Source: an uncultured Candidatus Saccharibacteria bacterium (GTDB lineage Bacteria > Patescibacteriota > Saccharimonadia > Saccharimonadales > UBA10212). Taken from it: 64,000 bases of DNA. The position numbers were made by a program, and so were the translations under genes. Shown piece by piece: positions 1 to 64,000 of this stretch; position 1 is the first letter of the stretch, and each line of letters begins with the position of its first letter. The notes below the pieces were generated by a model, which ran no database searches, had not been told where the DNA came from, and saw only the letters and a list, made by a program, of their open reading frames with translations. The stretch is taken from positions 475,234 to 539,233 of the forward strand of contig OZ246413.1 in assembly GCA_965231085.1 (NCBI GenBank), in the 5' to 3' direction.

Positions 1-834
1 TGGGCAAGCTCCATGAGGGCTATTAAAACTAAAGGTCCTAGGCTCCAGCTCAGGGATAGCTACGTTGGGGTGGTCAACACAAGCGTACTTTAAGCTATAC
101 AGTTTGTCTGACTTCGTATCATCATTATTTATAACTGCCAATCCTTCAGCAATATCAAAAGCCTGCTCAACGCTCTGCGCCAAGCGGCCACGACTATCTT
201 CGTTGTTAACTAACCTATCAACAACAATCTCAATTTTATGTTTATAATTCTTATCGAGTACTGGAAATTCATCTAAAGAATAAACCACGCCGTCCACACG
301 AGCACGAGCGAACCCAGCGCGCATAAATTGTTCCGGGACATGTTCAAATGCGCCTTTTTTATCAATAACAACTGGTGCTAGAATCATCAATCTAGCCCCC
401 GGAGAATCAGCTACAATATTTTCGATAACATTCTGAACTGTCTGGCGCGCAACTTCCTTGCCGCAAACCGGACAATGCGGGATACCAGTTCGGGCAAAAA
501 GCAATCTCAAATAATCATAGATTTCCGTGACTGTCGCAACCGTACTTCTTGGGTTGCGGCTGGTGGATTTTTGATCAATACTGATGGCTGGGCTTAGCCC
601 ATCAATTTGATCAACATCTGGCTTTTCCATTAGCCCCAAGAATTGCCTAGCGTAGGCACTTAGTGACTCAACGTATCTTCGCTGGCCCTCGGCATAAATA
701 GTATCAAAAGCCAGTGATGACTTGCCCGAGCCCGACAATCCAGTTATAACAACTAGCTTCCCTCTTGGGATATCTAGGCTAATATTTTTGAGGTTGTGCT
801 CCCTGGCTCCCTTAACAGATATATACTCATTCAT
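1..834 (-). CDS. uvrA: UvrABC excinuclease subunit A, N-terminal ~278 aa (rest of gene lies beyond the left edge)
   Basis: Own minus-strand translation from ATG at 834: [67 protein letters not shown]...HCPVCG. Walker A GLSGSGKS and a CxxC zinc-finger motif are typical of UvrA. Absent from the ORF track because it is open at the edge. Confidence 0.9.
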
Positions 835-990
835 CTAGTCGGTAGATTATACACAAAAATTGGAAGTTTTTCTAGAGTCGGTAAAGTATAATCTGCTTTT
901 AATAATTTTGTTGGCTTTTTAGTCAATTTAGTTGTACTATTTATTTTAAAGCGTAATAAGCAGAGGGCCCGCCAAAATTTTTTAAGAATT

Positions 991-1260
991 TTGTCGGGTA
1001 AATCATATATGTTTGATTTTTTATTGGTTTTGGGCCAGGTCCCTGGTACAAATTTTCAACTCACATTTAACGAGCTGGTTTTTGTTTGCTTTGTTTTATT
1101 ATTGATCGCTCTTTATCGATCATATAAGAACTCCCAAAAACAAATGTTTGATAGTAAGGCCTTTAAGCGCTGGGTAAAATTGACTCACCCCAAAGCTGTA
1201 ACTCCTGCAGTAAATAACGTTCTTCTGCATTTGAGCCAACGCTGGCCAATAGTTCGTTAA
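991..1260 (+). CDS. possible small membrane protein (uncertain)
   Basis: 89-aa ORF (TTG start; in-frame ATG at 1009) with one hydrophobic helix, FVCFVLLLIALY. The last ~100 nt overlap the convergent sbcB 3' end, so it may be spurious. Confidence 0.25.
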   Translation: MSGKSYMFDFLLVLGQVPGTNFQLTFNELVFVCFVLLLIALYRSYKNSQKQMFDSKAFKRWVKLTHPKAVTPAVNNVLLHLSQRWPIVR

Positions 1261-2572
1261 GTCGTCCAAAATATTCTTCGGCTTTTCGTGATAATTTAGC
1301 GGTTTTGTATTTTTCCCATAATTGCTGCTCCTCCTCGTTCAGGCTTTTTGGGAAATTCCTGGCTTTATATAATGGCAGTAAAAATTTTAGCCGATCATCC
1401 ACAAAATCTATACTCAGGTCTGCTAGTTTATCTTCATCCGCCGCTCGAATGACTCGTTGCTTAACTTTGTCGCTATCATTTATAAAACCGGCGTAAAGTA
1501 AACCATCTACATTGAGTTCATCAACCACGAGTTCTTCTTGATATGGTTTCTGTTTTATAGCTAGTGCTTCTATTAATTTATCTCCAAAATCTTCAATCCT
1601 ACGGAGTTTCTCTAGGTGATTATTAATAATTTTTTTGTGAAGTTTTAACCTTTTTTCGCTAGCTTCGTCTAGCACGCTCAGAGGAGCAAGCGCCGGACAG
1701 CGATTATAGGCTAATACCTTTACCGGAAAGTAGGGGGCGTCCGGGCCCCTAGCCTGCCATTTATGCGCCAGTTCGGCTGGGCTCAAATCTCTAAATTCAT
1801 CCGGATCTAACCGCAAGTCATACATTAATGAAGCACCACGCTCTGGCTGCCTAGTCACCATCACAGCAATAGTCGTCTTCTCAAAATCTGCCGGATATCT
1901 GCCGCTAGTGTACAGCAGTGGTTCTTGTGAATTTACTAGCGCCGCTACTTTTGTTTTGTCGCGTAAGTTTAGTAGGTACTCAAATAATTTTGGCTGTTTT
2001 TTCTTAATAAGCCTAGCTAGTTCAATAGTAGCCCTAACATCACTAAGGGCATCGTGAGCGTCGTCGTGACTTAGTTTATTTACGGAAGTTATGAGCTCAA
2101 GCTTGTTGCTTGGCTTGCCATCCGGAGCAAAAGGCCACTTTATACCACCCGGGCGCAACGCTCGAGTCATCCTGGTTACATCTAGTAAGTCCCAGGTGCT
2201 AGTGCCATTCTTCCAGGACCATTCATAAGCGTCATAAAAATTGCGCCACAATGTAAAACGAATAAAGTCGTTATCAAAACGCAAATTATTATAACCAACA
2301 AATATAGTACCTTCTGCCGCCAGCTCGTCCATGAAATATTTACAAAAAGCTGCTTCCGTTATTCCTTCGCTTAATGTTTGCTGTGGCGTTATACCGGTAA
2401 CGAGTATCGCTTCGGGGCTGGGCAAGATATCACTTGTGAGCTTTATTAATATATTATCCGGCTCGCCAATCGGCTTAAGATTCAAGTCTGTACGTTGTCC
2501 AGCAAACTGCATGATATGATCATCTCTTGGGCTAAACCCACTAGTTTCTAGATCATAAAAGTAGAAAGTCAT
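1163..2572 (-). CDS. sbcB: exodeoxyribonuclease I-like DEDDh exonuclease
   Basis: 469 aa. N-terminal exonuclease motifs FYDLETSG, VGYNNLRFD and HDALSDV, followed by a long SbcB-type C-terminal domain. Confidence 0.8.
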   Translation of the reverse strand: MTFYFYDLETSGFSPRDDHIMQFAGQRTDLNLKPIGEPDNILIKLTSDILPSPEAILVTGITPQQTLSEGITEAAFCKYFMDELAAEGTIFVGYNNLRFDNDFIRFTLWRNFYDAYEWSWKNGTSTWDLLDVTRMTRALRPGGIKWPFAPDGKPSNKLELITSVNKLSHDDAHDALSDVRATIELARLIKKKQPKLFEYLLNLRDKTKVAALVNSQEPLLYTSGRYPADFEKTTIAVMVTRQPERGASLMYDLRLDPDEFRDLSPAELAHKWQARGPDAPYFPVKVLAYNRCPALAPLSVLDEASEKRLKLHKKIINNHLEKLRRIEDFGDKLIEALAIKQKPYQEELVVDELNVDGLLYAGFINDSDKVKQRVIRAADEDKLADLSIDFVDDRLKFLLPLYKARNFPKSLNEEEQQLWEKYKTAKLSRKAEEYFGRLNELLASVGSNAEERYLLQELQLWGESILPSA

Positions 2573-2583
2573 AGTCTATTTTC

Positions 2584-4054
<1,471 letters not shown>

Positions 4055-4081
4055 TACACCTTATAGTATAGGTGAATACAG

Positions 4082-5179
4082 CTAATATATGTACTTATAT
4101 CTGCCGACGTTTTCAGCGGCAACGATTTTATAGTCTATCCGACCCCAGCCGCCAGCCGGAGTATCGTTAGACATACTAACCTGACCATGTGAGTTCATTT
4201 CCGATATCCAATAGCTACCATCGTCGTTAATTCTTTCAACAACAGCTACATGGTTACCTGGTTCGTTAACCATCACCGCTCCGACTCTTGGGCTAAAACC
4301 GGTAGGTAGGCCTACGCTAATAGCGGCTCGATACCAAGTGGTTGCATTACCCAAGTTGCTTGGCACCGGATTGCCTAATTCGGCCCGGCGGTTTGAAACA
4401 TACCAAGTACACCAGCCATAATCATAGCCGTTTGATCCGTAGACAGCCGATAACCCAAAAAAACTACCGCTGTAGTAGCTAACTGTATAAACTGGAGCCG
4501 GCTGTTTACCATTAGGAATAATTATCTGTTCTCCGACCTGCAAACCGCTGATCTCCGCGTCATTGTAAGTAATTATTTGATCTTGGTCGGCTTTATATTT
4601 TGTTGCCAAACTGGCCGGAGTATCGCCAGATTTAACCGTATAAACTATTCCATTAATTGGTGGGATCGATAAGTTTACGCCAGCCCCTAGTGCATTACCG
4701 GTTAGGTTATTGGACCAACGAATACTATCGGAGCTAACTCCGTATTTTGAGCTTAGGGCATCAACAGTATCGCCCGCCACTGTTGTGTAATGGATTATGT
4801 CTTTTTTGGATTTTTGAGCAGTTGCCACAATTTGTGGTTTGGCAAGCACAGTCGAATCATTTGGCACAACCGACAACAGCAAGCTATCTGAGTCGGCTTG
4901 GTTGCGAACGGCTGTAAGTTCTGGCAGGCCTGTCATTTGGGCGGCGGCAAAGGCAATCTGTGACGACGAAAGTTGGTCTATAGGATTGGTTACCGATGAA
5001 GCGGCAGTTGTTACGCTATTTACCGTATTGGATCTGATTGTCTGGCTGGCTGAACGATTTGCTACAACAAAAACTCCTATTGCAATTAATAGCAAGATGT
5101 TGCCAGCAACGATAGCTCTCCTAATTAGTTTTTTCTTGGTTTTCTTCGTAAGTCTAGTGTCCACAGAGGGCATGCTCAA
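4082..5179 (-). CDS. LysM-repeat / CHAP-domain peptidoglycan hydrolase
   Basis: N-terminal TM anchor, two LysM-like repeats (YTTVAGDTVDALSSKYGVS, YTVKSGDTPASLATKYKAD) and a C-terminal CHAP-like segment (GWCTWYVSNRR...GNHVAVVERI). Confidence 0.85.
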   Translation of the reverse strand: MSMPSVDTRLTKKTKKKLIRRAIVAGNILLLIAIGVFVVANRSASQTIRSNTVNSVTTAASSVTNPIDQLSSSQIAFAAAQMTGLPELTAVRNQADSDSLLLSVVPNDSTVLAKPQIVATAQKSKKDIIHYTTVAGDTVDALSSKYGVSSDSIRWSNNLTGNALGAGVNLSIPPINGIVYTVKSGDTPASLATKYKADQDQIITYNDAEISGLQVGEQIIIPNGKQPAPVYTVSYYSGSFFGLSAVYGSNGYDYGWCTWYVSNRRAELGNPVPSNLGNATTWYRAAISVGLPTGFSPRVGAVMVNEPGNHVAVVERINDDGSYWISEMNSHGQVSMSNDTPAGGWGRIDYKIVAAENVGRYKYIY

Positions 5180-5309
5180 ATTAGACCCAAGAGATTGAAC
5201 CTTAGAAAAATTGACCCGCTTTATATCGAACTTACGAATGTATCTACTCCTTGAGGTGGTAACTTAACTTCAGAAGACCTCATTATTAGTACCATTAGAT
5301 TATATCAAA

Positions 5310-6365
5310 TTACTGGGACAGAGCGCAGTTCTTACAGTGCTGGGAGATTGCCTGATTGTGCTCGGCTTGGGTTCGTGAAAAGTACATTTTGCCATCATCG
5401 CCAGCTATAAAATATAGGTAATCTGTGGTGTCAGGATGAGCCACAGCCTTTAAGGCGTTGTCGGTAACATTGCTGATTGGTCCTGGAGGCAAACCCTTTA
5501 TCAGATAAGTATTGTAGGGCGAGTCTATAGTAACGTCCCTAGTTTTACCAGCAATATCTGCCGCATAATTAGCAGTTACGTTAGACTGCAACATCATCCC
5601 AATAGAAAGTCTGGATAAAAAGACCTGCGCCACGGTTGGCATATAGGTTGTATCGCCCGTTTCTTGATAAACAATCGAAGTTAAGATAATTCCCTGATAC
5701 GGGCTAAGGCCATGATTCGCAAAATCTGCGATTATATCTGCACTTAGGTGCTTCTCCATCTCGTCTAGAGACTCTCTAACGATTGTCTCCGCCGACGTTT
5801 CAGTAGTTTTCTGAAAGGAATCTGGGTACAAAAAACCTTCTAGGCTGGCGCCCTTTGGTAGGTACTTGAGTACGGGGTGACCAAGATAATTACTAGCGTT
5901 AAAAGCTCTGTCTATTTGTGCGGCTGTATAGCCAGCTTTTGAGAAAGCTTCTTTTATCTCATCAATCCGCTTGCCCGGCAGTATTGTTAGCAAGTTTTTG
6001 GCTACGTCGCCGCTAATCATTTTGGCCACGATTTGCTGAACACTCATAGATGGGCTGATGATATAAGTCCCAGCTTGTAATTTTTCATTAAGTTCGTTGG
6101 TTCTAAGATAATTTTTAAACGCACTCGAGCTTTTTATGAGCCCGGCGTTTTTTAGCCCACTAGCTATTTTATCAACGCTCATTCCGCTACTTACCGTAAA
6201 GTAGGTGGTAGTCGTAGAACTAGATACTGGTTTTAGGCTATTTATATAGACTGTTCTAACCATAAAAGTGCCAATGATTAAAACAATTATTGAAATTATA
6301 AGAAGCGTCGGTAAGTGTTTGAGCCTGCCAATCAGTCTGGTTAATAGTTTCTTCTTTTTTGCCAT
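5310..6365 (-). CDS. mltG: endolytic murein transglycosylase MltG (YceG family)
   Basis: N-terminal TM helix then a YceG-like domain (PYNTYLIKGLPPGPISN, YLYFIAGDDGKMYFSRT). The ATG at 6365 abuts the ruvX stop; the track ORF is extended to 6443. Confidence 0.85.
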   Translation of the reverse strand: MAKKKKLLTRLIGRLKHLPTLLIISIIVLIIGTFMVRTVYINSLKPVSSSTTTTYFTVSSGMSVDKIASGLKNAGLIKSSSAFKNYLRTNELNEKLQAGTYIISPSMSVQQIVAKMISGDVAKNLLTILPGKRIDEIKEAFSKAGYTAAQIDRAFNASNYLGHPVLKYLPKGASLEGFLYPDSFQKTTETSAETIVRESLDEMEKHLSADIIADFANHGLSPYQGIILTSIVYQETGDTTYMPTVAQVFLSRLSIGMMLQSNVTANYAADIAGKTRDVTIDSPYNTYLIKGLPPGPISNVTDNALKAVAHPDTTDYLYFIAGDDGKMYFSRTQAEHNQAISQHCKNCALSQ

Positions 6366-6366
6366 G

Positions 6367-6810
6367 TTACCAAATAGTCCTTTCTGATTCAGGTGAATCA
6401 AGGAAGTCTTGCAAAATAATACTGGCTGCCAGTGCATCGACATCGTGCTTAAGATCTTGTTCTATCTTTTTAGCTTCGGCCAACTTGGTTGTTAAAGCCT
6501 CGTCTTGAATGTAGATCGGTATTTTAATCTTAGGCTTAGCTTCTGCTACCCAATCACGCACCCAGGTTGTTTGCTGAGTATCCTCCCCATCTAGATTTCT
6601 TGGTAAACCAACAACCAGGCCAGCTATCTGGCTATCATTAATCATACCTAGCGCTTTGTTGAGTGCTTGGTCAGTTGGAACAGTAAATAGTGGTTCGGCA
6701 ATTTTGGCTAAATCAGATCCTCTGGCAAAGCCAGTCCGGGAAACACCAACATCGAGTGCCAAATATTCGTTATTGGCCACTGCTTGATCCTGCGACATGA
6801 GTGATAACAA
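6367..6810 (-). CDS. ruvX: putative pre-16S rRNA nuclease / Holliday junction resolvase-like YqgF
   Basis: YqgF motifs LALDVGVSRTGFA and GLVVGLPRNLDGEDT. The true start may be the internal M at 6798. Confidence 0.8.
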   Translation of the reverse strand: MLSLMSQDQAVANNEYLALDVGVSRTGFARGSDLAKIAEPLFTVPTDQALNKALGMINDSQIAGLVVGLPRNLDGEDTQQTTWVRDWVAEAKPKIKIPIYIQDEALTTKLAEAKKIEQDLKHDVDALAASIILQDFLDSPESERTIW

Positions 6811-8485
6811 CTTTAATCTTATTTACATTCTTTGGCACTTTAGAAACCCAGAATGGGCTGTATTTAACATCGACGGCCTTAACCCCCGTTATATTGCCAA
6901 TAATTATTTGAATATCGCCTTTTTTAAGGCCTTTTACTTGGTTTTTTACGGAGTTAGAGTCAAGCACTGGCACAGCTTTTGTATCTTCAGTAATGTTAAG
7001 CGTTGCGGCTGTATCTGAAGTTTGGTTAGACAGAGACACAGTTGCGCCAGCAAGCAAGTCGCTATCTTCGACTTTTTGTTTGGTTTTGTCTATCTGGCTG
7101 GCCAGAGCATTATTAATTGCTGCTTTTAAGTCATCCTTCTTTACGACTAATACACTAAATGTAATCTTAACGGTAACCGTAGCAGTTGCACCGGGCTGAC
7201 CAACCGCTGGACTAGCTGATGTTTGCGGATCGCCTTGCCTAAAAGTTGAAGCTAGAACATAAAACCCTTGCTCTCCAAGCTGAGCTTGAAAAGTCTTACC
7301 AAAAGCGTCGCTACTAGTAGTGCTAACTTTGGCCTTGGCGCCGTCTAGGTCGGCTTGCGAAACCGTTGGCTGAATATTGTCTGTGCCCCCCGATGTTGCT
7401 TTGGACGAGTTAGCCGTCACCCCACTTCGGTTAGCAACCGTAAAAGTGGCTGGTCCGATATTGAACTTTGTGCCGCCACTAATTGCAACGATATCGGATG
7501 CACTGGTCGATTGGAAAGTACATTTACCCCCGGATACCACTGGCGAAAATGTTAAGCTTTGCTGGGTTATAAAAGTTAGTCCGGCGCTAGTTATCCCGCT
7601 GCCGGCGGGGACGTCACTTGGTACCGTACCACTACAATCTCCGGCTGTCATAGTTACTGAGCCCTTGGCTTTATCACCATTATTTAATTGGCCCGTAGTT
7701 TGTACTTGCTGGGTTAAAGTCTGGTCGGAAGTTTTTAAAACAGCTGGGATAATGTTGCCTTTTAGATCTACGGTTTTAGCCTGATCTGAAGTAGTCATAG
7801 TAAAATTCGCCGTAACTGGTGTGCTGATAGTTTGTATGCTAATCGTCGCCTTTGGCAACACCGATACAGCTAGATATATAAAGACAATCAACCCAATAAT
7901 GGCTATCAAGCCTAGGCCTAGGGATATTCTGAATTTATCAAAATTTGGTACTTTAATTTTTGATCCTCCGGGAATTTTACTTAACTTAGATTCCTTAACT
8001 TCTGCCGTGGCTTCGTCTTGCAGCTCAACAATGTCCTTTTCCTCTTCCAACTCATCGGCTAGATCACCGATTGGTTGGTCGTAGTTAATTTTAATTGGCA
8101 AATCCTCATCTTCAAGTTCTGGGCTACTATCTTGTGTTAGTTCTTCGGTTTTAGATTCTTCTTCGGCAAGCCTGGGGGCTGGCGGAATTTCAGGCTTGGT
8201 CTGTAAATTCTTGGCTACATGAATACTCACAGCTCCGGCCAAAGGTAAAAGCGCGCTCTCGGCAGTTATCAAAACAACGTTCTTGTTGGCATTTTCGCTG
8301 CTTCTTTTTAGTAGCCGCATGTTTACTATGCTCTGTAGGGCGGTTGAGCGTTTTGGTAATACCAGAGCCACCACTTTTTCTTTAGCATTTTCAACCTTAT
8401 CGATAATTGAGGTTATCTCATCATCGACATCAATATAAATCGTGTCTTTGCCAGGTTTAGCTGGAGTTTTGGAATCTATTTTCAT
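6770..8485 (-). CDS. large membrane-anchored protein of unknown function in the ftsA-ruvX-mltG cluster
   Basis: 571 aa: acidic N-terminal region, one TM helix (ISLGLGLIAIIGLIVFIYLAV), then a Thr/Ser/Gly-rich C-terminal domain. Translationally coupled to ftsA (4-nt overlap at 8482-8485). Confidence 0.6.
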   Translation of the reverse strand: MKIDSKTPAKPGKDTIYIDVDDEITSIIDKVENAKEKVVALVLPKRSTALQSIVNMRLLKRSSENANKNVVLITAESALLPLAGAVSIHVAKNLQTKPEIPPAPRLAEEESKTEELTQDSSPELEDEDLPIKINYDQPIGDLADELEEEKDIVELQDEATAEVKESKLSKIPGGSKIKVPNFDKFRISLGLGLIAIIGLIVFIYLAVSVLPKATISIQTISTPVTANFTMTTSDQAKTVDLKGNIIPAVLKTSDQTLTQQVQTTGQLNNGDKAKGSVTMTAGDCSGTVPSDVPAGSGITSAGLTFITQQSLTFSPVVSGGKCTFQSTSASDIVAISGGTKFNIGPATFTVANRSGVTANSSKATSGGTDNIQPTVSQADLDGAKAKVSTTSSDAFGKTFQAQLGEQGFYVLASTFRQGDPQTSASPAVGQPGATATVTVKITFSVLVVKKDDLKAAINNALASQIDKTKQKVEDSDLLAGATVSLSNQTSDTAATLNITEDTKAVPVLDSNSVKNQVKGLKKGDIQIIIGNITGVKAVDVKYSPFWVSKVPKNVNKIKVVITHVAGSSSGQ

Positions 8486-9798
8486 ACTCTTAATACTTTA
8501 TTAAGTTTATCTCGTAGCCCCAGGTTTTGCGAACCATTTGAATTCAAGGTATCCACACCAACCCGCAGCAAACCCATGGCTGTTATAAAGGTATGGTCTT
8601 TGATATCACCGGTGGTGTCAGAAATACCAACGACCTCTTCGGGTTTGATGTGCTGAATTGTGGGGCGCTTGGTAAACGGCAAATCTCTGTGCCAATCTTC
8701 TTTTTCGAGCTGCTTAACCAACATGGCAAGTGATGAACCGCCGCCGCATAGCAAAAGTCGGTGGGGCAGATGGTCGAGCTTGTTAAATTCACCCAAAGCA
8801 AGTTCAACCCCGCTAGCCCAAACGTTAAGTGTTTTCGCCAAGGCCTTCTCTATAGCAAGAATATTGCCTTGGGCAACTCCACCGTCAGCTAAAGCAAGCT
8901 TGAGTTTTTCAGCTTTTACAAAATCAACATCCAGCTCTCTCTCGATTGAATGCGTAAAAGCTCGGCCACCAATACCAAACATCTTGGTCCCTTCTACGCC
9001 ACCTTCGTTGACTATAGCAATATCAGTTGTGCCACCTCCAACATCCATTAGAATAGCGCTCACCGAGCCATTAGGATCATCGCCCACTACTGATCTTGCC
9101 ACTGCAAACGGTTCAGCTGCTACGGCTAGTAGGTCCAAACTAAGCTCGGTGGCTGTTCTTTCTAGGGCACCAATGTGAATCATCGGTGCAAAGGCAGTGT
9201 ACATCTCAACCATTACGTCTTTACCCTGAAAGCCAACCGGATTAGTGACTTTATAACCATCTATTTCAATTCTTACCAAGGCGCTATTTACCAGTCTTAC
9301 TTCTACGTCCTTGCCTCCTAACTCCCAGGCTAGGTCTCGGCGGGCTTTAGTCTCAGCCCGTTCTTGGACAATGGCGATTATCTTTTCCATCTCGGCTACA
9401 TCAATTTCCTTGTTCGAATTGGTTCGCGTAAAATGCACCATGCTAGTTGTGCCTTTTACTAGTTCACCAGCAATGCCAATCACTACACTTTTGGCCTGTA
9501 TACCAGCTTGTTCTTCGGCTATGGCCAGAGCTTTGTCACAATTTTCTACGACAGCAGCAATATCAGATATTGCCCCCGCCTGCATATCAGCTAACTCCTG
9601 ATGGGCTCGGCCAACCCCTATGATCTCGACATTGTTGCCAACCACTCGGCCAACTAGAGCCTTAACAAATTCGGTACCGATATCTAGGGCTACAATATAC
9701 TCGCCCAAACTCTCCGATTTTTTGCCAACTTGTTTTGGAATTGGCAGTTTAGAAAGCCTGTTTTTTAGCTTGGTTAAATCTTTGGCTTTTTGAAGCAT
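8482..9798 (-). CDS. ftsA: cell division protein FtsA-like actin-fold ATPase
   Basis: Actin/HSP70-fold phosphate motifs ALDIGTEFVKALVG and MDVGGGTTDIAIV. Length 438 aa. Confidence 0.75.
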   Translation of the reverse strand: MLQKAKDLTKLKNRLSKLPIPKQVGKKSESLGEYIVALDIGTEFVKALVGRVVGNNVEIIGVGRAHQELADMQAGAISDIAAVVENCDKALAIAEEQAGIQAKSVVIGIAGELVKGTTSMVHFTRTNSNKEIDVAEMEKIIAIVQERAETKARRDLAWELGGKDVEVRLVNSALVRIEIDGYKVTNPVGFQGKDVMVEMYTAFAPMIHIGALERTATELSLDLLAVAAEPFAVARSVVGDDPNGSVSAILMDVGGGTTDIAIVNEGGVEGTKMFGIGGRAFTHSIERELDVDFVKAEKLKLALADGGVAQGNILAIEKALAKTLNVWASGVELALGEFNKLDHLPHRLLLCGGGSSLAMLVKQLEKEDWHRDLPFTKRPTIQHIKPEEVVGISDTTGDIKDHTFITAMGLLRVGVDTLNSNGSQNLGLRDKLNKVLRV

Positions 9799-9848
9799 AA
9801 TCAGATTGATTATATCATGATAAGTAATCCGCTACATCTGTTAGAATG

Positions 9849-9877
9849 TTGACGTTTGTGTGTTTTAGTATTATAAT
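9849..9877 (+). promoter_or_regulatory. near-consensus sigma70-type promoter facing GC-rich cassette A
   Basis: TTGACG (9849-9854), 17-nt spacer, TATAAT (9872-9877) on the plus strand. The only plus-strand gene downstream is the GC-rich ORF at 9948. Confidence 0.45.
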
Positions 9878-9947
9878 ATCAATTCTAGCTGATGTACTTG
9901 GCTAGTGCTTCGCCGCAAAATCTGCGACCCCGTTACCCGACGAAAGG

Positions 9948-10472
9948 ATGTGCCCTGTGCACGCACGCGGCATGGCAGTCTTCGACCCCAACCTGCCGCC
10001 CCACAAGTGCGGCTGGGAGGTCCAGAAGGCCCTCCAGACCCTCGACCTCAAGCCCATGGCAGCATTCGGGTTCGACTCGGCCAAGAAGGTGCTGCTGGTC
10101 GCGCACGTCGTGCGCGTCCCGGCCGAGGAGGTCTGGGCGCTCTACAGCACCCCGGTGTCCTACCACCTGCCCAGCAGGCTGGTGGTCGAGCCGGATGGCC
10201 TGGTGCTCGGGCCGGCCATGATCAGCCCGCTCCAGCAGGAGCCGTGCTTCGGCCTGCTGGAAATCTGGGGGCTCGAGCAGTTCGGCAACCCCGAGGAGCG
10301 GCCCAGCCAGCACCACCTGGTCGAGGTGCTCGAGGCCTACCACCAGATCACCCGGACGATCGGGCACTTCGACAGACGGCTGCCGCAGGACCAGCAGACC
10401 AGGTTCGTCGCCCTCGGGTCGATGATGCCCGACGGCATCCCGCTCGACAAGGGCCAGGCGGCGGTCAGCTAG
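9948..10472 (+). CDS. hypothetical protein, GC-rich cassette A
   Basis: 174-aa frame with almost every codon ending in G/C. AAAGGA lies at 9943-9948 with possible starts at GTG 9957 or ATG 9972. Overlapping ORFs in other frames lack this third-position bias. No family recognised. Confidence 0.7.
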   Translation: MCPVHARGMAVFDPNLPPHKCGWEVQKALQTLDLKPMAAFGFDSAKKVLLVAHVVRVPAEEVWALYSTPVSYHLPSRLVVEPDGLVLGPAMISPLQQEPCFGLLEIWGLEQFGNPEERPSQHHLVEVLEAYHQITRTIGHFDRRLPQDQQTRFVALGSMMPDGIPLDKGQAAVS

Positions 10473-10490
10473 GCCCACGGCCTAGCAAGC

Positions 10491-10549
10491 GGGGGCGCGC
10501 ACGTTCGCGCGCCCCCGCCCCCCAACTAACCCGCAAGGGTTATTTTTTT
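10491..10549 (+). terminator. tandem hairpins ending cassette A
   Basis: GGGGGCGCGC-loop-GCGCGCCCCC (10491-10516), then AACCC-GCAA-GGGTT followed by ATTTTTTT (10528-10549), a canonical intrinsic terminator on the plus strand. Confidence 0.6.
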
Positions 10550-11133
10550 ATACTTATTTTTGTATCTCTGTACAAATAAACAGCCGCTAGAATTGCAACG
10601 TCGCTTAATACTCCATATATCGGACGAACATACAAAACGCTAAGTGGTTTATTAACCAAGGCAAGGCTGCTAAATACATAAGCAATGGTGCCGATTAACC
10701 ATGGATAGGGCGCTTCAGATTTAGGATGTTTCTTTATCTTCAGGACAATCATTGATGTTGCGAAGACGTCTATCAAGACACTAAGCCAAATCGCGACCGA
10801 CGGGTCATTGGTTATGACCCAAGCAACGATGGTTGTAAGGCTTAAGGCCAGCAGGAAAATATCAAATTTTGAGGTATTGCGAGTGCCGTATTTGAATGAA
10901 AGACCGAGGATAACAAGATTACTTATTAAAAAAGTTAGCGAAATAAGAACCGATGCCCTTGCGCCCTTGGCGTACTGCGAAACAGTCACGATGCTATTCA
11001 TGATTGCAAATATAAACCAGCTAAATTGGTGTGGCTTTGTTCGACCAGATAAAATTGAGCGAATGTAGGGTATGGTGCAATAAATAGCCAAGATTACAGA
11101 TAGTAATCCGCAGAGATATACAAAAATATTCAT
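10540..11133 (-). CDS. polytopic membrane protein, family uncertain
   Basis: 197 aa, about six hydrophobic helices. The N-terminal segment IPYIRSILSGRTKPHQFSW is faintly PQ-loop-like. Confidence 0.55.
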   Translation of the reverse strand: MNIFVYLCGLLSVILAIYCTIPYIRSILSGRTKPHQFSWFIFAIMNSIVTVSQYAKGARASVLISLTFLISNLVILGLSFKYGTRNTSKFDIFLLALSLTTIVAWVITNDPSVAIWLSVLIDVFATSMIVLKIKKHPKSEAPYPWLIGTIAYVFSSLALVNKPLSVLYVRPIYGVLSDVAILAAVYLYRDTKISIKK

Positions 11134-11136
11134 GGT

Positions 11137-13068
11137 CTATTGCAAAACGGCTTTTATTCTTCGAACTCCGGCCGAGCTAGCTTCTTCTTTGGTGATTTTG
11201 AACTTCTTACCGCCTTCGCCCAAAACGCCAGTATGCTCAACGTGCGGGCCACCGCAAACTTCGCGACTAAATGGACTAGCCGGGTCGCCAATTGTATAAA
11301 CCTTCACCATATCGCCGTACTTATCACCAAAAGCACCGCTAGCAGTTTTTAGGGCCTCGGCGGTTGGCTCTTCCCTCCAACTAACTGGCAGGTCTTCGGC
11401 AATTTTTTCATTAACAATTTTCTCAACTTCAGCAATTTGCTCCGGCGTTACTTTTTGGTCATGGCTAAAGTCAAAACGTAATCGCTCGGCTGTAATATTG
11501 CTGCCGCGTTGCACAACGTGCGGTCCAAGAATGTTTTTAAGCGCCTGATACATCAGGTGGGTAGCAGTATGGTATTTGATAACCTGCTCCGAATGATCGG
11601 CCAAGCCGCCCTTAAACGTGCCAGCACTAGCCGTCTGGCTAAGTTGTCTCTGCTCATCCATTCTCGTATCAAATTCTTCTTTCCAGTTATCTTCTACATC
11701 TATACCGAGGCGATATGCTTCTTCGAGAGCAAGCTCAACGGGAAAACCGTAAGTGTCATATAGAACAAACAGTGAGTTTCCATTCAATTTCTTTGCCTTT
11801 ACCGCCGCTTCACGAACCTGATTAGTATTGCCTAGTTCATATGTAACCCCAAGACCAGCCAGCTTTGGCAACATTACCAAGCCTTTGCGCAAAGTCTGGC
11901 GGAAAAGTTTTTCTTCCCGGGCAAAAGCCTCAAGCACTTCCTGCTCATTTTTAGCAACTTCCGGAAAGTCTTTTTTATATAATTCTATAATTATAGGCGC
12001 GACTTTTTCGCATAGATCCTGCTCGATACCAAGATCAAATGCATAGCGCAGAGCCCTACGGATTAAACGACGCTGCACGTAGCCCTGCTGTTTGTTGCTG
12101 GGCATGACTCCATCGACACCTAGCCAAGTTGCAGCCCGTAAATGGTCAGCAATCACCCGCATACTATTTTGATGTTGGTCATAGCTTTTACCAGACAGTT
12201 TCTCGAGTCCTTCAATAATTGGTTTTATAAGACTTATTTCAAAAATATCTGGGCTGCCCATACTAGCTGCAGCGATTCGCTCTAAGCCACCGCCAAAGTC
12301 AACGTTTGGAGCAGGCAATTTTTCAAAACCATCTTTGGTTTTTTTATAAGCCATGAATACCGAGTTACCAATTTCCAAAAATCGGCCGCAGTCGCAGTTG
12401 GGGTGACAATGCTTGCCCCATTTTTCGTCGTGAGGGGTGCCAAAGTCATAAAACACTTCGCTGTCCGGACCGCCCGGCTCGCCAACAGCCATAGCCGCCG
12501 GCACACCGCCGCGGCTCCACCAGTTTTTAGACGCGTCGTAATAGAAGATACGCCCGTCGTTCATACCTTTGGAGTAACCATCGGCCTCCGAACCAATCTC
12601 GACTTGTTTGGCATCAATACCTTTTTCTTCGAATAGCCTTTCCCATATTCCAGCAGCCTCAGTGTCCTTAGGGACATTAGCTGCTTCGTCGCCAATAAAA
12701 CAAGTTACATATAATTTGCTTGGGTCCAGACCAATCTCGCCTACTAAAAATTCAAAAAACCAAGGTAGCTGCTCGGCCTTAAAATAATCACCGAGGCTCC
12801 AGTTACCGAGCATCTCAAAAAAAGTTGTATGGCGATTATCGCCTACTTCATCCATATCCTCAGCACGGAATGATGTCTGGCTGTCTACTAGGCGCTTGCC
12901 GTCAGGATGTTCCTCGCCAAGCAGGTAGGGCACCAATGGTTGCATCCCACTGCCTGTAAAAAGCGTTGTTGGATCATTTTGTGGCACCAGCTGTGCTCGC
13001 GGAATAACCACGTGCCCTCGAGCCTTAAAAAACTCAAGATATTTTTTTCTAATTTCTTGCGCTGTCAT
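11137..13068 (-). CDS. alaS: alanine--tRNA ligase, short form (643 aa)
   Basis: Class II core FTGSGMQP and NRHTTFFEMLGNWSLGDYFK. Editing-domain motifs HTATHLM and CGGPHV. Ends right after GVRRIKAV, so no C-Ala domain. Confidence 0.9.
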   Translation of the reverse strand: MTAQEIRKKYLEFFKARGHVVIPRAQLVPQNDPTTLFTGSGMQPLVPYLLGEEHPDGKRLVDSQTSFRAEDMDEVGDNRHTTFFEMLGNWSLGDYFKAEQLPWFFEFLVGEIGLDPSKLYVTCFIGDEAANVPKDTEAAGIWERLFEEKGIDAKQVEIGSEADGYSKGMNDGRIFYYDASKNWWSRGGVPAAMAVGEPGGPDSEVFYDFGTPHDEKWGKHCHPNCDCGRFLEIGNSVFMAYKKTKDGFEKLPAPNVDFGGGLERIAAASMGSPDIFEISLIKPIIEGLEKLSGKSYDQHQNSMRVIADHLRAATWLGVDGVMPSNKQQGYVQRRLIRRALRYAFDLGIEQDLCEKVAPIIIELYKKDFPEVAKNEQEVLEAFAREEKLFRQTLRKGLVMLPKLAGLGVTYELGNTNQVREAAVKAKKLNGNSLFVLYDTYGFPVELALEEAYRLGIDVEDNWKEEFDTRMDEQRQLSQTASAGTFKGGLADHSEQVIKYHTATHLMYQALKNILGPHVVQRGSNITAERLRFDFSHDQKVTPEQIAEVEKIVNEKIAEDLPVSWREEPTAEALKTASGAFGDKYGDMVKVYTIGDPASPFSREVCGGPHVEHTGVLGEGGKKFKITKEEASSAGVRRIKAVLQ

Positions 13069-13150
13069 TAAGCATGATTATAACAGAGGTAAACACTATA
13101 TTAAACATCTGTTTAACTAATTGATATACTAATCCTGAAAGGAAACATAA

Positions 13151-13315
13151 ATGGAAAAACCCCAGGCACCAATAGAGTTTAGCGATTTAGATGGCTCTAT
13201 ACCACCCCAGTTCCCTGAAACACAATTACCAATACCACCTAAACAAGAAGTTGAAGGTCAACCAGAGCCTAAGGCCCACCCAGACGACGATACTGTTGCC
13301 CAAAACTTTGGCTAA
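13151..13315 (+). CDS. possible 54-aa acidic, proline-rich peptide (uncertain)
   Basis: Own translation MEKPQAPIEFSDLDGSIPPQFPETQLPIPPKQEVEGQPEPKAHPDDDTVAQNFG. AAAGGA lies 6 nt upstream of the ATG. Below the ORF-track length cut-off. Confidence 0.3.
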   Translation: MEKPQAPIEFSDLDGSIPPQFPETQLPIPPKQEVEGQPEPKAHPDDDTVAQNFG

Positions 13316-13318
13316 AAT

Positions 13319-14362
13319 CTAAAAGACAATGCCGCCGCCAAGGCACTCGCTGCCAGAGTAGAGAACAGCCGATTGGCCAGGCGTCAGTGCCCTAACATCT
13401 TCATCAAGCTCCACTGTCCATTCAAAATTACTTAACCTGTTAAGTTTTTTTACGTTTATAAGTTTTGCGCGATGTCGGGTCCGGACTCTCAGATTCTTTA
13501 CGTCAACGGGCTCTTCGTTAATCCAGTGGGGCAGGGTAAGTCTAATTTGCCTACTCCAAAGTTTTTCGTCTTGTAGATCAGTCGTTACGTAAACTTCATT
13601 TTTTTTCATGTCTTTCCCTGTTACATAAAATGGCATTCCGCCGCCAACGTCTAGCCCATGGCGCTGGCCTATGGTGTAGAATATTGCCCCGTCATGCTCA
13701 CCCAAAATCTGGCCCTTTTGGTCAATTATCTTGCCGGGTTTTGAATCAACATACTGCAACAAAAAATCTTTAATGCCAATCTTACCTACAAAACAGATCC
13801 CCATACTCTCGCTCTTGGTTGCTGTAACTAGTTTAAATTTTTTGGCCAGTTCCCTAACCTGCGGTTTTGTATAATCCCCAAGTGGGAACAACGTTTTTTC
13901 GAGAGCTTGTTTTGATACGCGGTACAAAAAATAGGTCTGATCTTTATTATCATCTTTGGCCATATACAGACGCCCATCTTTGGTTTTGGCGTAATGGCCA
14001 GTGGCCACGTAATCCGCTCCGTCCTCAAGAGCTGTTTCAAGAAAAAGTTTAAACTTAATTTCTTGATTGCACATAATATCTGGATTGGGCGTACGACCAG
14101 CTTTGAATTCGTCCAACATGTAATCAACTACCTTGTGACGATACTGTTTCTCGAAGTCATACATTTTAAAGCCAATTCCAAGCTGCACTGCCACTCGTTT
14201 GGCATCGGTAAAATCATCGCGCCATGGGCAAGGCATGCCAGGCAAATCCTGGCTCCAGTTTTTCATATAAACTCCCACGACATTGAAGCCCTGCTGCTTA
14301 AGCAAGGCTGCCGTTACGGAAGAATCAACTCCGCCGCTTAAACCTACGAATACCGTCTTCAT
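13319..14362 (-). CDS. mnmA: tRNA 2-thiouridine(34) synthase
   Basis: PP-loop VGLSGGVDSSV, conserved CNQEIKF and GICFVG segments, 347 aa. Confidence 0.9.
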   Translation of the reverse strand: MKTVFVGLSGGVDSSVTAALLKQQGFNVVGVYMKNWSQDLPGMPCPWRDDFTDAKRVAVQLGIGFKMYDFEKQYRHKVVDYMLDEFKAGRTPNPDIMCNQEIKFKLFLETALEDGADYVATGHYAKTKDGRLYMAKDDNKDQTYFLYRVSKQALEKTLFPLGDYTKPQVRELAKKFKLVTATKSESMGICFVGKIGIKDFLLQYVDSKPGKIIDQKGQILGEHDGAIFYTIGQRHGLDVGGGMPFYVTGKDMKKNEVYVTTDLQDEKLWSRQIRLTLPHWINEEPVDVKNLRVRTRHRAKLINVKKLNRLSNFEWTVELDEDVRALTPGQSAVLYSGSECLGGGIVF

Positions 14363-14387
14363 CTCTGTTATTTTATAATATTTACGA

Positions 14388-16799
<2,412 letters not shown>

Positions 16800-16803
<4 letters not shown>

Positions 16804-18248
16804 GCTGTCGCTCCTAGAGCTTTAGCTTTTAGGCTTTCGATTATGTGTGGATAGTCGCTAGGATTTTTTAAAAGACCGGCCGTTTCATTGGCAGATTTCT
16901 TCAGCAACCCAACGTCAACCCGCGGATCAAGATTATTTTCTAGTAAAATGTCTAGCATCATTTGCTGGGCTAGCAAGCTATATGTTTCGCCTGGTACCTG
17001 GCTTAAAAGTTGCCTAAGTTTTTGGCCTCGTAGCAAATCCATCTGAGACTGAATTGATAGCTCAGTACCAAAATGCGAAAACTCTTTGGCCCGTTGATAC
17101 GATGCCAGGGCTTTTAGGGAAAGGGTGTTTTGCTGCTTCTGATGCTCATTTTGCCCACGGCTTCCGACACGCGTAACCGATAATCCCACATTAATTGCTG
17201 GTCTTAAACCTTCTCTAAAAACATCCATGTCTAAAATCCACTGTCCGTCAGTTATAGACATGATGTTAGTTGGCAAAAAAGCAGCGATATCACCACTATC
17301 GGCTGTCACTATTGGTATGGCCGTTAAACACTTGCCGCCCTTCTTTAGGCGACCAGCTCGTTCTAGTAGAGCCGAATGGGCATGAAACATATCGCCTGGG
17401 TAACTGTCTCTTCCAGGGCTAACCCCAGATAGCAACGAAATCTCCCGGTAAGCATGAGCGTGTGTTGTTAGATCATCGTAAATCACAATTGTGTCCTGAC
17501 CGACTGTCTGCCATAAATACTCAGCCATTGCACAACCCACGTAGGGGGCTAGATAACTAGCGACCAGCGAATCAAAAATTGTCGACACAATAACTATCGC
17601 CTTTTTCATGGCATCGTTTTCGCTTAACGTGTTAAGTAAGTTGTCTATATCACTTCGCCGTTTGGCAATCATTACATAAACCACTACTTGATCGGTATTC
17701 TTTTGGTTAATGGCAATCTGAGTTGCAAGAGTAGATTTACCCGACTTACTATCGCCCAGCAGTGCTAGCCTCTGCCCTCTGACAATTGGGAATAAGGCAT
17801 CGATAGCAACGACTCCCGTTTCCAGCTGGGTATCTAGTAGCTGCCGTTCGTAGATTGCTGGTGCTTTATTAAAAATTGGCGCCGTAGTATCGGCGGCGAT
17901 TACCCCCTTACCGTCTAGCGGTTCACCACTTATTGATACAACTCGGCCGATAAAATCCTTACCAACCTTGGCCATTAGTTCTGTTTGTTGCACCACTACC
18001 AAGCTGCCAACTCTGAGTTTTTGCGAGCCAAGATGCAAAACAACAACCCTGTCTTCTAAAATGTGCTGCACAAAACCTTTGCTACCATCTTCGAAAGTTA
18101 CCAGCGCATGGATATTAACCGGTTGCAAACCTTTAACTGTAACCAAAAAATTGTTAACTGTCAGAACCTCACCGACAGGTTGACCAGCGTCTACGAAGCG
18201 CTGAAAATGTTGCCCTACTTCAGTACTAGGCATTGGTGGCTCCATCAA
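16800..18248 (-). CDS. atpA: F-type ATP synthase alpha subunit
   Basis: Walker A GDSKSGKST, the YDDLTTHA segment and PGDMFHAHSALLERA. 482 aa. Confidence 0.9.
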
Positions 18249-18717
18249 TTAACTTGGCCAGATATGGTTCTTCTTTTTTTAGATTAGTTCTAAGACTCAT
18301 ATCAAAGATTTGATTTGAGGTTCTTAGTACACAGCCAGCAGCGATTGATGGTTGGATTCCAATCTGCAACAAGGCTTGAGGATGAATGTTGTCACGAAAC
18401 CATCTGATAAGTTGTTCTAGAGCTTTGGGCGACGGGTCGCTAGCAAAGCTTAGGTGCATGGATGGCGCCTTGGCAATAAGTTGTTCAAGCTCTGTCTTAA
18501 AACTTTTACGCTGACCGGCCTCAAGTAAATTGATTTTGTTATCTCTGGCTAACATATCCAGCGCGTGACTGACGCGAGGAGCCTGGAGCGAATCGCCTGG
18601 TTTCCGAGCGGCGGCTGCAACAAAATAATCATCGAGTTTGGTTAGCTCGCGCTGCATGCGAATTAGATCAGTCTTGCTGATAATGCCCAGCGGTAATTTA
18701 GAATCTTTAAGCGCCAC
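18226..18717 (-). CDS. atpH: F-type ATP synthase delta (OSCP-like) subunit, divergent
   Basis: 163 aa at the delta position. The C-terminal IAAGCVLRTSNQIFDMSLRTNLKK resembles the OSCP C-terminal motif. Confidence 0.55.
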   Translation of the reverse strand: MALKDSKLPLGIISKTDLIRMQRELTKLDDYFVAAAARKPGDSLQAPRVSHALDMLARDNKINLLEAGQRKSFKTELEQLIAKAPSMHLSFASDPSPKALEQLIRWFRDNIHPQALLQIGIQPSIAAGCVLRTSNQIFDMSLRTNLKKEEPYLAKLIDGATNA

Positions 18718-19324
18718 GTTTTACGTCCTCCAAGATGGCAGCTTTATTAGACTCAAGCTCAGACAAAATATATTCTAGTTGATCCGATAAATCTATCTGA
18801 TCGCCAATTGCCTTTAACACGTAGTGGTTAATAATGCTGGCCATATTTTTTTCGAACTGAGCAATAATCCTGGCCTTTTGGGCCTCGCTCTGTGTAGCTA
18901 GCTGCGTTTCCAAAAACTGACGCTGTTGCTCAATAGTAGTAATAGTTTTTTCGATAGAGCCAAGGGCAATTTGTTTAGCGTCGGCAATTCCCTGCTCATA
19001 CTTCTTAAACTCCTCCTGGAGCGTTCTGGTTATCTCGGCCCGCATGTAGTCGTTTAGCTGCGTAGTTGTTTGGCGAAGATCTTGCTGCAAAAACATGGCG
19101 TTTTCACCAATGATCTTCTCGAAGTATAGACGGCCCCTGTTTCTTAATTCTTCCCTGAATTCGTCATTAAAGATATGCTCAATATCTTTATTGGCTGTAG
19201 CTTCGATCCCACCTTTGATTGGTTTAGAGCCAGAGCTGTTATTAAGTTTCAAGGCTAACCAAATAAAGGCAGCAGTAGCACTAAGCAGTGCCCCTATAAC
19301 TAAAATTAACCCACCAGTATTCAT
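18707..19324 (-). CDS. atpF: F-type ATP synthase b-like subunit
   Basis: One N-terminal TM helix (LILVIGALLSATAAFIWLAL) followed by a long charged coiled-coil, at the b position in the operon. Confidence 0.55.
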   Translation of the reverse strand: MNTGGLILVIGALLSATAAFIWLALKLNNSSGSKPIKGGIEATANKDIEHIFNDEFREELRNRGRLYFEKIIGENAMFLQQDLRQTTTQLNDYMRAEITRTLQEEFKKYEQGIADAKQIALGSIEKTITTIEQQRQFLETQLATQSEAQKARIIAQFEKNMASIINHYVLKAIGDQIDLSDQLEYILSELESNKAAILEDVKRGA

Positions 19325-19331
19325 ATATGTC

Positions 19332-20129
19332 TTATAGCCTCAGTAATAAATATACGCCAATTAAAGAGGTAATGAAAATCACAAGTGCCGCACCAATCAC
19401 TTCAAATAGAGCTTTCAAAACCGAATGCTTACTTAAAGGGTTGCGGCCAATAGCTACAAGTCCGCCTCTGGTTCCAACCGTAAGAAGTACAAGGGTCAAG
19501 ACCGTTGCTACTAAAAACAAAACCAGCGCCACATATACCTTGAACGGTGAAGTTTCTCGACCAGCAATCGAATTGCCTAGTTTCTGCAAAGGGCCTGGAA
19601 TAGCCAAAGTGTTTTTAAAGTTAGGATTCCTGATGATATTAATATCAACCGAGACTTTACCTATTTTATAGCGGCCGGCACTACCAACAACGCCGGTTTG
19701 GCCATTAAAGCTACTTGTGGCTTTACCAAGCACCAGCGGCTGCCTGCCGGTTGCTTTTGCGCCGATTCCGTCAGTGTAAGATCCCGAGATATAATCGCCT
19801 ACAGAGATTGGCCCATTCTCGGTATCAACTAAAACCTGGTACTCGCCCTGGCTCGCAACATAGGTTGTAGCTCCCTCGTGCTCAACATAAACCGGCGACA
19901 AAGCTTTATCAATTACTACGCCAAAGATTAAATCAGACCGGCCGGCCGGTAGTTTTTCGGCTATTGTGCTGGTATCAGTACTTATACGAACTATCGTGCC
20001 TGCATCTAATTTGGTTTTTGTCTTAAGCCCCTGAACAACATTGTCGGCGCTAGCGCTACCCGATAACCCGACAATAAAAATAAAGCCAGCCAGTCCAAAC
20101 AATAAGACCCGAATTTTTCCCTTTAGCAT
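19332..20129 (-). CDS. secreted domain fused to a C-terminal two-helix hairpin (c-subunit-like loop AIGRNP); function unknown
   Basis: 265 aa: signal peptide, beta-rich domain, then VYVALVLFLVATVLTLVLLTVGTRGGLVAIGRNPLSKHSVLKALFEVIGAALVIFITSLIGVYLLL. It sits where atpB/atpE would normally be. Confidence 0.6.
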   Translation of the reverse strand: MLKGKIRVLLFGLAGFIFIVGLSGSASADNVVQGLKTKTKLDAGTIVRISTDTSTIAEKLPAGRSDLIFGVVIDKALSPVYVEHEGATTYVASQGEYQVLVDTENGPISVGDYISGSYTDGIGAKATGRQPLVLGKATSSFNGQTGVVGSAGRYKIGKVSVDINIIRNPNFKNTLAIPGPLQKLGNSIAGRETSPFKVYVALVLFLVATVLTLVLLTVGTRGGLVAIGRNPLSKHSVLKALFEVIGAALVIFITSLIGVYLLLRL

Positions 20130-20159
20130 TACATAAATTATACCGCTTTTGCTTAAGGG

Positions 20160-21311
20160 TTAATAGTCGCTAGATTTGATAACTTTCTCGAGGGTTTTAA
20201 CCAATTTTTTAATGTCTTTTGGCTCAGTAAAGCGCCCCAGACTAAAACGAAGTGTTGAGCGTGCCTGTTCATCGCTCAGACCAATAGCTTTTAGAACGAA
20301 CGACGGTTCATCAGAGCTAGCGCTACAAGCACTGCCAACTGCTACTTCAAAGCCGGCTTCATCTAGTTCCATCATTAAACGCTCATTGTCCCTTCCGGGC
20401 AAAGTTAAACTAATAATATGTGGTGCTTTATGCTGAGTGCTACCGTTAATTAGGGCATCTGGAAAACGCTGCATAATCTCACGCTCCAGCTTTATCCTTA
20501 GATCTGTTAACCTCTTGGCCTCGTTTGTTCGGTGATTTTGAACAATTTCAAGGGCCTTGGCTAAGCCGATTACGGCAGGCACGTTTTCTGTGCCAGATCT
20601 AATGTTAAACTCTTGGCCGCCACCGATAATCATTGGGTTAAGCGCCACACCGGCTTTGATATAAAGGGCTCCGCTCTGTTTTGGGCCATAAATTTTACCG
20701 CCATTAATTGTGGCTAAATCAACGCCAAGACGAGACACATGAATATCAAAAAAATTAGCGGCCTGGGCAAGGTCCGAATGTAAATATATTGGACGCTTAT
20801 TGCCGGATTTGATTCGATCTTTTCGGATGGAGGCAATAATTTTAGCAATCTCGGCCAGTGGTTGAACCGATCCCAGCTCGTTATTTACAAGCATTACACT
20901 AACTAGAACTGTTTTGTCATTAATTAATTTTTCGAGTTTGGCTAAATCAACTATCCCATCTTTATTAACTGGTATTAATTTGGCTTTAAATTTTTTGGCC
21001 GGGGCTATTACCGACTCATGCTCAATAGCGGAAACCAGAATTTCCGAATCATGGTATTTACTCATAACCCCTTGGATGGCTAAGTTATTAGCTTCGGTTG
21101 CCCCAGATGTAAAAACAATTTCTGCTGGCCGGACGCCCAAGTTACCAGCTATAGACTTTCTGGCTTTGTTTATGTCCTCACGAACTTTTCTAGCTGATAA
21201 ATATATAGCCGACGGATTGTAAAACGCGTCGCTAAAATATGGCTTCATAGCTTTCAAGACAGTCGGGTTAAGCGGTGTCGCGGCTGCGTAATCAAAATAA
21301 ACTTTTTTCAT
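20160..21311 (-). CDS. cysteine desulfurase (class V aminotransferase, NifS/IscS-like)
   Basis: 383 aa: FTSGATEANN, SAIEHESV and the catalytic-Cys loop GSACSASS. Confidence 0.85.
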   Translation of the reverse strand: MKKVYFDYAAATPLNPTVLKAMKPYFSDAFYNPSAIYLSARKVREDINKARKSIAGNLGVRPAEIVFTSGATEANNLAIQGVMSKYHDSEILVSAIEHESVIAPAKKFKAKLIPVNKDGIVDLAKLEKLINDKTVLVSVMLVNNELGSVQPLAEIAKIIASIRKDRIKSGNKRPIYLHSDLAQAANFFDIHVSRLGVDLATINGGKIYGPKQSGALYIKAGVALNPMIIGGGQEFNIRSGTENVPAVIGLAKALEIVQNHRTNEAKRLTDLRIKLEREIMQRFPDALINGSTQHKAPHIISLTLPGRDNERLMMELDEAGFEVAVGSACSASSDEPSFVLKAIGLSDEQARSTLRFSLGRFTEPKDIKKLVKTLEKVIKSSDY

Positions 21312-21313
21312 AA

Positions 21314-22081
21314 TTATATTTTAAATAATCTCTCGGCGTTATTGGTGGTAGCACTAGCAAGCTCATTTAAGCTCTCGCCTCTTAAGGAAGCCAAAAACTC
21401 AGCCGTATTTAGAACGTGTTTTGGTTCACAGATTTTACCACGATCGGGTTTTGGGGTTAAAAACGGAGCATCGGTCTCAAGCAACAATCTATCGAGCGGT
21501 ACCTTTTTAGCGGCGGCGAGCTGCGCTGGATCTTTAGTAAAAGTCATGATGCCGTTTAGACTAACGTAAAAACCCCTACTAATAATTTCCTCTAGCTCAT
21601 TGCTAGTGGCGCTAAAGCTGTGGACCACAGCCTTTTTTATTTCGTAGTCGGATATAATACGCCAAAAATCTTCCCAGGCATCTCGCACGTGGAAAATAAA
21701 TGGTAGCTTGCTAGCCTCGCCAATTTCTAGCTGCTCTCGCAGTACCTTTTCTTGATCTTCCCGGCTAGTGTGCTGGTGATAGTAATCAAGGCCTATCTCG
21801 CCAATAGCCACAACCTTGGGAAGACTAAGCATTTCCTTAATTTGAGCTCGGGCACGAGGTTCGTTTAAAAAATCTTGGCCGTCATGCGGATGGGCACCAA
21901 CACTAGCCCAGACATTTTTGTGCTTAGCTGCAAAATTAATCGCTTTTTTGCTATCGGCCAAACTACAGCCCACACAAATAATCTTACTAACACCGGCCTT
22001 GGCTGCAGACTCCAACGTTTGTTCCGGATCCAGTGGGTAGTTGCCAAAATGAATGTGGCAATGTGTATCAACCAGTTGCAT
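21314..22081 (-). CDS. tatD: TatD-family metal-dependent hydrolase
   Basis: VDTHCHIHF metal-binding start and EIGLDY. The ATG at 22081 follows the metG stop; the track ORF is extended to 22153. Confidence 0.85.
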   Translation of the reverse strand: MQLVDTHCHIHFGNYPLDPEQTLESAAKAGVSKIICVGCSLADSKKAINFAAKHKNVWASVGAHPHDGQDFLNEPRARAQIKEMLSLPKVVAIGEIGLDYYHQHTSREDQEKVLREQLEIGEASKLPFIFHVRDAWEDFWRIISDYEIKKAVVHSFSATSNELEEIISRGFYVSLNGIMTFTKDPAQLAAAKKVPLDRLLLETDAPFLTPKPDRGKICEPKHVLNTAEFLASLRGESLNELASATTNNAERLFKI

Positions 22082-22085
22082 GCAA

Positions 22086-23525
22086 TTATTTCTTTTCTGT
22101 TTTTGGGAACAAAGGGCCAGCCAGCGGCTGAACCCTGCCACCAGCAAACACACTCTGAATTTTTTTGGCAGTGTCGGGCATAAATGGCTCTATCAATATG
22201 CTAATTTGCAGTAGCGAAGCTACACAATTGGCCAGTATTTCTTGGACGTGTTCGAGTTCGCCTTTTTTAGCAATTTCCCAAGGTTTAGTTTCTTCTATGT
22301 ATTGGTTTAAGCCTTTTACCTGCTCCCAGACTTCGTCTAGAGCTCTATCGAATTTGCAATCTTCAATACTCGCACGGTAACTAGCCACGTCGTGTTTTGG
22401 CGCTGATAAGTCGCCAATGTTACCTTTTTGATAATTACTAATCATGGCTGCTGTTCGGCTTACGGCATTACCCAGCTGATCGGCTAGTTCTGAGTTGTAG
22501 GCCGCTTCAAATCTGTCCCACGTAAAGTCGCCGTCATCATAAGCCGGAACGTGTCGCATAAAGTAATAACGCACCGGATCGGCACCATATTTAGCAATTA
22601 TGTCTTTTGGTGCAATCACATTACCCAAAGATTTGCTCATTTTTTTGCCATCAACGTTTATATGACCATGAACGTACAAAGCTTTTGGTAATGGCAATCC
22701 TAGAGCTAGCAACATGCCCGGCCAAATAGCTGCGTGGAAGCGCAGAATATCTTTACCAATTACTTGAATATTAGCCGGCCAAAAGTCTTTAAAATCCTGG
22801 TTTTCCGGGTAGCCTAGAACCGTTATGTAGTTCATTAAGGCTTCAAACCACACGTACATGATCTGGCTGTCATCGCCCGGCACGGCTATGCCCCAGCTAA
22901 TTTTTTCTTTTGGCCTGGAGATACTTATGTCGTCTAGGCCACTTTTAACCACGCTTAAAATTTCATTCTTGCGAGTTTCGGGAATAATTCTAAAAGTCTC
23001 TGATTCTATGGCTTCTAAAATTTGCGGAGTAAAGGCGCTTAACTTAAAAAAATAATTGTCTTCTTTTATTTGCTCATACTTGCGATTATGGTGAGGACAA
23101 ACGCCGTTATTTTCTTTTACTACGGCTTCGGTATAAAAAGTTTCACAGCCCGTGCAGTACCAGCCGGTGTAGCTGCCTTTATAAATATATTTGTCCAGTG
23201 CCTTCCAAATAAGTTGGGCTCTAGTTTCATGGTCAGCGTCCGTGGTTCTAACAAAACGGTCATTGCTAATATTTAAATCTTTCAGTAAATCCACAAAAGT
23301 TTTGGTCATTTGGTCGGCCAATTGTTTTGGCTGAATTTTTAATTCCTCTGCCTTCTCGGCTATCTTGCCGCCATGCTCGTCGGTTCCGGTTGCGAATATG
23401 ACTGGTGTTTTATATTGGCGCATATAGCGAGCAATAACATCAGCACAAATATACTCTAGGGCGTGACCAACATGGGGTTCGCCATTAACGTACGGGATTG
23501 AAGTTGTTATATAGAAATTAGACAT
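22086..23525 (-). CDS. metG: methionine--tRNA ligase
   Basis: HIGH-type PYVNGEPHVGHALE, KMSKS, and zinc knuckle CTGCETF...CPHH. Confidence 0.9.
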   Translation of the reverse strand: MSNFYITTSIPYVNGEPHVGHALEYICADVIARYMRQYKTPVIFATGTDEHGGKIAEKAEELKIQPKQLADQMTKTFVDLLKDLNISNDRFVRTTDADHETRAQLIWKALDKYIYKGSYTGWYCTGCETFYTEAVVKENNGVCPHHNRKYEQIKEDNYFFKLSAFTPQILEAIESETFRIIPETRKNEILSVVKSGLDDISISRPKEKISWGIAVPGDDSQIMYVWFEALMNYITVLGYPENQDFKDFWPANIQVIGKDILRFHAAIWPGMLLALGLPLPKALYVHGHINVDGKKMSKSLGNVIAPKDIIAKYGADPVRYYFMRHVPAYDDGDFTWDRFEAAYNSELADQLGNAVSRTAAMISNYQKGNIGDLSAPKHDVASYRASIEDCKFDRALDEVWEQVKGLNQYIEETKPWEIAKKGELEHVQEILANCVASLLQISILIEPFMPDTAKKIQSVFAGGRVQPLAGPLFPKTEKK

Positions 23526-23670
23526 TTTTAAAACCTGAAGGCTGACATTGATATTATTGTAGCTTTTATAGGTGTTATTGAAAAGAGAGGGAAGGTGAAA
23601 GCCCCCGGGGCGACCGCGCTATGTAAGCTGCGGGCCGCCCCAGATGTTGTTGTGCGCCAGTTGCTGCGAG

Positions 23671-23937
23671 TTAGCCCGTGGCGCTGATGGTGCGCTGCGG
23701 CACACGAAAGCACTCGAGAATCTGGCTGAGAGTCGACATCCCCGACTCGTTAAGCCTACCCCGCCAGCTGAAGATGTTCCTCACCCTATCCGGGTCACCC
23801 TCGTACATCTGGACCATCTCCCGAATCTGCTCGAAGGCATCCATCGGCTTGCCCGCCGTGAGATGAAGACTGATCTCCTCAATCAGCTCATCGGTACGCT
23901 CACCGCCGTAGACGTAAAAGCCACCATCAAGGGGCAT
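23671..23937 (-). CDS. 88-aa hypothetical protein, GC-rich cassette B
   Basis: GGAAGGAG lies 6-8 nt upstream of the ATG at 23937. Product MPLDGGFYVYGGERTDELIEEISLHLTAGKPMDAFEQIREMVQMYEGDPDRV..., family not recognised. The track ORF extends to 24012. Confidence 0.55.
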   Translation of the reverse strand: MPLDGGFYVYGGERTDELIEEISLHLTAGKPMDAFEQIREMVQMYEGDPDRVRNIFSWRGRLNESGMSTLSQILECFRVPQRTISATG

Positions 23938-23959
23938 TTTAATTCTCCTTCCCTCGTTT

Positions 23960-24092
23960 TGTGAATGTTCATCTGACTTGCCTGCCAGATGTATGGTAGG
24001 GGTAGCAACCACGGTTCGGCTGGTTGGCCTAGTTGCGTAGTTGGTTGCTACCCCGGCCCTCGAGTCAAACGGGAGTGAAACTCGAGGACCGG
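23960..24092 (-). promoter_or_regulatory. GC-rich structured 5' leader of cassette B
   Basis: Hairpins CCGGTCCTCGAG/CTCGAGGGCCGG (24053-24092; one G-U pair only on the minus strand), GGTAGCAACCA/TGGTTGCTACC (24001-24052) and CATCTG/CAGATG near the RBS. Confidence 0.4.
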
Positions 24093-24094
24093 AG

Positions 24095-24125
24095 CAACAA
24101 AAAACCGGACTGCTGTAGTCCGGTT
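24095..24125 (-). terminator. intrinsic terminator (minus strand) downstream of typA
   Basis: Minus strand reads CCGGACT-ACAGC-AGTCCGG followed by TTTTTTGTTG. Confidence 0.6.
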
Positions 24126-24278
24126 GTCGTTTTGCTTAAATTGTTGGTGGTTTAGCTTATGACTATTAGAACTACAGCAGCTGCTCGTCAATGACGAGTA
24201 GGCCGAGGCTCATAATCACACGCTTTGGTACCATAGCTAACATTTATACTATGCTAAAAACCTAATTGCAACTTTAGG

Positions 24279-26099
24279 TTAAACTTTTGGTGCGCGCTTG
24301 CGCTTATTGTGATCCAGCTCACGCTTACGCAGGCGCAAGGATTTTGGAGTTACTTCTAGTAGTTCATCGTTTTCTAGAAAATCTAGGCACTGCTCAAGGC
24401 TAAAAATAGTTGGTGGAGTTAGCTGCACTGTGCCATCGCTAGAGCTGCTTCGCATATTAGTTAGGTGCTTAGCTTTGCACACATTTATTTCCATGTCTTC
24501 TTGGCGTTTATTAATACCCACAATTTGACCAGCATAAACTTTCTCGGCAGGGCCCACAAAGGATGTTCCGCGGGTTTCGGCAGTTTCCAGGGCGTATGGT
24601 GTAGTAATGCCGGCTTCCCAGGCTATTAATACTCCGTTTCGTAGTTGAGCCAGACTCTGGCCAAGCGGCGCATAACCAATCATCAAGGTATTCATAATTA
24701 CCGTGCCTTTGGTGTTGGTAATAAGTATGTTGCGCAGTCCAAGTAAAGCGCGGGTTGGTAGCTCGTAAATTAGTTTTGTTACACCCTTAGGGCTGGCAAA
24801 TTGTTCTTTTAGGGTTGCCCGGCGGGCACCAAGTTCTTGCTGGACGGTACCAACGTGTTCAGCTGGTACTTCTATAATCAGTTCCTCAATTGGTTCCATA
24901 GTCTGGCCGTTTTCCTCATGTGTAACCACTTGAGGGCGGCCAACTTCAAACTCATAGCCTTCACGGCGCAGTGTTTCTATAAGTACCGATAGGTGCAGTT
25001 CGCCGCGCCCAGACACATTAAAGCCAATAGCGCTTTCCTCTACTCGCAGGCCCACATTGGTTTCTAGTTCTTTTTTAAGCCGATCTCCAATTTGGCGACT
25101 CGTACTAAACTCGCCTTCAGTCCCTTTAAACGGGCTAGTATTTGGGCCAAGATAAATCTTTAGGGTTGGAGCTTCTACTTCCATAACGGGCAGAGCTTCT
25201 GGGTTATCGTTGTCAGCAATTGTTTCACCAATTTGAACATCGGCCATCCCGGTAAGTTGCACTAGGTCGCCAGCAATACCTTCGACTACATCTACCTTGC
25301 CCACACCATGGCTAATCATAATGTTATCGACTTTAGTTTTAACAATCGAGCCGTCTATTTTACAAACCGATACTTGGTCGCCCACTTTTACACGCCCTCT
25401 GGTGATGCGTCCTATGGCGTATTTGCCCTTAAAGCTATCCCAGGCTAGAGCACTTACTAGCATCTGGAAAGGTTTATCAATTTCTACAGTTGGCGCTGGC
25501 ACTTTGTTTATAATGGCGTCAAATATTGGGGTTAAGTCGGCTGGAGCTGACGGATCAGTTGGCACTGCGTCCCAAGCTTTGCCTTCGCGACCAATGGCGT
25601 AATAAATCGGGTAATGCAGCTGGTCTTCGTGTACGGCTAGCTCCAAAAACAGGTCGGCAATTTCATTTTCTACCTCTTTTAGTCGTGAACCGGGCTTATC
25701 AATTTTATTTATAATTACAATTGGTTTTAGCTCGGATGCCAGAGCTTTAGTAAGTACAAACTTGGTTTGTGGCATTGGGCCTTCCTGCGCATCTACAATT
25801 AGCAGGCAGCCATCGGCCATGTTAATGGTACGTTCAACCTCGCCGGAAAAATCGGCATGGCCGGGAGTGTCGATAATATTTATGCGGTAGTCGTTGTGCT
25901 GTACGGCGGTAACTTTGGCGGTAATAGTAATACCTCGCTCACGCTCTTGATCGCCGCTGTCCATTATGAGCTCTTGGCTCATTTCGGCTTGGTTGTCGCG
26001 AAAAGTTTTGGATTGCTTTAATAAACCATCAACGAGAGTGGTCTTGCCGTGGTCAACGTGAGCGATAATTGCGATATTGCGAATTTTGTCTGGAGTCAT
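24279..26099 (-). CDS. typA: translational GTPase TypA/BipA
   Basis: G motifs AHVDHGKTTL, DTPGHADF, NKIDK. 606 aa with an EF-G-like domain order. Confidence 0.9.
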   Translation of the reverse strand: MTPDKIRNIAIIAHVDHGKTTLVDGLLKQSKTFRDNQAEMSQELIMDSGDQERERGITITAKVTAVQHNDYRINIIDTPGHADFSGEVERTINMADGCLLIVDAQEGPMPQTKFVLTKALASELKPIVIINKIDKPGSRLKEVENEIADLFLELAVHEDQLHYPIYYAIGREGKAWDAVPTDPSAPADLTPIFDAIINKVPAPTVEIDKPFQMLVSALAWDSFKGKYAIGRITRGRVKVGDQVSVCKIDGSIVKTKVDNIMISHGVGKVDVVEGIAGDLVQLTGMADVQIGETIADNDNPEALPVMEVEAPTLKIYLGPNTSPFKGTEGEFSTSRQIGDRLKKELETNVGLRVEESAIGFNVSGRGELHLSVLIETLRREGYEFEVGRPQVVTHEENGQTMEPIEELIIEVPAEHVGTVQQELGARRATLKEQFASPKGVTKLIYELPTRALLGLRNILITNTKGTVIMNTLMIGYAPLGQSLAQLRNGVLIAWEAGITTPYALETAETRGTSFVGPAEKVYAGQIVGINKRQEDMEINVCKAKHLTNMRSSSSDGTVQLTPPTIFSLEQCLDFLENDELLEVTPKSLRLRKRELDHNKRKRAPKV

Positions 26100-26110
26100 G
26101 ATTTACCTAA

Positions 26111-26135
26111 TTAAAAAGGCGCTGTTTTTAGCGCC
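26111..26135 (-). terminator. terminator-like hairpin 12 nt upstream of the typA start
   Basis: Minus strand reads GGCGCT-AAAAAC-AGCGCC followed by TTTTTAATTAGG, then ATG. It could end the upstream transcript or act as a leader attenuator. Confidence 0.45.
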
Positions 26136-26417
26136 ACTTATCGTAACAACTAGAGTTATTATAGCAGTTTATCTCTATAAAGTATAGGCATAAGTTCTTT
26201 TTCAAAGAACTAAATACTTCCAACTTTGGGTTGCCAAAGTTAGGCAAAGCAACCGGGCTACGTTCAATATCAGATTGAATCTAAATTCCTAAAACCTGCG
26301 CAAAACAACGATAAACGGCCTCGTTCTTTTTCTGTATGAGAAACTCGGCACGGTTTTGCTTTATTCAGATTTTAGTTTATTCATTTTCATCTGTATTGAG
26401 CCGATGCCCGGACCCGA

Positions 26418-27212
26418 CTAACCCCAAATTAATCTAACGAGAGTTTTTAACCTGAGCCACCGGCTAGTTTCGACTGTATAATCCCTTATGCCTTTTTTTG
26501 TTAGTACTTTGCGCTGCTGCTCAGTATAAGCAGGCTTGTATTTTCTGAACATGCCCCCAACAAGTTTGTTGTGCAATAGTTTTTTTGCATCCTGAACGTA
26601 TTGCTGAAACTGTTTAAGATCTTCTACGTTAGCATTGACCACATCTCTGATGGCATTAAATAATTGTGGGCTGGTATTCTGTCCCCCGGTCATTCCAGCC
26701 GGGAAGGGGTTTGTCCATATAAGTAGATAGTTGGCTCTCCCTAAAGCGTTACCAATCCTAATATGTTCTTTATTCAACGAAGTAGCCACAGTGCTAAAAT
26801 CGTGAGCAATTATAGGGTCAGTCGCAAGCTTGTTAATAATTTCCGTACCTTTAGATTGATACTTTTCTACTTCCTCAATTAGTTTGTTTATTGCCACATA
26901 CTTCTTCTCAACATCTTTTTTAGCCTCTTCGGCCTGTGTATCAATCTCCGCTGGGTTGCTGGGACTTAGTTGAGTTCTGTATTTCTCCCCTATATTACTC
27001 AGGAGATTAATAACCTCATTGTACGATGTTATCGTTGAGGAGAGTGTCTGATATAGCTCGTCTAGTTTGACATTAAAGTCTTTATTAAGATCTACCCTCC
27101 TATTCAGAAAAAGCTGCCTTCTGTACGCACCAAGGCCACTTACTAAGGCTATGAGTCCTACGATGACTGTCGGGTCTGTTAGTTTGTTTGCTACTTCATT
27201 CCATAATGTCAT
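26418..27212 (-). CDS. hypothetical membrane-anchored coiled-coil protein next to the R-M pair
   Basis: 264 aa: N-terminal TM helix (VIVGLIALVSGLGAY) then helical/charged sequence. No family recognised. Confidence 0.55.
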   Translation of the reverse strand: MTLWNEVANKLTDPTVIVGLIALVSGLGAYRRQLFLNRRVDLNKDFNVKLDELYQTLSSTITSYNEVINLLSNIGEKYRTQLSPSNPAEIDTQAEEAKKDVEKKYVAINKLIEEVEKYQSKGTEIINKLATDPIIAHDFSTVATSLNKEHIRIGNALGRANYLLIWTNPFPAGMTGGQNTSPQLFNAIRDVVNANVEDLKQFQQYVQDAKKLLHNKLVGGMFRKYKPAYTEQQRKVLTKKGIRDYTVETSRWLRLKTLVRLIWG

Positions 27213-27267
27213 ACAGTAAATTTTGGGCTACTATTTAATTTTTGCAAGCACAAGCAAAATGGGGATT

Positions 27268-27894
27268 TTATTTTCTGGATTCTTGGAAAATTTTCTCTAC
27301 GAGTTCTTTTCGAGCGTAAAAAGCACGACTAATTGAGCCGTGCCCGGGCCCTTTAGTTCGAGCTTGAATCCATTTACCATCGCTGCCAGTAAGCGCATCA
27401 AAACCGTGTGCTCTTAGTTTGTTTCTAATAAATTCATAGTCTTGCTCAATTTCTTTTATAAGTTCTGAGTCTTCAACAAAATCCATGCTAGTAACATCTA
27501 TCAGGATTGCTGATTGTGAATTCGTTTCTTTCCATTCAATTGCACACAATACCAACGACTTCAGCTTAGCCCAGCAGTGACTTTCAAAAAAAGAATGTTG
27601 CAATAATTCATCGGGGTTAATCATAGTGATAGCCATAGTTTCTTTTGGAACGTACGTGTTTATGCCTGTTTTTCTAAAACTAACTGATTTCAATTCAAAC
27701 GATAAACCATTTGGAGCCTTCTTGGAATTATTAGAAAGACCCGCCAACTTCTCGAGAACTAAACCTTTCCATCCTTTATTTTGCCTACCTGTTTCATAAG
27801 TCGTAACTCCGTTTTCAACAGCCAAAGTACGTAGGTCTTGCCCGATATATTGCCTCAAATTGTTGATAGCGACGGCCCGTGTTACTATTTTCAC
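27268..27894 (-). CDS. type II restriction endonuclease, MutH/Sau3AI-like fold
   Basis: NKGWKGLVLEKLAG...APNGLSFELKSV resembles the MutH/Sau3AI core (DKGWVGxLLExxLG...ELKT). The GTG start overlaps the methyltransferase TGA stop (GTGA at 27891-27894). Confidence 0.65.
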   Translation of the reverse strand: MKIVTRAVAINNLRQYIGQDLRTLAVENGVTTYETGRQNKGWKGLVLEKLAGLSNNSKKAPNGLSFELKSVSFRKTGINTYVPKETMAITMINPDELLQHSFFESHCWAKLKSLVLCAIEWKETNSQSAILIDVTSMDFVEDSELIKEIEQDYEFIRNKLRAHGFDALTGSDGKWIQARTKGPGHGSISRAFYARKELVEKIFQESRK

Positions 27895-28763
27895 AAAATT
27901 TTTCCTTGTTTGATTTGATCTTTATACCTTTTGACTGATAAATCAAGGTAATCTTTTTCTAGGTCAATGCCAATAAACTTTCGTCCGTGCTTTGTTGCCA
28001 CTATTCCAGTGGTTGAGCTTCCACTGAAGGGGTCGAGAATAACATCGCCTTTATTCGTGGATGATAGTATTATGCGTTCGAGTAAGGCAACCGGTTTTTG
28101 TGTCGGGTGTTTGCCATAAATTTTTTCTTCTCGTTTTGGTGTGCCAAGCGCCCATACAGAACGCATTTGCTTTCCTTTTTCGTGAATTATCTCAACCGAT
28201 TCCTCTTTACCAGTAATTTTGCTTCTAAAAACTTTTCTATAGTTATCTTCCCAGTCTTTCATAACTTCATAGTTAAAAGTATGTTTGCCCTTCGGATTTT
28301 TGCGCGCCCACAATAATGTTTCGTGACTAGCTGTAAAAAATCTGCAGCTCAAATTTGGTGAGGCGTTTGGCTTGAACCATGCAATATCATTAAGTATTTT
28401 GTAGCCCAAAAGCTGAATGGCATAACCACATTGATAGATTGAGTGATATGTCCCACTTACCCAAATTGTGCCGTTTGGTTTGAGCACTCGGTAGCATTCT
28501 TCAAGCCACCTAGTATGAAACGCGAAGTCTGCTTCGACGCCCTCGCTCTCGTCCCATTTACCTTTGTTCACACTCACACGCCTACCAGCGTGGACTGTAA
28601 AACCACCATTTGAAAGATTGTATGGCGGATCGGCAAAAATCATATCAATACTATTTTCAGGTATTTGTTTTAGAAGCTCGATTGAGTCGTCTTCATAGAG
28701 GACGAAATTCTTGTCCGCAAAAAAAGGCTTTGTAGTGATTCCCCCGAGTATTTTCTGACTCAT
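27891..28763 (-). CDS. DNA methyltransferase, beta-class N6-adenine/N4-cytosine
   Basis: Motif IV FADPPYNL precedes motif I ILDPFSGSSTTG (the beta-class order). 290 aa. Confidence 0.85.
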   Translation of the reverse strand: MSQKILGGITTKPFFADKNFVLYEDDSIELLKQIPENSIDMIFADPPYNLSNGGFTVHAGRRVSVNKGKWDESEGVEADFAFHTRWLEECYRVLKPNGTIWVSGTYHSIYQCGYAIQLLGYKILNDIAWFKPNASPNLSCRFFTASHETLLWARKNPKGKHTFNYEVMKDWEDNYRKVFRSKITGKEESVEIIHEKGKQMRSVWALGTPKREEKIYGKHPTQKPVALLERIILSSTNKGDVILDPFSGSSTTGIVATKHGRKFIGIDLEKDYLDLSVKRYKDQIKQGKIL

Positions 28764-28891
28764 TCCCTTAATTTTAACCTTTGGACGGGGGGATGGCTAT
28801 TGTATTTTTGTGAAGCGAGGGACCTTTGGGTTCTGCCATTTGGGACAATAGGGATATTTACTTTTTTGGTAAATTGTTGTATAACGAGGCT

Positions 28892-30106
28892 ATGAGAGAA
28901 CTGCAGCTCACCGAAGTTAGTTACCTATCGACTGCTGGTGGCTATGAGGTAGTTGAAGGTACGCCAACAACACAGCGGGGCATTTATGAACCGACTGTTG
29001 ATTACGATGACCTGCTGCGACGAATCGAAGAAGCTAACGAGACGTATAAAGTTATCACCAGCTCCGATGGCCGACGTTACGAAGTCGCCATATTTAATGC
29101 CGAGCAGCGAGAAACTGCACGTGTAGTTAAGCCATCTACTAGTTTTTCTAGTTTATATAAGAACCCGGCTAACGCACTGGAAACTGCTCTAACTGCAACT
29201 ATCAACCCCGAGGCCGCCTACATTTACGTGGGTTCTTTTGGTAACCACCCAACTGGCCACCTACGCCCAAGCGAACTTGCCTACATTGCTAAAACTGGGC
29301 GCTACTCCACAGGCAATGGCACGTCCGAACAACCATACAAAGTTCTGGACAGCGTCGTAGATTTGGCAAAAACACTTACTGAACACGACCTTGCGCCAAC
29401 TCACCTATCGGGTAATGTCGAGGCTGGTAGATTGGCGTTGGCTCTAATGACTGCCCTACCAGAAAATACAATTAGGGGCGCCTACTTAAATGGTCTTGAC
29501 GGCATTTCTTCCGACACACACTATATGGCACCAAAATTAATCGAAGATATGCAAAGTCGAATAGTCCGGCATGGCAAAGACGGCCGCCCCGGCGAAATGA
29601 CAACCGCCAATATTGACGATGTTAAGCAACGCATGCCAAGAATTTACCATGGTCTTGGGCGGATCGCCCACTATGCACCGTTACCTGTGTTCCTATTCCC
29701 ACGTGATGTAATAGACAAGCTAGCCGTTACCCAAGGCTTTAGGCAGCATAACCACTTAGGCGATCTTGCAAACCATGCGGTTTATCATGATCTATTGGCG
29801 GCACTATATAACCAAGAAACAACCATAACCATGCAGTTTAATAGCGAAAGCGCTATTCATAGTCTCGAGGCTTGCAAAAAATTCGGCAAAATAATTATGG
29901 ATGGTTTACCTGAAGAAAAACGAGACACTCGCCAGGTACGACTATGGATTGGCGAGGGCAAACTAGACCAAAATACTGACGCGCCTTATGAATACGCTCG
30001 GCTCGAAGGCCTGGCCTTCCCCGACATTATGCAGCGAATGGCAGTTATAGTTGGATCGGCGGGCAAGCTGGCTCTGCCACTCCAACCAATCGCCAGAACC
30101 GCCTAA
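28892..30106 (+). CDS. hypothetical protein (about 404 aa)
   Basis: Long uninterrupted frame. The ATG at 28892 is preceded by ACGAGG; the track ORF starts at a TTG at 28826. No motif I recognise. Somewhat higher GC than its neighbours by eye. Confidence 0.6.
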   Translation: MRELQLTEVSYLSTAGGYEVVEGTPTTQRGIYEPTVDYDDLLRRIEEANETYKVITSSDGRRYEVAIFNAEQRETARVVKPSTSFSSLYKNPANALETALTATINPEAAYIYVGSFGNHPTGHLRPSELAYIAKTGRYSTGNGTSEQPYKVLDSVVDLAKTLTEHDLAPTHLSGNVEAGRLALALMTALPENTIRGAYLNGLDGISSDTHYMAPKLIEDMQSRIVRHGKDGRPGEMTTANIDDVKQRMPRIYHGLGRIAHYAPLPVFLFPRDVIDKLAVTQGFRQHNHLGDLANHAVYHDLLAALYNQETTITMQFNSESAIHSLEACKKFGKIIMDGLPEEKRDTRQVRLWIGEGKLDQNTDAPYEYARLEGLAFPDIMQRMAVIVGSAGKLALPLQPIARTA

Positions 30107-30132
30107 AAGCAAAAGACTTGATCCTTGGAGGG

Positions 30133-30393
30133 CTATTTGTTCTTCCAACGCTCGAGTTTAGGAATTCCGTTGGTAGCCATCCGAGCTAAGAAAGTAGGCC
30201 AATGTTTTTCCTTGGTCAGTATGCCCATGCAAAAAATTTGCATTTGGTCGACTGTGGCGTCTTTCCAAGTAAACTCACCATTTTTATAGCAATTAATGCA
30301 GTATTTTTCACTTTTGCTTTCATCTTTTTCGGTACCTTTTTGGTCTTGGTTTTTTAGCGGCATGCCGCAACTTTGACACATTTGCCTGGCCAT
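30133..30393 (-). CDS. zinc-ribbon domain protein
   Basis: 86 aa with two CxxC pairs (CQSCGMP, CINCY) and AAGGAGG before the ATG. Confidence 0.7.
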   Translation of the reverse strand: MARQMCQSCGMPLKNQDQKGTEKDESKSEKYCINCYKNGEFTWKDATVDQMQIFCMGILTKEKHWPTFLARMATNGIPKLERWKNK

Positions 30394-30527
30394 AATATTA
30401 GCCTCCTTACATCTTTATAATACCCCTACAAAAGCTAATAATGTAGATGTTTCACGAATTTATAAAATTGATTCCGAGGGGGAGGCGCCTGGCTAGCTGC
30501 CAGACACCCCCCTTACTCGGCTTGCCG

Positions 30528-30929
30528 TCAGACGGGTGCCAAGACGATGCGCCCGGCACGACGCACGAAGCGATGACGCTGGCGACGGTGACGACGAGAG
30601 ATCGACGTCTGCGGACGCAGCTTGACGGTAGTCCAGGGGCTGTGGCCGTCCAACCACTCGAGCTGCCCGGTTACCGGGTTCATCCTGGTCACGTACTTGT
30701 AGCACTCGCAGCAGGTGCCGACCATCACACCATCGGCCCTGGTGACCCAGATCTTGGCGATGCAGCACGGCGAGACGAGCTTGCTGGCAGTCTCCAACGC
30801 CTTCACCGGGTTCGTGATCCCCTTGAAGCTCAGGGACGGACCTTTGCCTCGCTGCCTCTGCCGGCGCGCATGGGCCACCACGTAAGCGGCGGACCCTACC
30901 GGGTACTTACTCAGGTCACCTCGCTTCAT
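30528..30929 (-). CDS. 133-aa basic Cys-rich hypothetical protein, GC-rich cassette C
   Basis: GAGAGGAG lies upstream of the ATG at 30929. Third codon positions are mostly G/C. Product MKRGDLSKYPVGSAAYVVAHARRQRQRGKG...SPCC...TCCECYKY...RRHRRQRHRFVRRAGR. The antisense 177-aa ORF lacks this bias. Confidence 0.65.
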   Translation of the reverse strand: MKRGDLSKYPVGSAAYVVAHARRQRQRGKGPSLSFKGITNPVKALETASKLVSPCCIAKIWVTRADGVMVGTCCECYKYVTRMNPVTGQLEWLDGHSPWTTVKLRPQTSISRRHRRQRHRFVRRAGRIVLAPV

Positions 30930-30960
30930 GGGAAGCGCTCCTCTCAGTCGACTGAGGGAT

Positions 30961-30989
30961 ATTATAAAACGAAAACATAAATATCTCAA
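30961..30989 (-). promoter_or_regulatory. near-consensus promoter for cassette C
   Basis: Minus strand reads TTGAGA (30989-30984), 17 nt, TATAAT (30966-30961), followed by the palindrome CTCAGTCGACTGAG and the RBS. Confidence 0.45.
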
Positions 30990-31123
30990 GCATACTCTAG
31001 TTTATTCGGTATATCTTTTTGACATGCTCAACGATGTGAACCAGACCACCCATAGCTCGCTAAACTCAAGAATACAGGGGCAATTTGAAGAGAGTATAAT
31101 TAGAGTAGACAAGGGGATAATTT

Positions 31124-31489
31124 ATGCAAATAAAAAATATATTAGAAGAAGCCAAAACAAACGAGTATTTTAGGCATGTACTCGCCACCAGCAAACATAC
31201 ACAGGTGGTCATTATGAGTATCCCAGCCGGGGGCGAAATTGGCGAAGAGACCCATGAGGATAATGACCAGATCCTGTATTTAGTTGAGGGCGCCGGGCAA
31301 GTTACCTTGGACGGCGTAGCCAGCGACTATAACGCCGGCGATGTAGTGCTTGTTCCGGCTGGCACCAAGCATAATTTTGTAAACAAGGGCGACTCCCCAA
31401 TGAAAATAATTACTACCTACAGCCCACCACACCACCCAGACGGCACCATTCATAAAACCAAAGCCGAAGCCGACTCCGCCGGTTACTAA
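31124..31489 (+). CDS. cupin-domain protein
   Basis: 121 aa with cupin motifs GGEIGEETHEDNDQILYLVEG and VVLVPAGTKHNF. Confidence 0.8.
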   Translation: MQIKNILEEAKTNEYFRHVLATSKHTQVVIMSIPAGGEIGEETHEDNDQILYLVEGAGQVTLDGVASDYNAGDVVLVPAGTKHNFVNKGDSPMKIITTYSPPHHPDGTIHKTKAEADSAGY

Positions 31490-31498
31490 GCCTGTTCT

Positions 31499-31939
31499 TT
31501 AAGAAGCAAGCTGCTGCTGAGCATGAGTAATAATTAACTCTACATTTGTAGCCGCATCTAGCCAGTGGTTACCCAAGCAAAAAGTTAAGGCGTCCTCAAG
31601 ATCTTCTAGATAGTCTTCCATACGCCCGGTGTCACGTCTGATCGACGCCATACTCAGCAGTAAGCCTAGCTGGGCATATGTATAACCTTTGCCTTTAGCC
31701 TGCGAGACGTACTCGATACCTAGATCGTTGTACATTGTAATAAGATCCAAGTATTTTTGTTTGTCACCAGATTTAAATGCCGCAATCGCTTCTTCGCGAA
31801 GGCCTCTTAAAACATCTGTTTCAACGTATCCATATTTTTCCGCAAGCACGCTGCCAGCTTCCTGCGGAATATCGGTGTCTTCTGGCTGCGGGAGTACGGG
31901 CACCCCGGTTGTATTTGTTTCGGGTGCAGATTCTGTCAT
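31499..31939 (-). CDS. hypothetical acidic protein
   Basis: 146-aa ORF, helical/acidic, no family recognised. Confidence 0.5.
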   Translation of the reverse strand: MTESAPETNTTGVPVLPQPEDTDIPQEAGSVLAEKYGYVETDVLRGLREEAIAAFKSGDKQKYLDLITMYNDLGIEYVSQAKGKGYTYAQLGLLLSMASIRRDTGRMEDYLEDLEDALTFCLGNHWLDAATNVELIITHAQQQLAS

Positions 31940-31979
31940 GTAGGTATCATAACAAACCTAGGTTGTGGTGTAGTTCTTA

Positions 31980-32663
31980 CTAAAGGCCAGCAGGCGGGCA
32001 GCTTGGTTGAGTGATCATGCTCTCGGCAGTGGCATAAACATTGCCCAGTGAGTCACTAAGTGTTGACGTAACGTACATGCCCTGCACTCCGCCAGTGCCA
32101 ACACCACTCATTGGGAGATATCCGCTCTGCGGAATTGTGATGTCCATTGAACCACCCCGACCATTAGCAGAAGCCTCGACTGTTAGCGTCATGCCTGGCA
32201 AACCACTGCCCCACGCACTACAACCGTCGGCTGAAACACTGGCCATGAATCTTGCACCGACCGGTGTTCTTGGAGTCACAGCAATAACGCTAGACGGAGT
32301 TGGATCCACTTGTCCATCGGCGCTAACAGCTCGAACCTGTATCAAGTGGCTTAGAGGTTTAGCGTAGGTGCCAGCAAGGCCGTGCCAGGTTATGCCTGTA
32401 CTGCAACCTTTCCATGGGCCGTCGTCGAGTTTACATTGGAATTTAGGTAGAGTATAGGTTGCTGACTGATCAGCGGTAAAGTACAGCTGCATGGTACTAT
32501 CCTGAGCAATACTAGCGCCTATGTAGGTTTCTGGTGGATTAGAAAAAGCGTTAGCTGGCTTAAGATTTATAAAACTGATCGCCAGTGCTGCCAAGAGAGC
32601 AATCCCAAGAACAGTTAGTTTGTTCAGTCCGAGCTGTCGAGCGATGTTGTTATATGTTTTCAT
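31980..32663 (-). CDS. secreted hypothetical protein
   Basis: 227 aa with an N-terminal signal/TM segment (LTVLGIALLAALAISFINL). Confidence 0.55.
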   Translation of the reverse strand: MKTYNNIARQLGLNKLTVLGIALLAALAISFINLKPANAFSNPPETYIGASIAQDSTMQLYFTADQSATYTLPKFQCKLDDGPWKGCSTGITWHGLAGTYAKPLSHLIQVRAVSADGQVDPTPSSVIAVTPRTPVGARFMASVSADGCSAWGSGLPGMTLTVEASANGRGGSMDITIPQSGYLPMSGVGTGGVQGMYVTSTLSDSLGNVYATAESMITQPSCPPAGL

Positions 32664-32750
32664 AACCTAATAATATAACCAAATCAGGATATGTCAAAGG
32701 CTACCTTATCAGATGAATCACGTTGTAGTTTTTATCGGCCTATCAATAAA

Positions 32751-33974
32751 CTACCTGGTATATATTTTTGCGCCGGCATCAAAGGTCGAGACACCAGAGC
32801 AAACTTTACCCGGAAAGGACTCTGCCTTTAATAAGCGTGTGTCTGTTAATTGCACTAATATGCAGCCCTGAATAGAGCTAGTGGCATAGGGTTTGGGACT
32901 AGTTGTGTAAGCCATATTGTCCCAACCAGAGCCATCTTGTTTCAGATAACGATAAGTTACAAGATCATACTTAACTAACCCGGCATCCACCCCTACTGTG
33001 GCCGGATCGGGCTGATTAGTGGTTGATATAAATTGTTTGGCCTGACCACCAAAATTGCCAATTGATACTACAAAATAATTCGGGTCATAAACGTTTGGCG
33101 CAATAGATAAATGCCCGGACCAATATTCTTGGGCGGTATTATCTCTGCCATGATAGCCGCCGCTGCCCTGCACAAACCAGTTACCGATTAACTTGCCGTC
33201 TATATCGTAGTCAATTTTGCCTTCCCTAGGCTCGGTAGTCCGCGGATCCCGAGAGAGCACAATTTTTCGTAGCTCCTCAGTGTAGTAAGGGAAGGGGTTG
33301 GCTGTATAAACTTTCCAGCCTTCTCCGTCGTAGCTAGCTGGATTAACAAAACCCTTGAGCGTGTCATTTGTTCGCCAAACAGCAAAGTCCAGCGTTTGGC
33401 CACCTATCGCCCCTACTTGTTGCCCAGCCTTAACTTTAAGCGTTAGGTTATGGCCGTTTTTTTCATATGCGGCCTTCACATCACCGTACAGGCTTGTTAC
33501 AAGATCATAATAATATAAGAACGTGCAGCTATGAGCGAAAACAAATCGGTATTCGGTGCCTCTATCATTGGTTCTTGGAGTAATTTCGGTAATTGTGGCA
33601 TCGGCCATCGCATAAACCGGGTAGCTATCACGAGCCGAATTATAAACAGCTGGCGTAAAGTACTGATGATCAATAGGTGTTACATGACCACCGATTACGT
33701 CTCCATAGGGTATCAAAAAACCAAAATCACTGGCCTTCATTGGCAAACTACTAAATGTAGCGTCGCCTGTGCCGCTGCATTTGCCACTAGATAGACCTTT
33801 ACCAGCAGTAACCGCTTTATCTTCTGCGGAACTACCGCTACTAGCAATACTTGATGTACTTTTGCTATTTTGATTTTTTTGCACGATTCTGTAGCCAGCA
33901 AAGCCAGCCACACCAAGAACGACAATCAAAAGGGGTACGAGTATGTGATGAAAGCCTTTTTGGTTTTTAAGCAT
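32751..33974 (-). CDS. secreted hypothetical protein
   Basis: About 407 aa from the ATG at 33974. N-terminal TM/signal HHILVPLLIVVLGVAGFAGY, a Ser-rich linker, then a large globular domain. Confidence 0.55.
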   Translation of the reverse strand: MLKNQKGFHHILVPLLIVVLGVAGFAGYRIVQKNQNSKSTSSIASSGSSAEDKAVTAGKGLSSGKCSGTGDATFSSLPMKASDFGFLIPYGDVIGGHVTPIDHQYFTPAVYNSARDSYPVYAMADATITEITPRTNDRGTEYRFVFAHSCTFLYYYDLVTSLYGDVKAAYEKNGHNLTLKVKAGQQVGAIGGQTLDFAVWRTNDTLKGFVNPASYDGEGWKVYTANPFPYYTEELRKIVLSRDPRTTEPREGKIDYDIDGKLIGNWFVQGSGGYHGRDNTAQEYWSGHLSIAPNVYDPNYFVVSIGNFGGQAKQFISTTNQPDPATVGVDAGLVKYDLVTYRYLKQDGSGWDNMAYTTSPKPYATSSIQGCILVQLTDTRLLKAESFPGKVCSGVSTFDAGAKIYTR

Positions 33975-34006
33975 AAGCCAATTGTAGCGCCTACACAGCA
34001 AGAATG

Positions 34007-34597
34007 CTAAAAAAGACTCAAGACAATCTTACCGAGCGCAATAATTAGAGCTAAGCCAACCGAGCCTACGACAACACCTATAAGAGTTAGTAGTAAGTTG
34101 TCTAAAATTATCGACATGCTAATTATTACTGCCCCCAATGACGGCAACGTATCTAGCCCAGAAAACGGCGGAGCTATAAATGCTATAAAGACAAAAATAA
34201 ACAGTAGCAGGCCATGGATCTTAGGAGTTGCTACATTATTAAAAAGATTCTTATTATGTGGAGCAAAGCGTTTTTCGAACCAACTTATTAAGCTGACCAG
34301 TTTTGGAATAGCTCGTTTTTCCATTACTGCCCCAGGCTGTAAACTACGCCATCTGTGAGGCAGCCAAATAGTATTGAACCCCAGCATCATTTCACCGGCC
34401 AGTAACATAGCGATAATTTCGAATATATGTGTAATGCCGCCGGTAGGCAGCGGCAAGGCTGGCACAACCATTAAAATTAGTACAGCTACCGCAAAACTTT
34501 TTTCGGCAAATGTATCGTTTAGACTTTGAAAAGTCTTGTGAGATTTGCTATTTAGCCAAAGCTGAAGCTTTTTGCTAAATAGTTGGCTGCTGTTCAT
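34007..34597 (-). CDS. ExoD-family membrane protein
   Basis: 196 aa. The pattern SFAVAVLILMVVPALPLPTGGITHIFEIIAMLLAGEMMLG resembles the exopolysaccharide synthesis ExoD family. Confidence 0.65.
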   Translation of the reverse strand: MNSSQLFSKKLQLWLNSKSHKTFQSLNDTFAEKSFAVAVLILMVVPALPLPTGGITHIFEIIAMLLAGEMMLGFNTIWLPHRWRSLQPGAVMEKRAIPKLVSLISWFEKRFAPHNKNLFNNVATPKIHGLLLFIFVFIAFIAPPFSGLDTLPSLGAVIISMSIILDNLLLTLIGVVVGSVGLALIIALGKIVLSLF

Positions 34598-34647
34598 ACA
34601 AGCAGTAGAGCATGCCAGGACTTATCAAGTCAATTTTGCCTACAGTA

Positions 34648-35688
34648 TTAGTAGGTTAAAAATATTTTCTTAAAATCTGAATCAACCCGGGCTTTGCCGC
34701 CCATAGGCAAAACTATTTGCGGATCAGTGTGGCCAAAATCTAAATTCTGAACAACTGGAATCTGCTTGTTGAACTTCCGCACAGTTTCTATGACTGTGTC
34801 GCGCTGGTCTTTGGCATACTTGTCTTTTTCTTCCCTAGTGTGGGGCCTGTCGAAATGCCAAGCTTTGGGCCGCCCCACAAGCACCGCCTGGAATTTATTA
34901 AACCAGCCGCGCTGGCCAAAAGTATTGATAACATCTTCAATCACAATATGCTCTGGCATTTCTTCGGATGTTTCTAAAAATAAAATTGTATTTTCCAAGT
35001 CTTCAGCTTTTGGTAAGTACTTATTAAGCTTTATCTCGCTAGAGAGCGACTCGGCGCAACCGCCCCACAGTCGGCCCTCGGCCCCGCCGCTACCATCCCA
35101 AAATAGTCCGACGTTTGGCTCCATTTGGCGAGACTGGGCAAGGGTTTCTTTATCGGCCCACTGCAAACCAATGTCGTTATATTCGCTCGACACTCGTGCT
35201 TCAAATTCGCCTGTATCAAAAAGTGCATGGTTCAAAAACTCAACAGTTAAATCATGCATCTGCTGCTGCATGGCAAACTGAGTCATGATCGCCCCACCGT
35301 AATAAGAGGGTATGCCTAGATTCCACAGAAATAATTCAAGATGTGTATTGTCGCTAAAGCCAAAAATCGGTTTTGGGTTATCTATAAAAACTTGTTTATC
35401 TAACAGTTTTATTAATTTAATTTGATCCGAACCACCAATCGAAGTAAATATGGCTTTGTTGGCTGGATCAGCAAATGCCGCCATTATATCTTTAGCTCTG
35501 TCCTCCAAGCTAGAGCCCATCTGCCGAGTTGTTGGATATTCTTTTGGTACCAAGCCAAAGTTATTTTTTAGACGTTCTAGCCCAAGCTCGTACACCCACG
35601 GGAAAATTCCGGGTAAACCAGCCGAGGGCGACAAAATGGCAACTTGGTCGCCTTTTTTAAGTTTAGCTAGTGCAACAAACTGCTTCAT
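34648..35688 (-). CDS. S66-family LD-carboxypeptidase (MccF/LdcA-like)
   Basis: 346 aa: GGSDQIKLI, nucleophile region GFSDNTHL, C-terminal FGHTDP. Confidence 0.75.
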   Translation of the reverse strand: MKQFVALAKLKKGDQVAILSPSAGLPGIFPWVYELGLERLKNNFGLVPKEYPTTRQMGSSLEDRAKDIMAAFADPANKAIFTSIGGSDQIKLIKLLDKQVFIDNPKPIFGFSDNTHLELFLWNLGIPSYYGGAIMTQFAMQQQMHDLTVEFLNHALFDTGEFEARVSSEYNDIGLQWADKETLAQSRQMEPNVGLFWDGSGGAEGRLWGGCAESLSSEIKLNKYLPKAEDLENTILFLETSEEMPEHIVIEDVINTFGQRGWFNKFQAVLVGRPKAWHFDRPHTREEKDKYAKDQRDTVIETVRKFNKQIPVVQNLDFGHTDPQIVLPMGGKARVDSDFKKIFLTY

Positions 35689-35781
35689 GTTTACATGATA
35701 ACAACAAATCGATCTCTAGAGATAGCCGTTAACTCTAGTTAGCGACATCGCCAATTATTAAAAACGAGTATAATACTACTT

Positions 35782-36750
35782 ATGTTTATTGTGCCAAGAT
35801 TTGCCCATGAGGTCTATGTATTAAGCCCAAACGAGATCTCAAAGGATGAGCACCAAAATTATGTAAGCGTCTTTGACTCCTTAAAAAACTCTAGCAACGT
35901 GCGTGCATTAGTAATAATCGGGATACTTAGCTTGTTTTGTTTTGGAGTTGCTCTTTTTCTAAAATCAACCAAGCCACTCAAGAGGCTCGGGTCACTAATA
36001 GATAGATCAACCATCATCGCCCCCGATATTATTCGAGTCGCCTTTGGTTTATCGCTTTTAATATCGGCTAAACATAAAGCTATCTTTGGTCCGGAAATAC
36101 CACTTTCATCAATTGGTAACGAGCACTTCCTAACAATTGCTTTAGTTGTTATTGGCGCCGCGTTGACTCTCGGCCTGTTAACTAGAGTTTTTGCCTGGGC
36201 GGCAATTGTGCTTTATTGTTATTTATTTTTTGCGAGGGGTTGGTATGCTCTGACTTATATCAACTACTTTGGTGAGGCAGTTGCCGTGGCGCTATTGCCT
36301 GTTCAATCTTTTAGTCTTGATCGTTTGGCAAACAAGTTCCGAGGTGTTAAACCTCCAAAATTCAAACATGAACGATTTTCTATGCCAGCAACCAGAATAT
36401 TTTTTGGACTTTCACTACTATACGCCGCAATTAATATCAAATTTGCGACGACCAGTTTGTCTCTGGATGTAGTTAATCACTATGATCTAACTCGTTACTT
36501 TCATTTTGATCCACTATTCGTAGTTCTAGGGGCTGGGTTGGTGGAGTGTTCTATAGCTTTACTATATATAACCGGCCTGCTAAGGCGCTTAAATTCGTTG
36601 TTATTCTTAGGCTTTATCATTACATCTCTACTGTTTTTTAAAGAAGCTGTTTGGCCGCATTATATGCTGATAGCAACAGCTGTTGGCATCTTTCTGCACC
36701 GGGCCGACGATCTGTCCTTAGACGCTCGGTTATTTTCTACAAAAAAATAA
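35782..36750 (+). CDS. polytopic membrane protein, unknown function
   Basis: 322 aa with 7-8 hydrophobic helices. Confidence 0.55.
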   Translation: MFIVPRFAHEVYVLSPNEISKDEHQNYVSVFDSLKNSSNVRALVIIGILSLFCFGVALFLKSTKPLKRLGSLIDRSTIIAPDIIRVAFGLSLLISAKHKAIFGPEIPLSSIGNEHFLTIALVVIGAALTLGLLTRVFAWAAIVLYCYLFFARGWYALTYINYFGEAVAVALLPVQSFSLDRLANKFRGVKPPKFKHERFSMPATRIFFGLSLLYAAINIKFATTSLSLDVVNHYDLTRYFHFDPLFVVLGAGLVECSIALLYITGLLRRLNSLLFLGFIITSLLFFKEAVWPHYMLIATAVGIFLHRADDLSLDARLFSTKK

Positions 36751-36791
36751 ATTTAGTATCAAAAAAGCACCAGCTATAACTGATGCGTTTT

Positions 36792-37201
36792 TGGTGGAGC
36801 TGGTGGGTATCACACCCACGTCCGATTGGTAATAACTTAGATGACTACAGGCTTATTTCGCTTGAATTGCTTCTTTAGCTCAAAGCTCTAAAAACGAACC
36901 AAAAGAGCCATAGCTGCAACCCTAAAGTCTTAGCGGTCTTGATGGGTCACCAAGTCCGAGCGTCCAGATAAATATGACACGCTTACCCGTTATCTGAAGT
37001 CACGAAGAAAGCGTGGCAAGTAGAAATTAAGCTACTGCTGGTGCGAAAGAAAATGCACTTGGCGCAAAAGCGCTAGCCACAAAATTCTTTACGCGTGCAA
37101 AAGTATTTGCATTTGTTGTGTTGATCCGGCTAACGTGCAGATCGAGCCGGCCTGCCAGTCTAAATTATTAATGTCCTATCGTCGAGCTTAAATTCAGCCC
37201 C
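36792..37201 (-). ncRNA. ssrA: tmRNA (ssrA)
   Basis: Minus strand starts GGGGCTGAATTTAAGCTCGAC and ends GGACGTGGGTGTGATACCCACCAGCTCCACCA (T-arm, acceptor with G3-U70, CCA). Candidate tag ORF 37110-37027: ANTFARVKNFVASAFAPSAFSFAPAVA-stop. Confidence 0.85.
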
Positions 37202-37435
37202 CCAAAATCCTTTAGCCGCAACAAGTGTTGCCGAAATGAATTCGGCATTCCTTGTTGCTTTGGCGCATTGCTTCGTCAAAATCTCCGCTTCTCGCTCTTC
37301 GTATTTGTATACGTTTCGCTGTGATGCTCAATTTTTCCTTGCACTACGCTCAACTAAAGACTTTTGGCTGGATGACTTTACCAAAATTGCCCACTTTTTG
37401 TTTGTCTATATTATACCATAAACGGGATAATCAAA

Positions 37436-38209
37436 CTAGAGGTTTGTGAAGCTTTTAGCTATAGCTATCAGTTCGTCGCGTTGCGTGGCGCTTACAAAAC
37501 TATTTGGGCTCGTCGCATACAAGCTGTTGTACTCGGCCTGGCTGTTTAATTTTCCAGCCTCTGGGGACCTATTCGCAAAGAACACTAATGCAACGTTGAA
37601 ATTAGCATTACTGATTTGCTTTAGTAGCGAAATTTCTACGTCTGGGCAATAACTAGAAGCATCGCCAGTGGTAGTGTCGTCTGGGAACGACACGCTTTCT
37701 ATGCCCGATAAGCCTGTTTCACTGACGATAGTCCGTGAGCTCACCCACGATCCGGTTAGTGGAGTCTGGGCCACGTAGCTAGCCTTGGGTAAAGAAACAC
37801 CCAAATTGCATACGGAACCAATCCCACCGCGCTCAAAGTTCGGATTTTCCATTTTAATCGAAACTGTGTTGTTATTGTCCGTTGTCCTATTAGCAAAACC
37901 TATAGAGTATTCATGGGCTCCGTTACTGTCTGCGTTCGTAGTTAATGTTGCAGTTCCATAGGAGGTTGGGTAGGAGAATTTAAAGCCGAGATCCTTGTTT
38001 TCATAAGTTGTTAGGTTGCTAGTAGTGGAGCTTGTAGCGGTGGACTTTGTTGTAGCCGAAGTAGTTTTTGAACTAGACGAGGCGCTACTTTTTGCACTCT
38101 TATTGTGCTTGCCTACGTACCAAGCCGAGCCCGATGCTAGCGCAATCACCACAATTACGATAGCAATCTCAATGATCGTGAAGCCTTTTTGAAGCTTAGA
38201 AGTTTTCAT
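37436..38209 (-). CDS. prepilin-type N-terminal cleavage/methylation domain protein (pilin-like)
   Basis: N-terminus MKTSKLQKGFTIIEIAIVIVVIA (the G/FTxxE motif), then a Ser/Thr-rich linker. Confidence 0.7.
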   Translation of the reverse strand: MKTSKLQKGFTIIEIAIVIVVIALASGSAWYVGKHNKSAKSSASSSSKTTSATTKSTATSSTTSNLTTYENKDLGFKFSYPTSYGTATLTTNADSNGAHEYSIGFANRTTDNNNTVSIKMENPNFERGGIGSVCNLGVSLPKASYVAQTPLTGSWVSSRTIVSETGLSGIESVSFPDDTTTGDASSYCPDVEISLLKQISNANFNVALVFFANRSPEAGKLNSQAEYNSLYATSPNSFVSATQRDELIAIAKSFTNL

Positions 38210-38217
38210 TTATCCCC

Positions 38218-38643
38218 CTATTTATTTAATTTAGACGCTAGCAGGCTAAATGCCTTGTCCTCGGATTGGTCGAGTTGTTTGTACCAAGTCTTTTGCAGGC
38301 GAATCAATACTTTTTCAGCTTTATCGTACTTGCCGGCTCCCTTGCGGGTAAGCTTTACGTCTCGCTGGCGGCCATCTTTCTTGTTTTTAGTAATACTAAC
38401 TAATCCCTGCCCTTTCATATGCTGTAATTGGCGGCTAATGTTGGCTTCTGTCTGGCTCAAACTTGATGCTAAATGACGCTGAGAAATAGACATAGAGAGA
38501 TCTAGACCACTCATAATTCGCGCCTGGCTTAAGCTCACACCTACCTCACGAAGCAGAAATTCATCTGACGACTGTTGTAAAATATACGTTAAGTGGAGCA
38601 GGGGAGGAAACTTTGTTTTTCTGGCTTTTATTATTGTACTCAT
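38218..38643 (-). CDS. MarR-family transcriptional regulator
   Basis: 141 aa with a winged-helix segment SISQRHLASSLSQTEANISRQLQHMKGQGLVSITKNKKDGRQRDVKLT. Confidence 0.75.
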   Translation of the reverse strand: MSTIIKARKTKFPPLLHLTYILQQSSDEFLLREVGVSLSQARIMSGLDLSMSISQRHLASSLSQTEANISRQLQHMKGQGLVSITKNKKDGRQRDVKLTRKGAGKYDKAEKVLIRLQKTWYKQLDQSEDKAFSLLASKLNK

Positions 38644-38708
38644 GCTTACATGATAACGCCTATAAACTTAACATGTCAAGTAATAGGGAAGGGCAAAGGG
38701 GGCTTTAT

Positions 38709-39491
38709 TTAAAAAACCAGGTATAGCTTATGCCAGTCGTCTAGAGATAAGTTCTGAGCCCGAAGATTACCGTCTACTCCAGCTTTAGCCAGTACTGAAT
38801 CAGTCTGCTCTTTTGATAGCTGCAAACCACCGGCCAATGAGCTGCGGAGTTTTTTGCGCTTACCGCCAAAGCCAGCTTTAACGATCTGAAAGAACTTTTT
38901 CATATCTACGTCTGCAAACAGAGGATTGGGACGGTGCTTTAAGATCACAACCTGCGAATCCACCTTGGGCGGTGGCGTAAATTTATCGGCGGTAACGATA
39001 ACGCCCAGACTAGTGTCGTAATGTAGCTGTAGACTAACGCTGACTAAATTCATATCGCCGGGCACAGCGTTAATACGCTCAGCCACTTCTTTTTGGACCA
39101 GCAAAACCGCAACATTCGGTGGGTTGTCGGTTTCAGTAAACTGACGCAATAAATGTCCGGTTATGTAGTAGGGTATGTTGGCCACAACTTTATAGTCTGG
39201 ATCTAGCTTGGTCAAATCGAACTCTAGAATATTTTGGTTTATAACTTCCAGGTTGCGAGCCTTCACGCGTTCCGGCAAACGAGTAGCAAGAATTTTATCA
39301 AACTCAACAGCAATAACTCTTTTGGCTCGCTTAACTAAAACTTCGGTTAGAGTACCAAGGCCAGGGCCAATTTCGAGCACCGTATCATCGGCACTTATTT
39401 CGGCCTCCTTGGCAATTTCTTGCAAGATTTTAGGATCTTTGAGCCAGTGTTGCCCTAGTGACTTGATTGGTTGATTATCTTCCATTACCAA
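38709..39491 (-). CDS. rsmA: 16S rRNA (adenine1518/1519-N6)-dimethyltransferase
   Basis: LGQHWL, SAM motif VLEIGPGLGTLT, VANIPYYIT. Confidence 0.9.
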   Translation of the reverse strand: MVMEDNQPIKSLGQHWLKDPKILQEIAKEAEISADDTVLEIGPGLGTLTEVLVKRAKRVIAVEFDKILATRLPERVKARNLEVINQNILEFDLTKLDPDYKVVANIPYYITGHLLRQFTETDNPPNVAVLLVQKEVAERINAVPGDMNLVSVSLQLHYDTSLGVIVTADKFTPPPKVDSQVVILKHRPNPLFADVDMKKFFQIVKAGFGGKRKKLRSSLAGGLQLSKEQTDSVLAKAGVDGNLRAQNLSLDDWHKLYLVF

Positions 39492-40762
39492 TTCCTATAA
39501 TTTAACCAATGAGTGTACGCCCCATACCAACTTCCATACCTATCATGGGCATAACCACTGCACCATTTAAGCTGGGTCAGGGGGCTAGTGGCCCAATCAC
39601 CGCCAGCACTCGACATCTTAATCCCGGGTGTGGCTTGGCATAGTCCATATCCATAACCACTTGATGGGTCGTGCACCTGTGAATAGCTGGCCGGGCAATA
39701 GCCTACCTGGCCCTGCCACTTGGTATAGCACCAACCAGATTCGTGACTAATAATATAATCCACATAGCCGTAATCCGAACTCGCAATCCCGGCTGCCGCC
39801 ATGATGCCAGTTTTATCACTGCCAATATCAATAACCGTACCAATGGCAATTATCTTAGGAACCGCCGCCTGAACAATACTTTCCTGGATAATATCTCTAC
39901 TAACCTCAACCCCGCCTTCAACATCAATTTGGTAGGTTACAGCTTTTTTGCCGGCACTACCGGCTTGGCGTACAGCGGTTGAGCCGAAACTTAGAGTGTT
40001 GTCATTGGCATATTGGGTCGGAATATCTATTGGCAGTTCGATTGTCACTACCTGGACGCCGTTTCTTATAATCGACACATTCATGCCAGCTGCAATTGGT
40101 TCAGTAAGAGCCGGCTTGATTGTATCTTTGCTATCAATTTTGACATTCTTTTCTTTTAAAAGGTCAGCTACTGTTTTGGCATGAGTCCGTACGCTAAGCG
40201 GTGTTCCATAGAGACTAAAATTAACTGGCAGCGCCGGGTCCACCTCGACCTGCTCGCCTATAATATTTTGGGCAATGCTGCCTGGAGCAAAATTTACGTT
40301 GTCTTCAGGATAAATAGTCAAACCAGCGGATTGCGCCACAACTCTAGCGCTCCTCTGAGCCGTTAAAGTAACCGTTTTAACACCGTTTTCAATTACCATC
40401 ACTGGCCGCGACCGGTAAATATTTATCCTAAAATTATCCTGAACAATTGTGGTATCAAGCGACGGCTCTACAACATCTTCGGGTACTAGTTTAAGGTCTG
40501 GCAATTTTTTTATAAGCTCACCTACTGTGGCAGCCTTGGTGTCTAATGTCCGACGAACTCCATTATCCGTTAAAAAAACCACGTGCGAATCGCTGGGTCT
40601 TAGTGTTTTAGCCGACTGGGTTAATATCGAAGCAACAACCAAAGCAATTCCCAGCACAATACCCAAAAAAGGCACTATATACGGACGTTTATTAAAATGT
40701 TTACGGCCAACGTAATGTGCCGCCTTATATTGCTTTTTTATTTTCCGTTTTATTAATTTCAT
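39485..40762 (-). CDS. DUF348/G5-domain cell-wall hydrolase (YabE/RpfB-like architecture)
   Basis: N-terminal TM, repeated DUF348-like segments, a G5-like block (GKKAVTYQIDVEGGVEVSRDIIQESIV) and a C-terminal Cys/Trp/Gly-rich lysozyme-like domain. Confidence 0.7.
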   Translation of the reverse strand: MKLIKRKIKKQYKAAHYVGRKHFNKRPYIVPFLGIVLGIALVVASILTQSAKTLRPSDSHVVFLTDNGVRRTLDTKAATVGELIKKLPDLKLVPEDVVEPSLDTTIVQDNFRINIYRSRPVMVIENGVKTVTLTAQRSARVVAQSAGLTIYPEDNVNFAPGSIAQNIIGEQVEVDPALPVNFSLYGTPLSVRTHAKTVADLLKEKNVKIDSKDTIKPALTEPIAAGMNVSIIRNGVQVVTIELPIDIPTQYANDNTLSFGSTAVRQAGSAGKKAVTYQIDVEGGVEVSRDIIQESIVQAAVPKIIAIGTVIDIGSDKTGIMAAAGIASSDYGYVDYIISHESGWCYTKWQGQVGYCPASYSQVHDPSSGYGYGLCQATPGIKMSSAGGDWATSPLTQLKWCSGYAHDRYGSWYGAYTHWLNYRNW

Positions 40763-40806
40763 AAGAGTTTAGCTGGAGCGTAACTCCTTAAAGTATATAA
40801 CAAAAA

Positions 40807-42942
40807 TTATTCTATTTTTTCCAAGGGCGCGAATGCTATGTTTAAACGTTTGGTACCCTTACCTTTAAAGTAAATTGTGGCGGTCTCACCGTCGAGCTCT
40901 AATACCGTACCGACTCCAAACAGCTGGTGCCTAACTCCATCACCTTCGTTAATATCTGGTACATACCTGGGCTCGTCGTTGGTGGGTTTATCAAACGCAA
41001 AAGTAGCCGAGCTATCAGCAGATACTTTACCACCAACATCCGACAAAAACCGGCTAGGCGGATTATTCTGGCGGCCGCCAAACAAAATGCGTTCGGTAGC
41101 GTAGCTTAAAAACAGTTCTTCGCGGGCTCTGGTCATAGCTACGTACATTAAACGGCGTTCTTCTTCCATCTCCGTTGCATCGTATAAAGCTCTAGAATGC
41201 GGCATAACCGTTTCTTCTAGGCCGGTTATAAAGACCACCGGGAACTCCAAGCCTTTTGCGGCATGCATAGTCATCAACATTACCGAATCGGCTGACTGAT
41301 TAGCACCCTCGAGATCGGCTACCAACGCAACCTCTTCCATAAAATCATCAAGTCCAACATCTTGGAATTCGCCCGTAACACTCTGCAGTTCACGAACGTT
41401 CTCGGCTCTGGCTTCGCCCTGGACGGAGCCGTCATTTAAATAATTAAGGTAGTCAAGCCGCCGGACCAAGCCGTCTATCAAAGCCGAGGGCGTTAGTTCA
41501 AGCATTTGCTCACGATAGCTTTTTAGTAAATCAGCTAGATCGGTTAAGCCACTTTTTGCTTTACTAGTTAAGTTTTCGCATGATCGTATATTTTCTAGAC
41601 CTTCACTGAGAGACAAACCTTGAGCCTCGCGCCAATCATTAAATTTTTCTAAAGACTTGTCTCCTACACCTCTAGCTGGCACATTAACAATTCTATTAAA
41701 ACCTGCGGCGTCGTCGGGTTGGTAGATCAAGCGCAGATAGGCAATTATGTCTTTTATTTCTTTGCGGTCGTAAAAACGAACCCCGCCGATAATTTTGTAC
41801 GGGATCGACTGATGCAAGAATACTTCCTCTAGAGCCCGGCTTTGGGCATTCGTACGGTACAAAATCGCAAAATCGCTATATTTTCTAGCTCCCATATCAA
41901 CCATGGTTTTAATGCGCCTGGCTATTGTTTCGCCCTCACTCCGCTCGGTTCTAGATTGTAATATTTGCACATCGCTGCCATTGCCTGCGGCAGTCCAAAG
42001 CTTTTTGTCACTTCGTTGCAAGTTATGACTTATAACTGAATGGGCAGCATCTAAAATTTTTTTTGTGCTACGGTAATTTTGTTCGAGTTTTATAACAGTG
42101 CAATTTTTATAGTCTTTTTCGAAGTTCAAAATATTTTTAAAGTCAGCACCGCGCCAAGAGTAAATACTTTGCCAGTCGTCCCCAACCACCGCAATGTTTT
42201 TATTTGGCCCAGTAAGTAACTTAATAAGCTGATATTGAGCTGCGTTAGTGTCTTGATATTCATCTACCATTACATACTTAAACTGGTCTTGCCATTTTTT
42301 TCTAACCTCTGGGTTGTCTTTAAGAAGGCTTACCGTTCTACCAATAAGATCATCGAAATCTAGAGCAATACTGTCGTGGAGTAATTTTTCATAACCCGGA
42401 TAGACTTTTGCTGCCACTTGAGTCGCCGGGGTATTCCCCGCACTTCTAGCATAATCAGATGGGCCAATAAGCTCATTCTTGGCTCCACTAATTAAAGAGG
42501 CTAGCATTCTAGCTGGGTATTTCTTTTCGTCGATATATAAACCGCGGCTTACTTGTTTAATCGCCGCCTGCCGGTCGCTCTCATCCCAAATTACAAAGTT
42601 TTTAGGAACACCATAGCCGGCTCCATCCTGGCGAAGTAGGCGGACGCAAATACTATGAAAGGTCCCCATAAAAGGCATAAAGCTTCTTGGTATCTGGTCG
42701 ACCTTATGACCTTGAGTTAAATGCCAAATCCGTTCGCGCATCTCGCCAGCTGCCTTGTTGGTAAAAGTCACAGCCAGGATATTGTAAGGACTAGCCTTTT
42801 TTTCGGCTAGTATATAGGCAATTCTATGAGTCAAGGTTTTTGTTTTTCCACTTCCGGCTCCGGCCAATATTAAAAGCGGGCCTTCGGTTTGCTCAACCGC
42901 CCTGGCCTGCTCTTCATTCAACCCCTCAAGCAGTTTGTTCAC
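40807..42942 (-). CDS. pcrA: ATP-dependent DNA helicase PcrA/UvrD
   Basis: SF1 motifs GAGSGKT, DEYQDT, QNYRS, TMHAAKGLEF. 711 aa. Confidence 0.9.
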   Translation of the reverse strand: MNKLLEGLNEEQARAVEQTEGPLLILAGAGSGKTKTLTHRIAYILAEKKASPYNILAVTFTNKAAGEMRERIWHLTQGHKVDQIPRSFMPFMGTFHSICVRLLRQDGAGYGVPKNFVIWDESDRQAAIKQVSRGLYIDEKKYPARMLASLISGAKNELIGPSDYARSAGNTPATQVAAKVYPGYEKLLHDSIALDFDDLIGRTVSLLKDNPEVRKKWQDQFKYVMVDEYQDTNAAQYQLIKLLTGPNKNIAVVGDDWQSIYSWRGADFKNILNFEKDYKNCTVIKLEQNYRSTKKILDAAHSVISHNLQRSDKKLWTAAGNGSDVQILQSRTERSEGETIARRIKTMVDMGARKYSDFAILYRTNAQSRALEEVFLHQSIPYKIIGGVRFYDRKEIKDIIAYLRLIYQPDDAAGFNRIVNVPARGVGDKSLEKFNDWREAQGLSLSEGLENIRSCENLTSKAKSGLTDLADLLKSYREQMLELTPSALIDGLVRRLDYLNYLNDGSVQGEARAENVRELQSVTGEFQDVGLDDFMEEVALVADLEGANQSADSVMLMTMHAAKGLEFPVVFITGLEETVMPHSRALYDATEMEEERRLMYVAMTRAREELFLSYATERILFGGRQNNPPSRFLSDVGGKVSADSSATFAFDKPTNDEPRYVPDINEGDGVRHQLFGVGTVLELDGETATIYFKGKGTKRLNIAFAPLEKIE

Positions 42943-42976
42943 TAATCCATTCTAGCCAATTCAACGACGCTTGTCG

Positions 42977-43483
42977 CTAAATTTCTTCTAGGCTTGAGGT
43001 GGTCTGTTTAAAAATATGAAACGGTAAATTGATGTTTGTGTTAACAGCGCCTGAATCGATAACCACATAAACCGTGGCTAGAATAACCAGCAGGATGGCG
43101 ATCGTCCAAAGTAGTTTTGCTATTAGGCCTCTGGGCTTTTTTGGAGCTTCTTCCCTGGCTCCGCTAAATAATGGGTGGGCATCTACTTTTGACTGGAGCA
43201 TGCCGAACTTAGGAGGCTGAGCTGGTGGGGTTGAAGGCACGGGCACAAAATTATTAACTGGAGGCGTCTGGGCAGCTGGCGCAATTGGTTGAATTGGAGT
43301 CAGCGGGGCAAATTGTTGAGGTGTAACCCTTGGGCTAGGGGTAACTGGCGGCGGACTGTTAACTTCTATTCTCGTGACCGTTGGATCTCTGACTGGCTGG
43401 TTATTAACTATAATTGGGCGGCTACTGGGGCTGGGTTTTGGAGGCATTATATCGCTAAAGGTTCTTGGTGTCTGAGGTTGCAT
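42977..43483 (-). CDS. proline-rich protein with a C-terminal TM anchor
   Basis: 168 aa, low-complexity Pro/Thr-rich N-terminal half, with the helix LLWTIAILLVILATVYVVI. Confidence 0.45.
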   Translation of the reverse strand: MQPQTPRTFSDIMPPKPSPSSRPIIVNNQPVRDPTVTRIEVNSPPPVTPSPRVTPQQFAPLTPIQPIAPAAQTPPVNNFVPVPSTPPAQPPKFGMLQSKVDAHPLFSGAREEAPKKPRGLIAKLLWTIAILLVILATVYVVIDSGAVNTNINLPFHIFKQTTSSLEEI

Positions 43484-43485
43484 TT

Positions 43486-44283
43486 TTAATCTTTACTCCC
43501 ATCCCTTTGCCAACGCTTAGCGCTCTCAACAATGCTGCTGAAAGTATCGTAGTTTAGGCTAGCCCCTCCAATTAGAAATCCATCTACACCCTCTATGTTT
43601 AGAAAGCCGTGCACAACGTCTGGCACTACGCTACCACCGTACAATATTCGAATTTCTTTGGCGGCTTTTGGCCCAAAAACATCATTAATATAGCTCCGTA
43701 TGTAGTCGGTTGCTTGCTGGACCTGATCGGGTTTGGCTATATCATGGCCGGCATAATTACTGCCATTGCTAATTGCCCAAACTGGCTCATAGGCAATAAC
43801 CATGTCGCCAACTTCGGCAGGAGTCAGGTTAGACAGAGCGGTCATTAACTGATCATGCAATACCTGTTTGGTCTCGTGCTCTTCTCTTTCATGCTTGGTC
43901 TCGCCGACACACAGTATTGGTACAATCTCGTTACGAACAGCTGCTGCTACTTTGTCTCGAATTAGCGACAAATCTTCGTGAAAAATATGTCGACGTTCAG
44001 AATGCCCAATAATCCCGTAATGAACTAGGTCGCGCAGCATCGTAAAGCTTACCTCGCCCGTAAATGCACCCTCGTCCTTGTGGTATGCATTTTGTGAGGC
44101 CAGCCTAAATTTACGGCGGTCTATCTGGATACTCATAGGCTGCAAAGTTAGCATGCTGGGAGCCAGAACCACCTCTATGTCTCTATGGATTGCAATGCGT
44201 TCTTCTAACCTATGGACAAGCAGGCTAGCTTCGCTAGCGTTCAAGTGCATTTTCCAGTTTCCAACAATTAGTAATCTTCTCAT
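43486..44283 (-). CDS. tpiA: triosephosphate isomerase
   Basis: GNWKMH, IGHSERR, YEPVWAI. The ATG at 44283 gives the canonical MRRLLIVGNWKMH start; the track ORF is extended to 44379. Confidence 0.9.
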   Translation of the reverse strand: MRRLLIVGNWKMHLNASEASLLVHRLEERIAIHRDIEVVLAPSMLTLQPMSIQIDRRKFRLASQNAYHKDEGAFTGEVSFTMLRDLVHYGIIGHSERRHIFHEDLSLIRDKVAAAVRNEIVPILCVGETKHEREEHETKQVLHDQLMTALSNLTPAEVGDMVIAYEPVWAISNGSNYAGHDIAKPDQVQQATDYIRSYINDVFGPKAAKEIRILYGGSVVPDVVHGFLNIEGVDGFLIGGASLNYDTFSSIVESAKRWQRDGSKD

Positions 44284-44352
44284 ATTTTTTGTATTTCCCA
44301 CCCCAAGGGAAAAGAGCAGCCCGAGTGACGATTTTATTTCGCACCCGGCGCG

Positions 44353-44379
44353 ATGAGGACAACCTGCGGTTTTCCTCAT
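44353..44379 (+). repeat. conserved-loop hairpin, copy 1 (pgk-tpiA spacer)
   Basis: ATGAGGA-caacctgcggttt-TCCTCAT. The 19-mer ggacaacctgcggttttcc (44357-44375) is identical to 63077-63095, and the stems differ by compensatory changes. Confidence 0.6.
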
Positions 44380-44412
44380 AAGCGTAAGCGCTAATTTTAT
44401 TGTACACGATTT

Positions 44413-45717
44413 TTATTTGTCTTGAAGGGCTTCGTAAGCTGGTAGTTTATGCCCGGCCATTAGTTCCAGGCTAGCGCTACCCCCCGTAGAGACGTGGTTA
44501 AAGTCTTTTATTAGATTTTGGGACTCAACATATTCGACCGTATCGCCACCGCCAACTACGGTAAATGGCTTGTTGGCATGGCTGTTACTGATACCAATCA
44601 TTGCCTGGACTATTGTTTTTGTCCCTTGAGCAAACGGCTCGTCGCCAGCTACTGGGCCCTTTGTCTCGGTTATACCCATGGTGCCGCTCCATACCGCCGT
44701 TTTACTCATCCTAATAGCCCCAGCAAACAAACTGGCACTCATCGGACCAATATCTAAGATTTTCTCGTTTGCTCCAATGCTATAACTTCGCTCGGTAGGT
44801 TTTTTGGGATAGCTTACAAGGCTCGCAAAGCTATGAGCAGTCAGATCAACTATTCGGATTGGTTGCTTGCCATCAGGCGACTCGCTGACAACCACATCAT
44901 TTGGTAATAAAAAGTTAAAGCCTCTGGTTTTTTCAGCCCGTTCGGCAGCCTCTAGTAAATCTTTAGCTAGTCCGAGCGACCCGTCGTCGACTAAACTGGC
45001 GCCAATTTTTATCCGCTTGGCTCTTAAAAAATCATTGGCTAGGGCCCCGCCGATTGCCACACAGTCAGCGATTTCTATAAATTTTGCTATCACATCAATT
45101 TTATCCGGTATCTTTGCGCCACCAACAACTGCCATAAAAGGTCGTTTAGGATCTTTCATTACTTGCTCGATGATAGTTATCTCTTTTTCAAGCAATAACC
45201 CAGCGACCGAAGGCAGGAGCTTAGTGATAGCTTCTGTACTAGCATGAGCCCGGTGGGAAACACCAAAAGCCTCCTGCACAAACACCTCTGCACCAGTTGC
45301 CTCGACGATTGCTTTGGCAAAGCCTAGATCATTTTTTTCTTCCTCTGGGTGAAAACGCAAATTTTCTAACAATATAACTGCTGATTCTGGGGCTTTTTGA
45401 ATGGCTGTTTTTACGATGTCGCCGATGCAGTCGTTCACGAATTCGACCTTTTTATCTAATATTTTTGATAGCCGCGTGGCCACTGGTGCCAAACTAAGAG
45501 ATACGTCTGGCTTGCCCTCCGGCCTACCAAGGTGAGAAATAATAATAAGTTTACTGGCACCAGCATTTTCAATGGCCTTGATGGAATCAATAGATTCCTG
45601 AATGCGGTAATCGTCTATGACTTGGTCATTTTTTATACTGACATTGTAGTCAGCCCGCATTAGCACAATCTTGCCAGCAAGATTTAAGTCACGAATTGTT
45701 TTTTTGCTAAAGCTCAA
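44413..45717 (-). CDS. pgk: phosphoglycerate kinase
   Basis: RADYNV, SHLGRPEGK, VVGGGDTV. 434 aa. Confidence 0.9.
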   Translation of the reverse strand: MSFSKKTIRDLNLAGKIVLMRADYNVSIKNDQVIDDYRIQESIDSIKAIENAGASKLIIISHLGRPEGKPDVSLSLAPVATRLSKILDKKVEFVNDCIGDIVKTAIQKAPESAVILLENLRFHPEEEKNDLGFAKAIVEATGAEVFVQEAFGVSHRAHASTEAITKLLPSVAGLLLEKEITIIEQVMKDPKRPFMAVVGGAKIPDKIDVIAKFIEIADCVAIGGALANDFLRAKRIKIGASLVDDGSLGLAKDLLEAAERAEKTRGFNFLLPNDVVVSESPDGKQPIRIVDLTAHSFASLVSYPKKPTERSYSIGANEKILDIGPMSASLFAGAIRMSKTAVWSGTMGITETKGPVAGDEPFAQGTKTIVQAMIGISNSHANKPFTVVGGGDTVEYVESQNLIKDFNHVSTGGSASLELMAGHKLPAYEALQDK

Positions 45718-45774
45718 AGGTTTCCCACCATTTTTATATCTGTAATTAGTATGTCAAAAAGCTTCTTGTAAATC

Positions 45775-45806
45775 CAACAAAAAAGACCTCTCGGTTAGAG
45801 AAGTCC
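45775..45806 (-). terminator. intrinsic terminator following element copy 1
   Basis: Minus strand reads GACTTCTC-TAACC-GAGAGGTC followed by TTTTTG, starting 3 nt after the CCA of the duplicated tRNA end. Confidence 0.6.
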
Positions 45807-45809
45807 CTT

Positions 45810-46002
45810 TTGGTGATCCCAAGGGGAGTCGAGTCACCTTCGGCGACCCCCGAACTTCTCGATTGCCAACAAGTTGGTATCGGAAGATTCGTTTCCGAAC
45901 TGCCTTCTTGGCAGTTCTCACCCTATTGCCTCCGGCAATTAGTATTCGACGCTCAGTGAAATCAATCTAAAAAGCCCACCCTATCGGGTGAGCATTTTAG
46001 AT
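45810..46002 (-). repeat. 193-bp tRNA-3'-end-linked structured element, copy 1 (downstream of tRNA-Glu)
   Basis: 45810-45831 is identical to the last 22 nt of tRNA-Glu (46003-46024). The conserved core is shared with 55678-55788 (identical blocks ggcgacccccgaacttct, ttcgtttccgaactgcc, ggcagttctcaccc). No ORF. Confidence 0.75.
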
Positions 46003-46077
46003 TGGTGATCCCAAGGGGAGTCGAACCCCTATTGCCGGGATGAAAACCCGATTTCCTAACCATTAGAAGATGGGACC
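46003..46077 (-). tRNA. tRNA-Glu (anticodon UUC)
   Basis: Hand-folded cloverleaf: acceptor GGTCCCA/TGGGATC, anticodon arm TCGGG-TTTTCAT-CCCGG, T-arm AGGGG-TTCGACT-CCCCT, encoded CCA. Confidence 0.85.
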
Positions 46078-46368
46078 TGAACAGAGGGATTTTAGCACAA
46101 TCACCCCTGATTTACCAAAAAACCCTCATAAGCTACTCCACCTAGCTTAGAGGGTAATTGGTTTTTTAGATTTTAGTTTTTTAGTGTCTACTTGCGCAGA
46201 CTAGAGCGGTCAGTCACGATTACTCTAACTAAACACTAGCACAATACGGCTAGTTTGGCAACCCCGAACCAAAATCTTGAGGCTTCGAGATTGGGATATT
46301 CTCCCTCTTCTAGCCTCAGGATTTGGTCACGGGGCAGGACCGTTTGTCCACACCCTCTTTAGGAGTGC

Positions 46369-47193
46369 TTAGTCACGATTTCTACGGTTACGCACAGCGT
46401 AATGTAGGGCTGCACCAGCCGCACTAGAACCAGCGAAAATTCCTAGAACATCGCCAGGACCAGTATTTGGTAGAGCCTTAGTTGTAGTAGCAGCAGCAGT
46501 CGTTACTGTAGGAGTAACTGGAGCTGTTGGCATACTAACAACTGCGGTAAAGGTAACTATCGCAGAGTACTCAAAGCATCCATGCCAGTCACCAAAGTTT
46601 GCAACTAAGGTACTAGGGTTTGTGAAGTTTGCAATGTGAATCGGTGCAGTCACAAAAGGGCCCTGACCATTTTGACGGTAAGTAGCCATTACTGGCGCGT
46701 TGGTGTCGAAAGTTAAGGTAAATGGACGAGCACCATTAAGGTCAACCGTATCGTTGACGTAACGTGGGTTGGCATTGTCGGCACTGATTTGGGCTGCAGC
46801 CTGTTGGCTTGTACGAGCACCCTGGGGTAGCATGACAAGCATTTGAGTGTTTAAAGCTGTAGCAGCACTAACACCAATCGCATTTGGGTTGGCGTCGTTA
46901 TGGATATATACACGCATAGTAATGCGCTGACCATCCGTAACGTTCATATTGTCTAGATATGCACCGTTAGACGAAGCATCTCTAGCATCAAAGAAAGCAC
47001 GTTCGTCGCCGTAGTTAACAGCGTTCGTGATTGAGTTAAATGTTACATAGTTCGCACCAGCACAACTCGTAGCACTCGCACACTGGAAAGTGGCACGATC
47101 TGATGGGGCGTAACCGGCAAACACACTAGCTGGCATGGCGATCAAAACGAAAGCCGATACAAAACTAGCTAAAGCAAGTTTAAATTTGTTCAT
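46369..47193 (-). CDS. LPXTG-anchored surface protein
   Basis: Signal peptide, then a C-terminal LPNTG, a hydrophobic stretch and RNRRNRD (a sortase sorting signal). Confidence 0.7.
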   Translation of the reverse strand: MNKFKLALASFVSAFVLIAMPASVFAGYAPSDRATFQCASATSCAGANYVTFNSITNAVNYGDERAFFDARDASSNGAYLDNMNVTDGQRITMRVYIHNDANPNAIGVSAATALNTQMLVMLPQGARTSQQAAAQISADNANPRYVNDTVDLNGARPFTLTFDTNAPVMATYRQNGQGPFVTAPIHIANFTNPSTLVANFGDWHGCFEYSAIVTFTAVVSMPTAPVTPTVTTAAATTTKALPNTGPGDVLGIFAGSSAAGAALHYAVRNRRNRD

Positions 47194-47276
47194 ATTAGTT
47201 CCTTTCTGAGGAAGTTAAATTAAGTTAAGTATAGTTGGAAAGAGACAAAACCAGATAGTTATTGAGCTTGAAAGTT

Positions 47277-47357
47277 GGCTGCCGGGACTCTTAAATTCGC
47301 TGGTTAAAGCGAAGAGTCACCGGCAGCCGGTGGAGGATCCCCCGAGGGGGACCCTCC
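47277..47357 (-). terminator. two consecutive GC-rich hairpins ending cassette D
   Basis: GGAGGGTCCCCC-TCG-GGGGGATCCTCC (47332-47357) and the long imperfect hairpin GGCTGCCGG...CCGGCAGCC (47277-47328), both just downstream of the stop at 47387. Confidence 0.5.
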
Positions 47358-47386
47358 AACCGAGCTACCGTTGTCGAACGTGGCGG

Positions 47387-48931
47387 TCACCCGCCGATGC
47401 AGTTGCCCATCTGGTCGGCCGGGGCGAACCCGATGGTGCCGTTCAGATGCCAGCACTGCTGGTTGCCTGAGCCGGTTGAACCGGGCGAGCCGCCCGCACC
47501 CACCGAGCCTCCGGGGCCGTTGCCGACCCCGAGGGACGGATTCTTGGGCTGCGGGGTGATGGGTGTCGTGGTGGTCGGCGGCGTGGTGGTCGGGGGAGAC
47601 TGGGTCGTCTCCGTGACCTGATTGTTGAACTTCAGGTCTCCCGACACGCCGACGATCCAGGTCCTACACAGCTGCCCGTCCTTGGGCTGCATGTGCATCC
47701 CTGCGAGCCAGTCGCTGCGCTCGCAGGCCTTGATCTTGGTGCCCTTCACGACGGGGATGGGAGTGCCATCGGCGTACGGAAGGATGTGGGGCTGGCAGTC
47801 GATAGCGGCGATGTTCGAGTCGAACTCGGCACCGTTGTCGACCGTGACCTTGAGCGGCAGCTTGATGCCGGCGTAGCCGGCGTAGTCGGCTGCCACTGCA
47901 GGCCCGGAGGCCTTGGTCAGGCACTTGCTCACTCCGGCGATGCCGGAGGTCGGGATGGCGGGGCTGGTCACGACTCCGCCCTTCTTCGGACGGTTGTAGA
48001 AGATCCAGTCGTTGCCTGCCCGATCGACGTGATCGAGCACCCAGTCCTTCGCCGGCACCTCGGACACGACACACTTGGCGCCGGCCGGGATACCGTAGTG
48101 GATGGGCTGACCGTTGTTCCAGCGGCGAACCTGCTGGTATGACGACGGGTTTGTGCAACGGATATCGAACAGGAAGTTGACGCGCCCGGTGAACCCGAGC
48201 GTGATCTTCCTGATCGAGCCACGGCTGGGCTTCGGAGCGGCCTTCGCTGGCCCGCAGTTGAGGGTGTTCTTGTTCCCCCCGACCTGCGAGCAGTTGTCGG
48301 CCGTGATGATGCCACCGCAGCCTGCGACGACTGCACCAGGGCTGTTGGTGACGGTCACCTTGCACCCCGCGGGGGGATTGCCTTGGGTGACCGTCTTAGC
48401 CGGTGCCGGTGCCGGCGTCGACTTCTTGACGGTGGGCGGCGGAGCCGCGACACGCGCGATCGGCACGACGTTCGAGCAGACCATCGCGAACTTCACGATG
48501 ATCTTGCCGCCGTCAGGCAGTACACCCGTGACCTTCCAGGCCGCGAGCGTCCCACCGGTGAGCCGACCGCTCACGAAGGTCTCGTGAGCGCCGGACATGA
48601 CGCCGAAGTAGCTGTTCTGCAGGATCCAGTCCTTGGTCGCCGACGAGGCACCCTTGATCAGGGCCGTCTGCTCGGCGGGGCTGAGACCCGCGCAGTGCAT
48701 CGCCCGCTTGCCGGCCGTGCTCGAGAGCGCGGAGTGAAGCTGGCTGGGGCTGTAGACCCCACCCTTGACGACTGCGTCGCCTCCGGGATGCCGCCAGTCG
48801 GCCTGTCGGACCTTGCAGTCGGCAGGAACACGGAACTGCGGGTTTGCCGCGGACGCGCTGAGCGCGCCGAACGCGGCGAGAATGGCCGCGACCACCAAAG
48901 CGGTGATTGCGGACTTCTTCGTAACGGCCAT
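47387..48931 (-). CDS. 514-aa secreted Cys-rich protein with a Pro/Thr linker, GC-rich cassette D
   Basis: GGAGGTGG lies 6 nt before the ATG at 48931. Signal peptide MAVTKKSAITALVVAAILAAFGALSASA. PPTTTPPTTTTP linker and a Gly-rich C-terminus. Several overlapping ORFs in other frames are high-GC artefacts. Confidence 0.75.
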   Translation of the reverse strand: MAVTKKSAITALVVAAILAAFGALSASAANPQFRVPADCKVRQADWRHPGGDAVVKGGVYSPSQLHSALSSTAGKRAMHCAGLSPAEQTALIKGASSATKDWILQNSYFGVMSGAHETFVSGRLTGGTLAAWKVTGVLPDGGKIIVKFAMVCSNVVPIARVAAPPPTVKKSTPAPAPAKTVTQGNPPAGCKVTVTNSPGAVVAGCGGIITADNCSQVGGNKNTLNCGPAKAAPKPSRGSIRKITLGFTGRVNFLFDIRCTNPSSYQQVRRWNNGQPIHYGIPAGAKCVVSEVPAKDWVLDHVDRAGNDWIFYNRPKKGGVVTSPAIPTSGIAGVSKCLTKASGPAVAADYAGYAGIKLPLKVTVDNGAEFDSNIAAIDCQPHILPYADGTPIPVVKGTKIKACERSDWLAGMHMQPKDGQLCRTWIVGVSGDLKFNNQVTETTQSPPTTTPPTTTTPITPQPKNPSLGVGNGPGGSVGAGGSPGSTGSGNQQCWHLNGTIGFAPADQMGNCIGG

Positions 48932-49254
48932 CGAAACCACCTCCTAGGTGATCGCGGTTTGTCGGGTGGCCTACCCGATCTGCTAGGCTTAGCAAGACAC
49001 AAAACCAATAAATAATTACGGGCTTGGTGTCTTGCTAGACTCTAAAACAGATGAACATTGGTAGTCGGTTATGTGGGTATTAAAACCCAATAACTATCTA
49101 GTTTGCTCTAATTTAGTATTTGTTATCTAAATCAGGTACAAACAGTCTGAATTGTTAAGGGATTCCCTCCTCCACCTCTGTGGCGAAGATGACCATATTC
49201 TAACAGATGTGAATACTTTTGTCAATATGCTTGTGTTTTTTAAGATGTTTATAA

Positions 49255-49995
49255 ATGAAAAGGCCCTCCGGGTGGAGGGCCTAGGGCTGTGGGGAGCGCT
49301 ACAAAGCGCTGCGCCCAAGCGGGAGCTTCGTATCCGAGCACGCTTATCGACGAATGCCGACCAGGTGCTCTAGGAGAGCTCTACCAAAGTTGGTCGAAGA
49401 CGCGAGGGGGCCGTACCTCTGTGGTGTACGGCCCCCTATCGGGCTGTGGGCGCTGATGATTTGCGCCCTTGGCTGCAAGGGATTTAGCGTCCCCGCAGCT
49501 TCTTGCCATGAGCCATACTATCTGCTCATGAAACTTCGCTGACCAGGGTTATGCCACACCCTGTTGCGTAGTCAGCGAAGGGTGCCAAAGTGAAGGCTGC
49601 GTAACTCCGCCGGTTGAGCTTTCGCGCCATGGAGCCGCTTTGACACCATTGTCGGAGACAGCTCCGCCAGGACTGCCTCCGACACCTTTCGCCCAGTGTG
49701 ATTCGGTCCCACCACTACTCGACACTATCGAGCTGGAGACTGTCTTTACCACACTGGGCGAACTTATGCTGCAAATATGTGGGCTGAATGACCTCCCGTA
49801 TCATCCAGCCCGGTCGGGGACTACCCCTTCTGTCACGGCACGAGGCTTGTTGCGCAACTACCCCGTACTGAATCGAACGAAATAACGAAAAGCGGTGCCT
49901 GCAAGTTACAGCCTCTCGGCTTTTGGGAGAACTCGCCCGGCCCCCAGCTTTGAAACACTGGACGCTCTCTGAACGCTACTTTTCTTCGTTCGACC
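49255..49995 (-). ncRNA. candidate large structured non-coding RNA (family unknown; strand tentative)
   Basis: GC-enriched with no ORF over 81 aa in any frame. Many perfect helices (49534-43/49571-80, 49406-16/49426-36, 49692-700/49750-58). Minus-strand terminator AGGCCCTCC-ACCC-GGAGGGCCT followed by TTTTCATTT at 49261-49282. Confidence 0.45.
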
Positions 49996-50182
49996 GACAT
50001 TTTTACTATGAGCAGACAGTAAGACATTTTGTCCTAGTGTCTGCTCATAGCATTGTTTTCTTCGACCAAAAAGTTAAGTAACTCTCAAGGATTAAAAAAT
50101 TAATATCCTTAAGCCGCATTAGAATATACAACATCCCAACTCTTTAGGCAATACCCTCTAGTGACTTGCGGCTGATATACTA

Positions 50183-51547
50183 ATGCTTATGAAAATCGCG
50201 ATTGTCGGCTGGGGGGTAGAAGGTCAAAGCGCTTATAAGTATTTTGGCCCGGACCACGATTATTTAATCGTTAACGAGGAGCCTCGCACCGACTTTCCGA
50301 CCGCAACTTCAAAAGTTAAAATCCAGTTTGTAAATAAGCCAAGAACGCCCGGAATCACCAGCAACGTCGCCGATACCAGCTATTTAGAAGGTATAAATAA
50401 TTGCGACAAAATCGTATATACTCCTACGTCACGCAAAGCTTTAGAAAAAGTCTTTAAACCAGATGACGATATCTGGCAAAAGTGTACTACCAACCTGGCT
50501 ATTTTCTTTGAAAATATAAAAACAAAAAATATCATTGGGGTAACCGGCACTAAAGGTAAGGGCACTACCTCTACTCTTATCTATAAGATGTTACAAGCTA
50601 GCGGTAAAAAAGTATTCCTCGGCGGCAACATTGGCAACAGCCCCTTAGATTTTATTCATGAAGTCACAGAAAACGACTGGGTTGTTATAGAGATGAGCAG
50701 CTTCCAGCTGTATAAGTTCCCCTATTCACCGCATATTGCTGTTTGTCTGATGATAATACCCGAGCATCTGGATTGGCATTCTGATTTCGAGGAGTATGTT
50801 GAGGCAAAATCTAATATCTTTAAACATCAAAAGCCTGAGGATTTTGCTATTTATTTTGAGAACAACAAGGACTCGGCCCATATCGCCGGTGAATCGGTCG
50901 GGAGAAAGATTCCCTATTTTGAACCACCGGGAGCGTTTGTCCGCGACGAAGGGATTATTAGTGTTGGCCAAGATGAAACAGAAGTAATATCAACCCGTGA
51001 AATTAAACTAATAGGCCAACACAATTTACAAAATGTTTGTGCCGCTATCACCGCTGTTTGGCAGATAGCCCAAGATGTTAGAGCAATCAAAAGTGTATTA
51101 ACAACATTTACTGGTCTAGAGCACCGGTTAGAGTTCGTCCGTGAGCTAAATGGAGTCAAATACTACGACGACTCCTTCGGTACTACTCCGGACACAGCCA
51201 TTGTTGCCCTTCGCTCTTTTAGCCAGCCAGTTATCTTGATAGTCGGCGGATCAGATAAAGGCGCCAGCTTTGAGACTCTAACAGATGAAATCGTAAAAGA
51301 TAGGGTGTCTGCTGCTATAACTATCGGTAATACGGGGCCGATCATAGCTGAGCAGCTTAGCAAGAAAGGTTTTAAAAATATTATTCCGGGGTTAACAACT
51401 ATGGATGAGATTGTTCAGGCAGCTCGGGGAGCAGCAAAGCCAGGCAGTATCGTCCTCTTGTCCACCGGCTGCGCTAGTTTTGGTATGTTTAAAGATTACA
51501 AGGACCGGGGTGATCAGTTTAAGCGAGCGGTCTTAACACTCTCTTAA
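50183..51547 (+). CDS. murD: UDP-N-acetylmuramoylalanine--D-glutamate ligase
   Basis: Mur ligase P-loop GVTGTKGKGTT, 454 aa. An extended -10 (TGATATACT) lies at 50173-50181. Confidence 0.9.
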   Translation: MLMKIAIVGWGVEGQSAYKYFGPDHDYLIVNEEPRTDFPTATSKVKIQFVNKPRTPGITSNVADTSYLEGINNCDKIVYTPTSRKALEKVFKPDDDIWQKCTTNLAIFFENIKTKNIIGVTGTKGKGTTSTLIYKMLQASGKKVFLGGNIGNSPLDFIHEVTENDWVVIEMSSFQLYKFPYSPHIAVCLMIIPEHLDWHSDFEEYVEAKSNIFKHQKPEDFAIYFENNKDSAHIAGESVGRKIPYFEPPGAFVRDEGIISVGQDETEVISTREIKLIGQHNLQNVCAAITAVWQIAQDVRAIKSVLTTFTGLEHRLEFVRELNGVKYYDDSFGTTPDTAIVALRSFSQPVILIVGGSDKGASFETLTDEIVKDRVSAAITIGNTGPIIAEQLSKKGFKNIIPGLTTMDEIVQAARGAAKPGSIVLLSTGCASFGMFKDYKDRGDQFKRAVLTLS

Positions 51548-52166
51548 GCTGCTCAATTACTGGGACTTCTGGTTGCAGAACTTCAGCTCTAGCACCGGCA
51601 GCCTGTTTGATTACATCTTCAATCCAATGGTAGTGAGTACACCCTAGAACGATTTCATCAGCACCTTGCGCTATAACTTCATTGACTGTTTTTGCGACTT
51701 TTTCGCGGTCTAAGCTGTTGTTTTCTATAAGGTATGACCAATCACTACAATCAGGCTCGACCACTTTTAAGCCAGCGGCATACTCTTTTTTAAGCCAAGC
51801 ATACCGCTCGCTCGATAAGGTTCTTGGCGTAGCACAAACAGCAATAACCCCTGATTTTGTTCTCTCGCCTGCCGGTTTGACCATCGGTTCCATGCCTACT
51901 AGAGGAACTGTTATTTCTTCGCGAAGCTTAGCAATGAGGTTGGTTGTAACCGTATTACAGGCAATGACTATGACTTCACAGCCTTCAGCTACAAGCTGAT
52001 TCAGTATTGGTGTTACAAAACTATGAATCTCTTCTATCGGTCTATTGCCGTAGGGCACATGTTTCTCATCATTTTTAAAAATCACATTGGCCATTGGTAG
52101 CTCTTTTTGGATAGCCAAAACAACACTCAAACCACCAACGCCACTATCGAAAACACCTATCTTCAT
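51519..52166 (-). CDS. murI: glutamate racemase (short, 215 aa)
   Basis: VFDSGVGGLSV, catalytic Cys motifs IACNT and LGCTHY. Confidence 0.8.
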   Translation of the reverse strand: MKIGVFDSGVGGLSVVLAIQKELPMANVIFKNDEKHVPYGNRPIEEIHSFVTPILNQLVAEGCEVIVIACNTVTTNLIAKLREEITVPLVGMEPMVKPAGERTKSGVIAVCATPRTLSSERYAWLKKEYAAGLKVVEPDCSDWSYLIENNSLDREKVAKTVNEVIAQGADEIVLGCTHYHWIEDVIKQAAGARAEVLQPEVPVIEQLKRVLRPLA

Positions 52167-52957
52167 CTGCTTGCGGCCCTAATTACGTTTTCAAAAAGAG
52201 CACAGACAGTCAGCGGGCCAACTCCGCCCTTTTTTGGAGTAATAGTCAGATCTTCCCGCTCGTAGACATCTGGCGCTAAATCGCCTACCGTTTTACCGGA
52301 TTCGCTGGCAACCCCAGCATCAACCACGACTGCACCGTGTTTTATCATATCTGCATACAAAACTGCTGGGCTGCCGGTAGCGGTAATAATTACGTCGGCT
52401 TTTTTTACGTGTCCGGCTATATCTTTAATCGTCCTATCAATAACTTCGACCGTGTATCCTGATTTTTTTAATATTTTCTCAAGTGGCGCGCCAACTAATT
52501 TACCCCGCCCAACTAGCAATATGCTCTTGTCTTTCAGCTCAACGTTGTAGCCGCTAAGCAACCAAAGAATGGCGTTAGGTGTTGCTGGGTCAAAATCGGG
52601 ACTGTCCCCAAGCGCATCGACATCCTTGGCCGCACTAACCAAATTGACAATTTTATTGGTTTCGGACACATCATTCAGGGGTAACTGAACAATTATGCCA
52701 TGCACCGAATCATCCTTGTTTAATTTGTTTAGTACCTCCGGCAGATCCACTTGTTCTGGGGTATATATTTCTACGCTTACTCCGATATCCGTACCATACT
52801 GCTTTTTTAATCTGACGTAGGTATTAATGACCGGATCGTCCTTAACTTGAACAATGGCAAGCTTGGGAATAATTTTATTGGCCCTAAGAGTCCTCACTTG
52901 CTTAGCGTGACGTTCTTTTATATAACCGGCTAATTCGGAACCGTTCAAAATTTTCAT
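52163..52957 (-). CDS. folD: bifunctional methylenetetrahydrofolate dehydrogenase/cyclohydrolase
   Basis: VQLPLN, GRGKLVGAPL, PKKGGVGPLTV. Confidence 0.9.
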   Translation of the reverse strand: MKILNGSELAGYIKERHAKQVRTLRANKIIPKLAIVQVKDDPVINTYVRLKKQYGTDIGVSVEIYTPEQVDLPEVLNKLNKDDSVHGIIVQLPLNDVSETNKIVNLVSAAKDVDALGDSPDFDPATPNAILWLLSGYNVELKDKSILLVGRGKLVGAPLEKILKKSGYTVEVIDRTIKDIAGHVKKADVIITATGSPAVLYADMIKHGAVVVDAGVASESGKTVGDLAPDVYEREDLTITPKKGGVGPLTVCALFENVIRAASR

Positions 52958-53007
52958 CTACACCTCATATTATCAAACCCTGACAGATTTTTATTGCTGA
53001 ATGAGTC

Positions 53008-53631
53008 CTATACTTTGTCAGTAAAGACCACAAGCCGGCCGGAATAACTTTTTTGCTCTTGGTCCCAGGCGCCCTGGCAGGTAATTAAGTTTAGGCGTGC
53101 TTTGCTGTCGGCTAGTCCAAATATTGACGAAGTATCATCCTTGTTGCTAAAAACCCTAAGTTCACGAACAACAAAATTTATATTCACCCCGAGATCATCT
53201 ATTACTGTCAGAACGTCCCCGGTTTGCAGCTTGTGCAGATTATCAAATACTGCGGGGATATTGTTTTCATAACCAAAGTGACCATCAATGACAGCGCTAC
53301 CCATTTGTCCAGGAACTGGCCCCCAAGCGAACCAGCCGGCATTAGCAGGAACTTTAGGCGCTTTCAATATTCCGTTTGGTCCCAGCACGACATAATCTAG
53401 TGAAGCATCTACGTTAATAACGGGAATAACAATCCTAGCTGGGTAGCTCGGGATTGATTCAGTTATCTTTGGCGTTGTCGGCAATGCAGTTTTCTCAGCC
53501 GCCAAGACCTGCTGCGTACTATGGTCGGGTTTGCCGAGAAGCACAGACGCAATAACTAAACTGCTGAGGATTGTGCCCACTCCGATACTCAAAATAAGCT
53601 TTTGTGTCGATAACCATTTTAACTTGCTCAT
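53008..53631 (-). CDS. sortase-family transpeptidase
   Basis: N-terminal TM, His region VIDGHF, catalytic Cys motif LNLITCQG. Adjacent to an LPXTG substrate gene. Confidence 0.8.
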   Translation of the reverse strand: MSKLKWLSTQKLILSIGVGTILSSLVIASVLLGKPDHSTQQVLAAEKTALPTTPKITESIPSYPARIVIPVINVDASLDYVVLGPNGILKAPKVPANAGWFAWGPVPGQMGSAVIDGHFGYENNIPAVFDNLHKLQTGDVLTVIDDLGVNINFVVRELRVFSNKDDTSSIFGLADSKARLNLITCQGAWDQEQKSYSGRLVVFTDKV

Positions 53632-53679
53632 AGTCTGTTTACTGCTTTGTAATCAGCTCGAGCCCATGGCTTAGCCGAA

Positions 53680-54606
53680 TTAACGAGACTGATTTTTCCG
53701 TACTAGGTAAACCAACGCGATACTCAACACAATCCCGGCAGGAATAGCGAACATGGAAGATATGCCATGATTTACCTGTGGGGCAAGGCCCGTGTTTGGC
53801 AGTTTTGCGCTAGCGGCCGTAGCAGCCGCGGCAGCAGCTATAGCGGCTGCCGAGCAAGTTGCTTTAGTTACAGTGGTTTTGTTTAGAATAACGTCTGCGT
53901 TCCTAGCCAGAAGCCTACCGTTAATAGTTGAGCTGCCGTTGTCAGTAATCGAAGTTAGTGCCAAGACGTTACCGACAAATGTTGAACCTGTTCCAAATGT
54001 CACAGAACTTGTAACCTGCCAAAAGACGTTACAAGCCTCGGCTCCGTTGATAAGACGAACCGTGCTACCTGACGCGGTAACAAGGTCCGAACTAGCTTGA
54101 AAAACAAAAACTGCGCCAGCATCACCTTGACCATCAAGTGTCAGAGGACTGGCAGCTGTTATGTTGGCAGTGGTAGCGTGTCCAAAGACATACACTCCCG
54201 GAGTAAGGGTTTGGCCACCAAGTTGGTTGTCGCCTGCTGAAAATGTTGTAGTTACGGGGGTTTTGCCGGCTGCATTCAGATAGGCAGTGGTGAGGTCGTT
54301 TTTAGCTGTAGTTAGCAGCGCAGCATTGTTAACGGAACCGCCAGGCCCCGTGCTATCAACCGCGTATATCGTGCCAGTTACTTCGGCCGAAGTTAAGCCT
54401 GAGTAGAAACTACCAGCTGCGGGGCTAAGACCAACATTTCCCGTAATAACTGAGCTCGGAACATCTGTGATGTGCTGACCGGCTAGAACCGCAAAACCGT
54501 CTGCTGTACCAAGCCCAACCGTGGTTACAGCTAAGGCGTGCCCAGCGACTGCGAACAAGAACAACGAACTAAGACAAGTGAACAAAGATTTTTTAAAGAT
54601 TTTCAT
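53680..54606 (-). CDS. LPXTG-anchored DUF3494 (ice-binding-like fold) surface protein
   Basis: Signal peptide, beta-solenoid-type repeats (GTADGFAVLAG...ITGNVGLSPA...CNVFWQV...NGRLLARNA) and a C-terminal LPNTG sorting signal. Confidence 0.7.
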   Translation of the reverse strand: MKIFKKSLFTCLSSLFLFAVAGHALAVTTVGLGTADGFAVLAGQHITDVPSSVITGNVGLSPAAGSFYSGLTSAEVTGTIYAVDSTGPGGSVNNAALLTTAKNDLTTAYLNAAGKTPVTTTFSAGDNQLGGQTLTPGVYVFGHATTANITAASPLTLDGQGDAGAVFVFQASSDLVTASGSTVRLINGAEACNVFWQVTSSVTFGTGSTFVGNVLALTSITDNGSSTINGRLLARNADVILNKTTVTKATCSAAAIAAAAAATAASAKLPNTGLAPQVNHGISSMFAIPAGIVLSIALVYLVRKNQSR

Positions 54607-54812
54607 ATGCTTTATAATAATTATTGAGTTTTTTCAATACCCTTCGTCTTTAAGTTTACTCCTAATTAGTTTTTTATCCTATGAATCTGGGGCTTTATTT
54701 TATTACTTTTATGTTAAATAGTAGGCTACATCAGTCGGCAAATATCATTATTCACGCATCATAAATATCACTTAGGATATAGTTTTCGCTACCCTAGCAC
54801 GATGTAGGTTGG

Positions 54813-55298
54813 CTATTTTAACGCTTTAGTTTTGTGCTCGCGTACGAAGCGATGGTAACCCAGATATAACACGATGATTAGCCCGGTGCTCACCACTCCG
54901 AATGAAAACTTTGAGTTTTCGGCAGCAAAGCTTTGCCCAAGGCTATACATAAGCGTAAAGACGCCACCAAGCAAGACTCCGTCAGCAATTAGTTTCATCC
55001 TTTTTTCATAAAGCAAGCTTGCGGCGAGCAACACTATAGAGGCTACCAAACTGATTATCGATACATTGCGGCTGTATGGCTTCATTTTAGTCATGTACTG
55101 GTCGTTTTGTTTATCAAAATCTTTTTGCTTTGCAATTTGCTCAGTCGTCAGTTCCTTGCCATAAGTGTTGAGTTCTGTTGGGTAGGTTGGCGCTTTTGGC
55201 CCAGTGTAGAAGGTGCTAATTCCCATCCCTACAAATATTGCTAAAAGTAATCCTAGAAAAAATGTATAGGCCAGCTTGAGTATTTTATTGTCTTCCAT
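54813..55298 (-). CDS. membrane protein, unknown function
   Basis: About 161 aa from the ATG at 55298 with 4 hydrophobic helices. The track ORF's N-terminal extension would overlap the upstream gene. Confidence 0.5.
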   Translation of the reverse strand: MEDNKILKLAYTFFLGLLLAIFVGMGISTFYTGPKAPTYPTELNTYGKELTTEQIAKQKDFDKQNDQYMTKMKPYSRNVSIISLVASIVLLAASLLYEKRMKLIADGVLLGGVFTLMYSLGQSFAAENSKFSFGVVSTGLIIVLYLGYHRFVREHKTKALK

Positions 55299-55351
55299 GC
55301 TGTTAAGTGTATGCTTGGGTATTGAATAATTCAATAAGGTTGGCGAGCTTG

Positions 55352-55645
55352 TCAGACAGCACCATGCAACAAGATTCCAAGAATGATAACCGCGTAAACT
55401 AACAACCATAAGAGCGCCGCAATAATTATGGGCTTGAGCTTATAACTAATGCCGTAAAACAAAAAAATGACTTCAAAAATAATAAATAGGGCATATGAGT
55501 GGATGGATAAATCTCCAGCGCTCTTAGAATTGAATATCTTGAATATCTGAGGCAATGACATTGCCGGATACAAGATCGCTGTACCATAAATGAGTTTATC
55601 TATCACGATGCGTTGCTTTTTGTTATAGCCTTTAGCAGTTTTCAC
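55352..55645 (-). CDS. PQ-loop / SemiSWEET-like three-helix membrane protein
   Basis: 97 aa with PQ motif SLPQIFKIFNSKSAGDLS and three TM helices. GTG start. Confidence 0.6.
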   Translation of the reverse strand: MKTAKGYNKKQRIVIDKLIYGTAILYPAMSLPQIFKIFNSKSAGDLSIHSYALFIIFEVIFLFYGISYKLKPIIIAALLWLLVYAVIILGILLHGAV

Positions 55646-55677
55646 CCCTCCAGAATAACATGTATCGGTGGGGTAGG

Positions 55678-55870
55678 TGGAGGGCCAGGCGGGACTCGGT
55701 CGCCTCCGGCGACCCCCGAACTTCTACCTAGCAAACAAGTTTGCAGGTGAAGGTTCGTTTCCGAACTGCCCCGGCAGTTCTCACCCCCGACGTTCTTTTT
55801 GATATGTCGTGGAAACGAGCCCGCTGCTCATGCCAATGAAAAGACCCCACGCAAGGTGAGGTCATTTCAC
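55678..55870 (-). repeat. 193-bp tRNA-3'-end-linked structured element, copy 2 (downstream of tRNA-Lys)
   Basis: 55678-55698 is identical to the last 21 nt of tRNA-Lys (55871-55891), again at an offset of exactly 193 bp. The core is homologous to 45832-45923 with compensatory helix changes. No ORF. Confidence 0.75.
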
Positions 55871-55947
55871 TGGAGGGCCAGGCGGGACTCGAACCCGCGA
55901 CATTCTGCTTAAGAGGCAGACGCTCTAACCAGCTGAGCTACTGGCCC
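55871..55947 (-). tRNA. tRNA-Lys (anticodon CUU)
   Basis: Hand-folded: acceptor GGGCCAG/CTGGCCC, anticodon arm TCTGC-CTCTTAA-GCAGA, T-arm GCGGG-TTCGAGT-CCCGC, encoded CCA. Confidence 0.85.
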
Positions 55948-56020
55948 GGATAGAACAGATTGCATTTTAGCAATTTTACATCTGTTAGTAAACAGTTCCT
56001 GCCTGTATAATGGCTCTCGC

Positions 56021-56773
56021 ATGGTAGTCACTGGAATCAAAACTCAAATCGTTACACCGGGCTCAATTGAGCTTATTGAGCTTATTGATCAAAGTATCCC
56101 AGAAATTGAAGAGGGAACCATAATAGCTATAACTTCAAAAATAGTTTCCCTATGTGAAGGCAGAGTGGTCAACACAGCTGGTACAGACAAAGAAGAATTG
56201 ATAAAACAAGAGTCCGATTACTTTTTACCCAGCACTTTGAGCGCTTACGGGTATCATTTTACGATCAGAGATAATTCTATGACTTCAGCTGCAGGTATCG
56301 ATGAATCAAACACTGGCGGGTACTACGTTTTGTGGCCCTCCAACCCTCAGAATACCGTTAATAAAGTCAGGGAGCATCTAGCCAATAAATATAATTTAAA
56401 GAACGTTGGCGTAATTATTACTGACAGTACATGCACTCCGCTTAGAAGGGGCACCGTAGGACAAATGCTAGCCTATAGTGGTTTTGAAGCTCTGTCAGAC
56501 TATCGCGGCACTCCTGACTTATTTGGCAGAAAGTTCGAAGTTAGTGTAGCTGGTATCGGAATAGGTTTGGCTTGTGCAGCGGTTTTAGTTATGGGAGAAG
56601 GCACTGAACAGACCCCAATAGTTAAAATAACCAATGTTCCTTTTGTCAAATTCCAAAATCGTAACCCAAATGCCGAAGAATTGGCTTTATCCATCATGAA
56701 TAAACAAGAAGACTTGTTTGAACCATTTCTAAAAACTGTCCCGTGGCAAAAGGGTGGCAGACAAAAGTCTTAA
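56021..56773 (+). CDS. F420-0:gamma-glutamyl ligase (CofE)-family protein
   Basis: 250 aa. N-terminal IAITSKIVSLCEGRVV and the later GIDESN, ITDS segments resemble the CofE/FbiB-N ligase fold. Confidence 0.65.
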   Translation: MVVTGIKTQIVTPGSIELIELIDQSIPEIEEGTIIAITSKIVSLCEGRVVNTAGTDKEELIKQESDYFLPSTLSAYGYHFTIRDNSMTSAAGIDESNTGGYYVLWPSNPQNTVNKVREHLANKYNLKNVGVIITDSTCTPLRRGTVGQMLAYSGFEALSDYRGTPDLFGRKFEVSVAGIGIGLACAAVLVMGEGTEQTPIVKITNVPFVKFQNRNPNAEELALSIMNKQEDLFEPFLKTVPWQKGGRQKS

Positions 56774-56847
56774 ATTATTACCTTACATATTTTCGTGCTA
56801 ATCTGAAAAAGAAGTTCTTTCCCAACTAGGTTTGAGGGAGGTCGAAG

Positions 56848-57540
56848 ATGTCGGTAGATACCGGCGGCGCTGTTATCGATCTCCCGGAGACGGGAAGGTC
56901 GATTCGAGCAACCGCCAACAAGCTGGTTCAGTGGTTCTTGCTGGCGTTCAAGAATGCTTGCAAGAAGCTCTGGCTCCTACTCAAGGCAACGGGACCCCTG
57001 GTCTTGATCTTGCTGGTTCTCAAGATCCCAGATGCAATCGGGCTGGCTGCCGCGGCACGCCACTTCTTCTGGTTCGGGATCCCGGTACCAGCCTTCACTC
57101 CCGAGATGAGGCTGATTCTTTCCCCCCGAATCGAAGTACTCAGTTCGGTGGTAAAGTCGTTGTCGTGGCAGCAGTTCATCATCATCGGAGTAATCCGAAG
57201 GATGGTAGCTGACCCAATCTACTACTACATCGGGAAGAGGGGTGCTAGAGTCATTGCCAGCGATGACTCAACCAGAAGTGGCCGTCTAGCGATCCGTCTC
57301 GAGCATGCAGCACACTGGAAGGTTCTAACAGCCGTTGGCATCTTGACGTTCGCCGAGTCTTTCATCCCAACGGCAATCAGCGTTTTCTTGGTTGCATTCA
57401 ATCCCTACATCTTTGCGGGGACAGCCGAGGTCAAGCTGAAGTGGGTGCTGCTCGTAGATACGCTCGCAAGTATCGCGTTCATGTTGGTCTTCTTCCTGTA
57501 CGGACCAGACCTCGTGAACGCCGTACGGGCACTGCTTTAA
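56848..57540 (+). CDS. 230-aa polytopic membrane protein, GC-enriched cassette F
   Basis: GAGGGAGG lies 6 nt before the ATG. 5-6 hydrophobic helices. Visibly higher GC than flanking genes. Family not recognised. Confidence 0.7.
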   Translation: MSVDTGGAVIDLPETGRSIRATANKLVQWFLLAFKNACKKLWLLLKATGPLVLILLVLKIPDAIGLAAAARHFFWFGIPVPAFTPEMRLILSPRIEVLSSVVKSLSWQQFIIIGVIRRMVADPIYYYIGKRGARVIASDDSTRSGRLAIRLEHAAHWKVLTAVGILTFAESFIPTAISVFLVAFNPYIFAGTAEVKLKWVLLVDTLASIAFMLVFFLYGPDLVNAVRALL

Positions 57541-57564
57541 AAACCTAAGGAGGGAACTTCAAAA

Positions 57565-57588
57565 CTCCAGCCCGTATCTGGGCTGGAG
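57565..57588 (+). terminator. hairpin ending cassette F
   Basis: CTCCAGCCC-GTATCT-GGGCTGGAG, 25 nt after the stop. Only a weak T-tract follows. Confidence 0.45.
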
Positions 57589-57614
57589 CTCCTCCATATT
57601 TATAAACTCAAATT

Positions 57615-57691
57615 TGGTACACCCGGCAGGATTCGAACCTGCGACCCCTTGGTTCGAAGCCAAGTACTCTAATCCGCTGAGCTACGGGTGC
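57615..57691 (-). tRNA. tRNA-Arg (anticodon UCG)
   Basis: Hand-folded: GCACCCG acceptor, anticodon arm CTTGG-CTTCGAA-CCAAG, T-arm GCAGG-TTCGAAT-CCTGC, encoded CCA. Confidence 0.85.
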
Positions 57692-57731
57692 GTATTCGCA
57701 ATTTTAACAGATTGGGACTCAGTTTACGAGA

Positions 57732-58193
57732 CTATTGTTGGTCAGTTTTATTAAGGGTTTCAATTATTGCTTCGGCTATTTTTTGGGCATGTTCACGGCT
57801 CATACCCAGCCTAGCTAAGTTTTTGGGCTTCCCCTCTGTATCGATCTTAAAATTCATTACCAACCCATGGACGCCAGCAACTACGTCTACTGAGTCGGTA
57901 TATAGCACACCTTCTTCTACCTTGTTGTCGGAGTGGATCGTTTTAATGGTGCCGTACCCGGCCATTTCCCAGAGGTGCACAGCTTCCTTTTCCTTAGCCC
58001 CAAAATGGCTGATTAGTAAAAGTAAGATGTCTTCGCTTGGTCTTATTAGACCTTTTTCAATTGTCGCTAGCTGCATAACATCAATCTCCACCGCCCCAGA
58101 AACCTCGACTAGACTTTCCTTAGCCTTAGCTCGCATGGCTTTAAGGTGGCTCCCGAGGTGACTATATGGAGGTTTTTTATGCACTTCACTCAT
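57732..58193 (-). CDS. XRE-family helix-turn-helix protein
   Basis: 153 aa with an N-terminal HTH (LGSHLKAMRAKAKESLVEVSGAVEIDVMQLATIEKG). Confidence 0.65.
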   Translation of the reverse strand: MSEVHKKPPYSHLGSHLKAMRAKAKESLVEVSGAVEIDVMQLATIEKGLIRPSEDILLLLISHFGAKEKEAVHLWEMAGYGTIKTIHSDNKVEEGVLYTDSVDVVAGVHGLVMNFKIDTEGKPKNLARLGMSREHAQKIAEAIIETLNKTDQQ

Positions 58194-58238
58194 TCTTCAT
58201 ATTGTAACATCACCTTAAACCTGTAATTATTATTACTA

Positions 58239-59264
58239 ATGAATACCGAGCAAAATGTTGATCTATCAAAACACAGCACCATGCGGCTTGGTGGCAAAGC
58301 AAAATACCTGTGCGTGGCCGACTCCGAGGAAGATATTGTCGAGTTAGTTAAGTGGGCTAAATCAAAAAACCTAAGGTTTATTGTTATCGGACGAGGTAGC
58401 AATATTATATGGGACGACGCCGGCTTTGATGGCTTAGTGATTGTCGACCAAAACCCTGGCCGCGAAATAGTCGCAGAAAACGAAACATCCATATCGCTTC
58501 GGTTTGGCTCGGGCGAAGACTGGGACGCGGTCGTTGAATGGACGGTCGATAAAGGTCTTTCGGGCTTTGAGTTTTTGTCAGCCATACCAGGAACAGTTGG
58601 AGCTGGACCGGTTCAAAACATTGGGGCTTACGGTGCCGAGCTAGCCGATACTTTAGTGAGTGTTCGAGCTCTTGATACCCAGACTCTAGAATTTGTAGAA
58701 ATTAATAAGGAGGACTGTTCTTTTGGTTATCGAACTAGCCGTTTCAAAACCACCGACAAGGGCAGATATATAATTACTGCTGTCACGGTAAAGTTAAATA
58801 AAACTAATCCTCAGCCGCCATTTTACGAAGCCCTCCAAAAATACTTGGACGCAAACAGAATTACAGAATACACGCCAGCCACTATTCGCCAGGCAGTCAT
58901 TGCTATCCGCAGCAGCAAACTACCGGACCCTAAAATTGTTGCCAATAATGGCTCTTTTTTTACAAACCCAATTATCGATAAAAACCGCTTCGAAGAGCTT
59001 AAGGCAAGATATCCAGGCATAAAAGGCTGGCCCTACCAGGACAAAGTTAAAGTTGCTGCTGGCTGGTTAGTCGAGCAGGCTGGTTTTAAAGGCTTCCATG
59101 ATAAAGAGACTGGTATGGCCACGTACAAAGACCAAGCCCTCGTTCTTGTTAACGAACACGCCAACAGTACGGCCGATCTACTTAAATTCAAGCAAAAAAT
59201 TGTCGATAAAGTCTACGAGATGTTTGGCATAACTCTCGAGCAAGAACCAGAGTTGATAAACTAA
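58239..59264 (+). CDS. murB: UDP-N-acetylmuramate dehydrogenase
   Basis: FAD-binding N-terminus (TMRLGGKAKY, IGRGSNI), C-terminal substrate domain, 341 aa. Confidence 0.9.
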   Translation: MNTEQNVDLSKHSTMRLGGKAKYLCVADSEEDIVELVKWAKSKNLRFIVIGRGSNIIWDDAGFDGLVIVDQNPGREIVAENETSISLRFGSGEDWDAVVEWTVDKGLSGFEFLSAIPGTVGAGPVQNIGAYGAELADTLVSVRALDTQTLEFVEINKEDCSFGYRTSRFKTTDKGRYIITAVTVKLNKTNPQPPFYEALQKYLDANRITEYTPATIRQAVIAIRSSKLPDPKIVANNGSFFTNPIIDKNRFEELKARYPGIKGWPYQDKVKVAAGWLVEQAGFKGFHDKETGMATYKDQALVLVNEHANSTADLLKFKQKIVDKVYEMFGITLEQEPELIN

Positions 59265-59725
59265 TTAGTCTTTATAGAGCCCGGTGCGTGATAGGTAATC
59301 ATAACCTCATCTTGGCCTAGATTTTCGAGAGTATCTTTAACATAAGGTGTAGTTTTATCTGGTAATTTGTTCAATGGGAAAAAATTCATATCATCGGCCT
59401 TATCGGGCTCCATATTTTTAGGCTCACCTTCCCATTTTTGTGCCAAAAAGATATGGCCATAATATGGCTCTTCTTGGTTATGATGATTTTGGTGAATCTG
59501 GACTAGTTTTAAATGTTCTGGCACAACACGAAGGCCAGTTTCTTCGTACAGCTCACGTATTGCCCCCTCTTTTAGGTGTTCCTGGTCGTGCAAATGACCC
59601 GCCGGTAAGTCGTAAAAACCATCTAGCCAGCCGGTGTTGGCGCGTCTCAGCAATAATACCTGATTAGAATCATTTAAAATTATGCAAAAGACGGTTGGCG
59701 TAACTTTTCTTCTTTTTTCTGTCAT
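59261..59725 (-). CDS. NUDIX hydrolase
   Basis: Nudix box GHLHDQEHLKEGAIRELYEETGL. Confidence 0.8.
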   Translation of the reverse strand: MTEKRRKVTPTVFCIILNDSNQVLLLRRANTGWLDGFYDLPAGHLHDQEHLKEGAIRELYEETGLRVVPEHLKLVQIHQNHHNQEEPYYGHIFLAQKWEGEPKNMEPDKADDMNFFPLNKLPDKTTPYVKDTLENLGQDEVMITYHAPGSIKTN

Positions 59726-61002
59726 TATTTGTCACTTGGAAGAGGGAATTGAAGAGAAAATTCTTTAACCTCATTCCTTAACTTGTTAAGCATTTTAGGG
59801 TCTTTGCGGTGCTTAATTGCCTCTCTCATCCACTCGGCAATTTGGGCCATGTCCTTTTCTTTTAGGCCCCTGGTTGTCATAGCTGGAGTACCTAGTCGTA
59901 GACCACTTGGTCTAAACGGAGGCAAGGGATCGTCCGGTATAGAATTACAGTTGGCACTTAGGCCTACTTCGTCCAAAATGTCTTGCACTTCCCTGCCGCT
60001 TACCCCAAAACTCCTGTTAACGTCAGCCATAATCAAGTGATTATCGGTACCATTGGTGACAAGTTTAAAACCGCGCTTCATAAGTTCATCAGCCAGAGTC
60101 TTGGCATTTAATAATATTTGTTTGGCGTAATCGTGAAATTCTGGCTTCATGGCCTCACCAAAAGCAACAGCTTTTGCAGCTGTATTATTCATATGTGGAC
60201 CTCCCTGGAAGCCTGGGAATACCTCTCTGTCAATTAAGGTTGGTAGATTTTCAACTGTTTTTTCAACTTTTTGCAACGGATTACCAACCTTACCCTTGGT
60301 CAATATCATACCGCCACGAGGGCCGCGCAGTGTTTTGTGTGTAGTAGTGGTAATTATATGAAAGCCAAAATCAAAGGGATTCGGCAAGACTTTACCAGCT
60401 ATTAATCCAGCTATGTGAGCCATGTCGGCCATGAGCACTGCACCAACTTCGTTGCCAATTTCGGCAAACTTTGCGTAGTCCAGATTTCGGGGATAACCAG
60501 AAAAACCAGCCAAAATTATTTTTGGTTTTTCTTTTAAGGCAACCTGGCGCATAGCTTCGTAATCTATCTCGCCAGTTTCGATATCTTTTATTCCATATCG
60601 AACAAAGTTGTATAGCTTCGCCATGGTTGTAACCGGGTGCCCATGGGTCAAGTGGCCGCCGTGATCAAGGCGCATGCCAAGAACTGTGTCACCAGGTTCT
60701 AGCCAAGCAAAATAAACAGCTACATTAGCTGGGGCGCCAGAGTGTGGTTGTACGTTAGCGTGATCGGCTTTGAATAATTTCTTGGCTCTCTCGATAGCTA
60801 GGGTTTCCACCTTGTCGGTAAATTCTTGACCACCGTAATAGCGTCTGCCTGGATATCCTTCAGAATATTTATTAGTAAACTCACTGCCTAGGGCTGCTAG
60901 CACATCACGACTTACGTAATTTTCGCTCGGGATCAACTCTAAGCCCTCGCGTTGTCGCTTTTGCTCTGCATCAATTAACTTTTTTACTTCTTTATCATCC
61001 AT
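59725..61002 (-). CDS. glyA: serine hydroxymethyltransferase
   Basis: PLP-lysine motif TTTTHKTLRGPRGG. Start at ATG 61002 (MDDKEVKKL). Confidence 0.9.
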   Translation of the reverse strand: MDDKEVKKLIDAEQKRQREGLELIPSENYVSRDVLAALGSEFTNKYSEGYPGRRYYGGQEFTDKVETLAIERAKKLFKADHANVQPHSGAPANVAVYFAWLEPGDTVLGMRLDHGGHLTHGHPVTTMAKLYNFVRYGIKDIETGEIDYEAMRQVALKEKPKIILAGFSGYPRNLDYAKFAEIGNEVGAVLMADMAHIAGLIAGKVLPNPFDFGFHIITTTTHKTLRGPRGGMILTKGKVGNPLQKVEKTVENLPTLIDREVFPGFQGGPHMNNTAAKAVAFGEAMKPEFHDYAKQILLNAKTLADELMKRGFKLVTNGTDNHLIMADVNRSFGVSGREVQDILDEVGLSANCNSIPDDPLPPFRPSGLRLGTPAMTTRGLKEKDMAQIAEWMREAIKHRKDPKMLNKLRNEVKEFSLQFPLPSDK

Positions 61003-61144
61003 GGGAAAACACCTCATTTATTTACTTTTATAATTCCGGTAAATAGAGGCAGCTAGATCATAAGATTATTGTAGCAGCAAAGTATCGGCTTACCTGGGGT
61101 AAAATTTACGTTTGAAAGATGTTTACCATACATGGTAAAATCTG

Positions 61145-62677
61145 GTGATGATGACAAACACAAATGAGCAAATTGGGCAACTTATTGCCCAGATACGACA
61201 AGAGAGAGGCCTAACTCAAGCAGAGTTCGCTAGGCGCCTTAAGACTAGTCAATCGGCTGTTAATCGGATTGAGCGTGGCAGACAGAACCTCACTCTGGAC
61301 ACTCTTGGGAACATTAGCAATGTGCTCAACAAACAAATAATTTCCATTGGCGGAAGTGCTATTAACCTAAATATCGAGGGCGGTCACGAATTAAAAGGTG
61401 AGATTGAGGTTAAAACATCTAAGAATGCGGCTGTTGCTTTGCTGTGTGCCAGTCTTTTAAATCATGGAACCACCAAACTAAAAAGGGTTGCCAAAATTGA
61501 GGAAGTTAATCGCATTATAGAGGTTTTAACGAGCATCGGTGTCAATGTACGGTGGATAAATGATAGCGATCTAGAGATTAAGCCGCCGGCAAAACTTAGA
61601 TTAGAAAACATTGACAAAAATGCCGCCCGTAAAACAAGAATTGTCATAATGTTAGCTGGTAGTTTAATGCACGAGCACCCCAGTTTTAAAATACCTTACG
61701 CCGGCGGCTGCGAACTTGGACGCCGGACAATTATCCCCCACATTTATGCGCTAGAAGAATTTGGTACCCAAATTGAAGCCCACAATGGGCACTATCAAAT
61801 AACTGTAAAACGCAAGCAGCCAACTGAACCAGTCGTGTTATATGAGATGAGCGATATTGCTACAGAAAATGCAATTATGGCTGCTGCCGGTTTTGAGGGC
61901 ACTACCGTCATCAAACAAGCCAGTGCCAACTACATGGTCCAAGATCTATGCTTCTTCTTGCAGAAGCTTGGAGTAAAAATTGAGGGCATCGGCAGCAATA
62001 CCCTAAAAATTAAGGGTCTAAGAAATATAAAGAAAAACGTATCCTACTCCCCAAGCGAAGATCCGGTTGAGGCTATGACATTTATCTCGGCCGCTGTTAC
62101 GACCAATTCTTCGATAACTATAAAACGCTCACCCATTAATTTTCTTGAGCTGGAGCTACTTAAGCTTAAAAAAATGGGCTTACGTTATAAATTAAGCGAT
62201 ATCTACAAAGCTGATAACGGACAGTCAGACCTAGCCGACATTACAATCTACAAACACAATGGGGAGTTAAAGGCCCCTGAGGAAAAAATTCATCCACTAA
62301 CTGGCGGAGCGGGAATCAACATAGACAACCTTCCCTACTTTGTGCCAATTTGTGCTGTTGCTAAAGGCCGTAGTTTAATTCACGACTGGGTCTACGAAGA
62401 TCGCGCCCTTATGTATACCGAGATTAAAAAATTAGACGTTGATCTTGAATTAGCTGATCCGCACCGGATCTTCATCAACGGACCAACAAAATGGCGGGCC
62501 TCCGACATTGTAGCCCCCAGCGGCTTAAGACCGGCTGTCATTTTACTTATCGGTATGATGGCAGCCCCTGGGGCATCTAAGCTTCGTAACATTTACACTA
62601 TTAACCGCGGGTACGAAGACCTAGCCGAGAGGCTCAATGCCCTCGGCGCCAAAATAGAAGTTGTGCACGAAGCCTAG
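61145..62677 (+). CDS. murA: XRE-type HTH domain fused to UDP-N-acetylglucosamine 1-carboxyvinyltransferase
   Basis: First ~65 aa are an HTH (RGLTQAEFARRLKTSQSAVNRIERG). The rest is MurA (GEIEVKTSKNAAVALL, catalytic-Cys loop AGGCELGRRTI). Confidence 0.85.
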   Translation: MMMTNTNEQIGQLIAQIRQERGLTQAEFARRLKTSQSAVNRIERGRQNLTLDTLGNISNVLNKQIISIGGSAINLNIEGGHELKGEIEVKTSKNAAVALLCASLLNHGTTKLKRVAKIEEVNRIIEVLTSIGVNVRWINDSDLEIKPPAKLRLENIDKNAARKTRIVIMLAGSLMHEHPSFKIPYAGGCELGRRTIIPHIYALEEFGTQIEAHNGHYQITVKRKQPTEPVVLYEMSDIATENAIMAAAGFEGTTVIKQASANYMVQDLCFFLQKLGVKIEGIGSNTLKIKGLRNIKKNVSYSPSEDPVEAMTFISAAVTTNSSITIKRSPINFLELELLKLKKMGLRYKLSDIYKADNGQSDLADITIYKHNGELKAPEEKIHPLTGGAGINIDNLPYFVPICAVAKGRSLIHDWVYEDRALMYTEIKKLDVDLELADPHRIFINGPTKWRASDIVAPSGLRPAVILLIGMMAAPGASKLRNIYTINRGYEDLAERLNALGAKIEVVHEA

Positions 62678-63003
62678 ATTTTAGATATTTTAACTGCTGT
62701 ACCGTAAGCAGCAACTTCGTTCATAATCTGACCAATATCGCCTGAGTCAAAACGCATGGCAAGCACCGCATTGCCACCTTTTTCGGCGGTAGCTTTACGC
62801 AATCTTTCTATGGCTTGCTCTCGACTATCCGACAATAGAGAGGTATAGCCCTTTACCTCCCCACCGAACACTGTTCTTAGGCTTGCTCCAACATTACTAA
62901 AAATGTTCCTACTCCTAACGATCAACCCAAATACCTCCCCGTAAACTTCTTCTACCTTATACCCGGGAATGTCGTTGGTTGTTGCTACTATTATTTCTGC
63001 CAT
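62674..63003 (-). CDS. YbjQ/UPF0145-family protein
   Basis: MAEIIVATTNDIPGYKVEEVYGEVFGLIVRSRN...NAVLAMRFD matches the typical YbjQ pattern. ATG at 63003. Confidence 0.8.
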   Translation of the reverse strand: MAEIIVATTNDIPGYKVEEVYGEVFGLIVRSRNIFSNVGASLRTVFGGEVKGYTSLLSDSREQAIERLRKATAEKGGNAVLAMRFDSGDIGQIMNEVAAYGTAVKISKI

Positions 63004-63046
63004 TGTTGCTCTCCTTCTCATACCATTTTAACTCTTTTACCAAAAC

Positions 63047-63055
63047 TGGTATAAT
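63047..63055 (+). promoter_or_regulatory. extended -10 promoter for the leader RNA / tRNA-Gly transcript
   Basis: TGGTATAAT matches the TGnTATAAT consensus. The predicted start near 63061 coincides with the first base of the closing stem of the structured leader. Confidence 0.5.
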
Positions 63056-63060
63056 TACCC

Positions 63061-63185
63061 CTGTTAGGGAATTGAAGGACAACCTGCGGTTTTCCTTCAA
63101 CGTGCCTTTTGGACCCGCCAAGGCGGGACCAGCACTACTACCTTTCCCTAACAGCAAAATGAGGTAGGACCGCAAGTTCCGACGA
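63061..63185 (+). ncRNA. ~125-nt structured leader RNA upstream of tRNA-Gly (family unknown)
   Basis: Closing stem CTGTTAGGGAA/TTCCCTAACAG (63061-71/63143-53) encloses hairpin TTGAAGGA-caacctgcggttt-TCCTTCAA (63072-63100) and hairpin GTGC..CCCGC-CAAG-GCGGG..GCAC. It ends at the tRNA-Gly 5' end, an RNase P site. Confidence 0.35.
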
Positions 63186-63260
63186 GCGGGATTCGTATAG
63201 CGGCTAATATATAAGTTTTCCAAACTTAGGAGGAGGGTTCGATTCCCTCATCCCGCACCA
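63186..63260 (+). tRNA. tRNA-Gly (anticodon UCC)
   Basis: Hand-folded: acceptor GCGGGAT/ATCCCGC, anticodon arm TAAGT-TTTCCAA-ACTTA, T-arm GAGGG-TTCGATT-CCCTC, encoded CCA. Confidence 0.85.
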
Positions 63261-63403
63261 CGTCACAGAAAACTGCAACCTCTTTATAAATTTTGGCAAC
63301 CAAGTGGCCAAAATTTAAAGAGGTATGTGTTACTGTTCCTTTTCCCCAAAAAGCATTGCTTTTTAGGGTCCCCAGTTGCGTTTGCATCATAAGTGATGCT
63401 CGC

Positions 63404-63480
63404 GCCCCGGTAGCTCAGCGGATTAGAGCAATGGGCTTCTATCCCACAGGTCGGGGGTTCGATTCCCTCCCGGGGTACCA
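63404..63480 (+). tRNA. tRNA-Arg (anticodon UCU)
   Basis: Hand-folded: acceptor GCCCCGG/CCGGGGT, D-arm GCTC-AGCGGATTA-GAGC, anticodon loop CTTCTAT, T-arm GGGGG-TTCGATT-CCCTC, encoded CCA. Confidence 0.8.
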
Positions 63481-63482
63481 AA

Positions 63483-63516
63483 TAAAAAAGATTGGTTTTA
63501 TGCCAGTCTTTTTTAT
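63483..63516 (+). terminator. intrinsic terminator after the tRNA pair
   Basis: AAGATTGG-TTTTATG-CCAGTCTT followed by TTTTATTT. Confidence 0.55.
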
Positions 63517-63580
63517 TTGCTCCGAAAGGGAATCTATTCACCGACTTGGATTTTGCTTTAGCGAACTTCCCTCCCGGGTA

Positions 63581-64000
63581 TTAAACAGGCTTTTTGCTCA
63601 TAGTCGGGACTGACGAGTATGTAACTTTTAAATAGTCGCCGTAATCAACTGCAAAAACGCCAGCTGTTGCCCCCGTATCGGTATAGGCGCTGCCGTCAGG
63701 GCTGATTTCAATCTTAGTTACGGTGCCGCCCTGCACAATTACTCTTTGGTTGTATCCGTCTGTATTTTGGTATGCGTATGGACTTGCCCCGGGAGTAATT
63801 GATGCCACTGCTTTGCTGGTCGGCAAAACTAATGGACCTATAAAATTCCCGCCATTCTGATCCTGATAGAGAGCTGTTTGGACTTCGCTTGTCGTCGATT
63901 TGCCCGCGATAACCCGGTTTCGAACGGCACTAGCATCGGCATGAACCAGATATTTTGGTTTTGTAGCCACCGAACTTGCCACCATCTTATGGTCAATATA
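63581..64000 (-). CDS. hypothetical protein, C-terminal part (frame stays open to the right edge)
   Basis: 134-aa track ORF. The frame has no stop between 63985 and 64000, so the gene may start outside the window. Gly/Thr/Ala-rich, beta-type composition. Confidence 0.4.
   Translation of the reverse strand, partial: YIDHKMVASSVATKPKYLVHADASAVRNRVIAGKSTTSEVQTALYQDQNGGNFIGPLVLPTSKAVASITPGASPYAYQNTDGYNQRVIVQGGTVTKIEISPDGSAYTDTGATAGVFAVDYGDYLKVTYSSVPTMSKKPV

Follow-up and report, generated by a model that had tools for sequence, protein, structure and literature searches.

A GC-rich orphan gene of foreign composition upstream of ftsA in an uncultured Saccharibacterium, and its probable acquisition from a high-GC donor

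The gene designated here ORF A (positions 9957–10472, plus strand) lies in the alaS–ftsA intergenic region of the 64 kb stretch of Saccharibacteria DNA analysed in this study (the window). Its composition is foreign, its coding strand can be read from codon-position statistics, it is absent from related loci, it is present in independent assemblies, and it is accompanied by promoter and terminator motifs. Our working hypothesis, which we consider probable, is that ORF A is a recent and complete single-gene acquisition from a high-GC donor, most plausibly an actinobacterial host or a phage or mobile element of such a host. A host origin is suggested by composition alone, and we infer the type of donor, the expression and the function of the gene. 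A fragment of approximately 630 bp would have landed in the length-variable alaS–ftsA gap, and with it would have come the coding sequence, a ribosome-binding site and two GC-only hairpins. Transcription would then start at a sigma-70 promoter close to consensus, in AT-rich DNA shared with a divergent ftsA promoter, and would end at a hairpin-plus-T7 terminator common to the convergent membrane-protein gene, the gene being retained, on this proposal, as an expressed accessory gene.

The GC profile of the region, at resolutions of 40 and 300 nt, rises from 0.25–0.35 at 9800–9880 to 0.60–0.82 at approximately 9898–10527 and falls to 0.15–0.40 beyond. The segment 9898–10527 (approximately 630 bp, no strand assigned), which comprises the 5′ leader, the ribosome-binding site, ORF A and the two GC-only hairpins, has approximately 69 % GC against a background of 44–45 %. 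GC content at the third codon position (GC3) is 0.96 in ORF A and 0.36–0.47 in native genes (n=35), and the codon adaptation of the gene, measured against the native set, is 0.55, compared with a range of 0.71–0.82 for the 35 native ORFs. Both base composition and codon usage, the properties by which horizontally acquired genes are recognized, thus lie outside the resident range, and the foreign composition attributed to this plus-strand unit in a first-pass annotation of the same DNA is borne out. Foreign DNA is mostly AT-richer than its recipient; the shift at the ORF A islet is one of 25 points upward.

Read from a GTG start at 9957 to the TAG stop at 10470–10472, ORF A encodes a soluble protein of 171 aa (approximately 19 kDa, pI approximately 5.9), the 172 aa given earlier being these residues plus the stop codon. 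Two ATG codons provide alternative in-frame starts, at 9948 (174 aa, listed as 9948–10472 by the ORF-listing program) and at 9972 (166 aa); GTG 9957 and ATG 9972 had already been proposed, and both are present and in frame. The early impression that nearly all codons end in G or C also holds (164 of 171), and GC at the three codon positions is 0.70/0.39/0.96, on account of which we take the plus strand to carry the true coding frame. This periodicity is confined to ORF A, with its onset at the start region and its end at the stop. A pattern of GC1 > GC2 << GC3 bounded in this way implies an evolutionary history as coding DNA, read in this frame within a high-GC genome, with hardly any drift towards the resident composition. 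The predicted protein has no transmembrane helix, in agreement with the first description (highest 19-residue Kyte–Doolittle mean, 1.24). Of the structural check recommended at that stage, a single-sequence AlphaFold2 run was made, but the model (mean pLDDT 38.6) was too poor for a fold search.

The public gene calls for this region consist solely of a 181 aa ORF on the minus strand (9933–10478), antisense to ORF A, which was called in two Logan assemblies (L001 and L002) and is stored as P0001. We regard it as highly improbable that this ORF, co-directional with alaS and ftsA, is the true gene of the locus. Automated callers chose it in both Logan assemblies, P0001 is stored from NCBI as well as Logan sources, and the ORF shares the direction of the flanking operon; against this, its GC values of 0.95/0.40/0.70 at the three codon positions mirror those of a high-GC coding frame and would be unexpected in a genuine one, its GTG start lies inside the first of the hairpins described below and lacks a good ribosome-binding site, and it is likewise without homologs. 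Several frames stay open by chance in GC-rich DNA, and a 224 aa ORF is open here in the third frame; it too was rejected as a shadow ORF. The 181 aa antisense ORF is, most likely, not a gene. Gene callers trained on a low-GC background chose the antisense shadow ORF, an annotation blind spot as a result of which the real protein is absent from collections of 15 billion sequences: none of three sense-strand versions of ORF A was present in the 15-billion-protein collection, and a search with the antisense product, used as a proxy for mis-called relatives, returned that product alone. The same kind of mis-calling probably affects comparable genes in other Patescibacteria.

At both edges of the islet there is a sharp change in composition, and the genome was apparently assembled from mixed-community sequencing runs, circumstances in which high-GC reads of a co-occurring organism might be mis-joined to give a chimera or contaminant. 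We consider this explanation extremely improbable and largely refuted. Stretches of 13.3 and 10.2 kb from two independently assembled SRA runs (SRR13076587 and SRR14271372) span both junctions and match the window at 100 % identity, which answers at the level of assemblies the earlier call for read support, and the islet is identical in L001 and L002. The islet gene call is found on four contigs from NCBI and Logan sources, the longest of 669 kb, a count identical to that for ftsA. Moreover, the right junction falls within a hairpin that holds the stop codon of the neighbouring gene, an arrangement that a random mis-join would not yield. An engineered marker or reporter was also considered and was rejected, there being no match among 15 billion proteins or plasmid records and the islet being present in several public assemblies.

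As first described, ORF A is the only plus-strand unit between two minus-strand genes, ftsA (8482–9798) and a gene for a multi-pass membrane protein of 197 aa (10540–11133) that is convergent with ORF A and of native composition (GC3 0.40, codon adaptation 0.72). This membrane protein had no tblastn match in 80 related loci and matched no Pfam family above threshold. The alaS gene adjoins ftsA in approximately 70 of 80 related Saccharimonadales loci, with gaps that range from 30 to 3700 bp and in many cases measure just 30–60 bp, and tblastn detected ORF A in none of the 80 ftsA loci. With the adjacency of alaS and ftsA kept in relatives and ORF A in none of them, the proposed insertion upstream of ftsA is upheld, and no homolog of the kind expected for an ancestral gene was found at this locus or elsewhere in the searches.

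Horizontally acquired genes are known to occur as genomic islets where conserved core genes flank a hotspot of integration (for Patescibacteria, PMC12455944). The ORF A islet resembles these in its atypical composition, syntenic absence, variably spaced core-gene neighbours and orphan cargo; it differs in consisting of a single gene on approximately 630 bp, in the 25-point upward offset of its GC content, in its near-consensus promoter, and in having no integrase, transposase, tRNA target or flanking repeats that would mark a mobile element. The stretch between alaS and ftsA contains no recombinase ORF. Among inverted repeats on either side of the islet, the best (9880–9895 and 10580–10595) matches at 14 of 16 nt and was equalled or bettered in 21 of 300 shuffles, and its core is a TAGAAT −10 motif; the idea of a mobile cassette was set aside on these grounds. 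The term cassette, used in the first-pass annotation, is therefore apt in so far as the unit is complete for expression, but not in the sense of an integron-type or repeat-bounded element. Integron cassettes are promoterless ORFs that end in an attC site and lie beside an intI/attI platform. ORF A shares with them a compact, inserted-looking single-ORF structure with GC-rich palindromes after the stop; unlike them it has its own promoter (11 of 12 consensus positions) and belongs to no array, no integrase ORF lies nearby, and its hairpins are simple and perfect and, by inspection, not attC-like.

The predicted promoter, TTGACG-17-TATAAT at 9849–9877 on the plus strand, was correctly located at the outset; it agrees with the consensus at 11 of 12 positions and lies in AT-rich, native-like DNA. 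In hexamers, spacing and upstream position it fits the definition of a sigma-70-type promoter, with a predicted transcription start near 9882–9885. The 64 kb window contains six sites that score at least 11/12 (block-shuffle mean 1.1), five of them immediately ahead of an ORF start in the matching orientation, and three of the six precede, and would drive, high-GC orphan ORFs (A, C and D). By our own estimate, which is not the output of a tool, approximately 0.014 such sites per ORF would be expected within 300 nt in the correct orientation. The rarity of such a promoter, and the position of the other top sites of the window likewise ahead of gene starts, sustain the description of a complete expression unit. 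A possible second, extended −10 element (TGTTAGAAT, 9839–9847, plus strand) is recognizable at the level of consensus, and the 14-mer ACATCTGTTAGAAT has an exact copy at 49197–49210 on the minus strand, where it forms the −10 region of a TTGACA-17-TAGAAT promoter. The likely ftsA promoter, with an extended −10 element TGATATAAT at 9809–9817 on the minus strand, would lie approximately 11 nt before the ftsA ATG and diverge from that of ORF A; TGnTACAAT-like elements also occur upstream of ftsA in the related loci L008 and L025. A Shine–Dalgarno-like AAAGGA is present at 9943–9948 (plus strand), where it had been placed before, 8 nt before GTG 9957, and since it lies inside the GC-rich segment it probably arrived together with the gene. 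An Rfam covariance-model search of the 5′ leader (E ≤ 1) gave no credible riboswitch or leader RNA, and the leader folds no more stably than its shuffled versions (z = +0.56).

Three plus-strand hairpins follow the coding sequence. Hairpin 1 (10468–10486, GCTAGGCC-CAC-GGCCTAGC) has an 8 bp stem and a CAC loop, is present in both the minimum free energy and the centroid structure, and overlaps the TAG stop; hairpin 2 (10489–10518) has a perfect 12 bp stem of G and C, 100 % complementary, and a 6 nt loop. These correspond to the hairpin over the stop and the second stem of the first description. Neither stem is followed by a U tract, and neither by itself fits the definition of an intrinsic terminator. 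Hairpin 3, noted earlier as AACCC-GCAA-GGGTT and present as TAACCC-GCAA-GGGTTA (10527–10542), does fit it together with the T7 tract that follows (10527–10549), as judged from a terminator scan, folding and ORF coordinates. The 121 nt segment containing the hairpins has a folding energy of −61.2 kcal/mol (z = −4.79), and none of 200 shuffled sequences was as stable. The hairpin 3 terminator sits at the junction with native DNA, and the overlap with the neighbouring stop codon that had been pointed out is real: the right arm holds the TAA (10540–10542, minus strand) of the membrane-protein gene, and the terminator also covers the last two lysine codons of that convergent gene.

Comparison of ORF A with Pfam, PHROGs, PADLOC, NCBIfam and PDB sequences gave no match, in keeping with the initial failure to recognize a motif. 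An exhaustive phmmer search of 1.84 billion representative proteins gave no match at E ≤ 0.001, a word-indexed search of 5.8 billion clusters was equally without result, back-translated peptide scans of viral and metagenome contigs did not find the gene, and blastn and tblastn against phages and plasmids gave nothing meaningful. A 53 nt GC-rich blastn match to Nonomuraea and matches to Xanthomonas at E = 0.9 were dismissed as chance. The actinobacterial or phage donor suggested in the first-pass annotation is therefore unproven, no similar DNA or protein having appeared in the searches, blastn against phages and plasmids included; with zero homologs in every search, no phylogeny nests the gene within a donor lineage. 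Relatives of an ordinary gene from an actinobacterial chromosome would normally be present in the sets searched, and this weighs against such a donor. The acquisition hypothesis itself has to contend with the composition of the product, in which alanine (8 %), arginine (5 %) and GC2 (0.39) are low for the typical proteome of a 70 % GC genome, and with the fact that no integration machinery marks the point of entry.

Transfers between Saccharimonadia and their actinobacterial hosts, in either direction, have been reported at >99 % nucleotide identity (10.64898/2026.09.16.751625), and genomic islands account for up to 13 % of the genome in Patescibacteria (PMC12455944). The transfers described for Ca. 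Phosphoribacter and Ca. Lutisaccharimonas (10.64898/2026.09.16.751625) resemble the case of ORF A in that the recipient belongs to the Saccharimonadales and the donor-type composition is one that fits the high-GC Actinomycetota known as hosts of this group; they differ in that the donor was matched at >99 % nucleotide identity, whereas no donor sequence was found for ORF A. The known hosts of Saccharibacteria are GC-rich, and the prediction for Patescibacteria is that they translate host-type codons poorly, which counts against expression of ORF A (10.64898/2026.06.21.733656).

A different view of the islet is that it is inert captured DNA, a random high-GC fragment taken up by a competent, scavenging epibiont and joined by illegitimate recombination, in which the ORF is intact solely since the event was recent and the promoter serves no selected purpose. 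We consider this unlikely, though far from negligible. A GC3 of 0.96 with almost no drift indicates a recent event, no homolog was found that could give evidence of purifying selection, a codon adaptation of 0.55 is a very poor fit to resident genes, and mobility genes and significant flanking repeats are absent. Against this, the fragment consists of a single gene, complete from ribosome-binding site and start to stop and hairpins, with no truncated neighbour, and it lies directly downstream, in the correct orientation, of a promoter that ranks among the six best of the 64 kb. The layout of promoter and high-GC ORF is moreover repeated for ORFs C and D and in four related loci (L008, L025, L083 and L084), and the occurrence of the islet gene call on four contigs, in step with ftsA, also argues against inert DNA.

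Three further high-GC orphan genes besides ORF A are found within the window. Two of them, ORF C (30929–30531) and ORF D (48940–47387), the latter adjoining murD, each lie under one of its six best promoters. In the alaS–ftsA gap of L008, a TTGACA-17-TATTAT promoter precedes a 112 aa ORF (GC3 0.87), and in that of L025 promoters matching at 12 and 10 of 12 positions precede ORFs of 81 aa (GC3 0.85) and 82 aa (GC3 0.83), respectively; L083 and L084 have the same layout, with a consensus promoter in AT-rich DNA ahead of a high-GC3 ORF, as do all three of the further orphan genes of the window. The high-GC orphans in the alaS–ftsA gap of three relatives are not homologous to ORF A. None of the nine other high-GC islet ORFs examined belongs to a Pfam family, nor did the eight compared with PHROGs yield a family there, and since the islet ORFs are orphans throughout, the islets are not a random sample of host chromosomes. 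The ORF D islet resembles that of ORF A in being a high-GC orphan with a consensus promoter between core genes of the same genome; it differs in having flanking inverted repeats of 25–30 nt (islet D, 47243–49109), conserved in L084, while ORF A has no significant ones. The repeat motif of islet D is absent from the vicinity of islet A, and its repeat pattern had no match in viral contigs.

These islets raise the question of whether high GC at synonymous sites might be kept by selection, ORF A being one of a class deliberately written in host-type codons. The homologs of ORF D, only 49–55 % identical, are each still a 63–72 % GC islet in a lower-GC Saccharibacteria contig (one of them adjoining murD, as in the window), no homolog of ORFs A and D from a high-GC organism was found in large protein searches with these two ORFs, and GC1 and GC2 of several islet ORFs are below expectation for genuinely high-GC proteomes. 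We nevertheless consider such selection very unlikely: we know of no mechanism that would keep host-type synonymous GC in this way, ORF A has no homologs in which the ORF D pattern could be checked, and repeated independent uptake from an unsampled pool of high-GC mobile genes is a simpler account. It is in this light that we mention a related speculation, to which we give very little credence, that ORF A belongs to an undescribed class of Saccharibacteria accessory genes purposely kept in host-type (high-GC3) codons. It is prompted by the recurrence of single-gene, consensus-promoter orphans at the same hotspots in different genomes and by the persistence of high GC in the ORF D type across 50 % protein divergence, and one report describes the codon usage of Patescibacteria as ‘complementary’ to that of hosts rich in GC (10.64898/2026.06.21.733656). 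In one version the messages may be meant for poor translation in the epibiont, giving tight dosage control of a harmful effector; in a more radical version nucleic acid would pass into the host, whose ribosomes may translate the messages efficiently.

Returning to acquisition from a high-GC donor as the preferred reading, a tentative guess at function, held with low confidence, is that ORF A encodes an accessory protein used where epibiont and host are in conflict, such as a protein neutralizing a toxin that the host secretes. Actinomycetota attack Saccharibacteria with Esx-secreted effectors (PMC13622651), and acquired interbacterial defence in the form of orphan immunity genes has been described (Ross et al., 2019, Nature, as cited in PMC13622651). 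ORF A would share with such genes a small, soluble, cytoplasmic and fast-evolving orphan product, horizontal acquisition, and an organism that toxins of high-GC hosts are known to target; it differs from them in having no family match, adjacent toxin, recombinase or clustering, and the functional comparison is a guess. No immunity family was recognized for it in Pfam, NCBIfam, PADLOC, PHROGs or PDB, and its neighbours are ftsA and the membrane-protein gene.

Taken alone, one horizontally acquired orphan gene is an ordinary kind of finding. If our reading is correct, the islet and its siblings in the window would be traces of gene transfer from a high-GC partner to an uncultured Saccharibacterium of environmental origin, and their composition would hint at a host or donor of approximately 70 % GC for a lineage without a cultured representative. 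Orphan genes of host composition, several of which are kept under the strongest promoters of extremely reduced genomes, may reasonably be proposed to act in interaction with the host or in counter-defence, and genetic manipulation of Saccharibacteria is now feasible. The islet genes also bear on the proposal that the codon usage of Patescibacteria evolved to avoid the translation of host messages.

The window has a background GC content of about 0.44–0.45 and carries the housekeeping genes ftsA, alaS, mnmA, typA and murD and that for the ATP synthase beta subunit. Its FtsA shares 60–77% identity with FtsA of uncultured Candidatus Saccharibacteria/Saccharimonadales genomes, which identifies the organism as a Saccharibacterium, and this comparison found no close sequenced relative of it in the species-level genome set. 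Between ftsA (8482–9798, minus strand) and a gene for a 197-aa membrane protein (10540–11133, minus strand), GC content rises abruptly to 0.60–0.82 across approximately 9898–10527 (islet A). This segment holds ORF A, a plus-strand ORF convergent with the membrane-protein gene, running from GTG 9957 (alternative starts ATG 9948 and ATG 9972) to a TAG stop at 10470–10472. The first-pass annotation had described a foreign, complete expression unit, and its promoter, ribosome-binding site, start, stop, hairpins and T7 were all found in the sequence: a plus-strand promoter, TTGACG-17-TATAAT, at 9849–9877 (11 of 12 consensus positions), a ribosome-binding site, AAAGGA, at 9943–9948, 8 nt upstream of GTG 9957, and three hairpins (10468–10486, 10489–10518 and 10527–10542), the third of them with T7 directly after it. 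The 121-nt hairpin segment has a folding z of −4.79, a stability reached in 0 of 200 shuffles, and the TAA stop of the membrane-protein gene lies inside the third hairpin, in agreement with the overlap of terminator and convergent gene described earlier. The 5′ leader of ORF A has no Rfam match and is not unusually stable. A likely extended −10 promoter for ftsA (TGATATAAT; 9809–9817, minus strand) lies about 11 nt before its ATG (start 9798), implying an mRNA that is leaderless or has a very short leader; similar TGnTACAAT elements also precede ftsA in the related Saccharimonadales loci L008 and L025.

Three overlapping frames are open in islet A (174 aa and 224 aa in different plus-strand frames, 181 aa on the minus strand), since several frames stay open by chance in GC-rich DNA. 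From its starts at 9948, 9957 or 9972, ORF A has GC1/GC2/GC3 values of 0.70/0.39/0.96, a pattern that marks evolution as a gene at a genomic GC of about 70%, and the other two frames give mirrored or shifted values (0.95/0.40/0.70 and 0.88/0.67/0.43); the 181-aa minus-strand and 224-aa plus-strand ORFs are shadow ORFs. The GC periodicity sets in at the start region of ORF A and ends at its stop, and an in-frame TAG lies upstream at 9903–9905; ORF A is therefore complete and not a piece of a longer gene. Its codons do almost all end in G or C, as had been noted (164 of 171), and its codon adaptation is 0.55 against 0.71–0.82 for native genes (reference, 35 native ORFs), the neighbouring membrane-protein gene being native-like (0.72; GC3 0.40). 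In public data from NCBI and Logan, gene callers took the antisense 181-aa ORF (9933–10478, minus strand; 5321–5866 in the matching SRA contig L001; protein record P0001), but the codon-position GC contradicts this ORF being the real gene, and we give that reading scarcely any credence. As the calls are antisense and none of the sense-strand proteins from the three possible starts is in a 15-billion-sequence collection, the real product is unannotated. In low-GC Patescibacteria contigs, genes of high-GC islets may be systematically mis-called, and hence missing from protein databases.

Support for the junctions had been named beforehand as a point on which the interpretation could fail, and both are intact in two independent assemblies: in the separately assembled SRA runs SRR13076587 and SRR14271372, segments of 13.3 and 10.2 kb that include them are 100% identical to the window. 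The islet A gene call is present on 4 contigs, equal to the count for ftsA, the longest contig being 669 kb. That islet A is an assembly chimera is contradicted by these independent assemblies and is very unlikely, to the point of being negligible.

In a set of 80 loci from related Saccharimonadales, ftsA has alaS as its immediate upstream neighbour in about 70. ORF A is encoded in none, in keeping with an insertion upstream of ftsA and with the absence of a close homologue at the same locus in relatives; the 197-aa membrane protein is likewise encoded in none of the 80. The alaS–ftsA gap of relatives ranges from 30 to about 3700 bp, many gaps being just 30–60 bp. The gap is therefore variable and ORF A lineage-specific. 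Its product (171 aa, about 19 kDa, pI about 5.9) has no transmembrane segment (highest 19-residue hydropathy mean 1.24) and no relatives in Pfam, PHROGs, PADLOC, NCBIfam or PDB sequences, in line with the first-pass annotation, which saw no transmembrane helix and recognized no motif. None were found among 5.8 billion clusters, in viral and metagenome locus scans, or by blastn/tblastn against phages and plasmids, and an exhaustive phmmer search of 1.84 billion representatives gave 0 matches at E ≤ 0.001. The antisense product was also used as a query, because gene callers mis-call ORF A and relatives might be mis-called likewise; its sole match was itself. A single-sequence AlphaFold2 model of ORF A has a mean pLDDT of 38.6, too low to be informative.

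The window contains four further high-GC islets. Islet B (approximately 23590–24110, GC about 0.59), between metG and typA, encodes ORF B (approximately 23940–23674, minus strand; 89 aa, GC3 0.75; ribosome-binding site GGAAGGAG), beside which GC-rich hairpins lie at 24000–24120. Islet C (30441–30960, GC 0.62) encodes ORF C (30929–30531, minus strand; GC3 0.82), a Cys-rich, basic product of 133 aa. The ribosome-binding site of ORF C is GAGAGGAG, its promoter TTGAGA-17-TATAAT (30989–30961, minus strand) scores 11/12, and its protein cluster has one member, on 4 contigs. Islet D (47241–49000) encodes ORF D (48940–47387, minus strand; promoter 49225–49197, minus strand), a secreted, Thr/Pro-rich product of 517 aa with GC3 0.86. 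ORFs B, C and D have no known family in Pfam, PHROGs, PADLOC or NCBIfam. The fourth (49241–49880, about 640 nt, GC 0.58) lacks coding periodicity; searches of Rfam, phages and plasmids gave no match to it, and it is not conserved in the Saccharibacteria contig L083. Strong structure is predicted for 49255–49560 within it (z = −4.5 on the plus and −5.7 on the minus strand), the minus strand having a terminal hairpin followed by UUUU at about 49261–49283; this islet could represent an undescribed structured RNA or else a foreign gene in decay.

ORF D has just two homologues, of 49–55% identity, and all three copies are islets of 63–72% GC within Saccharibacteria surroundings of 44–52% GC; the homologue in L083 (3613–5043) adjoins murD, as in the window. 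Inverted repeats of 25–30 nt with core CTAGATAGTTATTG (47243–47272 and 49080–49109) flank ORF D, and the same repeats (2167–2193 and 3575–3601) flank the 49%-identical homologue in contig L084, one arm there agreeing with an arm in the window at 27 of 27 nt. The ORF D unit looks like a repeat-bounded cassette, or the repeats may reflect pairing of the mRNA 5′ and 3′ untranslated regions. Islet A has no comparable flanking repeats; its best flanking inverted repeat was rejected, since 21 of 300 shuffles gave an equal or better one and most of it is a −10 motif. Directly beside ORF D lies a native-GC gene (46369–47193, minus strand) whose 274-aa product is secreted and carries an LPNTG sortase motif at its C terminus; in L084, a homologue of this gene (about 65% nucleotide identity) adjoins that of ORF D. 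Nearby, an exact 23-nt direct repeat (45810–45832 and 46002–46024) copies the 3′ end of tRNA-Glu (46003–46077, minus strand) 192 bp away and looks like an attachment-site remnant, and a 72-nt repeat (82% identity; 45833–45904 and 55699–55770) lies downstream of tRNA-Glu and tRNA-Lys.

Six sigma-70 consensus sites of at least 11/12 occur in the window (shuffle mean 1.1); three stand directly upstream of ORFs A, C and D in the same orientation and two upstream of ordinary genes, so a match to the consensus seems to mark gene starts in this organism. The ftsA loci of relatives, about 945 kb in all, contain few high-GC islets, and three of these islets lie in the alaS–ftsA gap (L008, 5421–5937; L025, 4781–5940; L054, 5561–5920). 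Their ORFs are different, non-homologous small orphans (81–112 aa, GC3 0.83–0.87), those of L008 and L025 having TTGACA-17 promoters (10–12 of 12) and diverging from ftsA as in the window. Insertions seem to recur in this gap, making it a likely hotspot. An IS1595-like transposase adjoins the L054 islet.

Composition, codon usage, absence from relatives and the promoter all support the inserted foreign expression unit first proposed. Because such a periodic GC pattern arises only in a coding gene of a high-GC genome, and a GC3 of 0.96 shows scarcely any drift towards the resident composition, ORF A is most likely a recent horizontal acquisition. Selection upholding the high GC would fit the ORF D family pattern and the low GC1 and GC2 of several islet ORFs, but no mechanism for it is known and we consider it improbable. 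The most plausible source of ORF A is the epibiont's host, or the host's mobile element or phage, since known Saccharibacteria hosts are high-GC Actinomycetota (10.64898/2026.06.21.733656), host–Saccharimonadia exchange is reported at >99% identity (10.64898/2026.09.16.751625) and genomic islands account for up to 13% of Patescibacteria genomes (PMC12455944). The orphan status of all examined islet ORFs speaks against random sampling of the host chromosome and for a fast-evolving accessory gene pool.

Recency and the lack of homologues would also suit inert captured DNA, but islet A holds exactly one gene and the promoter association recurs, making this unlikely, though less so than selection. 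That such genes are found behind near-consensus promoters again and again, in several genomes, argues for purposeful expression over inert debris; the chance expectation of about 0.014 such promoters per ORF is our own estimate and was not computed by a tool. Host-type codons are predicted to be poorly translated in Patescibacteria (10.64898/2026.06.21.733656), which a strong promoter may offset. It is tempting to speculate, with low confidence, that ORF A has a role in epibiont–host conflict, for example in neutralizing host-secreted toxins, since Saccharibacteria come under attack from Actinomycetota by way of Esx effectors (PMC13622651). ORF A belongs to a known class, that of orphan genes acquired horizontally at hotspots; what lifts it above the routine is the extreme degree to which its GC exceeds that of the reduced epibiont genome around it, the annotation of its locus on the wrong strand in public data, and the fact that in other Saccharimonadales the same hotspot again holds non-homologous high-GC orphans with consensus promoters.

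Follow-up and report, generated by a model that had tools for sequence, protein, structure and literature searches.

An apparently undescribed repeat family of environmental Saccharibacteria with a small structured non-coding module inside partial tRNA gene copies

The tRNA-Glu and tRNA-Lys genes of the window (the whole stretch of 64,000 nucleotides analysed here) are each followed by a unit of approximately 192 bp, in which a partial copy of the tRNA gene is interrupted by a non-coding module of approximately 87 nt. The features at the tRNA-Glu locus, from the tRNA gene toward pgk, are as follows.

46003..46077, minus strand: intact tRNA-Glu(UUC) with an encoded CCA end (ARAGORN; Rfam tRNA, 57.5 bits)
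45963..46004, minus strand: T1, terminator-like hairpin after tRNA-Glu, the extended stem of which takes in the CCA end (stem 45974-45993, then a T run)
45932..45963, minus strand: degenerate, module-free inverted copy of tRNA-Glu positions ~73 to 40, GATTTCACTGAGCGTCGAATACTAATTGCCGG (by comparison with the reverse complement of the tRNA)
45921..45930, minus strand: short 5' flank x', GGCAATAGGG, equal to tRNA-Glu positions 42-51 (direct repeat D3; hairpin in folds)
45833..45920, minus strand: Module I, Glu copy, 88 nt (cmsearch 94.1 bits, E = 1.7e-20; covariation)
45811..45832, minus strand: long 3' arm Y, the exact last 22 nt of tRNA-Glu from the T-loop to CCA
45778..45812, minus strand: T2, terminator-like hairpin behind the interrupted copy and upstream of pgk (terminator scan)
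45744..45775, minus strand: tentative second inverted copy behind T2, more decayed (weak similarity between the stretches after T2 and T1)

T1 consisted of an inverted repeat with arms at 45963-45981 and 45986-46004 (89% complementary). The inverted copy matched the reverse complement of the tRNA at 22 of 32 bases by a hand count, the orthologous copy at locus L030 being clearer, and its end paired with the x' flank over a 1-nt loop at 45931. The module, with the layout UGA, P1, GGAAA, P2/P3, GGG, and P4, substituted for GT (positions 52-53) of the tRNA copy. The pgk gene downstream of the unit was assigned by Pfam PGK, and the window ORFs as a whole comprised, by Pfam, housekeeping genes and one restriction-modification pair only. 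The corresponding features at the tRNA-Lys locus are as follows.

55871..55947, minus strand: intact tRNA-Lys(CUU) with an encoded CCA end (ARAGORN; Rfam)
55843..55863, minus strand: T1 of this locus, terminator-like hairpin (terminator scan)
55801..55827, minus strand: degenerate, uninterrupted inverted copy of the T-arm and variable region of tRNA-Lys
55784..55795, minus strand: short 5' flank x', GAACGTCGGGGG (GAATGTCGCGGG in the tRNA; direct repeat D1)
55699..55783, minus strand: Module I, Lys copy, 85 nt (cmsearch 96.4 bits, E = 4.8e-21)
55678..55698, minus strand: long 3' arm Y, the exact last 21 nt of tRNA-Lys

An inverted repeat (I2) was formed by arms at 55804-55822 and 55885-55903 (74% complementary), and in the minimum-energy fold the inverted copy paired with both flanks of the module. 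An AAAAA loop (55796-55800) preceded the x' flank, and the module substituted for TT (54-55) of the tRNA copy, its right flank being mapped and the missing TT being read from the sequence. No canonical terminator was detected after the 3' arm in a terminator scan of this locus. All five tRNA genes of the window encode the CCA end. GC skew together with gene orientation indicated that the minus strand is the leading strand; therefore, the tRNA-Glu and tRNA-Lys genes are co-oriented with replication.

The earlier note on this DNA had reported an exact duplication of the tRNA-Glu 3' end, at the same offset of 193 bp as at the tRNA-Lys gene. The duplication is real, while its position (45810-45831) and offset were off by one: the 22 nt TCGACTCCCCTTGGGATCACCA (minus strand) at 46003-46024 recur at 45811-45832 with a spacing of 192, and one more common base extends the repeat to 23 nt (45810-45832 and 46002-46024). 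The value of 193 was correct for tRNA-Lys, the 3' end of which forms a 21-nt exact repeat (55871-55891 and 55678-55698). No matches were expected by chance for either repeat. The 10-nt block GGCAATAGGG, also noticed before, was found at 46027-46036 and at 45921-45930 (not 45920-45929), and two 17-mers of the insert were each confined, within the window, to the Glu and Lys loci. The near-equal offsets at the two loci arise because the units have one common architecture; among downstream-type loci with a locatable intact tRNA, the distance from the tRNA end to the module start was mostly 72-90 nt (outliers, 51 and 204). The description of the downstream tRNA copy as split by a conserved insert was confirmed, with limits of 45833-45920 and 55699-55783 by the covariance model. 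The repeated tRNA 3' end belongs to this interrupted copy as its 3' arm, and is not an independent mimic. Terminator-like hairpins had also been recognised, correctly for two at the Glu locus (45974-45993 and 45778-45812) and for the first only at the Lys locus (55843-55863); the hairpin taken to open the unit is the duplicated terminator of the tRNA itself. This identity, the inverted uninterrupted copy, and an exact 2-nt loss from the interrupted copy are three points that the earlier note did not contain.

A scan with a covariance model, as had been suggested, yielded 45 module copies in 26 Saccharibacteria assemblies and the window, which itself holds only two; the assemblies contained 38 module-bearing loci, with up to four copies per assembly among the loci fetched. 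All copies were co-oriented with the tRNA sequence. Modules of one genome had an identity of 0.90, those at the same site in different genomes 0.856, and all others 0.84; the two copies of the window were only ~80% identical. Three hairpins of the module were backed by covariation in an alignment of 28 copies: 96% of paired cells were complementary versus 24-41% with partners slid, and 77 double-change cells were observed versus 26 in shuffles. The compensatory helix changes previously listed for the Glu and Lys copies are thus real, and hold across the 28 aligned copies from other genomes. A G.U pair was kept at one position of P4 in 26 of 28 copies, indicating, in agreement with the former proposal of a folded minus strand, that the tRNA-sense strand is the folded one. 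Rfam 15 at the gathering score and at E <= 10 gave only tRNA and noise, with no self-cleaving ribozyme among its models reaching the threshold, upholding the statement that no known RNA family is matched. Two conserved patterns gave no true match in IMG/VR viral contigs (for the first, three chance 17-mer matches were rejected by the model; for the second, there were zero matches), and literature searches on tRNA introns, insertions, and partial tRNAs in Saccharibacteria and Patescibacteria returned group I intron papers only, none of which describes this family. The unit is a member of an apparently undescribed repeat family of environmental Saccharibacteria (TM7), and the module is found only inside partial tRNA gene copies directly beside the intact gene.

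The base preceding the module was G in every copy examined, and exactly 2 nt of the tRNA copy were replaced at 25 of 25 exactly mapped sites. Sites were seen in the D-loop (Gln, by eye) and at 25/26, 38/39, and 54/55 (26-27, 39-40, and 55-56 in linear numbering). The nucleotides replaced at the mapped sites belonged to a loop or hinge. The units affected at least eight tRNA species (Lys, Leu, Glu, Pro, Arg, Gln, Thr, and Gly) and were located either downstream of the gene, with a long 3' arm, or upstream, with a long 5' arm. On the side of the module facing the gene, only 8-12 nt of tRNA sequence were left, and from these the sequence folds back, via a loop of 1-5 nt, into the same tRNA segment in inverted orientation. 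This inverted copy is uninterrupted and lies between the intact gene and the interrupted copy, giving a sense-antisense-sense order (mirror image upstream). Of the three copies, only the one farthest from the intact gene carries the module; they therefore differ in content. In T-loop units, where legible, the inverted copy retained the complement of the two replaced bases, indicating that it was copied from an uninterrupted target. The two ends of the module (TGAGAAC... and ...GTGAC) do not form an inverted repeat, and the target shows a loss of 2 nt instead of a duplication. When folded as single-stranded sequence, the unit was predicted to give a long hairpin, with the module branching from one arm. 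The intact gene stood beside the interrupted copy in most loci with available flanks.

Gain and loss of units were apparent from a comparison of loci. In the PGK metagenome scan for orthologous tRNA-Glu loci, two reasonably close relatives and 78 distant ones were obtained; the module was absent from the 78 distant loci, and one of the two close relatives (L042) supplied the empty site that the earlier note had proposed to look for, with an 86-nt tRNA-Glu/pgk spacer, one terminator, and no unit (the spacer in the window is 285 nt). Elsewhere, tRNA-Lys loci carried a unit on the upstream side alone, on the downstream side alone, or on both sides; in L016, an upstream 5'-arm unit and a downstream 3'-arm unit flank one tRNA-Lys. 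Beyond the intact unit of L030 come an older unit in decay and another (third) copy of the tRNA end, and L033 contains a module-less third copy. L023 and L027 had chimeric flanks, indicating recombination between copies. L026, with two modules in one copy, is a candidate for a simple insertion, and deletion between direct repeats can also account for it. No Pfam domain of an integrase, recombinase, reverse transcriptase, or transposase (including Y1) was found among the ~55 ORFs of the window.

With slightly better than even confidence, we consider the family to be a new non-coding structured insertion element specific for tRNA genes, by a mechanism that we infer. The module would be, or would lately have been, a selfish element specialised on tRNA genes, entering only the sense strand, which for these co-oriented genes would be the lagging-strand template. 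Replication with fold-back and template switching, pivoting at the terminator or at a -10 palindrome, would keep the uninterrupted information beside the interrupted strand. Only gene-preserving insertions would be visible because the targets are essential, and repeated rounds would shift older units outward, where they would decay. The former suggestion of a miniature element that inserts into the T-loop and regenerates the tRNA came nearest to the evidence, and was too narrow in view of the three further positions, the range of tRNA species, and the 5'-side units. Against an insertion element, neither a mobilising enzyme (in the window), nor an excised form, nor a recent identical burst was found; sites in Lys and Leu were occupied in many species, which could reflect old vertical inheritance of a useful gene instead of re-invasion; and the passage from single-strand insertion to a sense-antisense-sense product is a reconstruction, not directly observed. 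Furthermore, in nearly all cases the arm adjoining the module was identical to its cognate tRNA while the neighbouring terminator had diverged, and the helices flanking the module were kept, which looks like selection for RNA function unless gene conversion or palindrome homogenisation is responsible.

An insertion element of this kind shares features with several known systems. Like MITEs, Rickettsia palindromic elements, REP, and IS200/IS605-derived elements, the units are short, non-coding, hairpin-rich repeats with several copies per small genome and presence/absence polymorphism (the empty ortholog L042), and the strand-specific fold of the module recalls single-strand transposition into the lagging-strand template. 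However, the module has neither terminal inverted repeats nor a target-site duplication, no fixed 4-5-nt motif (only the preceding G) and no Y1 transposase in the window as would correspond to IS200/IS605-derived elements, and, in contrast to miniature repeats, it is exclusive to tRNA, structurally constrained over its whole length, and associated with triplication of its target. R2-type non-LTR retrotransposons also occupy a defined spot in a structural RNA gene, are co-transcribed with the host gene, and insert with a small (2-bp) target deletion, as here, but they are eukaryotic and encode a reverse transcriptase, an endonuclease, and an HDV-like ribozyme, none of which was found here. Template switching during replication at short palindromes yields inverted triplications or tandem inversion duplications (model in PMC10766186), which have the same sense-antisense-sense order with turning points at a hairpin (here the terminator or the -10 TATA palindrome) and a tiny palindrome; the present units differ in their scale of tens of bases, recurrence at many tRNA genes, and invariable coupling to the module, which occurs in one of the three copies.

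A serious rival, which we nevertheless regard as rather unlikely, is that the unit is a selected small-RNA gene, in which the module serves as a scaffold for an exact tRNA half (the 3' arm with CCA downstream, the 5' arm upstream) and is co-transcribed with the tRNA. Such an RNA would work by way of the exact arm: it may be a decoy for tRNA-binding enzymes or toxins or compete for them, serve cleaved tRNA halves as a partner, or regulate the maturation of tRNA; an sRNA mimicking the tRNA 3' end had already been considered. In most loci, the long arm was 100% identical to the cognate tRNA while the adjoining terminators were ~60-90% identical, and the arm follows species-specific changes in the tRNA (TCGACTCCCC in the window versus CGATTCCCC in L030). 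The retained helices around the module give a consistent multi-way junction in predicted folds, upstream units keep promoter-like -10/-35 elements (by eye), a terminator follows the Glu unit, and units persist in streamlined genomes of ~1 Mb in spite of perfect direct repeats prone to deletion. On the other hand, a promoter search of the stretch from the first terminator to the module was negative at both loci of the window, outer and older units decay with the newest alone intact, the inverted copy is breaking down in its distal part, and the orthologous Glu locus L042 is empty. There is also no single conserved RNA product, since position and side differ among tRNAs. Homogenisation of inverted-repeat arms via template switching is a known mutational process (PMC8604942), and could mimic selection on the hairpin.

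A bolder proposal, which we consider doubtful, takes one of two forms: the module may be a very small ribozyme-like self-propagating RNA (or single strand) that inserts into exposed loops of tRNAs or their single-stranded genes and becomes established in DNA through fold-back copying, or the units may be spare tRNA halves on a catalytic or protein-recruiting scaffold that repair or replace cleaved tRNAs in bacteria with CCA-encoding tRNA genes (as are all five of the window).

It is very improbable that the units are attL/attR-type remnants of islands or prophages inserted into tRNA genes by tyrosine integrases and later deleted, with the module as a conserved attP arm. The exact 22-23-nt and 21-nt direct repeats of tRNA 3' segments bound inserted DNA, and direct repeats of a tRNA 3' end starting in the T-loop are said to have been described by Williams, in Nucleic Acids Res. 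in 2002, as the classic signature of integrase sublocation; as in tRNA-targeting integrative elements, the intact tRNA is kept, the displaced 3' segment from the T-loop forms the direct repeat, and the tandem layering of units resembles arrays of islands. However, the unit is merely 192 bp with no cargo and no integrase in the window, and one module serves at least eight tRNA species at four positions, including mirror-image units that duplicate the 5' part of the tRNA, which integrases are not known to do. Covariation and the strand-specific G.U pair point to a folded single strand rather than protein-binding duplex DNA, the junction loses 2 nt, an inverted copy of the target is present, and the module was not found in IMG/VR. 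The att-site hypothesis of the earlier note is accordingly poorly supported and largely refuted already.

Similarly implausible is a tRNA intron, or a set of split-tRNA genes, from which the tRNA is obtained by splicing or trans-splicing. The module is a structured, non-coding, sense insert in tRNA loops (including 38/39), as in Patescibacterial group I and archaeal non-canonical or split systems, the host lineage carries introns in structural RNA genes, tRNA genes included (PMC13011429), and the tRNA-Lys of L016 is flanked by both 5'-arm and 3'-arm units. However, the interrupted copy ends 8-12 nt past the module and lacks 2 nt of the tRNA; thus, removal of the module cannot give a tRNA. The intact gene next door in most loci with flanks makes splicing unnecessary, and no group I core was matched in Rfam. 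We know of no self-splicing intron nearly as small as the 87-nt module. The minimum-energy folds, on inspection, did not show a bulge-helix-bulge. Repeats can yield chimeric contigs, of which L023 may be one, but an assembly artefact or chance repeat is practically negligible as an explanation because the same architecture recurred with locus-specific flanks in 26 independent assemblies and the window, and no chance matches were expected for the Glu and Lys repeats.

Several other candidates were dropped. The cores of hammerhead, HDV, hairpin, and hatchet ribozymes were rejected by eye and by Rfam. A guide scaffold of the TnpB, IscB, or bridge-RNA type was rejected in the absence of an adjacent protein gene, the flanks being sense and not guide-like, and a retron ncRNA, with no reverse transcriptase domain in the window and units at many tRNA loci. 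A T-box or Y-RNA-like mimic gave no match. A tRNA-like acceptor stem from the inverted copy formed for Glu in two species and failed for Lys, and pairing between the module loop and the target flank as a recognition code showed no correlation in the alignment.

If the module is mobile, it would represent an element that recognises tRNA genes generally rather than one sequence, is gene-less, and depends on a conserved fold. Its sense-antisense-sense scar, which preserves an essential gene, appears to record single-strand insertion and repair, events that can seldom be seen in genomes. If the module is part of a selected RNA, the units would constitute a family of tRNA halves on scaffolds in ultra-small episymbiotic bacteria, the RNA biology of which is, to our knowledge, largely unexplored. 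A self-propagating RNA that inserts into tRNAs, or a scaffold for the repair of tRNA halves, would be a new kind of system for bacteria, in which we know of neither. In either case, the family accounts for odd tRNA "pseudogene" fragments in Saccharibacteria assemblies and for breaks or chimeras of their contigs, the covariance model is available to annotate such fragments, and 87 nt with defined targets offer a testable system.

The stretch behind T2 at the Glu locus (45744..45775), judged from its sequence similarity, may be what is left of an earlier unit, and shares part of its sequence today with the predicted pgk promoter; a clearer analogue of this decayed copy was found in L030.

The final 22 nt of tRNA-Glu(UUC) recurred exactly at 45832-45811 (minus strand) and the final 21 nt of tRNA-Lys(CUU) at 55698-55678 (minus strand), whereas chance would be expected to produce neither. 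The exact Glu duplication described in the earlier note was confirmed, although its position had been off by one base. Using a repeat finder, the Glu repeat was 23 nt with a spacing of 192 and the Lys repeat was 21 nt with a spacing of 193, and the two loci did not have the identical 193-bp offset proposed in that note. The inserts of both loci had long identical blocks in common, as claimed, and the 10-nt tRNA block reported upstream of the insert was recovered. Of the two terminator-like hairpins proposed, both were detected at the Glu locus, while the Lys locus had the first alone. The features of the two loci are as follows.

46077-46003, minus strand: tRNA-Glu(UUC)
45993-45974 and 45812-45778, minus strand: terminator-like hairpins of the Glu locus (terminator scan)
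45963-45932, minus strand: GATTTCACTGAGCGTCGAATACTAATTGCCGG, Glu locus, reverse complement of tRNA positions ~73-40
45930-45921, minus strand: 10-nt block GGCAATAGGG, upstream of the Glu insert (repeat finder)
55947-55871, minus strand: tRNA-Lys(CUU)
55863-55843, minus strand: terminator-like hairpin of the Lys locus

A two-block pattern from the insert (the module, ~87 nt), run on a species-representative genome collection, matched 38 loci (at most four per assembly), all from Candidatus Saccharibacteria/Saccharimonadales assemblies except for two bins whose labels were either uninformative or probably incorrect. The alignment of 28 module copies (mean identity: 86%) gave the fold 5' UGA - P1 (8 bp) - GGAAA - P2/P3 - GGG - P4 (6 bp) 3', in which P2/P3 was a long hairpin with bulges. 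Paired cells accounted for 96% in this alignment, compared with 24-41% when partners were slid by 1-3 columns, and both-side changes were observed in 77 cells versus 26 +/- 5 in shuffles. Since one P4 pair was G.U in 26 of the 28 copies and nearly all one-sided changes in the helices produced G.U, the folded strand was the tRNA-sense strand. With a covariance model derived from this alignment (R1), 45 copies were found in the window and the 38 loci combined, among them divergent sub-types showing further covariation in P1 and at the base of P2; within the 64-kb window, the model detected just the two known copies. The module region had no match in Rfam 15, even at E <= 10, in agreement with the absence of a known RNA family noted earlier, and covariation supported the module as a new structured element.

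The module was associated exclusively with tRNA sequence and in the same orientation: tRNA pieces of the same orientation flanked it in every case, the preceding base was G in every copy examined, and 2 nt of the tRNA were absent at all 25 sites mapped to the exact base. In the hinge that joins the D arm to the anticodon arm (linear positions 26-27), the replaced dinucleotide was CA or CG; in the anticodon loop (39-40), it was AG or GT, and in the T-loop (about 53-56), TT or GT. In the D-loop of tRNA-Gln, GT was replaced (read by eye). The targets were tRNAs for Lys (UUU, CUU), Leu (UAG, CAG, GAG), Glu, Thr, Gly, Pro (three anticodons), Arg (two), and Gln (two). At one tRNA-Gln locus (L026), the tRNA 3' end was repeated directly over 19-21 nt just past the gene (~2480-2540, minus strand), 25 nt downstream and without a module; the leader and trailer of this gene were mutual inverted repeats, and an upstream pseudo-copy contained two modules, in the D-loop and T-loop.

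Units occurred in two mirror-image layouts. Layout A, to which the window units belong, consisted of the intact tRNA, a terminator-like hairpin (T1), a spacer, 10-12 nt of tRNA (x'), the module, and the tRNA 3' part (Y) through CCA, often closed by a second terminator (T2). Layout B consisted of a promoter, the tRNA 5' part (X), the module, 8-12 nt of tRNA (y'), a spacer, and the intact tRNA. What the earlier note described as a copy of the tRNA 3' end is thus the long arm of a tRNA copy that the module interrupts. The earlier note overlooked the nature of the spacer, which repeats this tRNA segment in inverted form and with varying decay. Of the 32 bases of the inverted copy at the Glu locus, 22 matched (hand count), and the orthologous unit of another assembly (L030) matched tRNA-Glu much better; at the Lys locus, 55822-55804 was 74% complementary to the T-arm. 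In legible T-loop units, the inverted copy spanned the insertion point without a module, and in most of them it retained the complement of the two replaced bases (for example, CTTGAACC..., opposite GG|TT|CAAG); therefore, it was copied from the uninterrupted target. The order at each locus was thus sense (intact), antisense, and sense (interrupted), with the first turning point at the terminator hairpin (layout A) or an AT-rich -10 palindrome (layout B) and the second at a 1-5-nt loop 8-12 nt away from the module. A single strand of the unit was predicted to fold into a long hairpin, in which x' paired with the inverted copy, a second helix across the module joined the inverted copy to the beginning of Y, and the three module hairpins branched opposite the two unpaired bases; the predicted fold of layout B was the mirror image.

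Units were gained and lost, layered, and decayed. A metagenome locus (L042) with a PGK 60% identical to that of the window retained this neighbourhood, with the promoter region and a conserved block upstream among the shared parts. Its tRNA-Glu had a single terminator and lay 86 nt from pgk, and the module was absent from this tRNA-Glu/pgk locus; the corresponding distance in the window was 285 nt, a difference of about one unit. The block GAGTAATCGTGACTGACCGCTCT, upstream of the tRNA-Glu promoter (window 46203-46225, minus strand; L042 2204-2226), was conserved with this distant locus despite differing intergenic surroundings, and could correspond to a regulatory site or to one end of an unannotated RNA. 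Across species, tRNA-Lys loci had the upstream unit alone, the downstream unit alone, or both, and the tRNA-Arg and tRNA-Gly genes of the window had no unit, whereas those of other genomes did. In L030, T2 came next after the intact unit, and beyond it (2310-2440, minus strand) lay another inverted copy, in which AACCCCTATTGCCGG was perfect, a decayed insert of ~75 nt, and a third copy of the tRNA-Glu end, which shows at least two rounds at one gene. A third, module-less copy was present in L033, additional degenerate 5' copies lay upstream in L010, L021, and L031, and the window had a weak trace of an older layer behind T2 (45775-45744). Judging from these arrangements, newer units adjoin the gene and older ones decay. 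The extra tRNA-Leu 5' copies (L010 ~5340-5362; also L021 and L031, upstream of the module) carried a small hairpin insert of about 21 nt (CTGCGTGAAACGCAAGTAATC-like) that replaced AATTG in the D-loop and was unlike the module; this may represent either a different class of insert or a module that has collapsed.

Module identity was 0.90 within genomes, 0.856 between genomes for copies at the same site, and 0.84 in the remaining comparisons. An identical module occurred in three assemblies, each time at a different tRNA site, and the two window copies were only ~80% identical. The module was flanked by Lys (left) and Leu (right) in L023 (2451-2537) and by Lys (left) and Pro (right) in L027 (164-250), which indicates recombination between module copies, although L023 may be a repeat-induced assembly chimera.

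We infer that the module is a present or recent insertion element specialised on tRNA genes. The inverted arm keeps the un-inserted sequence and is joined by a hairpin to the inserted arm; in the simplest reading, the arms would descend from the two strands (or sisters) of a target whose sense strand alone had received the module, and a replication fold-back or template switch would then have captured both arms. Template switching at short palindromes is well known to generate inverted triplications (PMC10766186) and to homogenise the arms of inverted repeats (PMC8604942). The target genes are essential and probably single-copy, and insertions would be lost unless they came to lie beside an intact copy, which would explain the uniform architecture. 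Candidates for the catalyst of insertion are an enzyme encoded elsewhere, host recombination at the D-arm and T-arm sequences, which are highly conserved, and the RNA. In the main alternative, the newest unit beside each gene would be a small RNA under selection, in which a scaffold carries an exact tRNA half. The long arm had the cognate tRNA sequence in most loci while adjoining terminators diverged, and this identity and the preserved helices flanking the module favour selection; the decay of older units, the empty orthologous site in L042, and the varied insertion positions argue against it. Furthermore, no promoter-like site was found between T1 and the module at the Glu and Lys window loci, and transcripts of either unit would depend on read-through of T1. 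The insertion-element and selected-RNA ideas are compatible with each other.

The unit shares a regenerated gene and a displaced 3' repeat with tRNA-integrating islands, a structured sense insert in loops with tRNA introns, a short, hairpin-rich, and polymorphic nature with miniature repeats, site-specific insertion into structural-RNA genes with a 2-bp loss with R2-type elements, and the sense-antisense-sense arrangement with inverted triplications. Among the features testable here, each of these systems has one or more defining features that the unit lacks, and no description of the family was found in Rfam 15 or the searchable literature; therefore, we rated the unit as a new kind of element, with an insertion mechanism that we only infer.

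A Pfam scan of about 55 window ORFs detected housekeeping genes, among them pgk and tpi immediately after the Glu unit as well as genes for ATP synthase and aminoacyl-tRNA synthetases and mur genes, and one restriction-modification pair, with no integrase, transposase, or reverse transcriptase among them; the module was not found in IMG/VR viral contigs. The pair comprised a MutH/Sau3AI-like endonuclease adjoining an N4/N6 DNA methyltransferase (27268-28763, minus strand). Plus-strand GC skew was negative across the window and the minus strand held most genes; therefore, both tRNA genes were co-oriented with replication, with the sense strand as the lagging-strand template. A full-length tmRNA (36792-37201, minus strand; 410 nt, 80.5 bits in Rfam) was not reported by ARAGORN, although this program also searches for tmRNA, and the gene may be unusually long or contain an insertion. 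The region 47387-49015 had a GC content of about 0.50 (0.44-0.47 elsewhere), and numerous ORFs overlapped there on both strands. The longest ORF (517 aa) had no Pfam match, and the region may encode a lineage-specific large protein or be non-coding. All five tRNA genes of the window encoded the CCA end, and all five terminator stems extended by pairing with it (CCAA.../...TTGG), a common design of tRNA 3' regions in the source genome.

Follow-up and report, generated by a model that had tools for sequence, protein, structure and literature searches.

Introduction

Large, structured RNAs to which no function has been assigned are uncommon in bacteria, and their study has repeatedly opened up new biochemistry. 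OLE, GOLLD, ROOL and raiA are hundreds of nucleotides long, GC-enriched, highly structured and ORF-less, and possess their own promoter and terminator; their nucleotides are extensively conserved, their multi-stem junctions covary, and they are detectable with Rfam models. Sponge RNAs of the CsrB/RsmZ type are composed of many short hairpins with weak sequence conservation and act via repeated structural units, which carry a repeated loop motif (GGA). The G4-associated sRNA of Neisseria pilE is a small cis-acting transcript with a short G-quadruplex motif, and silent donor copies are needed. Hairpins conserved in structure and variable in sequence also occur at loci of gene-cassette turnover, namely in integron attC/CALIN arrays and REP/BIME elements. 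In Plasmodium falciparum, GC-rich ncRNA genes are located beside the var genes, and their 15 members are highly homologous (PMC5175341). For Saccharibacteria and other CPR bacteria no large structured RNA lacking an assigned function was found described in Rfam or in the literature searched.

Here, a GC-rich, gene-free region beside murD and upstream of a secreted-protein gene was analyzed in a 64-kb stretch of Saccharibacteria DNA, which is called the window throughout. A sequence-only reading had proposed a large minus-strand ncRNA outside the known families, and this proposal held: no Rfam family and no coding signal were found, and the layout recurs in seven other full-length loci. The region is most likely a stand-alone gene for an RNA of ~850 nt, predicted to consist of about twenty consecutive hairpins. 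Like OLE, GOLLD, ROOL and raiA, the candidate came to light as a GC-rich intergenic region, and it shares their size, composition, gene signals and lack of ORFs. Unlike them, its members cannot be aligned, its predicted architecture is a linear chain of local hairpins without consistent long-range helices, and the covariance models of OLE, GOLLD, ROOL, HEARO, raiA and the other large ncRNAs of Rfam remained unmatched. It is a hairpin array as CsrB/RsmZ are, but is 2-3 times longer and much GC-richer, and loop inventory and k-mer enrichment revealed no repeated loop motif. The likeness to P. falciparum (GC-rich ncRNA genes in an AT-richer genome, close to hypervariable surface-protein genes) is an analogy of genomic logic only, as that system is eukaryotic with homologous members, whereas the units described here are unalignable. 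As at pilE, a GC-rich transcription unit that is non-coding and forms structure precedes a hypervariable surface-protein gene; unlike there, no donor-like repeats of the cassette were found within the 64-kb window. In contrast to attC/CALIN arrays and REP/BIME or MITE-type elements, no integrase was seen among the scanned neighbors, k-mer enrichment yielded no shared core motif, the hairpins are contiguous without cassettes between them, and no copy of any hairpin was found elsewhere within the 64-kb window.

Extent, Composition and Coding Signal

The GC content was 0.56-0.60 over positions 49200-49900 compared with ~0.44 for the 64-kb window, and segment 49255-49995 (56-60% GC) belongs to a Saccharibacteria genome of ~44% GC, in line with the enrichment noted earlier. 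The ORF-free, structured region had been delimited as 49255-49995; its character was confirmed, but the boundary was too narrow, since the unit is longer and its right end lies at ~50116. The 5' end of the candidate RNA was placed ~7 nt downstream of the -10 box. From 5' to 3' it comprises an AT-rich part with two hairpins, a GC-rich chain of ~18 hairpins and the terminator (Table 1).

Table 1. Coordinates of features of the candidate RNA gene and the adjacent cassette in the window.
Feature	Position	Strand	Basis or remark
Candidate non-coding RNA	49261..50116	-	~855 nt; fold, no period-3, no Rfam family
Putative promoter, sigma-70-like, TTGCCT-17 nt-TATATT	50123..50151	-	Scan
First long hairpin of candidate RNA, 22 pairs	50004..50052	-	Inverted repeat
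GC-rich hairpin array (terminator excluded)	49283..49995	-	GC, fold, stem counts
Helix, 13 bp	49688-700 / 49750-62		
Helix	49650-61 / 49673-84		
Perfect helix, 10 bp	49534-43 / 49571-80		
Helix, 12 bp	49405-16 / 49426-37		
Intrinsic terminator, AGGCCCUCC-ACCC-GGAGGGCCU then UUUUCAUUU	49252..49282	-	Scan; recurs across loci
Cassette-gene promoter, TTGACA-17 nt-TAGAAT, TG upstream	49197..49225	-	Scan; separate from RNA
Conserved AT-rich leader (5' UTR) of GC-rich cassette gene	48941..49190	-	
Variable cassette gene, 517-aa secreted protein, 67% GC	47387..48940	-	Downstream of leader

As had been stated, no ORF exceeds 81 aa, the longest one touching the segment being an 81-aa frame on the plus strand (49640-49885). 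Ten ORF fragments of the segment gave no Pfam match at E <= 1. The longest stop-free run was 117 codons compared with 115 +/- 28 in dinucleotide shuffles, so the absence of ORFs by itself is not unusual. The missing period-3 signal is the stronger evidence for a non-coding nature, its power being 1.8 in the segment, 8 in murD and 39-105 in the neighboring gene of 67% GC. As generally asked of an sRNA or ncRNA gene, no protein-coding signal was detected by periodicity, by tblastx among the members or with Pfam.

Promoter and Terminator

Both gene signals proposed before, the possible promoter TTGCCT-17-TATATT at 50151-50123 and the intrinsic terminator at 49282-49261, were recovered by our scans, and a site similar to the former was found in other loci. 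An own promoter and an own intrinsic terminator on one strand, the usual mark of an sRNA or ncRNA gene, are thus present as consensus-level matches only. Six of the eight full-length loci (window, L084, L009, L089, L095, L110) show the pattern TTGCNN-16/17-TATAWT at the far boundary of the unit. A GC-rich terminator hairpin followed by a U-run was found at the near boundary of all eight (window, L084, L085, L009, L089, L095, L109, L110). It is also present in the cut-off contig L115, giving 9 of 10 when the cut-off L115 and L100 are counted; the terminator of L100 is atypical in that the A-run comes first. The terminator stem sequences are unrelated from locus to locus, and such a terminator could arise trivially as the last hairpin of a hairpin-rich insert beside a T-rich conserved flank.

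Fold and Strand

Folding of the whole region gave MFE z-scores against shuffles of -9.2 for the minus and -5.8 for the plus strand. In 500-nt windows the segment reached -8 to -12 on the minus strand compared with -0.72 +/- 1.85 elsewhere in the 64 kb, and it is the most structured 500-nt stretch within the window. The sense strand of the adjacent GC-rich coding cassette was also found to fold better than shuffles (z = -5.1 for a 741-nt piece, -1.5 to -8.1 for 500-nt windows), so the segment is the extreme of a local trend rather than a lone outlier, and part of the fold signal may reflect whatever makes these islands GC-rich. The perfect helices listed by the sequence-only reading were all found in place, and stems are in excess: the segment holds five perfect stems of at least 8 bp compared with 0.56 +/- 0.74 in 500 shuffles (maximum 3), and three of at least 10 bp compared with a shuffle mean of 0.04. 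The predicted fold of the candidate RNA has 21 hairpins with 289 pairs over 845 nt. A helix closing the 5' and 3' ends (panhandle), 11 bp in the window (50059-50069 with 49390-49400), was significant in the window and L110 alone and not in the other six units, and was discarded as a common feature.

The assignment of the minus strand as sense, already suggested before, is favored by strand-specific RNA features in all eight full-length units. The sense MFE was below the antisense MFE in 8/8, and G-U pairs were more numerous in the sense fold of every unit (209 versus 140 overall). GNRA or UNCG loops made up 11 of 43 tetraloops in sense folds, where ~2 were expected by chance, and none of 39 in antisense folds; the bonus energies of ViennaRNA for special tetraloops may inflate this count, the same bonus being open to the antisense folds.

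Recurrence in Other Genomes

Similar-looking genes are present in this slot in at least seven, and probably ten, other genomes of soil Saccharibacteria. We compared the window with seven full-length loci, drawn from relatives and from metagenome contigs; three further contigs, which are cut off, have a similar appearance. All seven carry a GC-rich, non-periodic, hairpin-dense segment of 0.65-1.1 kb in this slot. The relatives L084 and L085, whose MurD proteins are 82% and 76% identical to that of the window, show, in the interval from murD to the conserved leader, a GC-rich stretch of ~0.8-1.0 kb in which no genes were called, with z-scores on the same strand versus the other of -8.4 versus -5.0 and -13.5 versus -8.6, respectively. 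L009, with a MurD of 52% identity, has a layout identical to that of the window. A leader-motif scan of metagenomes yielded 29 loci. Among these, the folded GC-rich right-hand segments (GC >= 0.58; six loci besides the window) had z-scores of -4.6 to -11 and were all non-periodic, while loci without GC enrichment mostly ranged from ~0 to -3, with L088, L096 and L107 near -5. The far flank is not murD in L089, L095 and L110 (a histidine-kinase gene in the last), which links the unit with the leader module and not with murD. About half of the leader-bearing loci are without the RNA and contain an unrelated small ORF (80-115 aa) there instead; in L113 the cassette promoter lies directly beside murD with nothing between.

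A conserved TTGACA-17-TAnAnT promoter in the same orientation always follows the unit at a distance of 45-60 nt. In the window this strong cassette-gene promoter, conserved in 15 loci, is followed by a leader in which positions 49082-49106 (plus strand) form the 25-nt block AAANCCCNATAACTATCTAGTTTGC. A second, inverted copy of the block lies at 47243-47272, upstream of an LPXTG-protein gene, and the GC-rich cassette is bracketed by inverted copies of a conserved block of 25-30 nt. Close relatives differ in what the slot and the neighboring cassette contain. No association was observed between presence of the RNA and the cassette protein family, 4 of 5 families including loci with and without it. 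A role as antisense RNA or mimic of the downstream leader was rejected, the longest matches being 8-12 nt and inconsistent between loci, as was one as antisense to its own cassette mRNA, where matches were no better than to the cassettes of other loci.

Sequence Divergence Among the Units

Apart from the -10 box TGTATATTC, no k-mer of at least 9 nt is common to the window, L084 and L085. Neither blastn nor tblastx revealed similarity among the eight full-length units, and no k-mer or loop motif was enriched across them by loop inventory and k-mer enrichment. The members thus show none of the conserved sequence blocks of an Rfam-type structured RNA family. Almost no shared sequence is atypical for a functional RNA and fits a class of unrelated inserts equally well. 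The more distant L085 does share features with the window unit: the hairpin order is kept over the 5' ~250 nt, together with a common 3' hairpin. The alignable hairpins are 54-75% identical, one short hairpin being fully identical. In the first long hairpin the outer arms UAUGAGCAGA/UCUGCUCAUA are kept in L085, while the inner ~10 bp differ wholly in both arms yet remain paired. When the two units were mapped hairpin by hairpin, 57 pairs were unchanged, 9 had changed but still paired (5 with a substitution on one side, 4 on both) and 20 were broken. RNAalifold on this only partly alignable pair found double changes in 6 of 35 pairs of a poor alignment, and statistically supported covariation was not found, the MAFFT alignments of the units being too poor and no more than two of the sequences being partly alignable. 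L084 shares nothing with the window unit although it is the closer relative, which implies replacement rather than vertical descent. That members of the class are recognized by where they lie, their composition and their density of structure, and not by conserved sequence, was not seen by the sequence-only reading.

Searches for Known Families and Homologs

Rfam gave no match at gathering score in the whole 64-kb window, and with permissive filters no family below E = 0.24 in 49000-50250, the best score being a fragment of c-di-GMP-II-GAG (E = 0.24, 21.8 bits versus a gathering score of 40). No Rfam family was found in the segments of L084 or L085 either. The earlier exclusion of RNase P RNA and of a group II intron agrees with these results: the type A and B models of RNase P gave no hit at E <= 10 in 49000-50250 and none in L084/L085, and group I and II introns had neither an Rfam match nor, within the region, a Pfam domain on any ORF. 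A template of a diversity-generating retroelement found no support, as no repeat is shared between 49255-49995 and the cassette gene and the complementarity to the unit's own cassette is not in excess. Homology searches, which had also been suggested, gave a divided result: relatives sharing the layout were found, but blastn and nhmmer against 80 GTDB Saccharibacteria murD loci returned nothing. Nothing matched in distant-mode blastn of the segment against phage and plasmid collections, when metagenomes were scanned with the 5'-leader pattern TCCACCTCTNTGGC..., or when viral contigs were scanned with the leader motif.

Weighing the Explanations

With moderate confidence we favor an independent gene for a long, very stable ncRNA on the minus strand with its own sigma-70-type promoter and intrinsic terminator. 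That the region is instead a decayed gene, or one or more fast-evolving small-protein genes, is very improbable: ORFs of 80-115 aa fill the slot in RNA-less loci and an 81-aa ORF lies within the region, but tblastx and tblastn were negative among the eight units and to the L082 ORF, the gene callers left the L084 and L085 segments empty, and the period-3 power of 1.8 (versus 39-105, and 8 for murD) together with tblastx and Pfam led us to rule out a pseudogene or small protein. A GC-rich, hairpin-rich insert without function, acquired horizontally or locally GC-biased and tolerated in a variable slot, is unlikely. The patchy presence, the over-structured neighboring GC-rich islands, the lack of sequence conservation between units and the lack of homologs in phages, plasmids and the 80 GTDB murD loci would all suit it. 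It accounts poorly for the same architecture in seven other full-length loci of otherwise compact genomes, for promoter and terminator lying precisely at the two ends, for z-scores down to -13.5, for RNA features consistent in strand in 8/8 units, and for a hairpin order that the window and L085 still have in common at saturation-level divergence.

Two further readings leave the RNA itself without a role. Transcription across the region, and its termination just ahead of the cassette promoter and near the divergent murD promoter, might be what matters, making the unit a cis-acting insulator, supercoiling source or read-through modulator of the surface-protein gene. Constant spacing and co-orientation with the cassette promoter speak for this, as does the unconstrained sequence, and in RNA-less loci the slot is taken by another small gene that brings its own terminator, so that any terminated unit may suffice. 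We nevertheless regard it as rather doubtful, because GNRA/UNCG loops and G-U pairs are enriched on one strand, which indicates that hairpin stability is selected at the RNA level, because an insulator would need far less than an elevated GC content and 650-1080 densely structured nt, and because the cassette promoter of L113 adjoins murD directly. Alternatively, the hairpins could act at the DNA level as single-stranded or cruciform recombination sites, or be footprints of cassette exchange (attC-like or REP/BIME-like). The locus is a hotspot whose slot and cassette contents vary between close relatives, hairpins constant in structure and variable in sequence recall attC sites, and the cassette is bracketed by the inverted blocks. 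This is distinctly unlikely as well, given that the scanned neighbors (murD, murI, folD, sortase and PGK) include no recombinase or integrase, that the hairpins form no repeat family within 64 kb and share neither an R'/R''-type core nor another motif, that the leader motif has no match in viral contigs, and that consistent promoter and terminator, G-U asymmetry and RNA-type tetraloops point to RNA.

Proposed Role and Significance

As an independent ncRNA gene, the unit would produce a transcript of ~855 nt in the window and 650-1080 nt in the relatives, with ~15-27 local GC-rich hairpins and without conserved primary sequence, a conserved long-range closing helix or a repeated loop motif. Its place would be a variable slot directly ahead of a conserved promoter and leader of the same orientation, which are proposed to drive hypervariable GC-rich genes for secreted or surface proteins in a subclade of soil Saccharimonadales. 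The predicted transcript would be made and accumulate, and selection would seem to operate on hairpin stability rather than on sequence, in which case the RNA works through shape or abundance. Most plausibly it would resist nucleases and act in trans, as scaffold or decoy for a factor binding hairpins or dsRNA, and be encoded by an accessory gene that is probably gained, lost and swapped between lineages; any specific cellular role of a stable RNA acting through its shape is a guess. The predicted RNAs would represent a new and unusual class of ncRNA.

A bolder proposal, which we consider rather improbable, is that the hairpin-array RNA forms half of an unrecognized variation module of episymbiotic Saccharibacteria under diversifying selection. 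An AT-rich promoter and leader would be accompanied on one side by a hypervariable secreted-protein cassette bracketed by inverted 25-30-nt blocks, and on the other by a hypervariable, horizontally exchanged, structure-only RNA gene, serving for example as decoy or shield against phages or the actinobacterial host or as trans controller of surface-protein expression. If true, this would be a new, fast-evolving kind of bacterial RNA with its function in the hairpin architecture rather than in the sequence.

Sequence similarity between members of the candidate class is lost, yet their position, length, GC enrichment, hairpin density, promoter and terminator persist; the candidate is linked to a hypervariable surface-protein locus in an obligate epibiont with a streamlined genome, and it appears to be exchanged between lineages. 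If real, standard RNA discovery based on homology and covariation would be blind to such genes, and the locus would offer a handle on host-interaction or defense biology in an uncultivated clade. Finally, the -10 box of the putative RNA promoter overlaps a TAGAAT on the plus strand, which may serve the divergent murD.

Hairpin Structure and Coding Signal of the Array

The GC-rich hairpin array beside murD (49255-49995), in a window from a member of Candidatus Saccharibacteria (order Saccharimonadales), had been proposed from a sequence-only reading as a large minus-strand non-coding RNA. The raised GC content was borne out (0.56-0.60 across 49200-49900, window mean ~44%), the helices named were present in place, and 81 aa was indeed the longest ORF. 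As evidence, however, the lack of long ORFs is not unusual, since the longest stop-free run of 117 codons compares with 115 ± 28 in shuffles. The chief evidence against coding is the missing three-base periodicity, with a period-3 power of 1.8, where murD reaches 8 and the adjacent GC-rich gene 39-105. ORF fragments of the array gave no match to Pfam.

For the 741-nt array, the MFE z-score versus shuffles was -9.2 (minus strand) and -5.8 (plus strand). The array contains 5 perfect stems of 8 bp or longer, compared to 0.56 ± 0.74 in 500 dinucleotide shuffles, and 3 of 10 bp or longer (shuffle mean 0.04). Using 500-nt windows, z was -0.72 ± 1.85 over the 64 kb and -8 to -12 in the array (minus strand). 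The GC-rich coding cassette, a secreted-protein gene behind a conserved promoter and leader, also beat its shuffles (-5.1 for 741 nt, -1.5 to -8.1 in 500-nt windows), indicating that high-GC islands in this genome tend to fold well and that the array is the extreme case, not the sole one.

Both transcription signals proposed earlier, a TTGCCT-17-TATATT promoter and a minus-strand terminator, were recovered by a scanner at the same sites. From their positions the unit would run from ~50116 to 49261, so that the extent first reported covers the array and leaves out the 5' part, which is AT-rich and has two hairpins. Downstream of the candidate RNA, the minus strand carries in order the cassette promoter, the leader, the 517-aa gene and the LPXTG gene.

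Features of the candidate RNA locus and of the corresponding slot in relatives
Feature	Position	Strand	Remark
Candidate RNA promoter	50151-50123	minus	TTGCCT-17-TATATT
Candidate RNA terminator	49282-49261	minus
murD	50183-51547	plus	divergent from candidate RNA
Strong cassette promoter	49225-49197	minus
AT-rich leader, 250 nt		minus	between cassette promoter and 517-aa gene
Leader block AAANCCCNATAACTATCTAGTTTGC, 25 nt	49082-49106		in AT-rich leader
517-aa secreted-protein gene	48940-47387	minus	67% GC
274-aa LPXTG surface-protein gene		minus	after 517-aa gene
Inverted second copy of leader block	47243-47272
Slot ORF, RNA-less locus L082	2908-3156		ordinary GC content
Slot ORF, RNA-less locus L086	2890-3144		ordinary GC content

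Comparable Units in Relatives and Metagenomes

Homologs of the window MurD were restricted to Saccharibacteria/Patescibacteria relatives, the closest among 185,579 GTDB species representatives being 63% identical; an identical copy was found on a 669-kb NCBI contig and in Logan assemblies. Four contigs of the closest available relatives were reached through MurD homologs; MurD identities were 82% (L084), 76% (L085) and 69% (L086). L084 and L085 align to the window over murD and the promoter/leader region left of the array (49146-49272). Between these anchors lie ~0.8 kb (L084) and ~1.0 kb (L085) at 0.55-0.67 GC without called genes, neither giving a blastn alignment to the window. On the strand matching the window minus strand z was -8.4 versus -5.0 on the other for L084, and -13.5 versus -8.6 for L085. 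A comparable GC-rich segment was absent from L086. When all fetched loci were screened for stretches that are GC-rich, non-periodic and ORF-poor, the window, L084, L085 and L009 were selected, the last being a genome with a MurD of only 52% identity and its stretch in the same position as in the window; three other loci passed too.

Scanning JGI metagenomes with the leader block AAANCCCNATAACTATCTAGTTTGC yielded 29 loci, all with 0.60-0.70 GC on the cassette side. On the opposite side, 400-800 nt at 0.55-0.67 GC were found in L089, L095 (= L104), L109, L110 and L115; L100 and L099 were GC-rich there too, cut off by contig ends. Folded segments with a GC of at least 0.58 (7 loci including the window) had z values of -4.6 to -11, and periodicity was absent in all. 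Loci without GC enrichment mostly ranged from ~0 to -3, with L088, L096 and L107 near -5.

The eight full-length units (window, L084, L085, L009, L089, L095, L109, L110) span 650-1080 nt from promoter to terminator. Read in RNA sense, each of them closes with a GC-rich hairpin and a U-run, and the conserved TTGACA-17-TAnAnT cassette promoter follows 45-60 nt further downstream; the terminator stem sequences are unrelated from locus to locus. A comparable terminator was present in L115, whose 5' end is cut off; L100 was atypical. At the far end, 6 units carry a TTGCNN-16/17-TATAWT site, L109 has TTTACT-17-TAAAAT, and L085 kept the -10 box alone. On its far side the unit borders murD in the window, L084, L085, L009 and L109 and another gene in L089, L095 and L110 (a histidine-kinase gene in L110), indicating that the unit travels with the leader-cassette module. 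The proposal of a large minus-strand RNA is supported by these data and extended to longer boundaries and a candidate family with eight or more full-length members, tied to the conserved leader module.

Presence of the RNA did not correlate with the cassette protein family, as 4 of 5 families mix loci with and without it. In the RNA-less loci L082, L086, L091 and L111 the slot is taken by unrelated small ORFs of 80-115 aa and ordinary GC content, each ended by a terminator of its own, which marks the slot itself as a hotspot of gene turnover; in L113 it is empty between cassette promoter and murD. Consistent complementarity of the RNA to its own cassette mRNA, complementarity to or mimicry of the downstream leader, and a 5'-3' closing helix consistent across units were not observed.

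Sequence Turnover Among Units

After trimming of promoter and terminator, blastn and tblastx found no similarity among the eight units, although flanking genes and leader align at 68-78% between loci whose units do not. Among k-mers of 9 nt or more, the window, L084 and L085 had only the -10 box in common, and no k-mer enrichment was found across members. Recognizable homology was limited to the window-L085 pair, whose ~250 nt at the 5' end hold seven hairpins in matching order, one of them, the GGGGUAGUCCCC hairpin, identical and the others at 54-75% identity; one 3' hairpin is common to both as well. Their first hairpin kept its outer arms, while the inner ~10 bp differ wholly on both arms with pairing retained. 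Mapping of pairs, based on two sequences and poor alignments, left 57 unchanged; 9 had changed but kept their pairing, 20 were broken and 15 were gapped. As the more distant L085 resembles the window unit and the closer L084 has nothing in common with it, units are probably replaced or exchanged besides being inherited.

Two short motifs were observed. GUGAUGCGCC lies within ~35 nt of the inferred start in 3 of 8 units (L009, L089, L095), is missing from the window, L084 and L085, and could be the sign of a subfamily or a site for processing or binding. In the candidate RNA of the window AUGAGCAGA appears three times: once on each arm of the first long hairpin (50004-50052), where L085 kept it, and in a later hairpin (49508-49533); it may be a protein-binding palindrome.

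Known Families and Interpretation

In line with the earlier proposal, no known family fitted. At gathering score, Rfam 15 found the tmRNA and five tRNAs in the whole window and nothing else; permissive filters on 49000-50250 gave a best E of 0.24, and the syntenic segments of L084 and L085 gave no match. The candidate failed membership tests against each catalogued family and, unlike Rfam-type families, lacks defining conserved blocks. Neither similarity to phage or plasmid records nor a literature description of such an RNA in Saccharibacteria/Patescibacteria was found. The candidate, still a putative RNA gene, is new and unusual. In its working it would come closest to the GC-rich intergenic large ncRNAs of unknown function and to multi-hairpin sponge RNAs. 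In Neisseria, a non-coding transcript lies upstream of pilE, alike in genomic logic by analogy, not homology. The same holds for the GC-rich ncRNA genes adjoining var genes in Plasmodium (PMC5175341).

The best-supported reading of the predicted folds and signals is an independent minus-strand gene whose RNA product would be long, very stable and built as a chain of hairpins. On this reading selection would act on hairpin stability, on GC content and on the transcription signals and leave the sequence free, and the gene would be accessory and mobile, in a variable slot next to a hypervariable locus for surface proteins. The least likely rival, a decayed gene or small-protein gene, has the short ORFs on its side and the missing periodicity against it. 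Ranked third are hairpins acting in recombination at the DNA level, and strand asymmetry bears on them: the sense strand had the lower MFE in 8 of 8 units (by 9-60 kcal/mol), G-U pairs numbered 209 in sense versus 140 in antisense folds, a difference to which base composition contributes, and 11 of 43 sense tetraloops were GNRA or UNCG (~2 expected from the 12/256 share of these tetramers) versus 0 of 39 antisense ones, a count to be read with the energy model's reward for some special tetraloops in mind. Such features fit RNA, not DNA hairpins.

A non-functional GC-rich insert ranks second; it agrees with the general folding of GC islands, and the RNA-type stabilizing loops and G-U pairs, pointing to selection on the product, speak against it. 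The first-ranked rival is a terminated transcription unit acting in cis and buffering the cassette and murD promoters. The steady placement of the units just ahead of the cassette promoter suits it; the same loops and G-U pairs lead us to favor, with low confidence, a trans-acting role dependent on shape or abundance. In this favored model the RNA would be transcribed and accumulate, and would serve, for instance, as scaffold or decoy to a factor that binds hairpins or dsRNA.

Leader Module and Further Observations

The AT-rich promoter and ~250-nt leader (48941-49225, minus), conserved in 15 distinct loci, precede locus-variable secreted-protein genes with a GC of 0.60-0.70. Near-invariant blocks are CAUCCUCGC...AAGAGGUGGA, CUUAACAAUU and GUUUG...GCAAACUAGAUAGUUAUNGGGNUUUAA...AACCGACUAC; no covariation was found in the invariant pairs. 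The window, L086, L083 and L009 carry AAANCCCNATAACTATCTAGTTTGC in identical or near-identical form. Inverted 25-30-nt copies bracket the GC-rich cassette in the window, L086 and L102, and in a second context type the block precedes a conserved LPXTG-protein gene by ~35 nt. It may act as operator, structured 5' UTR or cassette boundary.

Small GC-rich islands (0.63-0.69) in this 44% GC genome were seen at 47387-48940, 9905-10579 and 30447-30989, folding on one strand with z of -8.1 (47450-47949) and -6.7 (30460-30959). The 517-aa gene has a GC3 of ~0.86; just three homologs turned up among 5.8 billion proteins, and hence no evident actinobacterial donor. Another sizeable gap between long ORFs, 23526-24278, has no Rfam match and a minus-strand z of -6.0; it contains a probable ~88-aa ORF (in 23671-24012, minus), ahead of which lie a ~260-nt structured region and a Shine-Dalgarno sequence. 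Two minus-strand tRNA genes (45810-46077, 55678-55947) have their 3'-terminal 21-23 nt exactly duplicated ~192 nt downstream, and the DNA between the duplicates has a 72-nt segment in common (82% identity), a pattern resembling integration of a small element at the 3' ends of tRNA genes with duplication of the att type.

Follow-up and report, generated by a model that had tools for sequence, protein, structure and literature searches.

Behind the gene for tRNA-Lys in this Saccharibacteria genome, the last part of the same tRNA occurs a second time, which raises the question of what a repeated tRNA end does downstream of an intact gene and what the sequence between the two copies is. The window referred to below is the whole stretch of 64,000 nucleotides that was analyzed. 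A repeat search finds the 21-nt sequence TGGAGGGCCAGGCGGGACTCG (family D15) in two copies, at 55678-55698 and 55871-55891, that are 100% identical at a spacing of 193, as the initial annotation had stated. The same annotation described a 193-bp element that is fused to the tRNA 3′ end. The repeat and its spacing hold, but the picture of a separate, fused unit does not: a core at 55699-55783 interrupts a partial copy of the tRNA. On the minus strand, the order is tRNA-Lys, the terminator T1, a spacer of ~45 nt, agaacgtcggggg, the core, and the exact copy of positions 56-76 including CCA. The individual parts are the following:

55992-55964, minus strand: promoter-like site upstream of tRNA-Lys
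55871..55947, minus strand: intact tRNA-Lys(CTT) with encoded CCA (ARAGORN; Rfam tRNA, 74.9 bits)
55833..55870, minus strand: terminator T1 after tRNA-Lys (terminator scan)
55804..55824, minus strand: antisense arm GCGGGCTCGTTTCCACGACAT, a degenerate inverted copy of positions ~43-65 of the uninterrupted tRNA-Lys (local alignment)
55784..55796, minus strand: sense copy cccccgacgttct of tRNA-Lys positions ~41-53 (variable loop and T-stem 5′ strand), the 5′ flank of the core
55699..55783, minus strand: core of ~85 nt that replaces T54-Psi55 (covariance model R1, 100.5 bits; covariation in all helices; alignment), in the order TGA, P1 (55763-55780), GGAAAC, P2 enclosing P3 (55718-55756), GGGG, and P4 (55699-55713)
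55678..55698, minus strand: exact copy of tRNA-Lys positions 56-76 (rest of the T-loop, T-stem 3′ strand, acceptor 3′ strand, and CCA; 100% identity)
55644..55674, minus strand: weak hairpin ACCCCACC...GGAGGGGT without a T-run, overlapping the GTG start of the PQ-loop gene
55645-55643, minus strand: GTG of a PQ-loop/SemiSWEET-like ORF of 97 aa

The T1 hairpin, GACCTCAC-CTTGC-GTGGGGTC followed by TTTTC, lies at 55863-55843 on the minus strand, where a terminator-like hairpin had been described, and its A-rich and T-rich flanks finish in TGG, which is able to pair with the CCA end. The previously reported match of 55784-55796 to tRNA 55894-55906 with two mismatches is reproduced; read on the minus strand, cccccgacgttct is agaacgtcggggg. 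The spacer that had been called diverged is indeed divergent, and it can be identified as a degenerate antisense arm of the tRNA. In the Lys unit, this arm matches the reverse complement of the tRNA in 17 of 22 aligned columns and pairs with the 3′ copy in predicted folds (centroid and MFE).

The window contains a sister unit that follows tRNA-Glu:

46003..46077, minus strand: intact tRNA-Glu(TTC), host of the sister unit
45810..46002, minus strand: the Glu unit as a whole (covariance model R1, 97.7 bits)
45965-46002, minus strand: T1 of the Glu unit
45934-45964, minus strand: antisense arm, followed by the loop GGA
45921-45930, minus strand: sense positions 43-53
45833-45920, minus strand: core
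45810-45832, minus strand: exact tRNA copy
45812-45778, minus strand: second terminator after the Glu unit

Here, the repeat measures 23 nt (45810-45832 and 46002-46024, spacing 192, family D10). The Lys and Glu cores share 82% identity across 72 nt (family D1), and core sub-motifs occur twice in the window compared to 0.03-0.12 occurrences expected by chance. The covariance model yields these two cores only in the 64 kb. The terminators differ in both window units, yet the tRNA copy of 21-23 nt is still exact. Upstream of tRNA-Glu, a 274-aa ORF (46369-47193, minus strand) carries a signal-peptide-like N-terminus and a C-terminal LPNTG that is followed by a hydrophobic stretch and a basic tail; judged from these sequence features, it probably encodes a sortase-anchored surface protein, and it has no Pfam match.

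One reading of the Lys locus concerns the gene downstream. As the initial annotation had noted, the element ends 32 nt before the GTG of the SemiSWEET-like gene, and a cis-regulatory leader that sequesters the Shine-Dalgarno sequence of this gene had been considered. The pairing itself is possible: beside the GTG, ACCCCACC (55674-55667) pairs with GGAGGGGT (55651-55644) in 7/8 positions, and the terminator scan finds no second terminator after the Lys unit, where other units have one. A regulatory role is nevertheless extremely improbable. The pairing lies outside of the conserved unit, and other units have unrelated downstream genes and usually a terminator of their own; the genes beside the units follow the tRNA locus and not the unit, and most units end in their own terminator. 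In addition, GGAGGGG overlaps the GTG itself and is therefore badly placed as a Shine-Dalgarno sequence. As the GTG lies inside of GGAGGGGTG (55643-55651), the only Shine-Dalgarno-like sequence overlaps the start, and the true start of the ORF is uncertain. Homologs of the neighboring F420-ligase-like gene have no tRNA-Lys neighbor, and no orthologous locus was obtained by this route.

The two window units belong to a larger family. A three-part pattern was derived from the joining strands of the core and used to scan one genome per species (185,579 species genomes). The scan returned 55 loci, 52 of which are true cores. Apart from three chance matches, the contigs are assigned to Saccharibacteria, Patescibacteria, or plain “bacterium,” together with one short Gemmatimonadaceae-binned contig. 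The strict pattern is matched in ~35 of the 185,579 species genomes, with at most five pattern matches per genome, and the same pattern added 25 loci from metagenomes. The covariance model R1 was built on 51 cores and searched over the collected genome and metagenome loci, which brings the total to 93 cores. Almost all of them lie on Saccharibacteria contigs, and a diverged subfamily with GCAAGG in place of GGAAAC is among them. The search pattern prescribed 24 core positions, among them the three outermost pairs of both P1 and P2; this collection therefore overstates sequence conservation and contains too few diverged relatives. A search of viral contigs, phages, and plasmids gave no core match. 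An Rfam cmscan of 45000-58000 at E ≤ 10 returned three tRNAs and chance matches, none of which falls on either core. Literature searches gave no description of the core family and led only to group I introns in Patescibacteria tRNAs (PMC13011429). The core family is thus apparently undescribed.

A cognate intact tRNA lies within 500 nt of 73 of the 93 cores, and all 73 are co-oriented with it. The suggestion that the copies mirror their own neighboring tRNA is borne out by this, with one exception that is described below. The carriers comprise 22 anticodon species and at least 12 amino acid identities (besides Lys and Glu: Met, His, Leu, Pro, Arg, Gly, Thr, Val, Gln, and Ala). A speculative link to anticodon nucleases, for which Lys and Glu tRNAs are targets, loses its basis because the family sits at 22 anticodon species and not just at these two. 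About half of the remaining 20 cores lie within ~150 nt of a contig end, and four are split from their tRNA by an apparent integrated island. The exception is a core of 109 bits at L062:884-971, which is intergenic and represents the sole clear non-tRNA context; no tRNA, tmRNA, or Rfam match lies within reach. It is located downstream of a gene that, judged by eye, resembles peptidyl-tRNA hydrolase, and its flanks look structured.

Four 3′ units without an intact tRNA upstream (L046:2450-2560, L043:1150-1280, L024:470-600, and L048:5770-5880, oriented as the core) show a common layout. Before the first terminator, only the last ~7 nt of the tRNA are present, for example CCCTCCA, and this remnant is preceded by unrelated sequence, with TTGCAACA..ACATACGT in two of the loci. 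It looks like an island has integrated at the extreme tRNA 3′ end and has parted the gene from the unit.

The ~85-nt core consists of three covariation-supported helices. From 5′ to 3′, it is composed of TGA, P1, GGAAAC, P2 enclosing P3, GGGG, and P4. In an alignment of 51 sequences, 97.3% of the cells form standard pairs, compared to 23-42% with slid partners. Compensatory, two-sided changes occur in 16 of the 31 pairs, and the covariation score is 0.286 compared to 0.083 in shuffles and at most 0.046 with slid partners; the outer three pairs of P1 and P2 were fixed by the search pattern and are uninformative in this respect. The observed measures of pairing and covariation were reached by none of the 500 shuffles, and the earlier expectation that a conserved structure is under selection here, rather than a remnant in decay, is thereby borne out. 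The P4 helix contains a G·U pair that is kept in 45 of 48 distinct sequences. As this pair would be C·A on the opposite strand, the folding strand is the tRNA-sense strand. The conserved G·T-containing hairpins could, however, act in single-stranded DNA instead of RNA. Visual comparison of the junction strands revealed no fit to hammerhead cores, box C/D k-turns, integron attC R-boxes, or group II intron ends. A “GUGA” near the core 3′ end is not a D box, as it is base-paired in P4 with covariation.

These data also bear on a further explanation of the locus, namely that the repeat arose by chance or is what remains of a tandem tRNA duplication under neutral decay. The spacers of the two window units are strongly diverged, as such a remnant would predict. 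Against this stand 93 related cores with compensatory changes in many genomes and at many tRNAs; covariation and recurrence already refute the idea, which is hardly conceivable any longer.

The cores follow one insertion rule when their flanks are mapped on the neighboring intact tRNA. The match to the tRNA extends to a G, skips two nucleotides, and continues at a C (once at an A). Four positions are used, with slashes setting off the two missing nucleotides:

G53/T54-Psi55/C56: T-loop, the commonest site, used by both window units
G24/C25-R26/C27: between the D stem and the anticodon stem
G37/A38-G39/C40: anticodon loop of tRNA-Leu(TAG)
G18/G19-U20/A21: D-loop of tRNA-Gln

The same footprint is found where one core is nested in another, which always takes place at GGGG/NN/C at the foot of P4 (L056, L065, L075, and L083). 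Two or three cores within one partial copy, or cores nested in cores, are present in L056, L045, L048, L065, L075, and L083.

The units take on two arrangements. In the 3′-type units (n = 42), the interrupted copy lies downstream of the intact gene and keeps the 3′ part; in the 5′-type units (n = 31), it lies upstream of the intact gene and keeps the 5′ part. The layout of the 5′ type is positions 1-53 or 1-24, the core, a continuation of ~10 nt, a linker of 36-73 nt, and the intact gene. Both types can occur at one tRNA (L034, L049, and L025). The Lys unit of the window is a typical 3′-type, T-loop member of the core family, and its sense 5′ flank (positions ~41-53) is also found in other 3′-type units; its one departure from the others is the missing second terminator. 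A 193-bp element is therefore not the proper unit of description: the part that appears to be mobile is the ~85-nt core, and ~40% of the units carry a tRNA 5′ part upstream of the gene. A constant unit length, as expected for a fixed-size circle, was rejected, as the periods vary over ~165-196 nt. The partial copy always stops ~10 nt past the core, which argues that insertion and duplication are coupled and not independent. The tRNA 3′ copy is exact or near-exact through CCA in most 3′ units, and in L034, L015, and L028 the duplicated block also spans the terminator. Among the units examined, no interrupted full-length tRNA gene without an intact neighbor was found.

Further inserts are seen in partial tRNA copies. 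At L009:3300-3960 (tRNA-Phe, both sides), L009:4770-4950 (downstream of tRNA-Val), L037:1400-1700, and L044:1900-2080, other structured inserts occupy T-loop or D-arm sites, in a layout of terminator, antisense arm, and interrupted copy, or of 5′ copy and linker. As R1 does not match them, several insert families seem to share one lifestyle. In partial tRNA-Leu copies of L051 and L025, a section of the D-loop has given way to a hairpin insert of ~22 nt, GCGTGAAACGC. This insert stands in the 5′ flanks of cores, for example GGTGA-CTGCGTGAAACGCAAGTAATCG-TATACACG, and is a further tiny insert type in dead copies.

The overall picture invites comparison with the islands and prophages that integrases place into tRNA genes. 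In both cases, an intact tRNA is kept through an adjacent replacement segment, and the displaced segment forms a direct repeat from the start of the T-loop to CCA, as do the exact 21-nt and 23-nt repeats of the window. A miniature integrative element or its scar would accordingly be an ~190-bp attP-like cassette that a recombinase encoded elsewhere puts, together with a replacement gene segment, into the T-loop and other loops. The direct repeat of the tRNA 3′ part from T-loop to CCA is the classic attL/attR picture, and the repeat extends over the terminator in L034, L015, and L028. The distal unit of L048 is more decayed, as expected if new cassettes enter the intact gene, and islands seem to integrate at tRNA 3′ ends in L046, L043, and L024. 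The core units differ from such elements in several respects, however. The insert measures only ~170 bp, the 172 nt between the Lys repeats hold no real ORF and leave no room for one, and no integrase is present in the units or beside them in the 8-kb loci of the genome scan. The units use 22 anticodon species, at least four positions, and sites inside of other cores, for which a single att specificity is insufficient, and two nucleotides are lost where an overlap would be kept at both junctions. Additionally, 5′-side versions exist, core-only insertions occur without a duplicated segment, cores sit in cores, and the conserved part shows base-pair covariation instead of repeated protein-binding sites. 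A classical integrative element was rejected on the absence of an integrase, the many targets, the 2-nt loss, and the covariation; a cassette that is mobilized from elsewhere is improbable.

An intron is another type of insert that would be expected at such positions. Non-canonical introns of archaeal tRNAs (Thermoproteales) spread between tRNA positions and sit at loops and junctions, as the cores do. In Bacteria, splicing machinery for such sites is not known. Group I introns are common in Patescibacteria tRNA genes, where they occupy anticodon loops (PMC13011429). The cores resemble the archaeal non-canonical introns and the Patescibacteria group I introns (PMC13011429) as short, ORF-less, structured inserts that are co-oriented with many tRNAs and occupy several loop or junction positions. 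This likeness could be explained if a duplicated tRNA gene contained a minimal or degenerate intron, either group I-like or spliced by an endonuclease. Unlike in tRNA introns, the interrupted copy is partial and cannot give a tRNA, and an intact gene is always located beside it. Removal of the core restores no tRNA: positions 54-55 (or 25-26, or 38-39) are missing, and the other half of the gene is absent. No group I, other intron, or ribozyme model matches at E ≤ 10, the 85 nt are much too short for a self-splicing group I core, and no interrupted full-length gene has been found without its intact neighbor. The cores were therefore rejected as tRNA introns in the usual sense, and the degenerate form is very improbable.

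Small transposable elements are resembled in part. A MITE was rejected, as the core ends (TGAGAA... and ...GTGAC) are not inverted repeats and the target loses two nucleotides without a duplication. The miniature elements of the IS200/IS605 type (PATEs) come closer: like them, the core is small, ORF-less, and strand-specific, has hairpins (P1 and P4) near its ends, and lacks terminal inverted repeats and target duplication. The likeness is only partial, however. No target word of 4-5 nt is conserved on the 5′ side of the insert, where the flanks end in ...GTGGG, ...TAGAG, ...TTAGG, ...AAGTG, and ...CGGGG and have only the G in common. Two nucleotides of the target are lost, and the core harbors a central, covarying P2/P3 domain with conserved joining strands, while its targets are set by tRNA shape. 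A 2-bp target deletion is known from R2-type target-primed retrotransposition. With R2, the core shares site-specific insertion into a structural RNA gene, the loss of two target nucleotides, and a strictly fixed orientation. It differs by the absence of a reverse transcriptase/endonuclease ORF and of a poly(A) or 5′ truncation pattern and by its bacterial host, so that the likeness is one of footprint only. A guide RNA, either in the style of omega-RNA or bridge-RNA or H/ACA-like for the modified positions 54-55, 38-39, and 26, was rejected because the tRNA pieces that flank the core on either side are sense copies and because an antisense segment is missing from the D-arm units.

The antisense arm is a regular component of the 3′ type. 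In all 22 distinct 3′ units, the stretch that separates the first terminator from the interrupted copy contains the 3′ part of the uninterrupted tRNA in inverted, degenerate form, from TGG (the complement of CCA) to about position 40. Transitions in the arms preserve G·U pairs in 62 cases and create A·C in 24, a bias that would fit selection for pairing in the sense-strand transcript. Of 17 MFE folds, 14 show the arm paired with the 3′ copy and the core as a branch. The T-loop units of the 5′ type have a short arm only, GGATTTGAACC; in the D-arm units of the 5′ type, a search for a long antisense arm gave alignment scores no better than those of shuffles. Snap-back copying of the interrupted copy was rejected as the origin of the arm because the arm copies the uninterrupted tRNA: it carries AA across from the replaced TT and lacks an antisense core. 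Conceivable instead are a template switch by fold-back at the terminator palindrome and a cDNA that is primed from TGG on the CCA end.

The terminators of the tRNAs are built in a similar manner. In the window (55833-55870, 45965-46002, and 45778-45812) and at most loci, they are long hairpins, with A-rich and T-rich flanks that finish in TGG. Because these flanks pair back on the encoded CCA end, terminator and tRNA 3′ end combine into one extended palindrome. A tRNA followed by a T1-like terminator of the same design is found in nearly all 3′-type units. Neither 3′ unit of the window has a promoter-like site inside, and both are located behind a good intrinsic terminator T1, which counts against an expressed insertion element; the unit would be transcribed together with the tRNA by read-through of T1.

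It is quite unlikely, but conceivable, that the core is itself a self-inserting RNA, that is, a minimal ribozyme or the substrate of an RNA ligase. Such an RNA would invade loops of tRNA transcripts between G and C, drop two nucleotides, and become fixed by reverse transcription, and reverse transcription of the tRNA 3′ part, primed from the TGG of the terminator on the CCA end, would account for the antisense arms. If true, the core would live in tRNAs and be smaller than any other mobile RNA element known in Bacteria.

The fold and the retention of the tRNA copies also raise the main rival of an insertion element, a family of small RNAs on tRNA genes that benefits the host. The core would be the functional domain of this RNA, the tRNA pieces would supply promoter, terminator, and end processing (RNase P, RNase Z, and CCA), and copies would arise by duplication or gene conversion. 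The RNA-type covariation with its strand-specific G·U pair agrees with a host RNA, and so do the 3′ copies that stay exact or near-exact through CCA in most 3′ units while the arms decay, the rod-plus-branch fold that ends tRNA-like at its 3′ end (MFE folds), and the units at the tRNA-Lys(TTT) locus that are syntenic across several genomes. That the copy of 21-23 nt is exact next to arms that are much decayed could point to a function at the host level or to gene conversion instead of selfish spread. The distribution is less favorable to a host RNA: it is patchy (~35 of 185,579 species genomes by the strict pattern), and a given tRNA is accompanied by a unit in only some of the genomes. Nested and multiple cores in dead tRNA copies are not expected, the same core occurs with either a 5′ part or a 3′ part and at four tRNA positions, and the 3′ units are located behind a terminator without a promoter of their own. 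As the flanks differ among units with the same core, no single mature RNA is conserved. A host-beneficial small RNA is possible, if unlikely, and this reading and that of an insertion element are not exclusive.

Several observations speak for movement of the core. Cores sit at tRNAs of at least 12 amino acid identities, each with the flanks of that tRNA, which implies that the core moved without its flanks. An identical 88-nt core is present at three tRNA sites in three species-level genomes (L031, L035, and L054), namely the T-loop of a Leu tRNA, the T-loop of Pro-CGG in a 5′-type unit, and the D/anticodon junction of Pro-TGG. Core similarity is higher within a genome (0.87) than between genomes (0.82, p = 2e-4). 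Genomes differ in whether a given tRNA carries a unit, for example Lys(CTT) in L004 and L023, second and third cores accumulate in dead tRNA copies, and a tandem array in L048 has a more decayed distal unit. The core alone thus appears to be the mobile part. The units are not linked to any transposase, integrase, or reverse transcriptase, and neither a free or circular form nor a filled/empty pair in close strains was seen. Clustering of the ORFs in the 8-kb loci of the 52 genome-scan units gave housekeeping synteny groups only and no recurrent recombinase-like neighbor.

Starting from the observed fold, footprint, orientation, two arrangements, nesting, and spread of the core, the family is best explained as undescribed, small, ORF-less, structured, and strand-specific insertion elements that live in Saccharibacteria tRNA genes, with a rough probability of 0.55. 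The core would be a mobile unit that inserts strand-specifically into tRNA-shaped targets, perhaps via an RNA/cDNA or a single-strand intermediate. An interrupted essential tRNA gene would be recovered only if the segment is duplicated, which would leave an intact gene beside the interrupted copy. The unit may be co-transcribed with the tRNA by read-through of T1, and pairing of the antisense arm with the interrupted sense copy may fold its RNA into a rod from which the core branches off. The RNA (or single-strand) fold of the core would then be what selection preserves.

If this is true, the reduced genomes of Saccharibacteria carry an undescribed genetic element that is tiny, ORF-less, structured, strictly strand-specific, and self-nesting. 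It would recognize tRNA-shaped targets and occur solely beside tRNAs that a gene-restoring partial duplication has kept intact. Its RNA fold would be new and a candidate for catalysis or for the recruitment of proteins. The element would also represent a new route of tRNA-locus remodeling, including the replacement of the promoters and terminators of tRNA genes, and tRNA annotation and att-site prediction in candidate-phyla genomes would misread its units as prophage scars. Insertion into bacterial tRNA genes at the level of RNA or of a single strand would thereby become a concrete question for cultivated TM7 strains.
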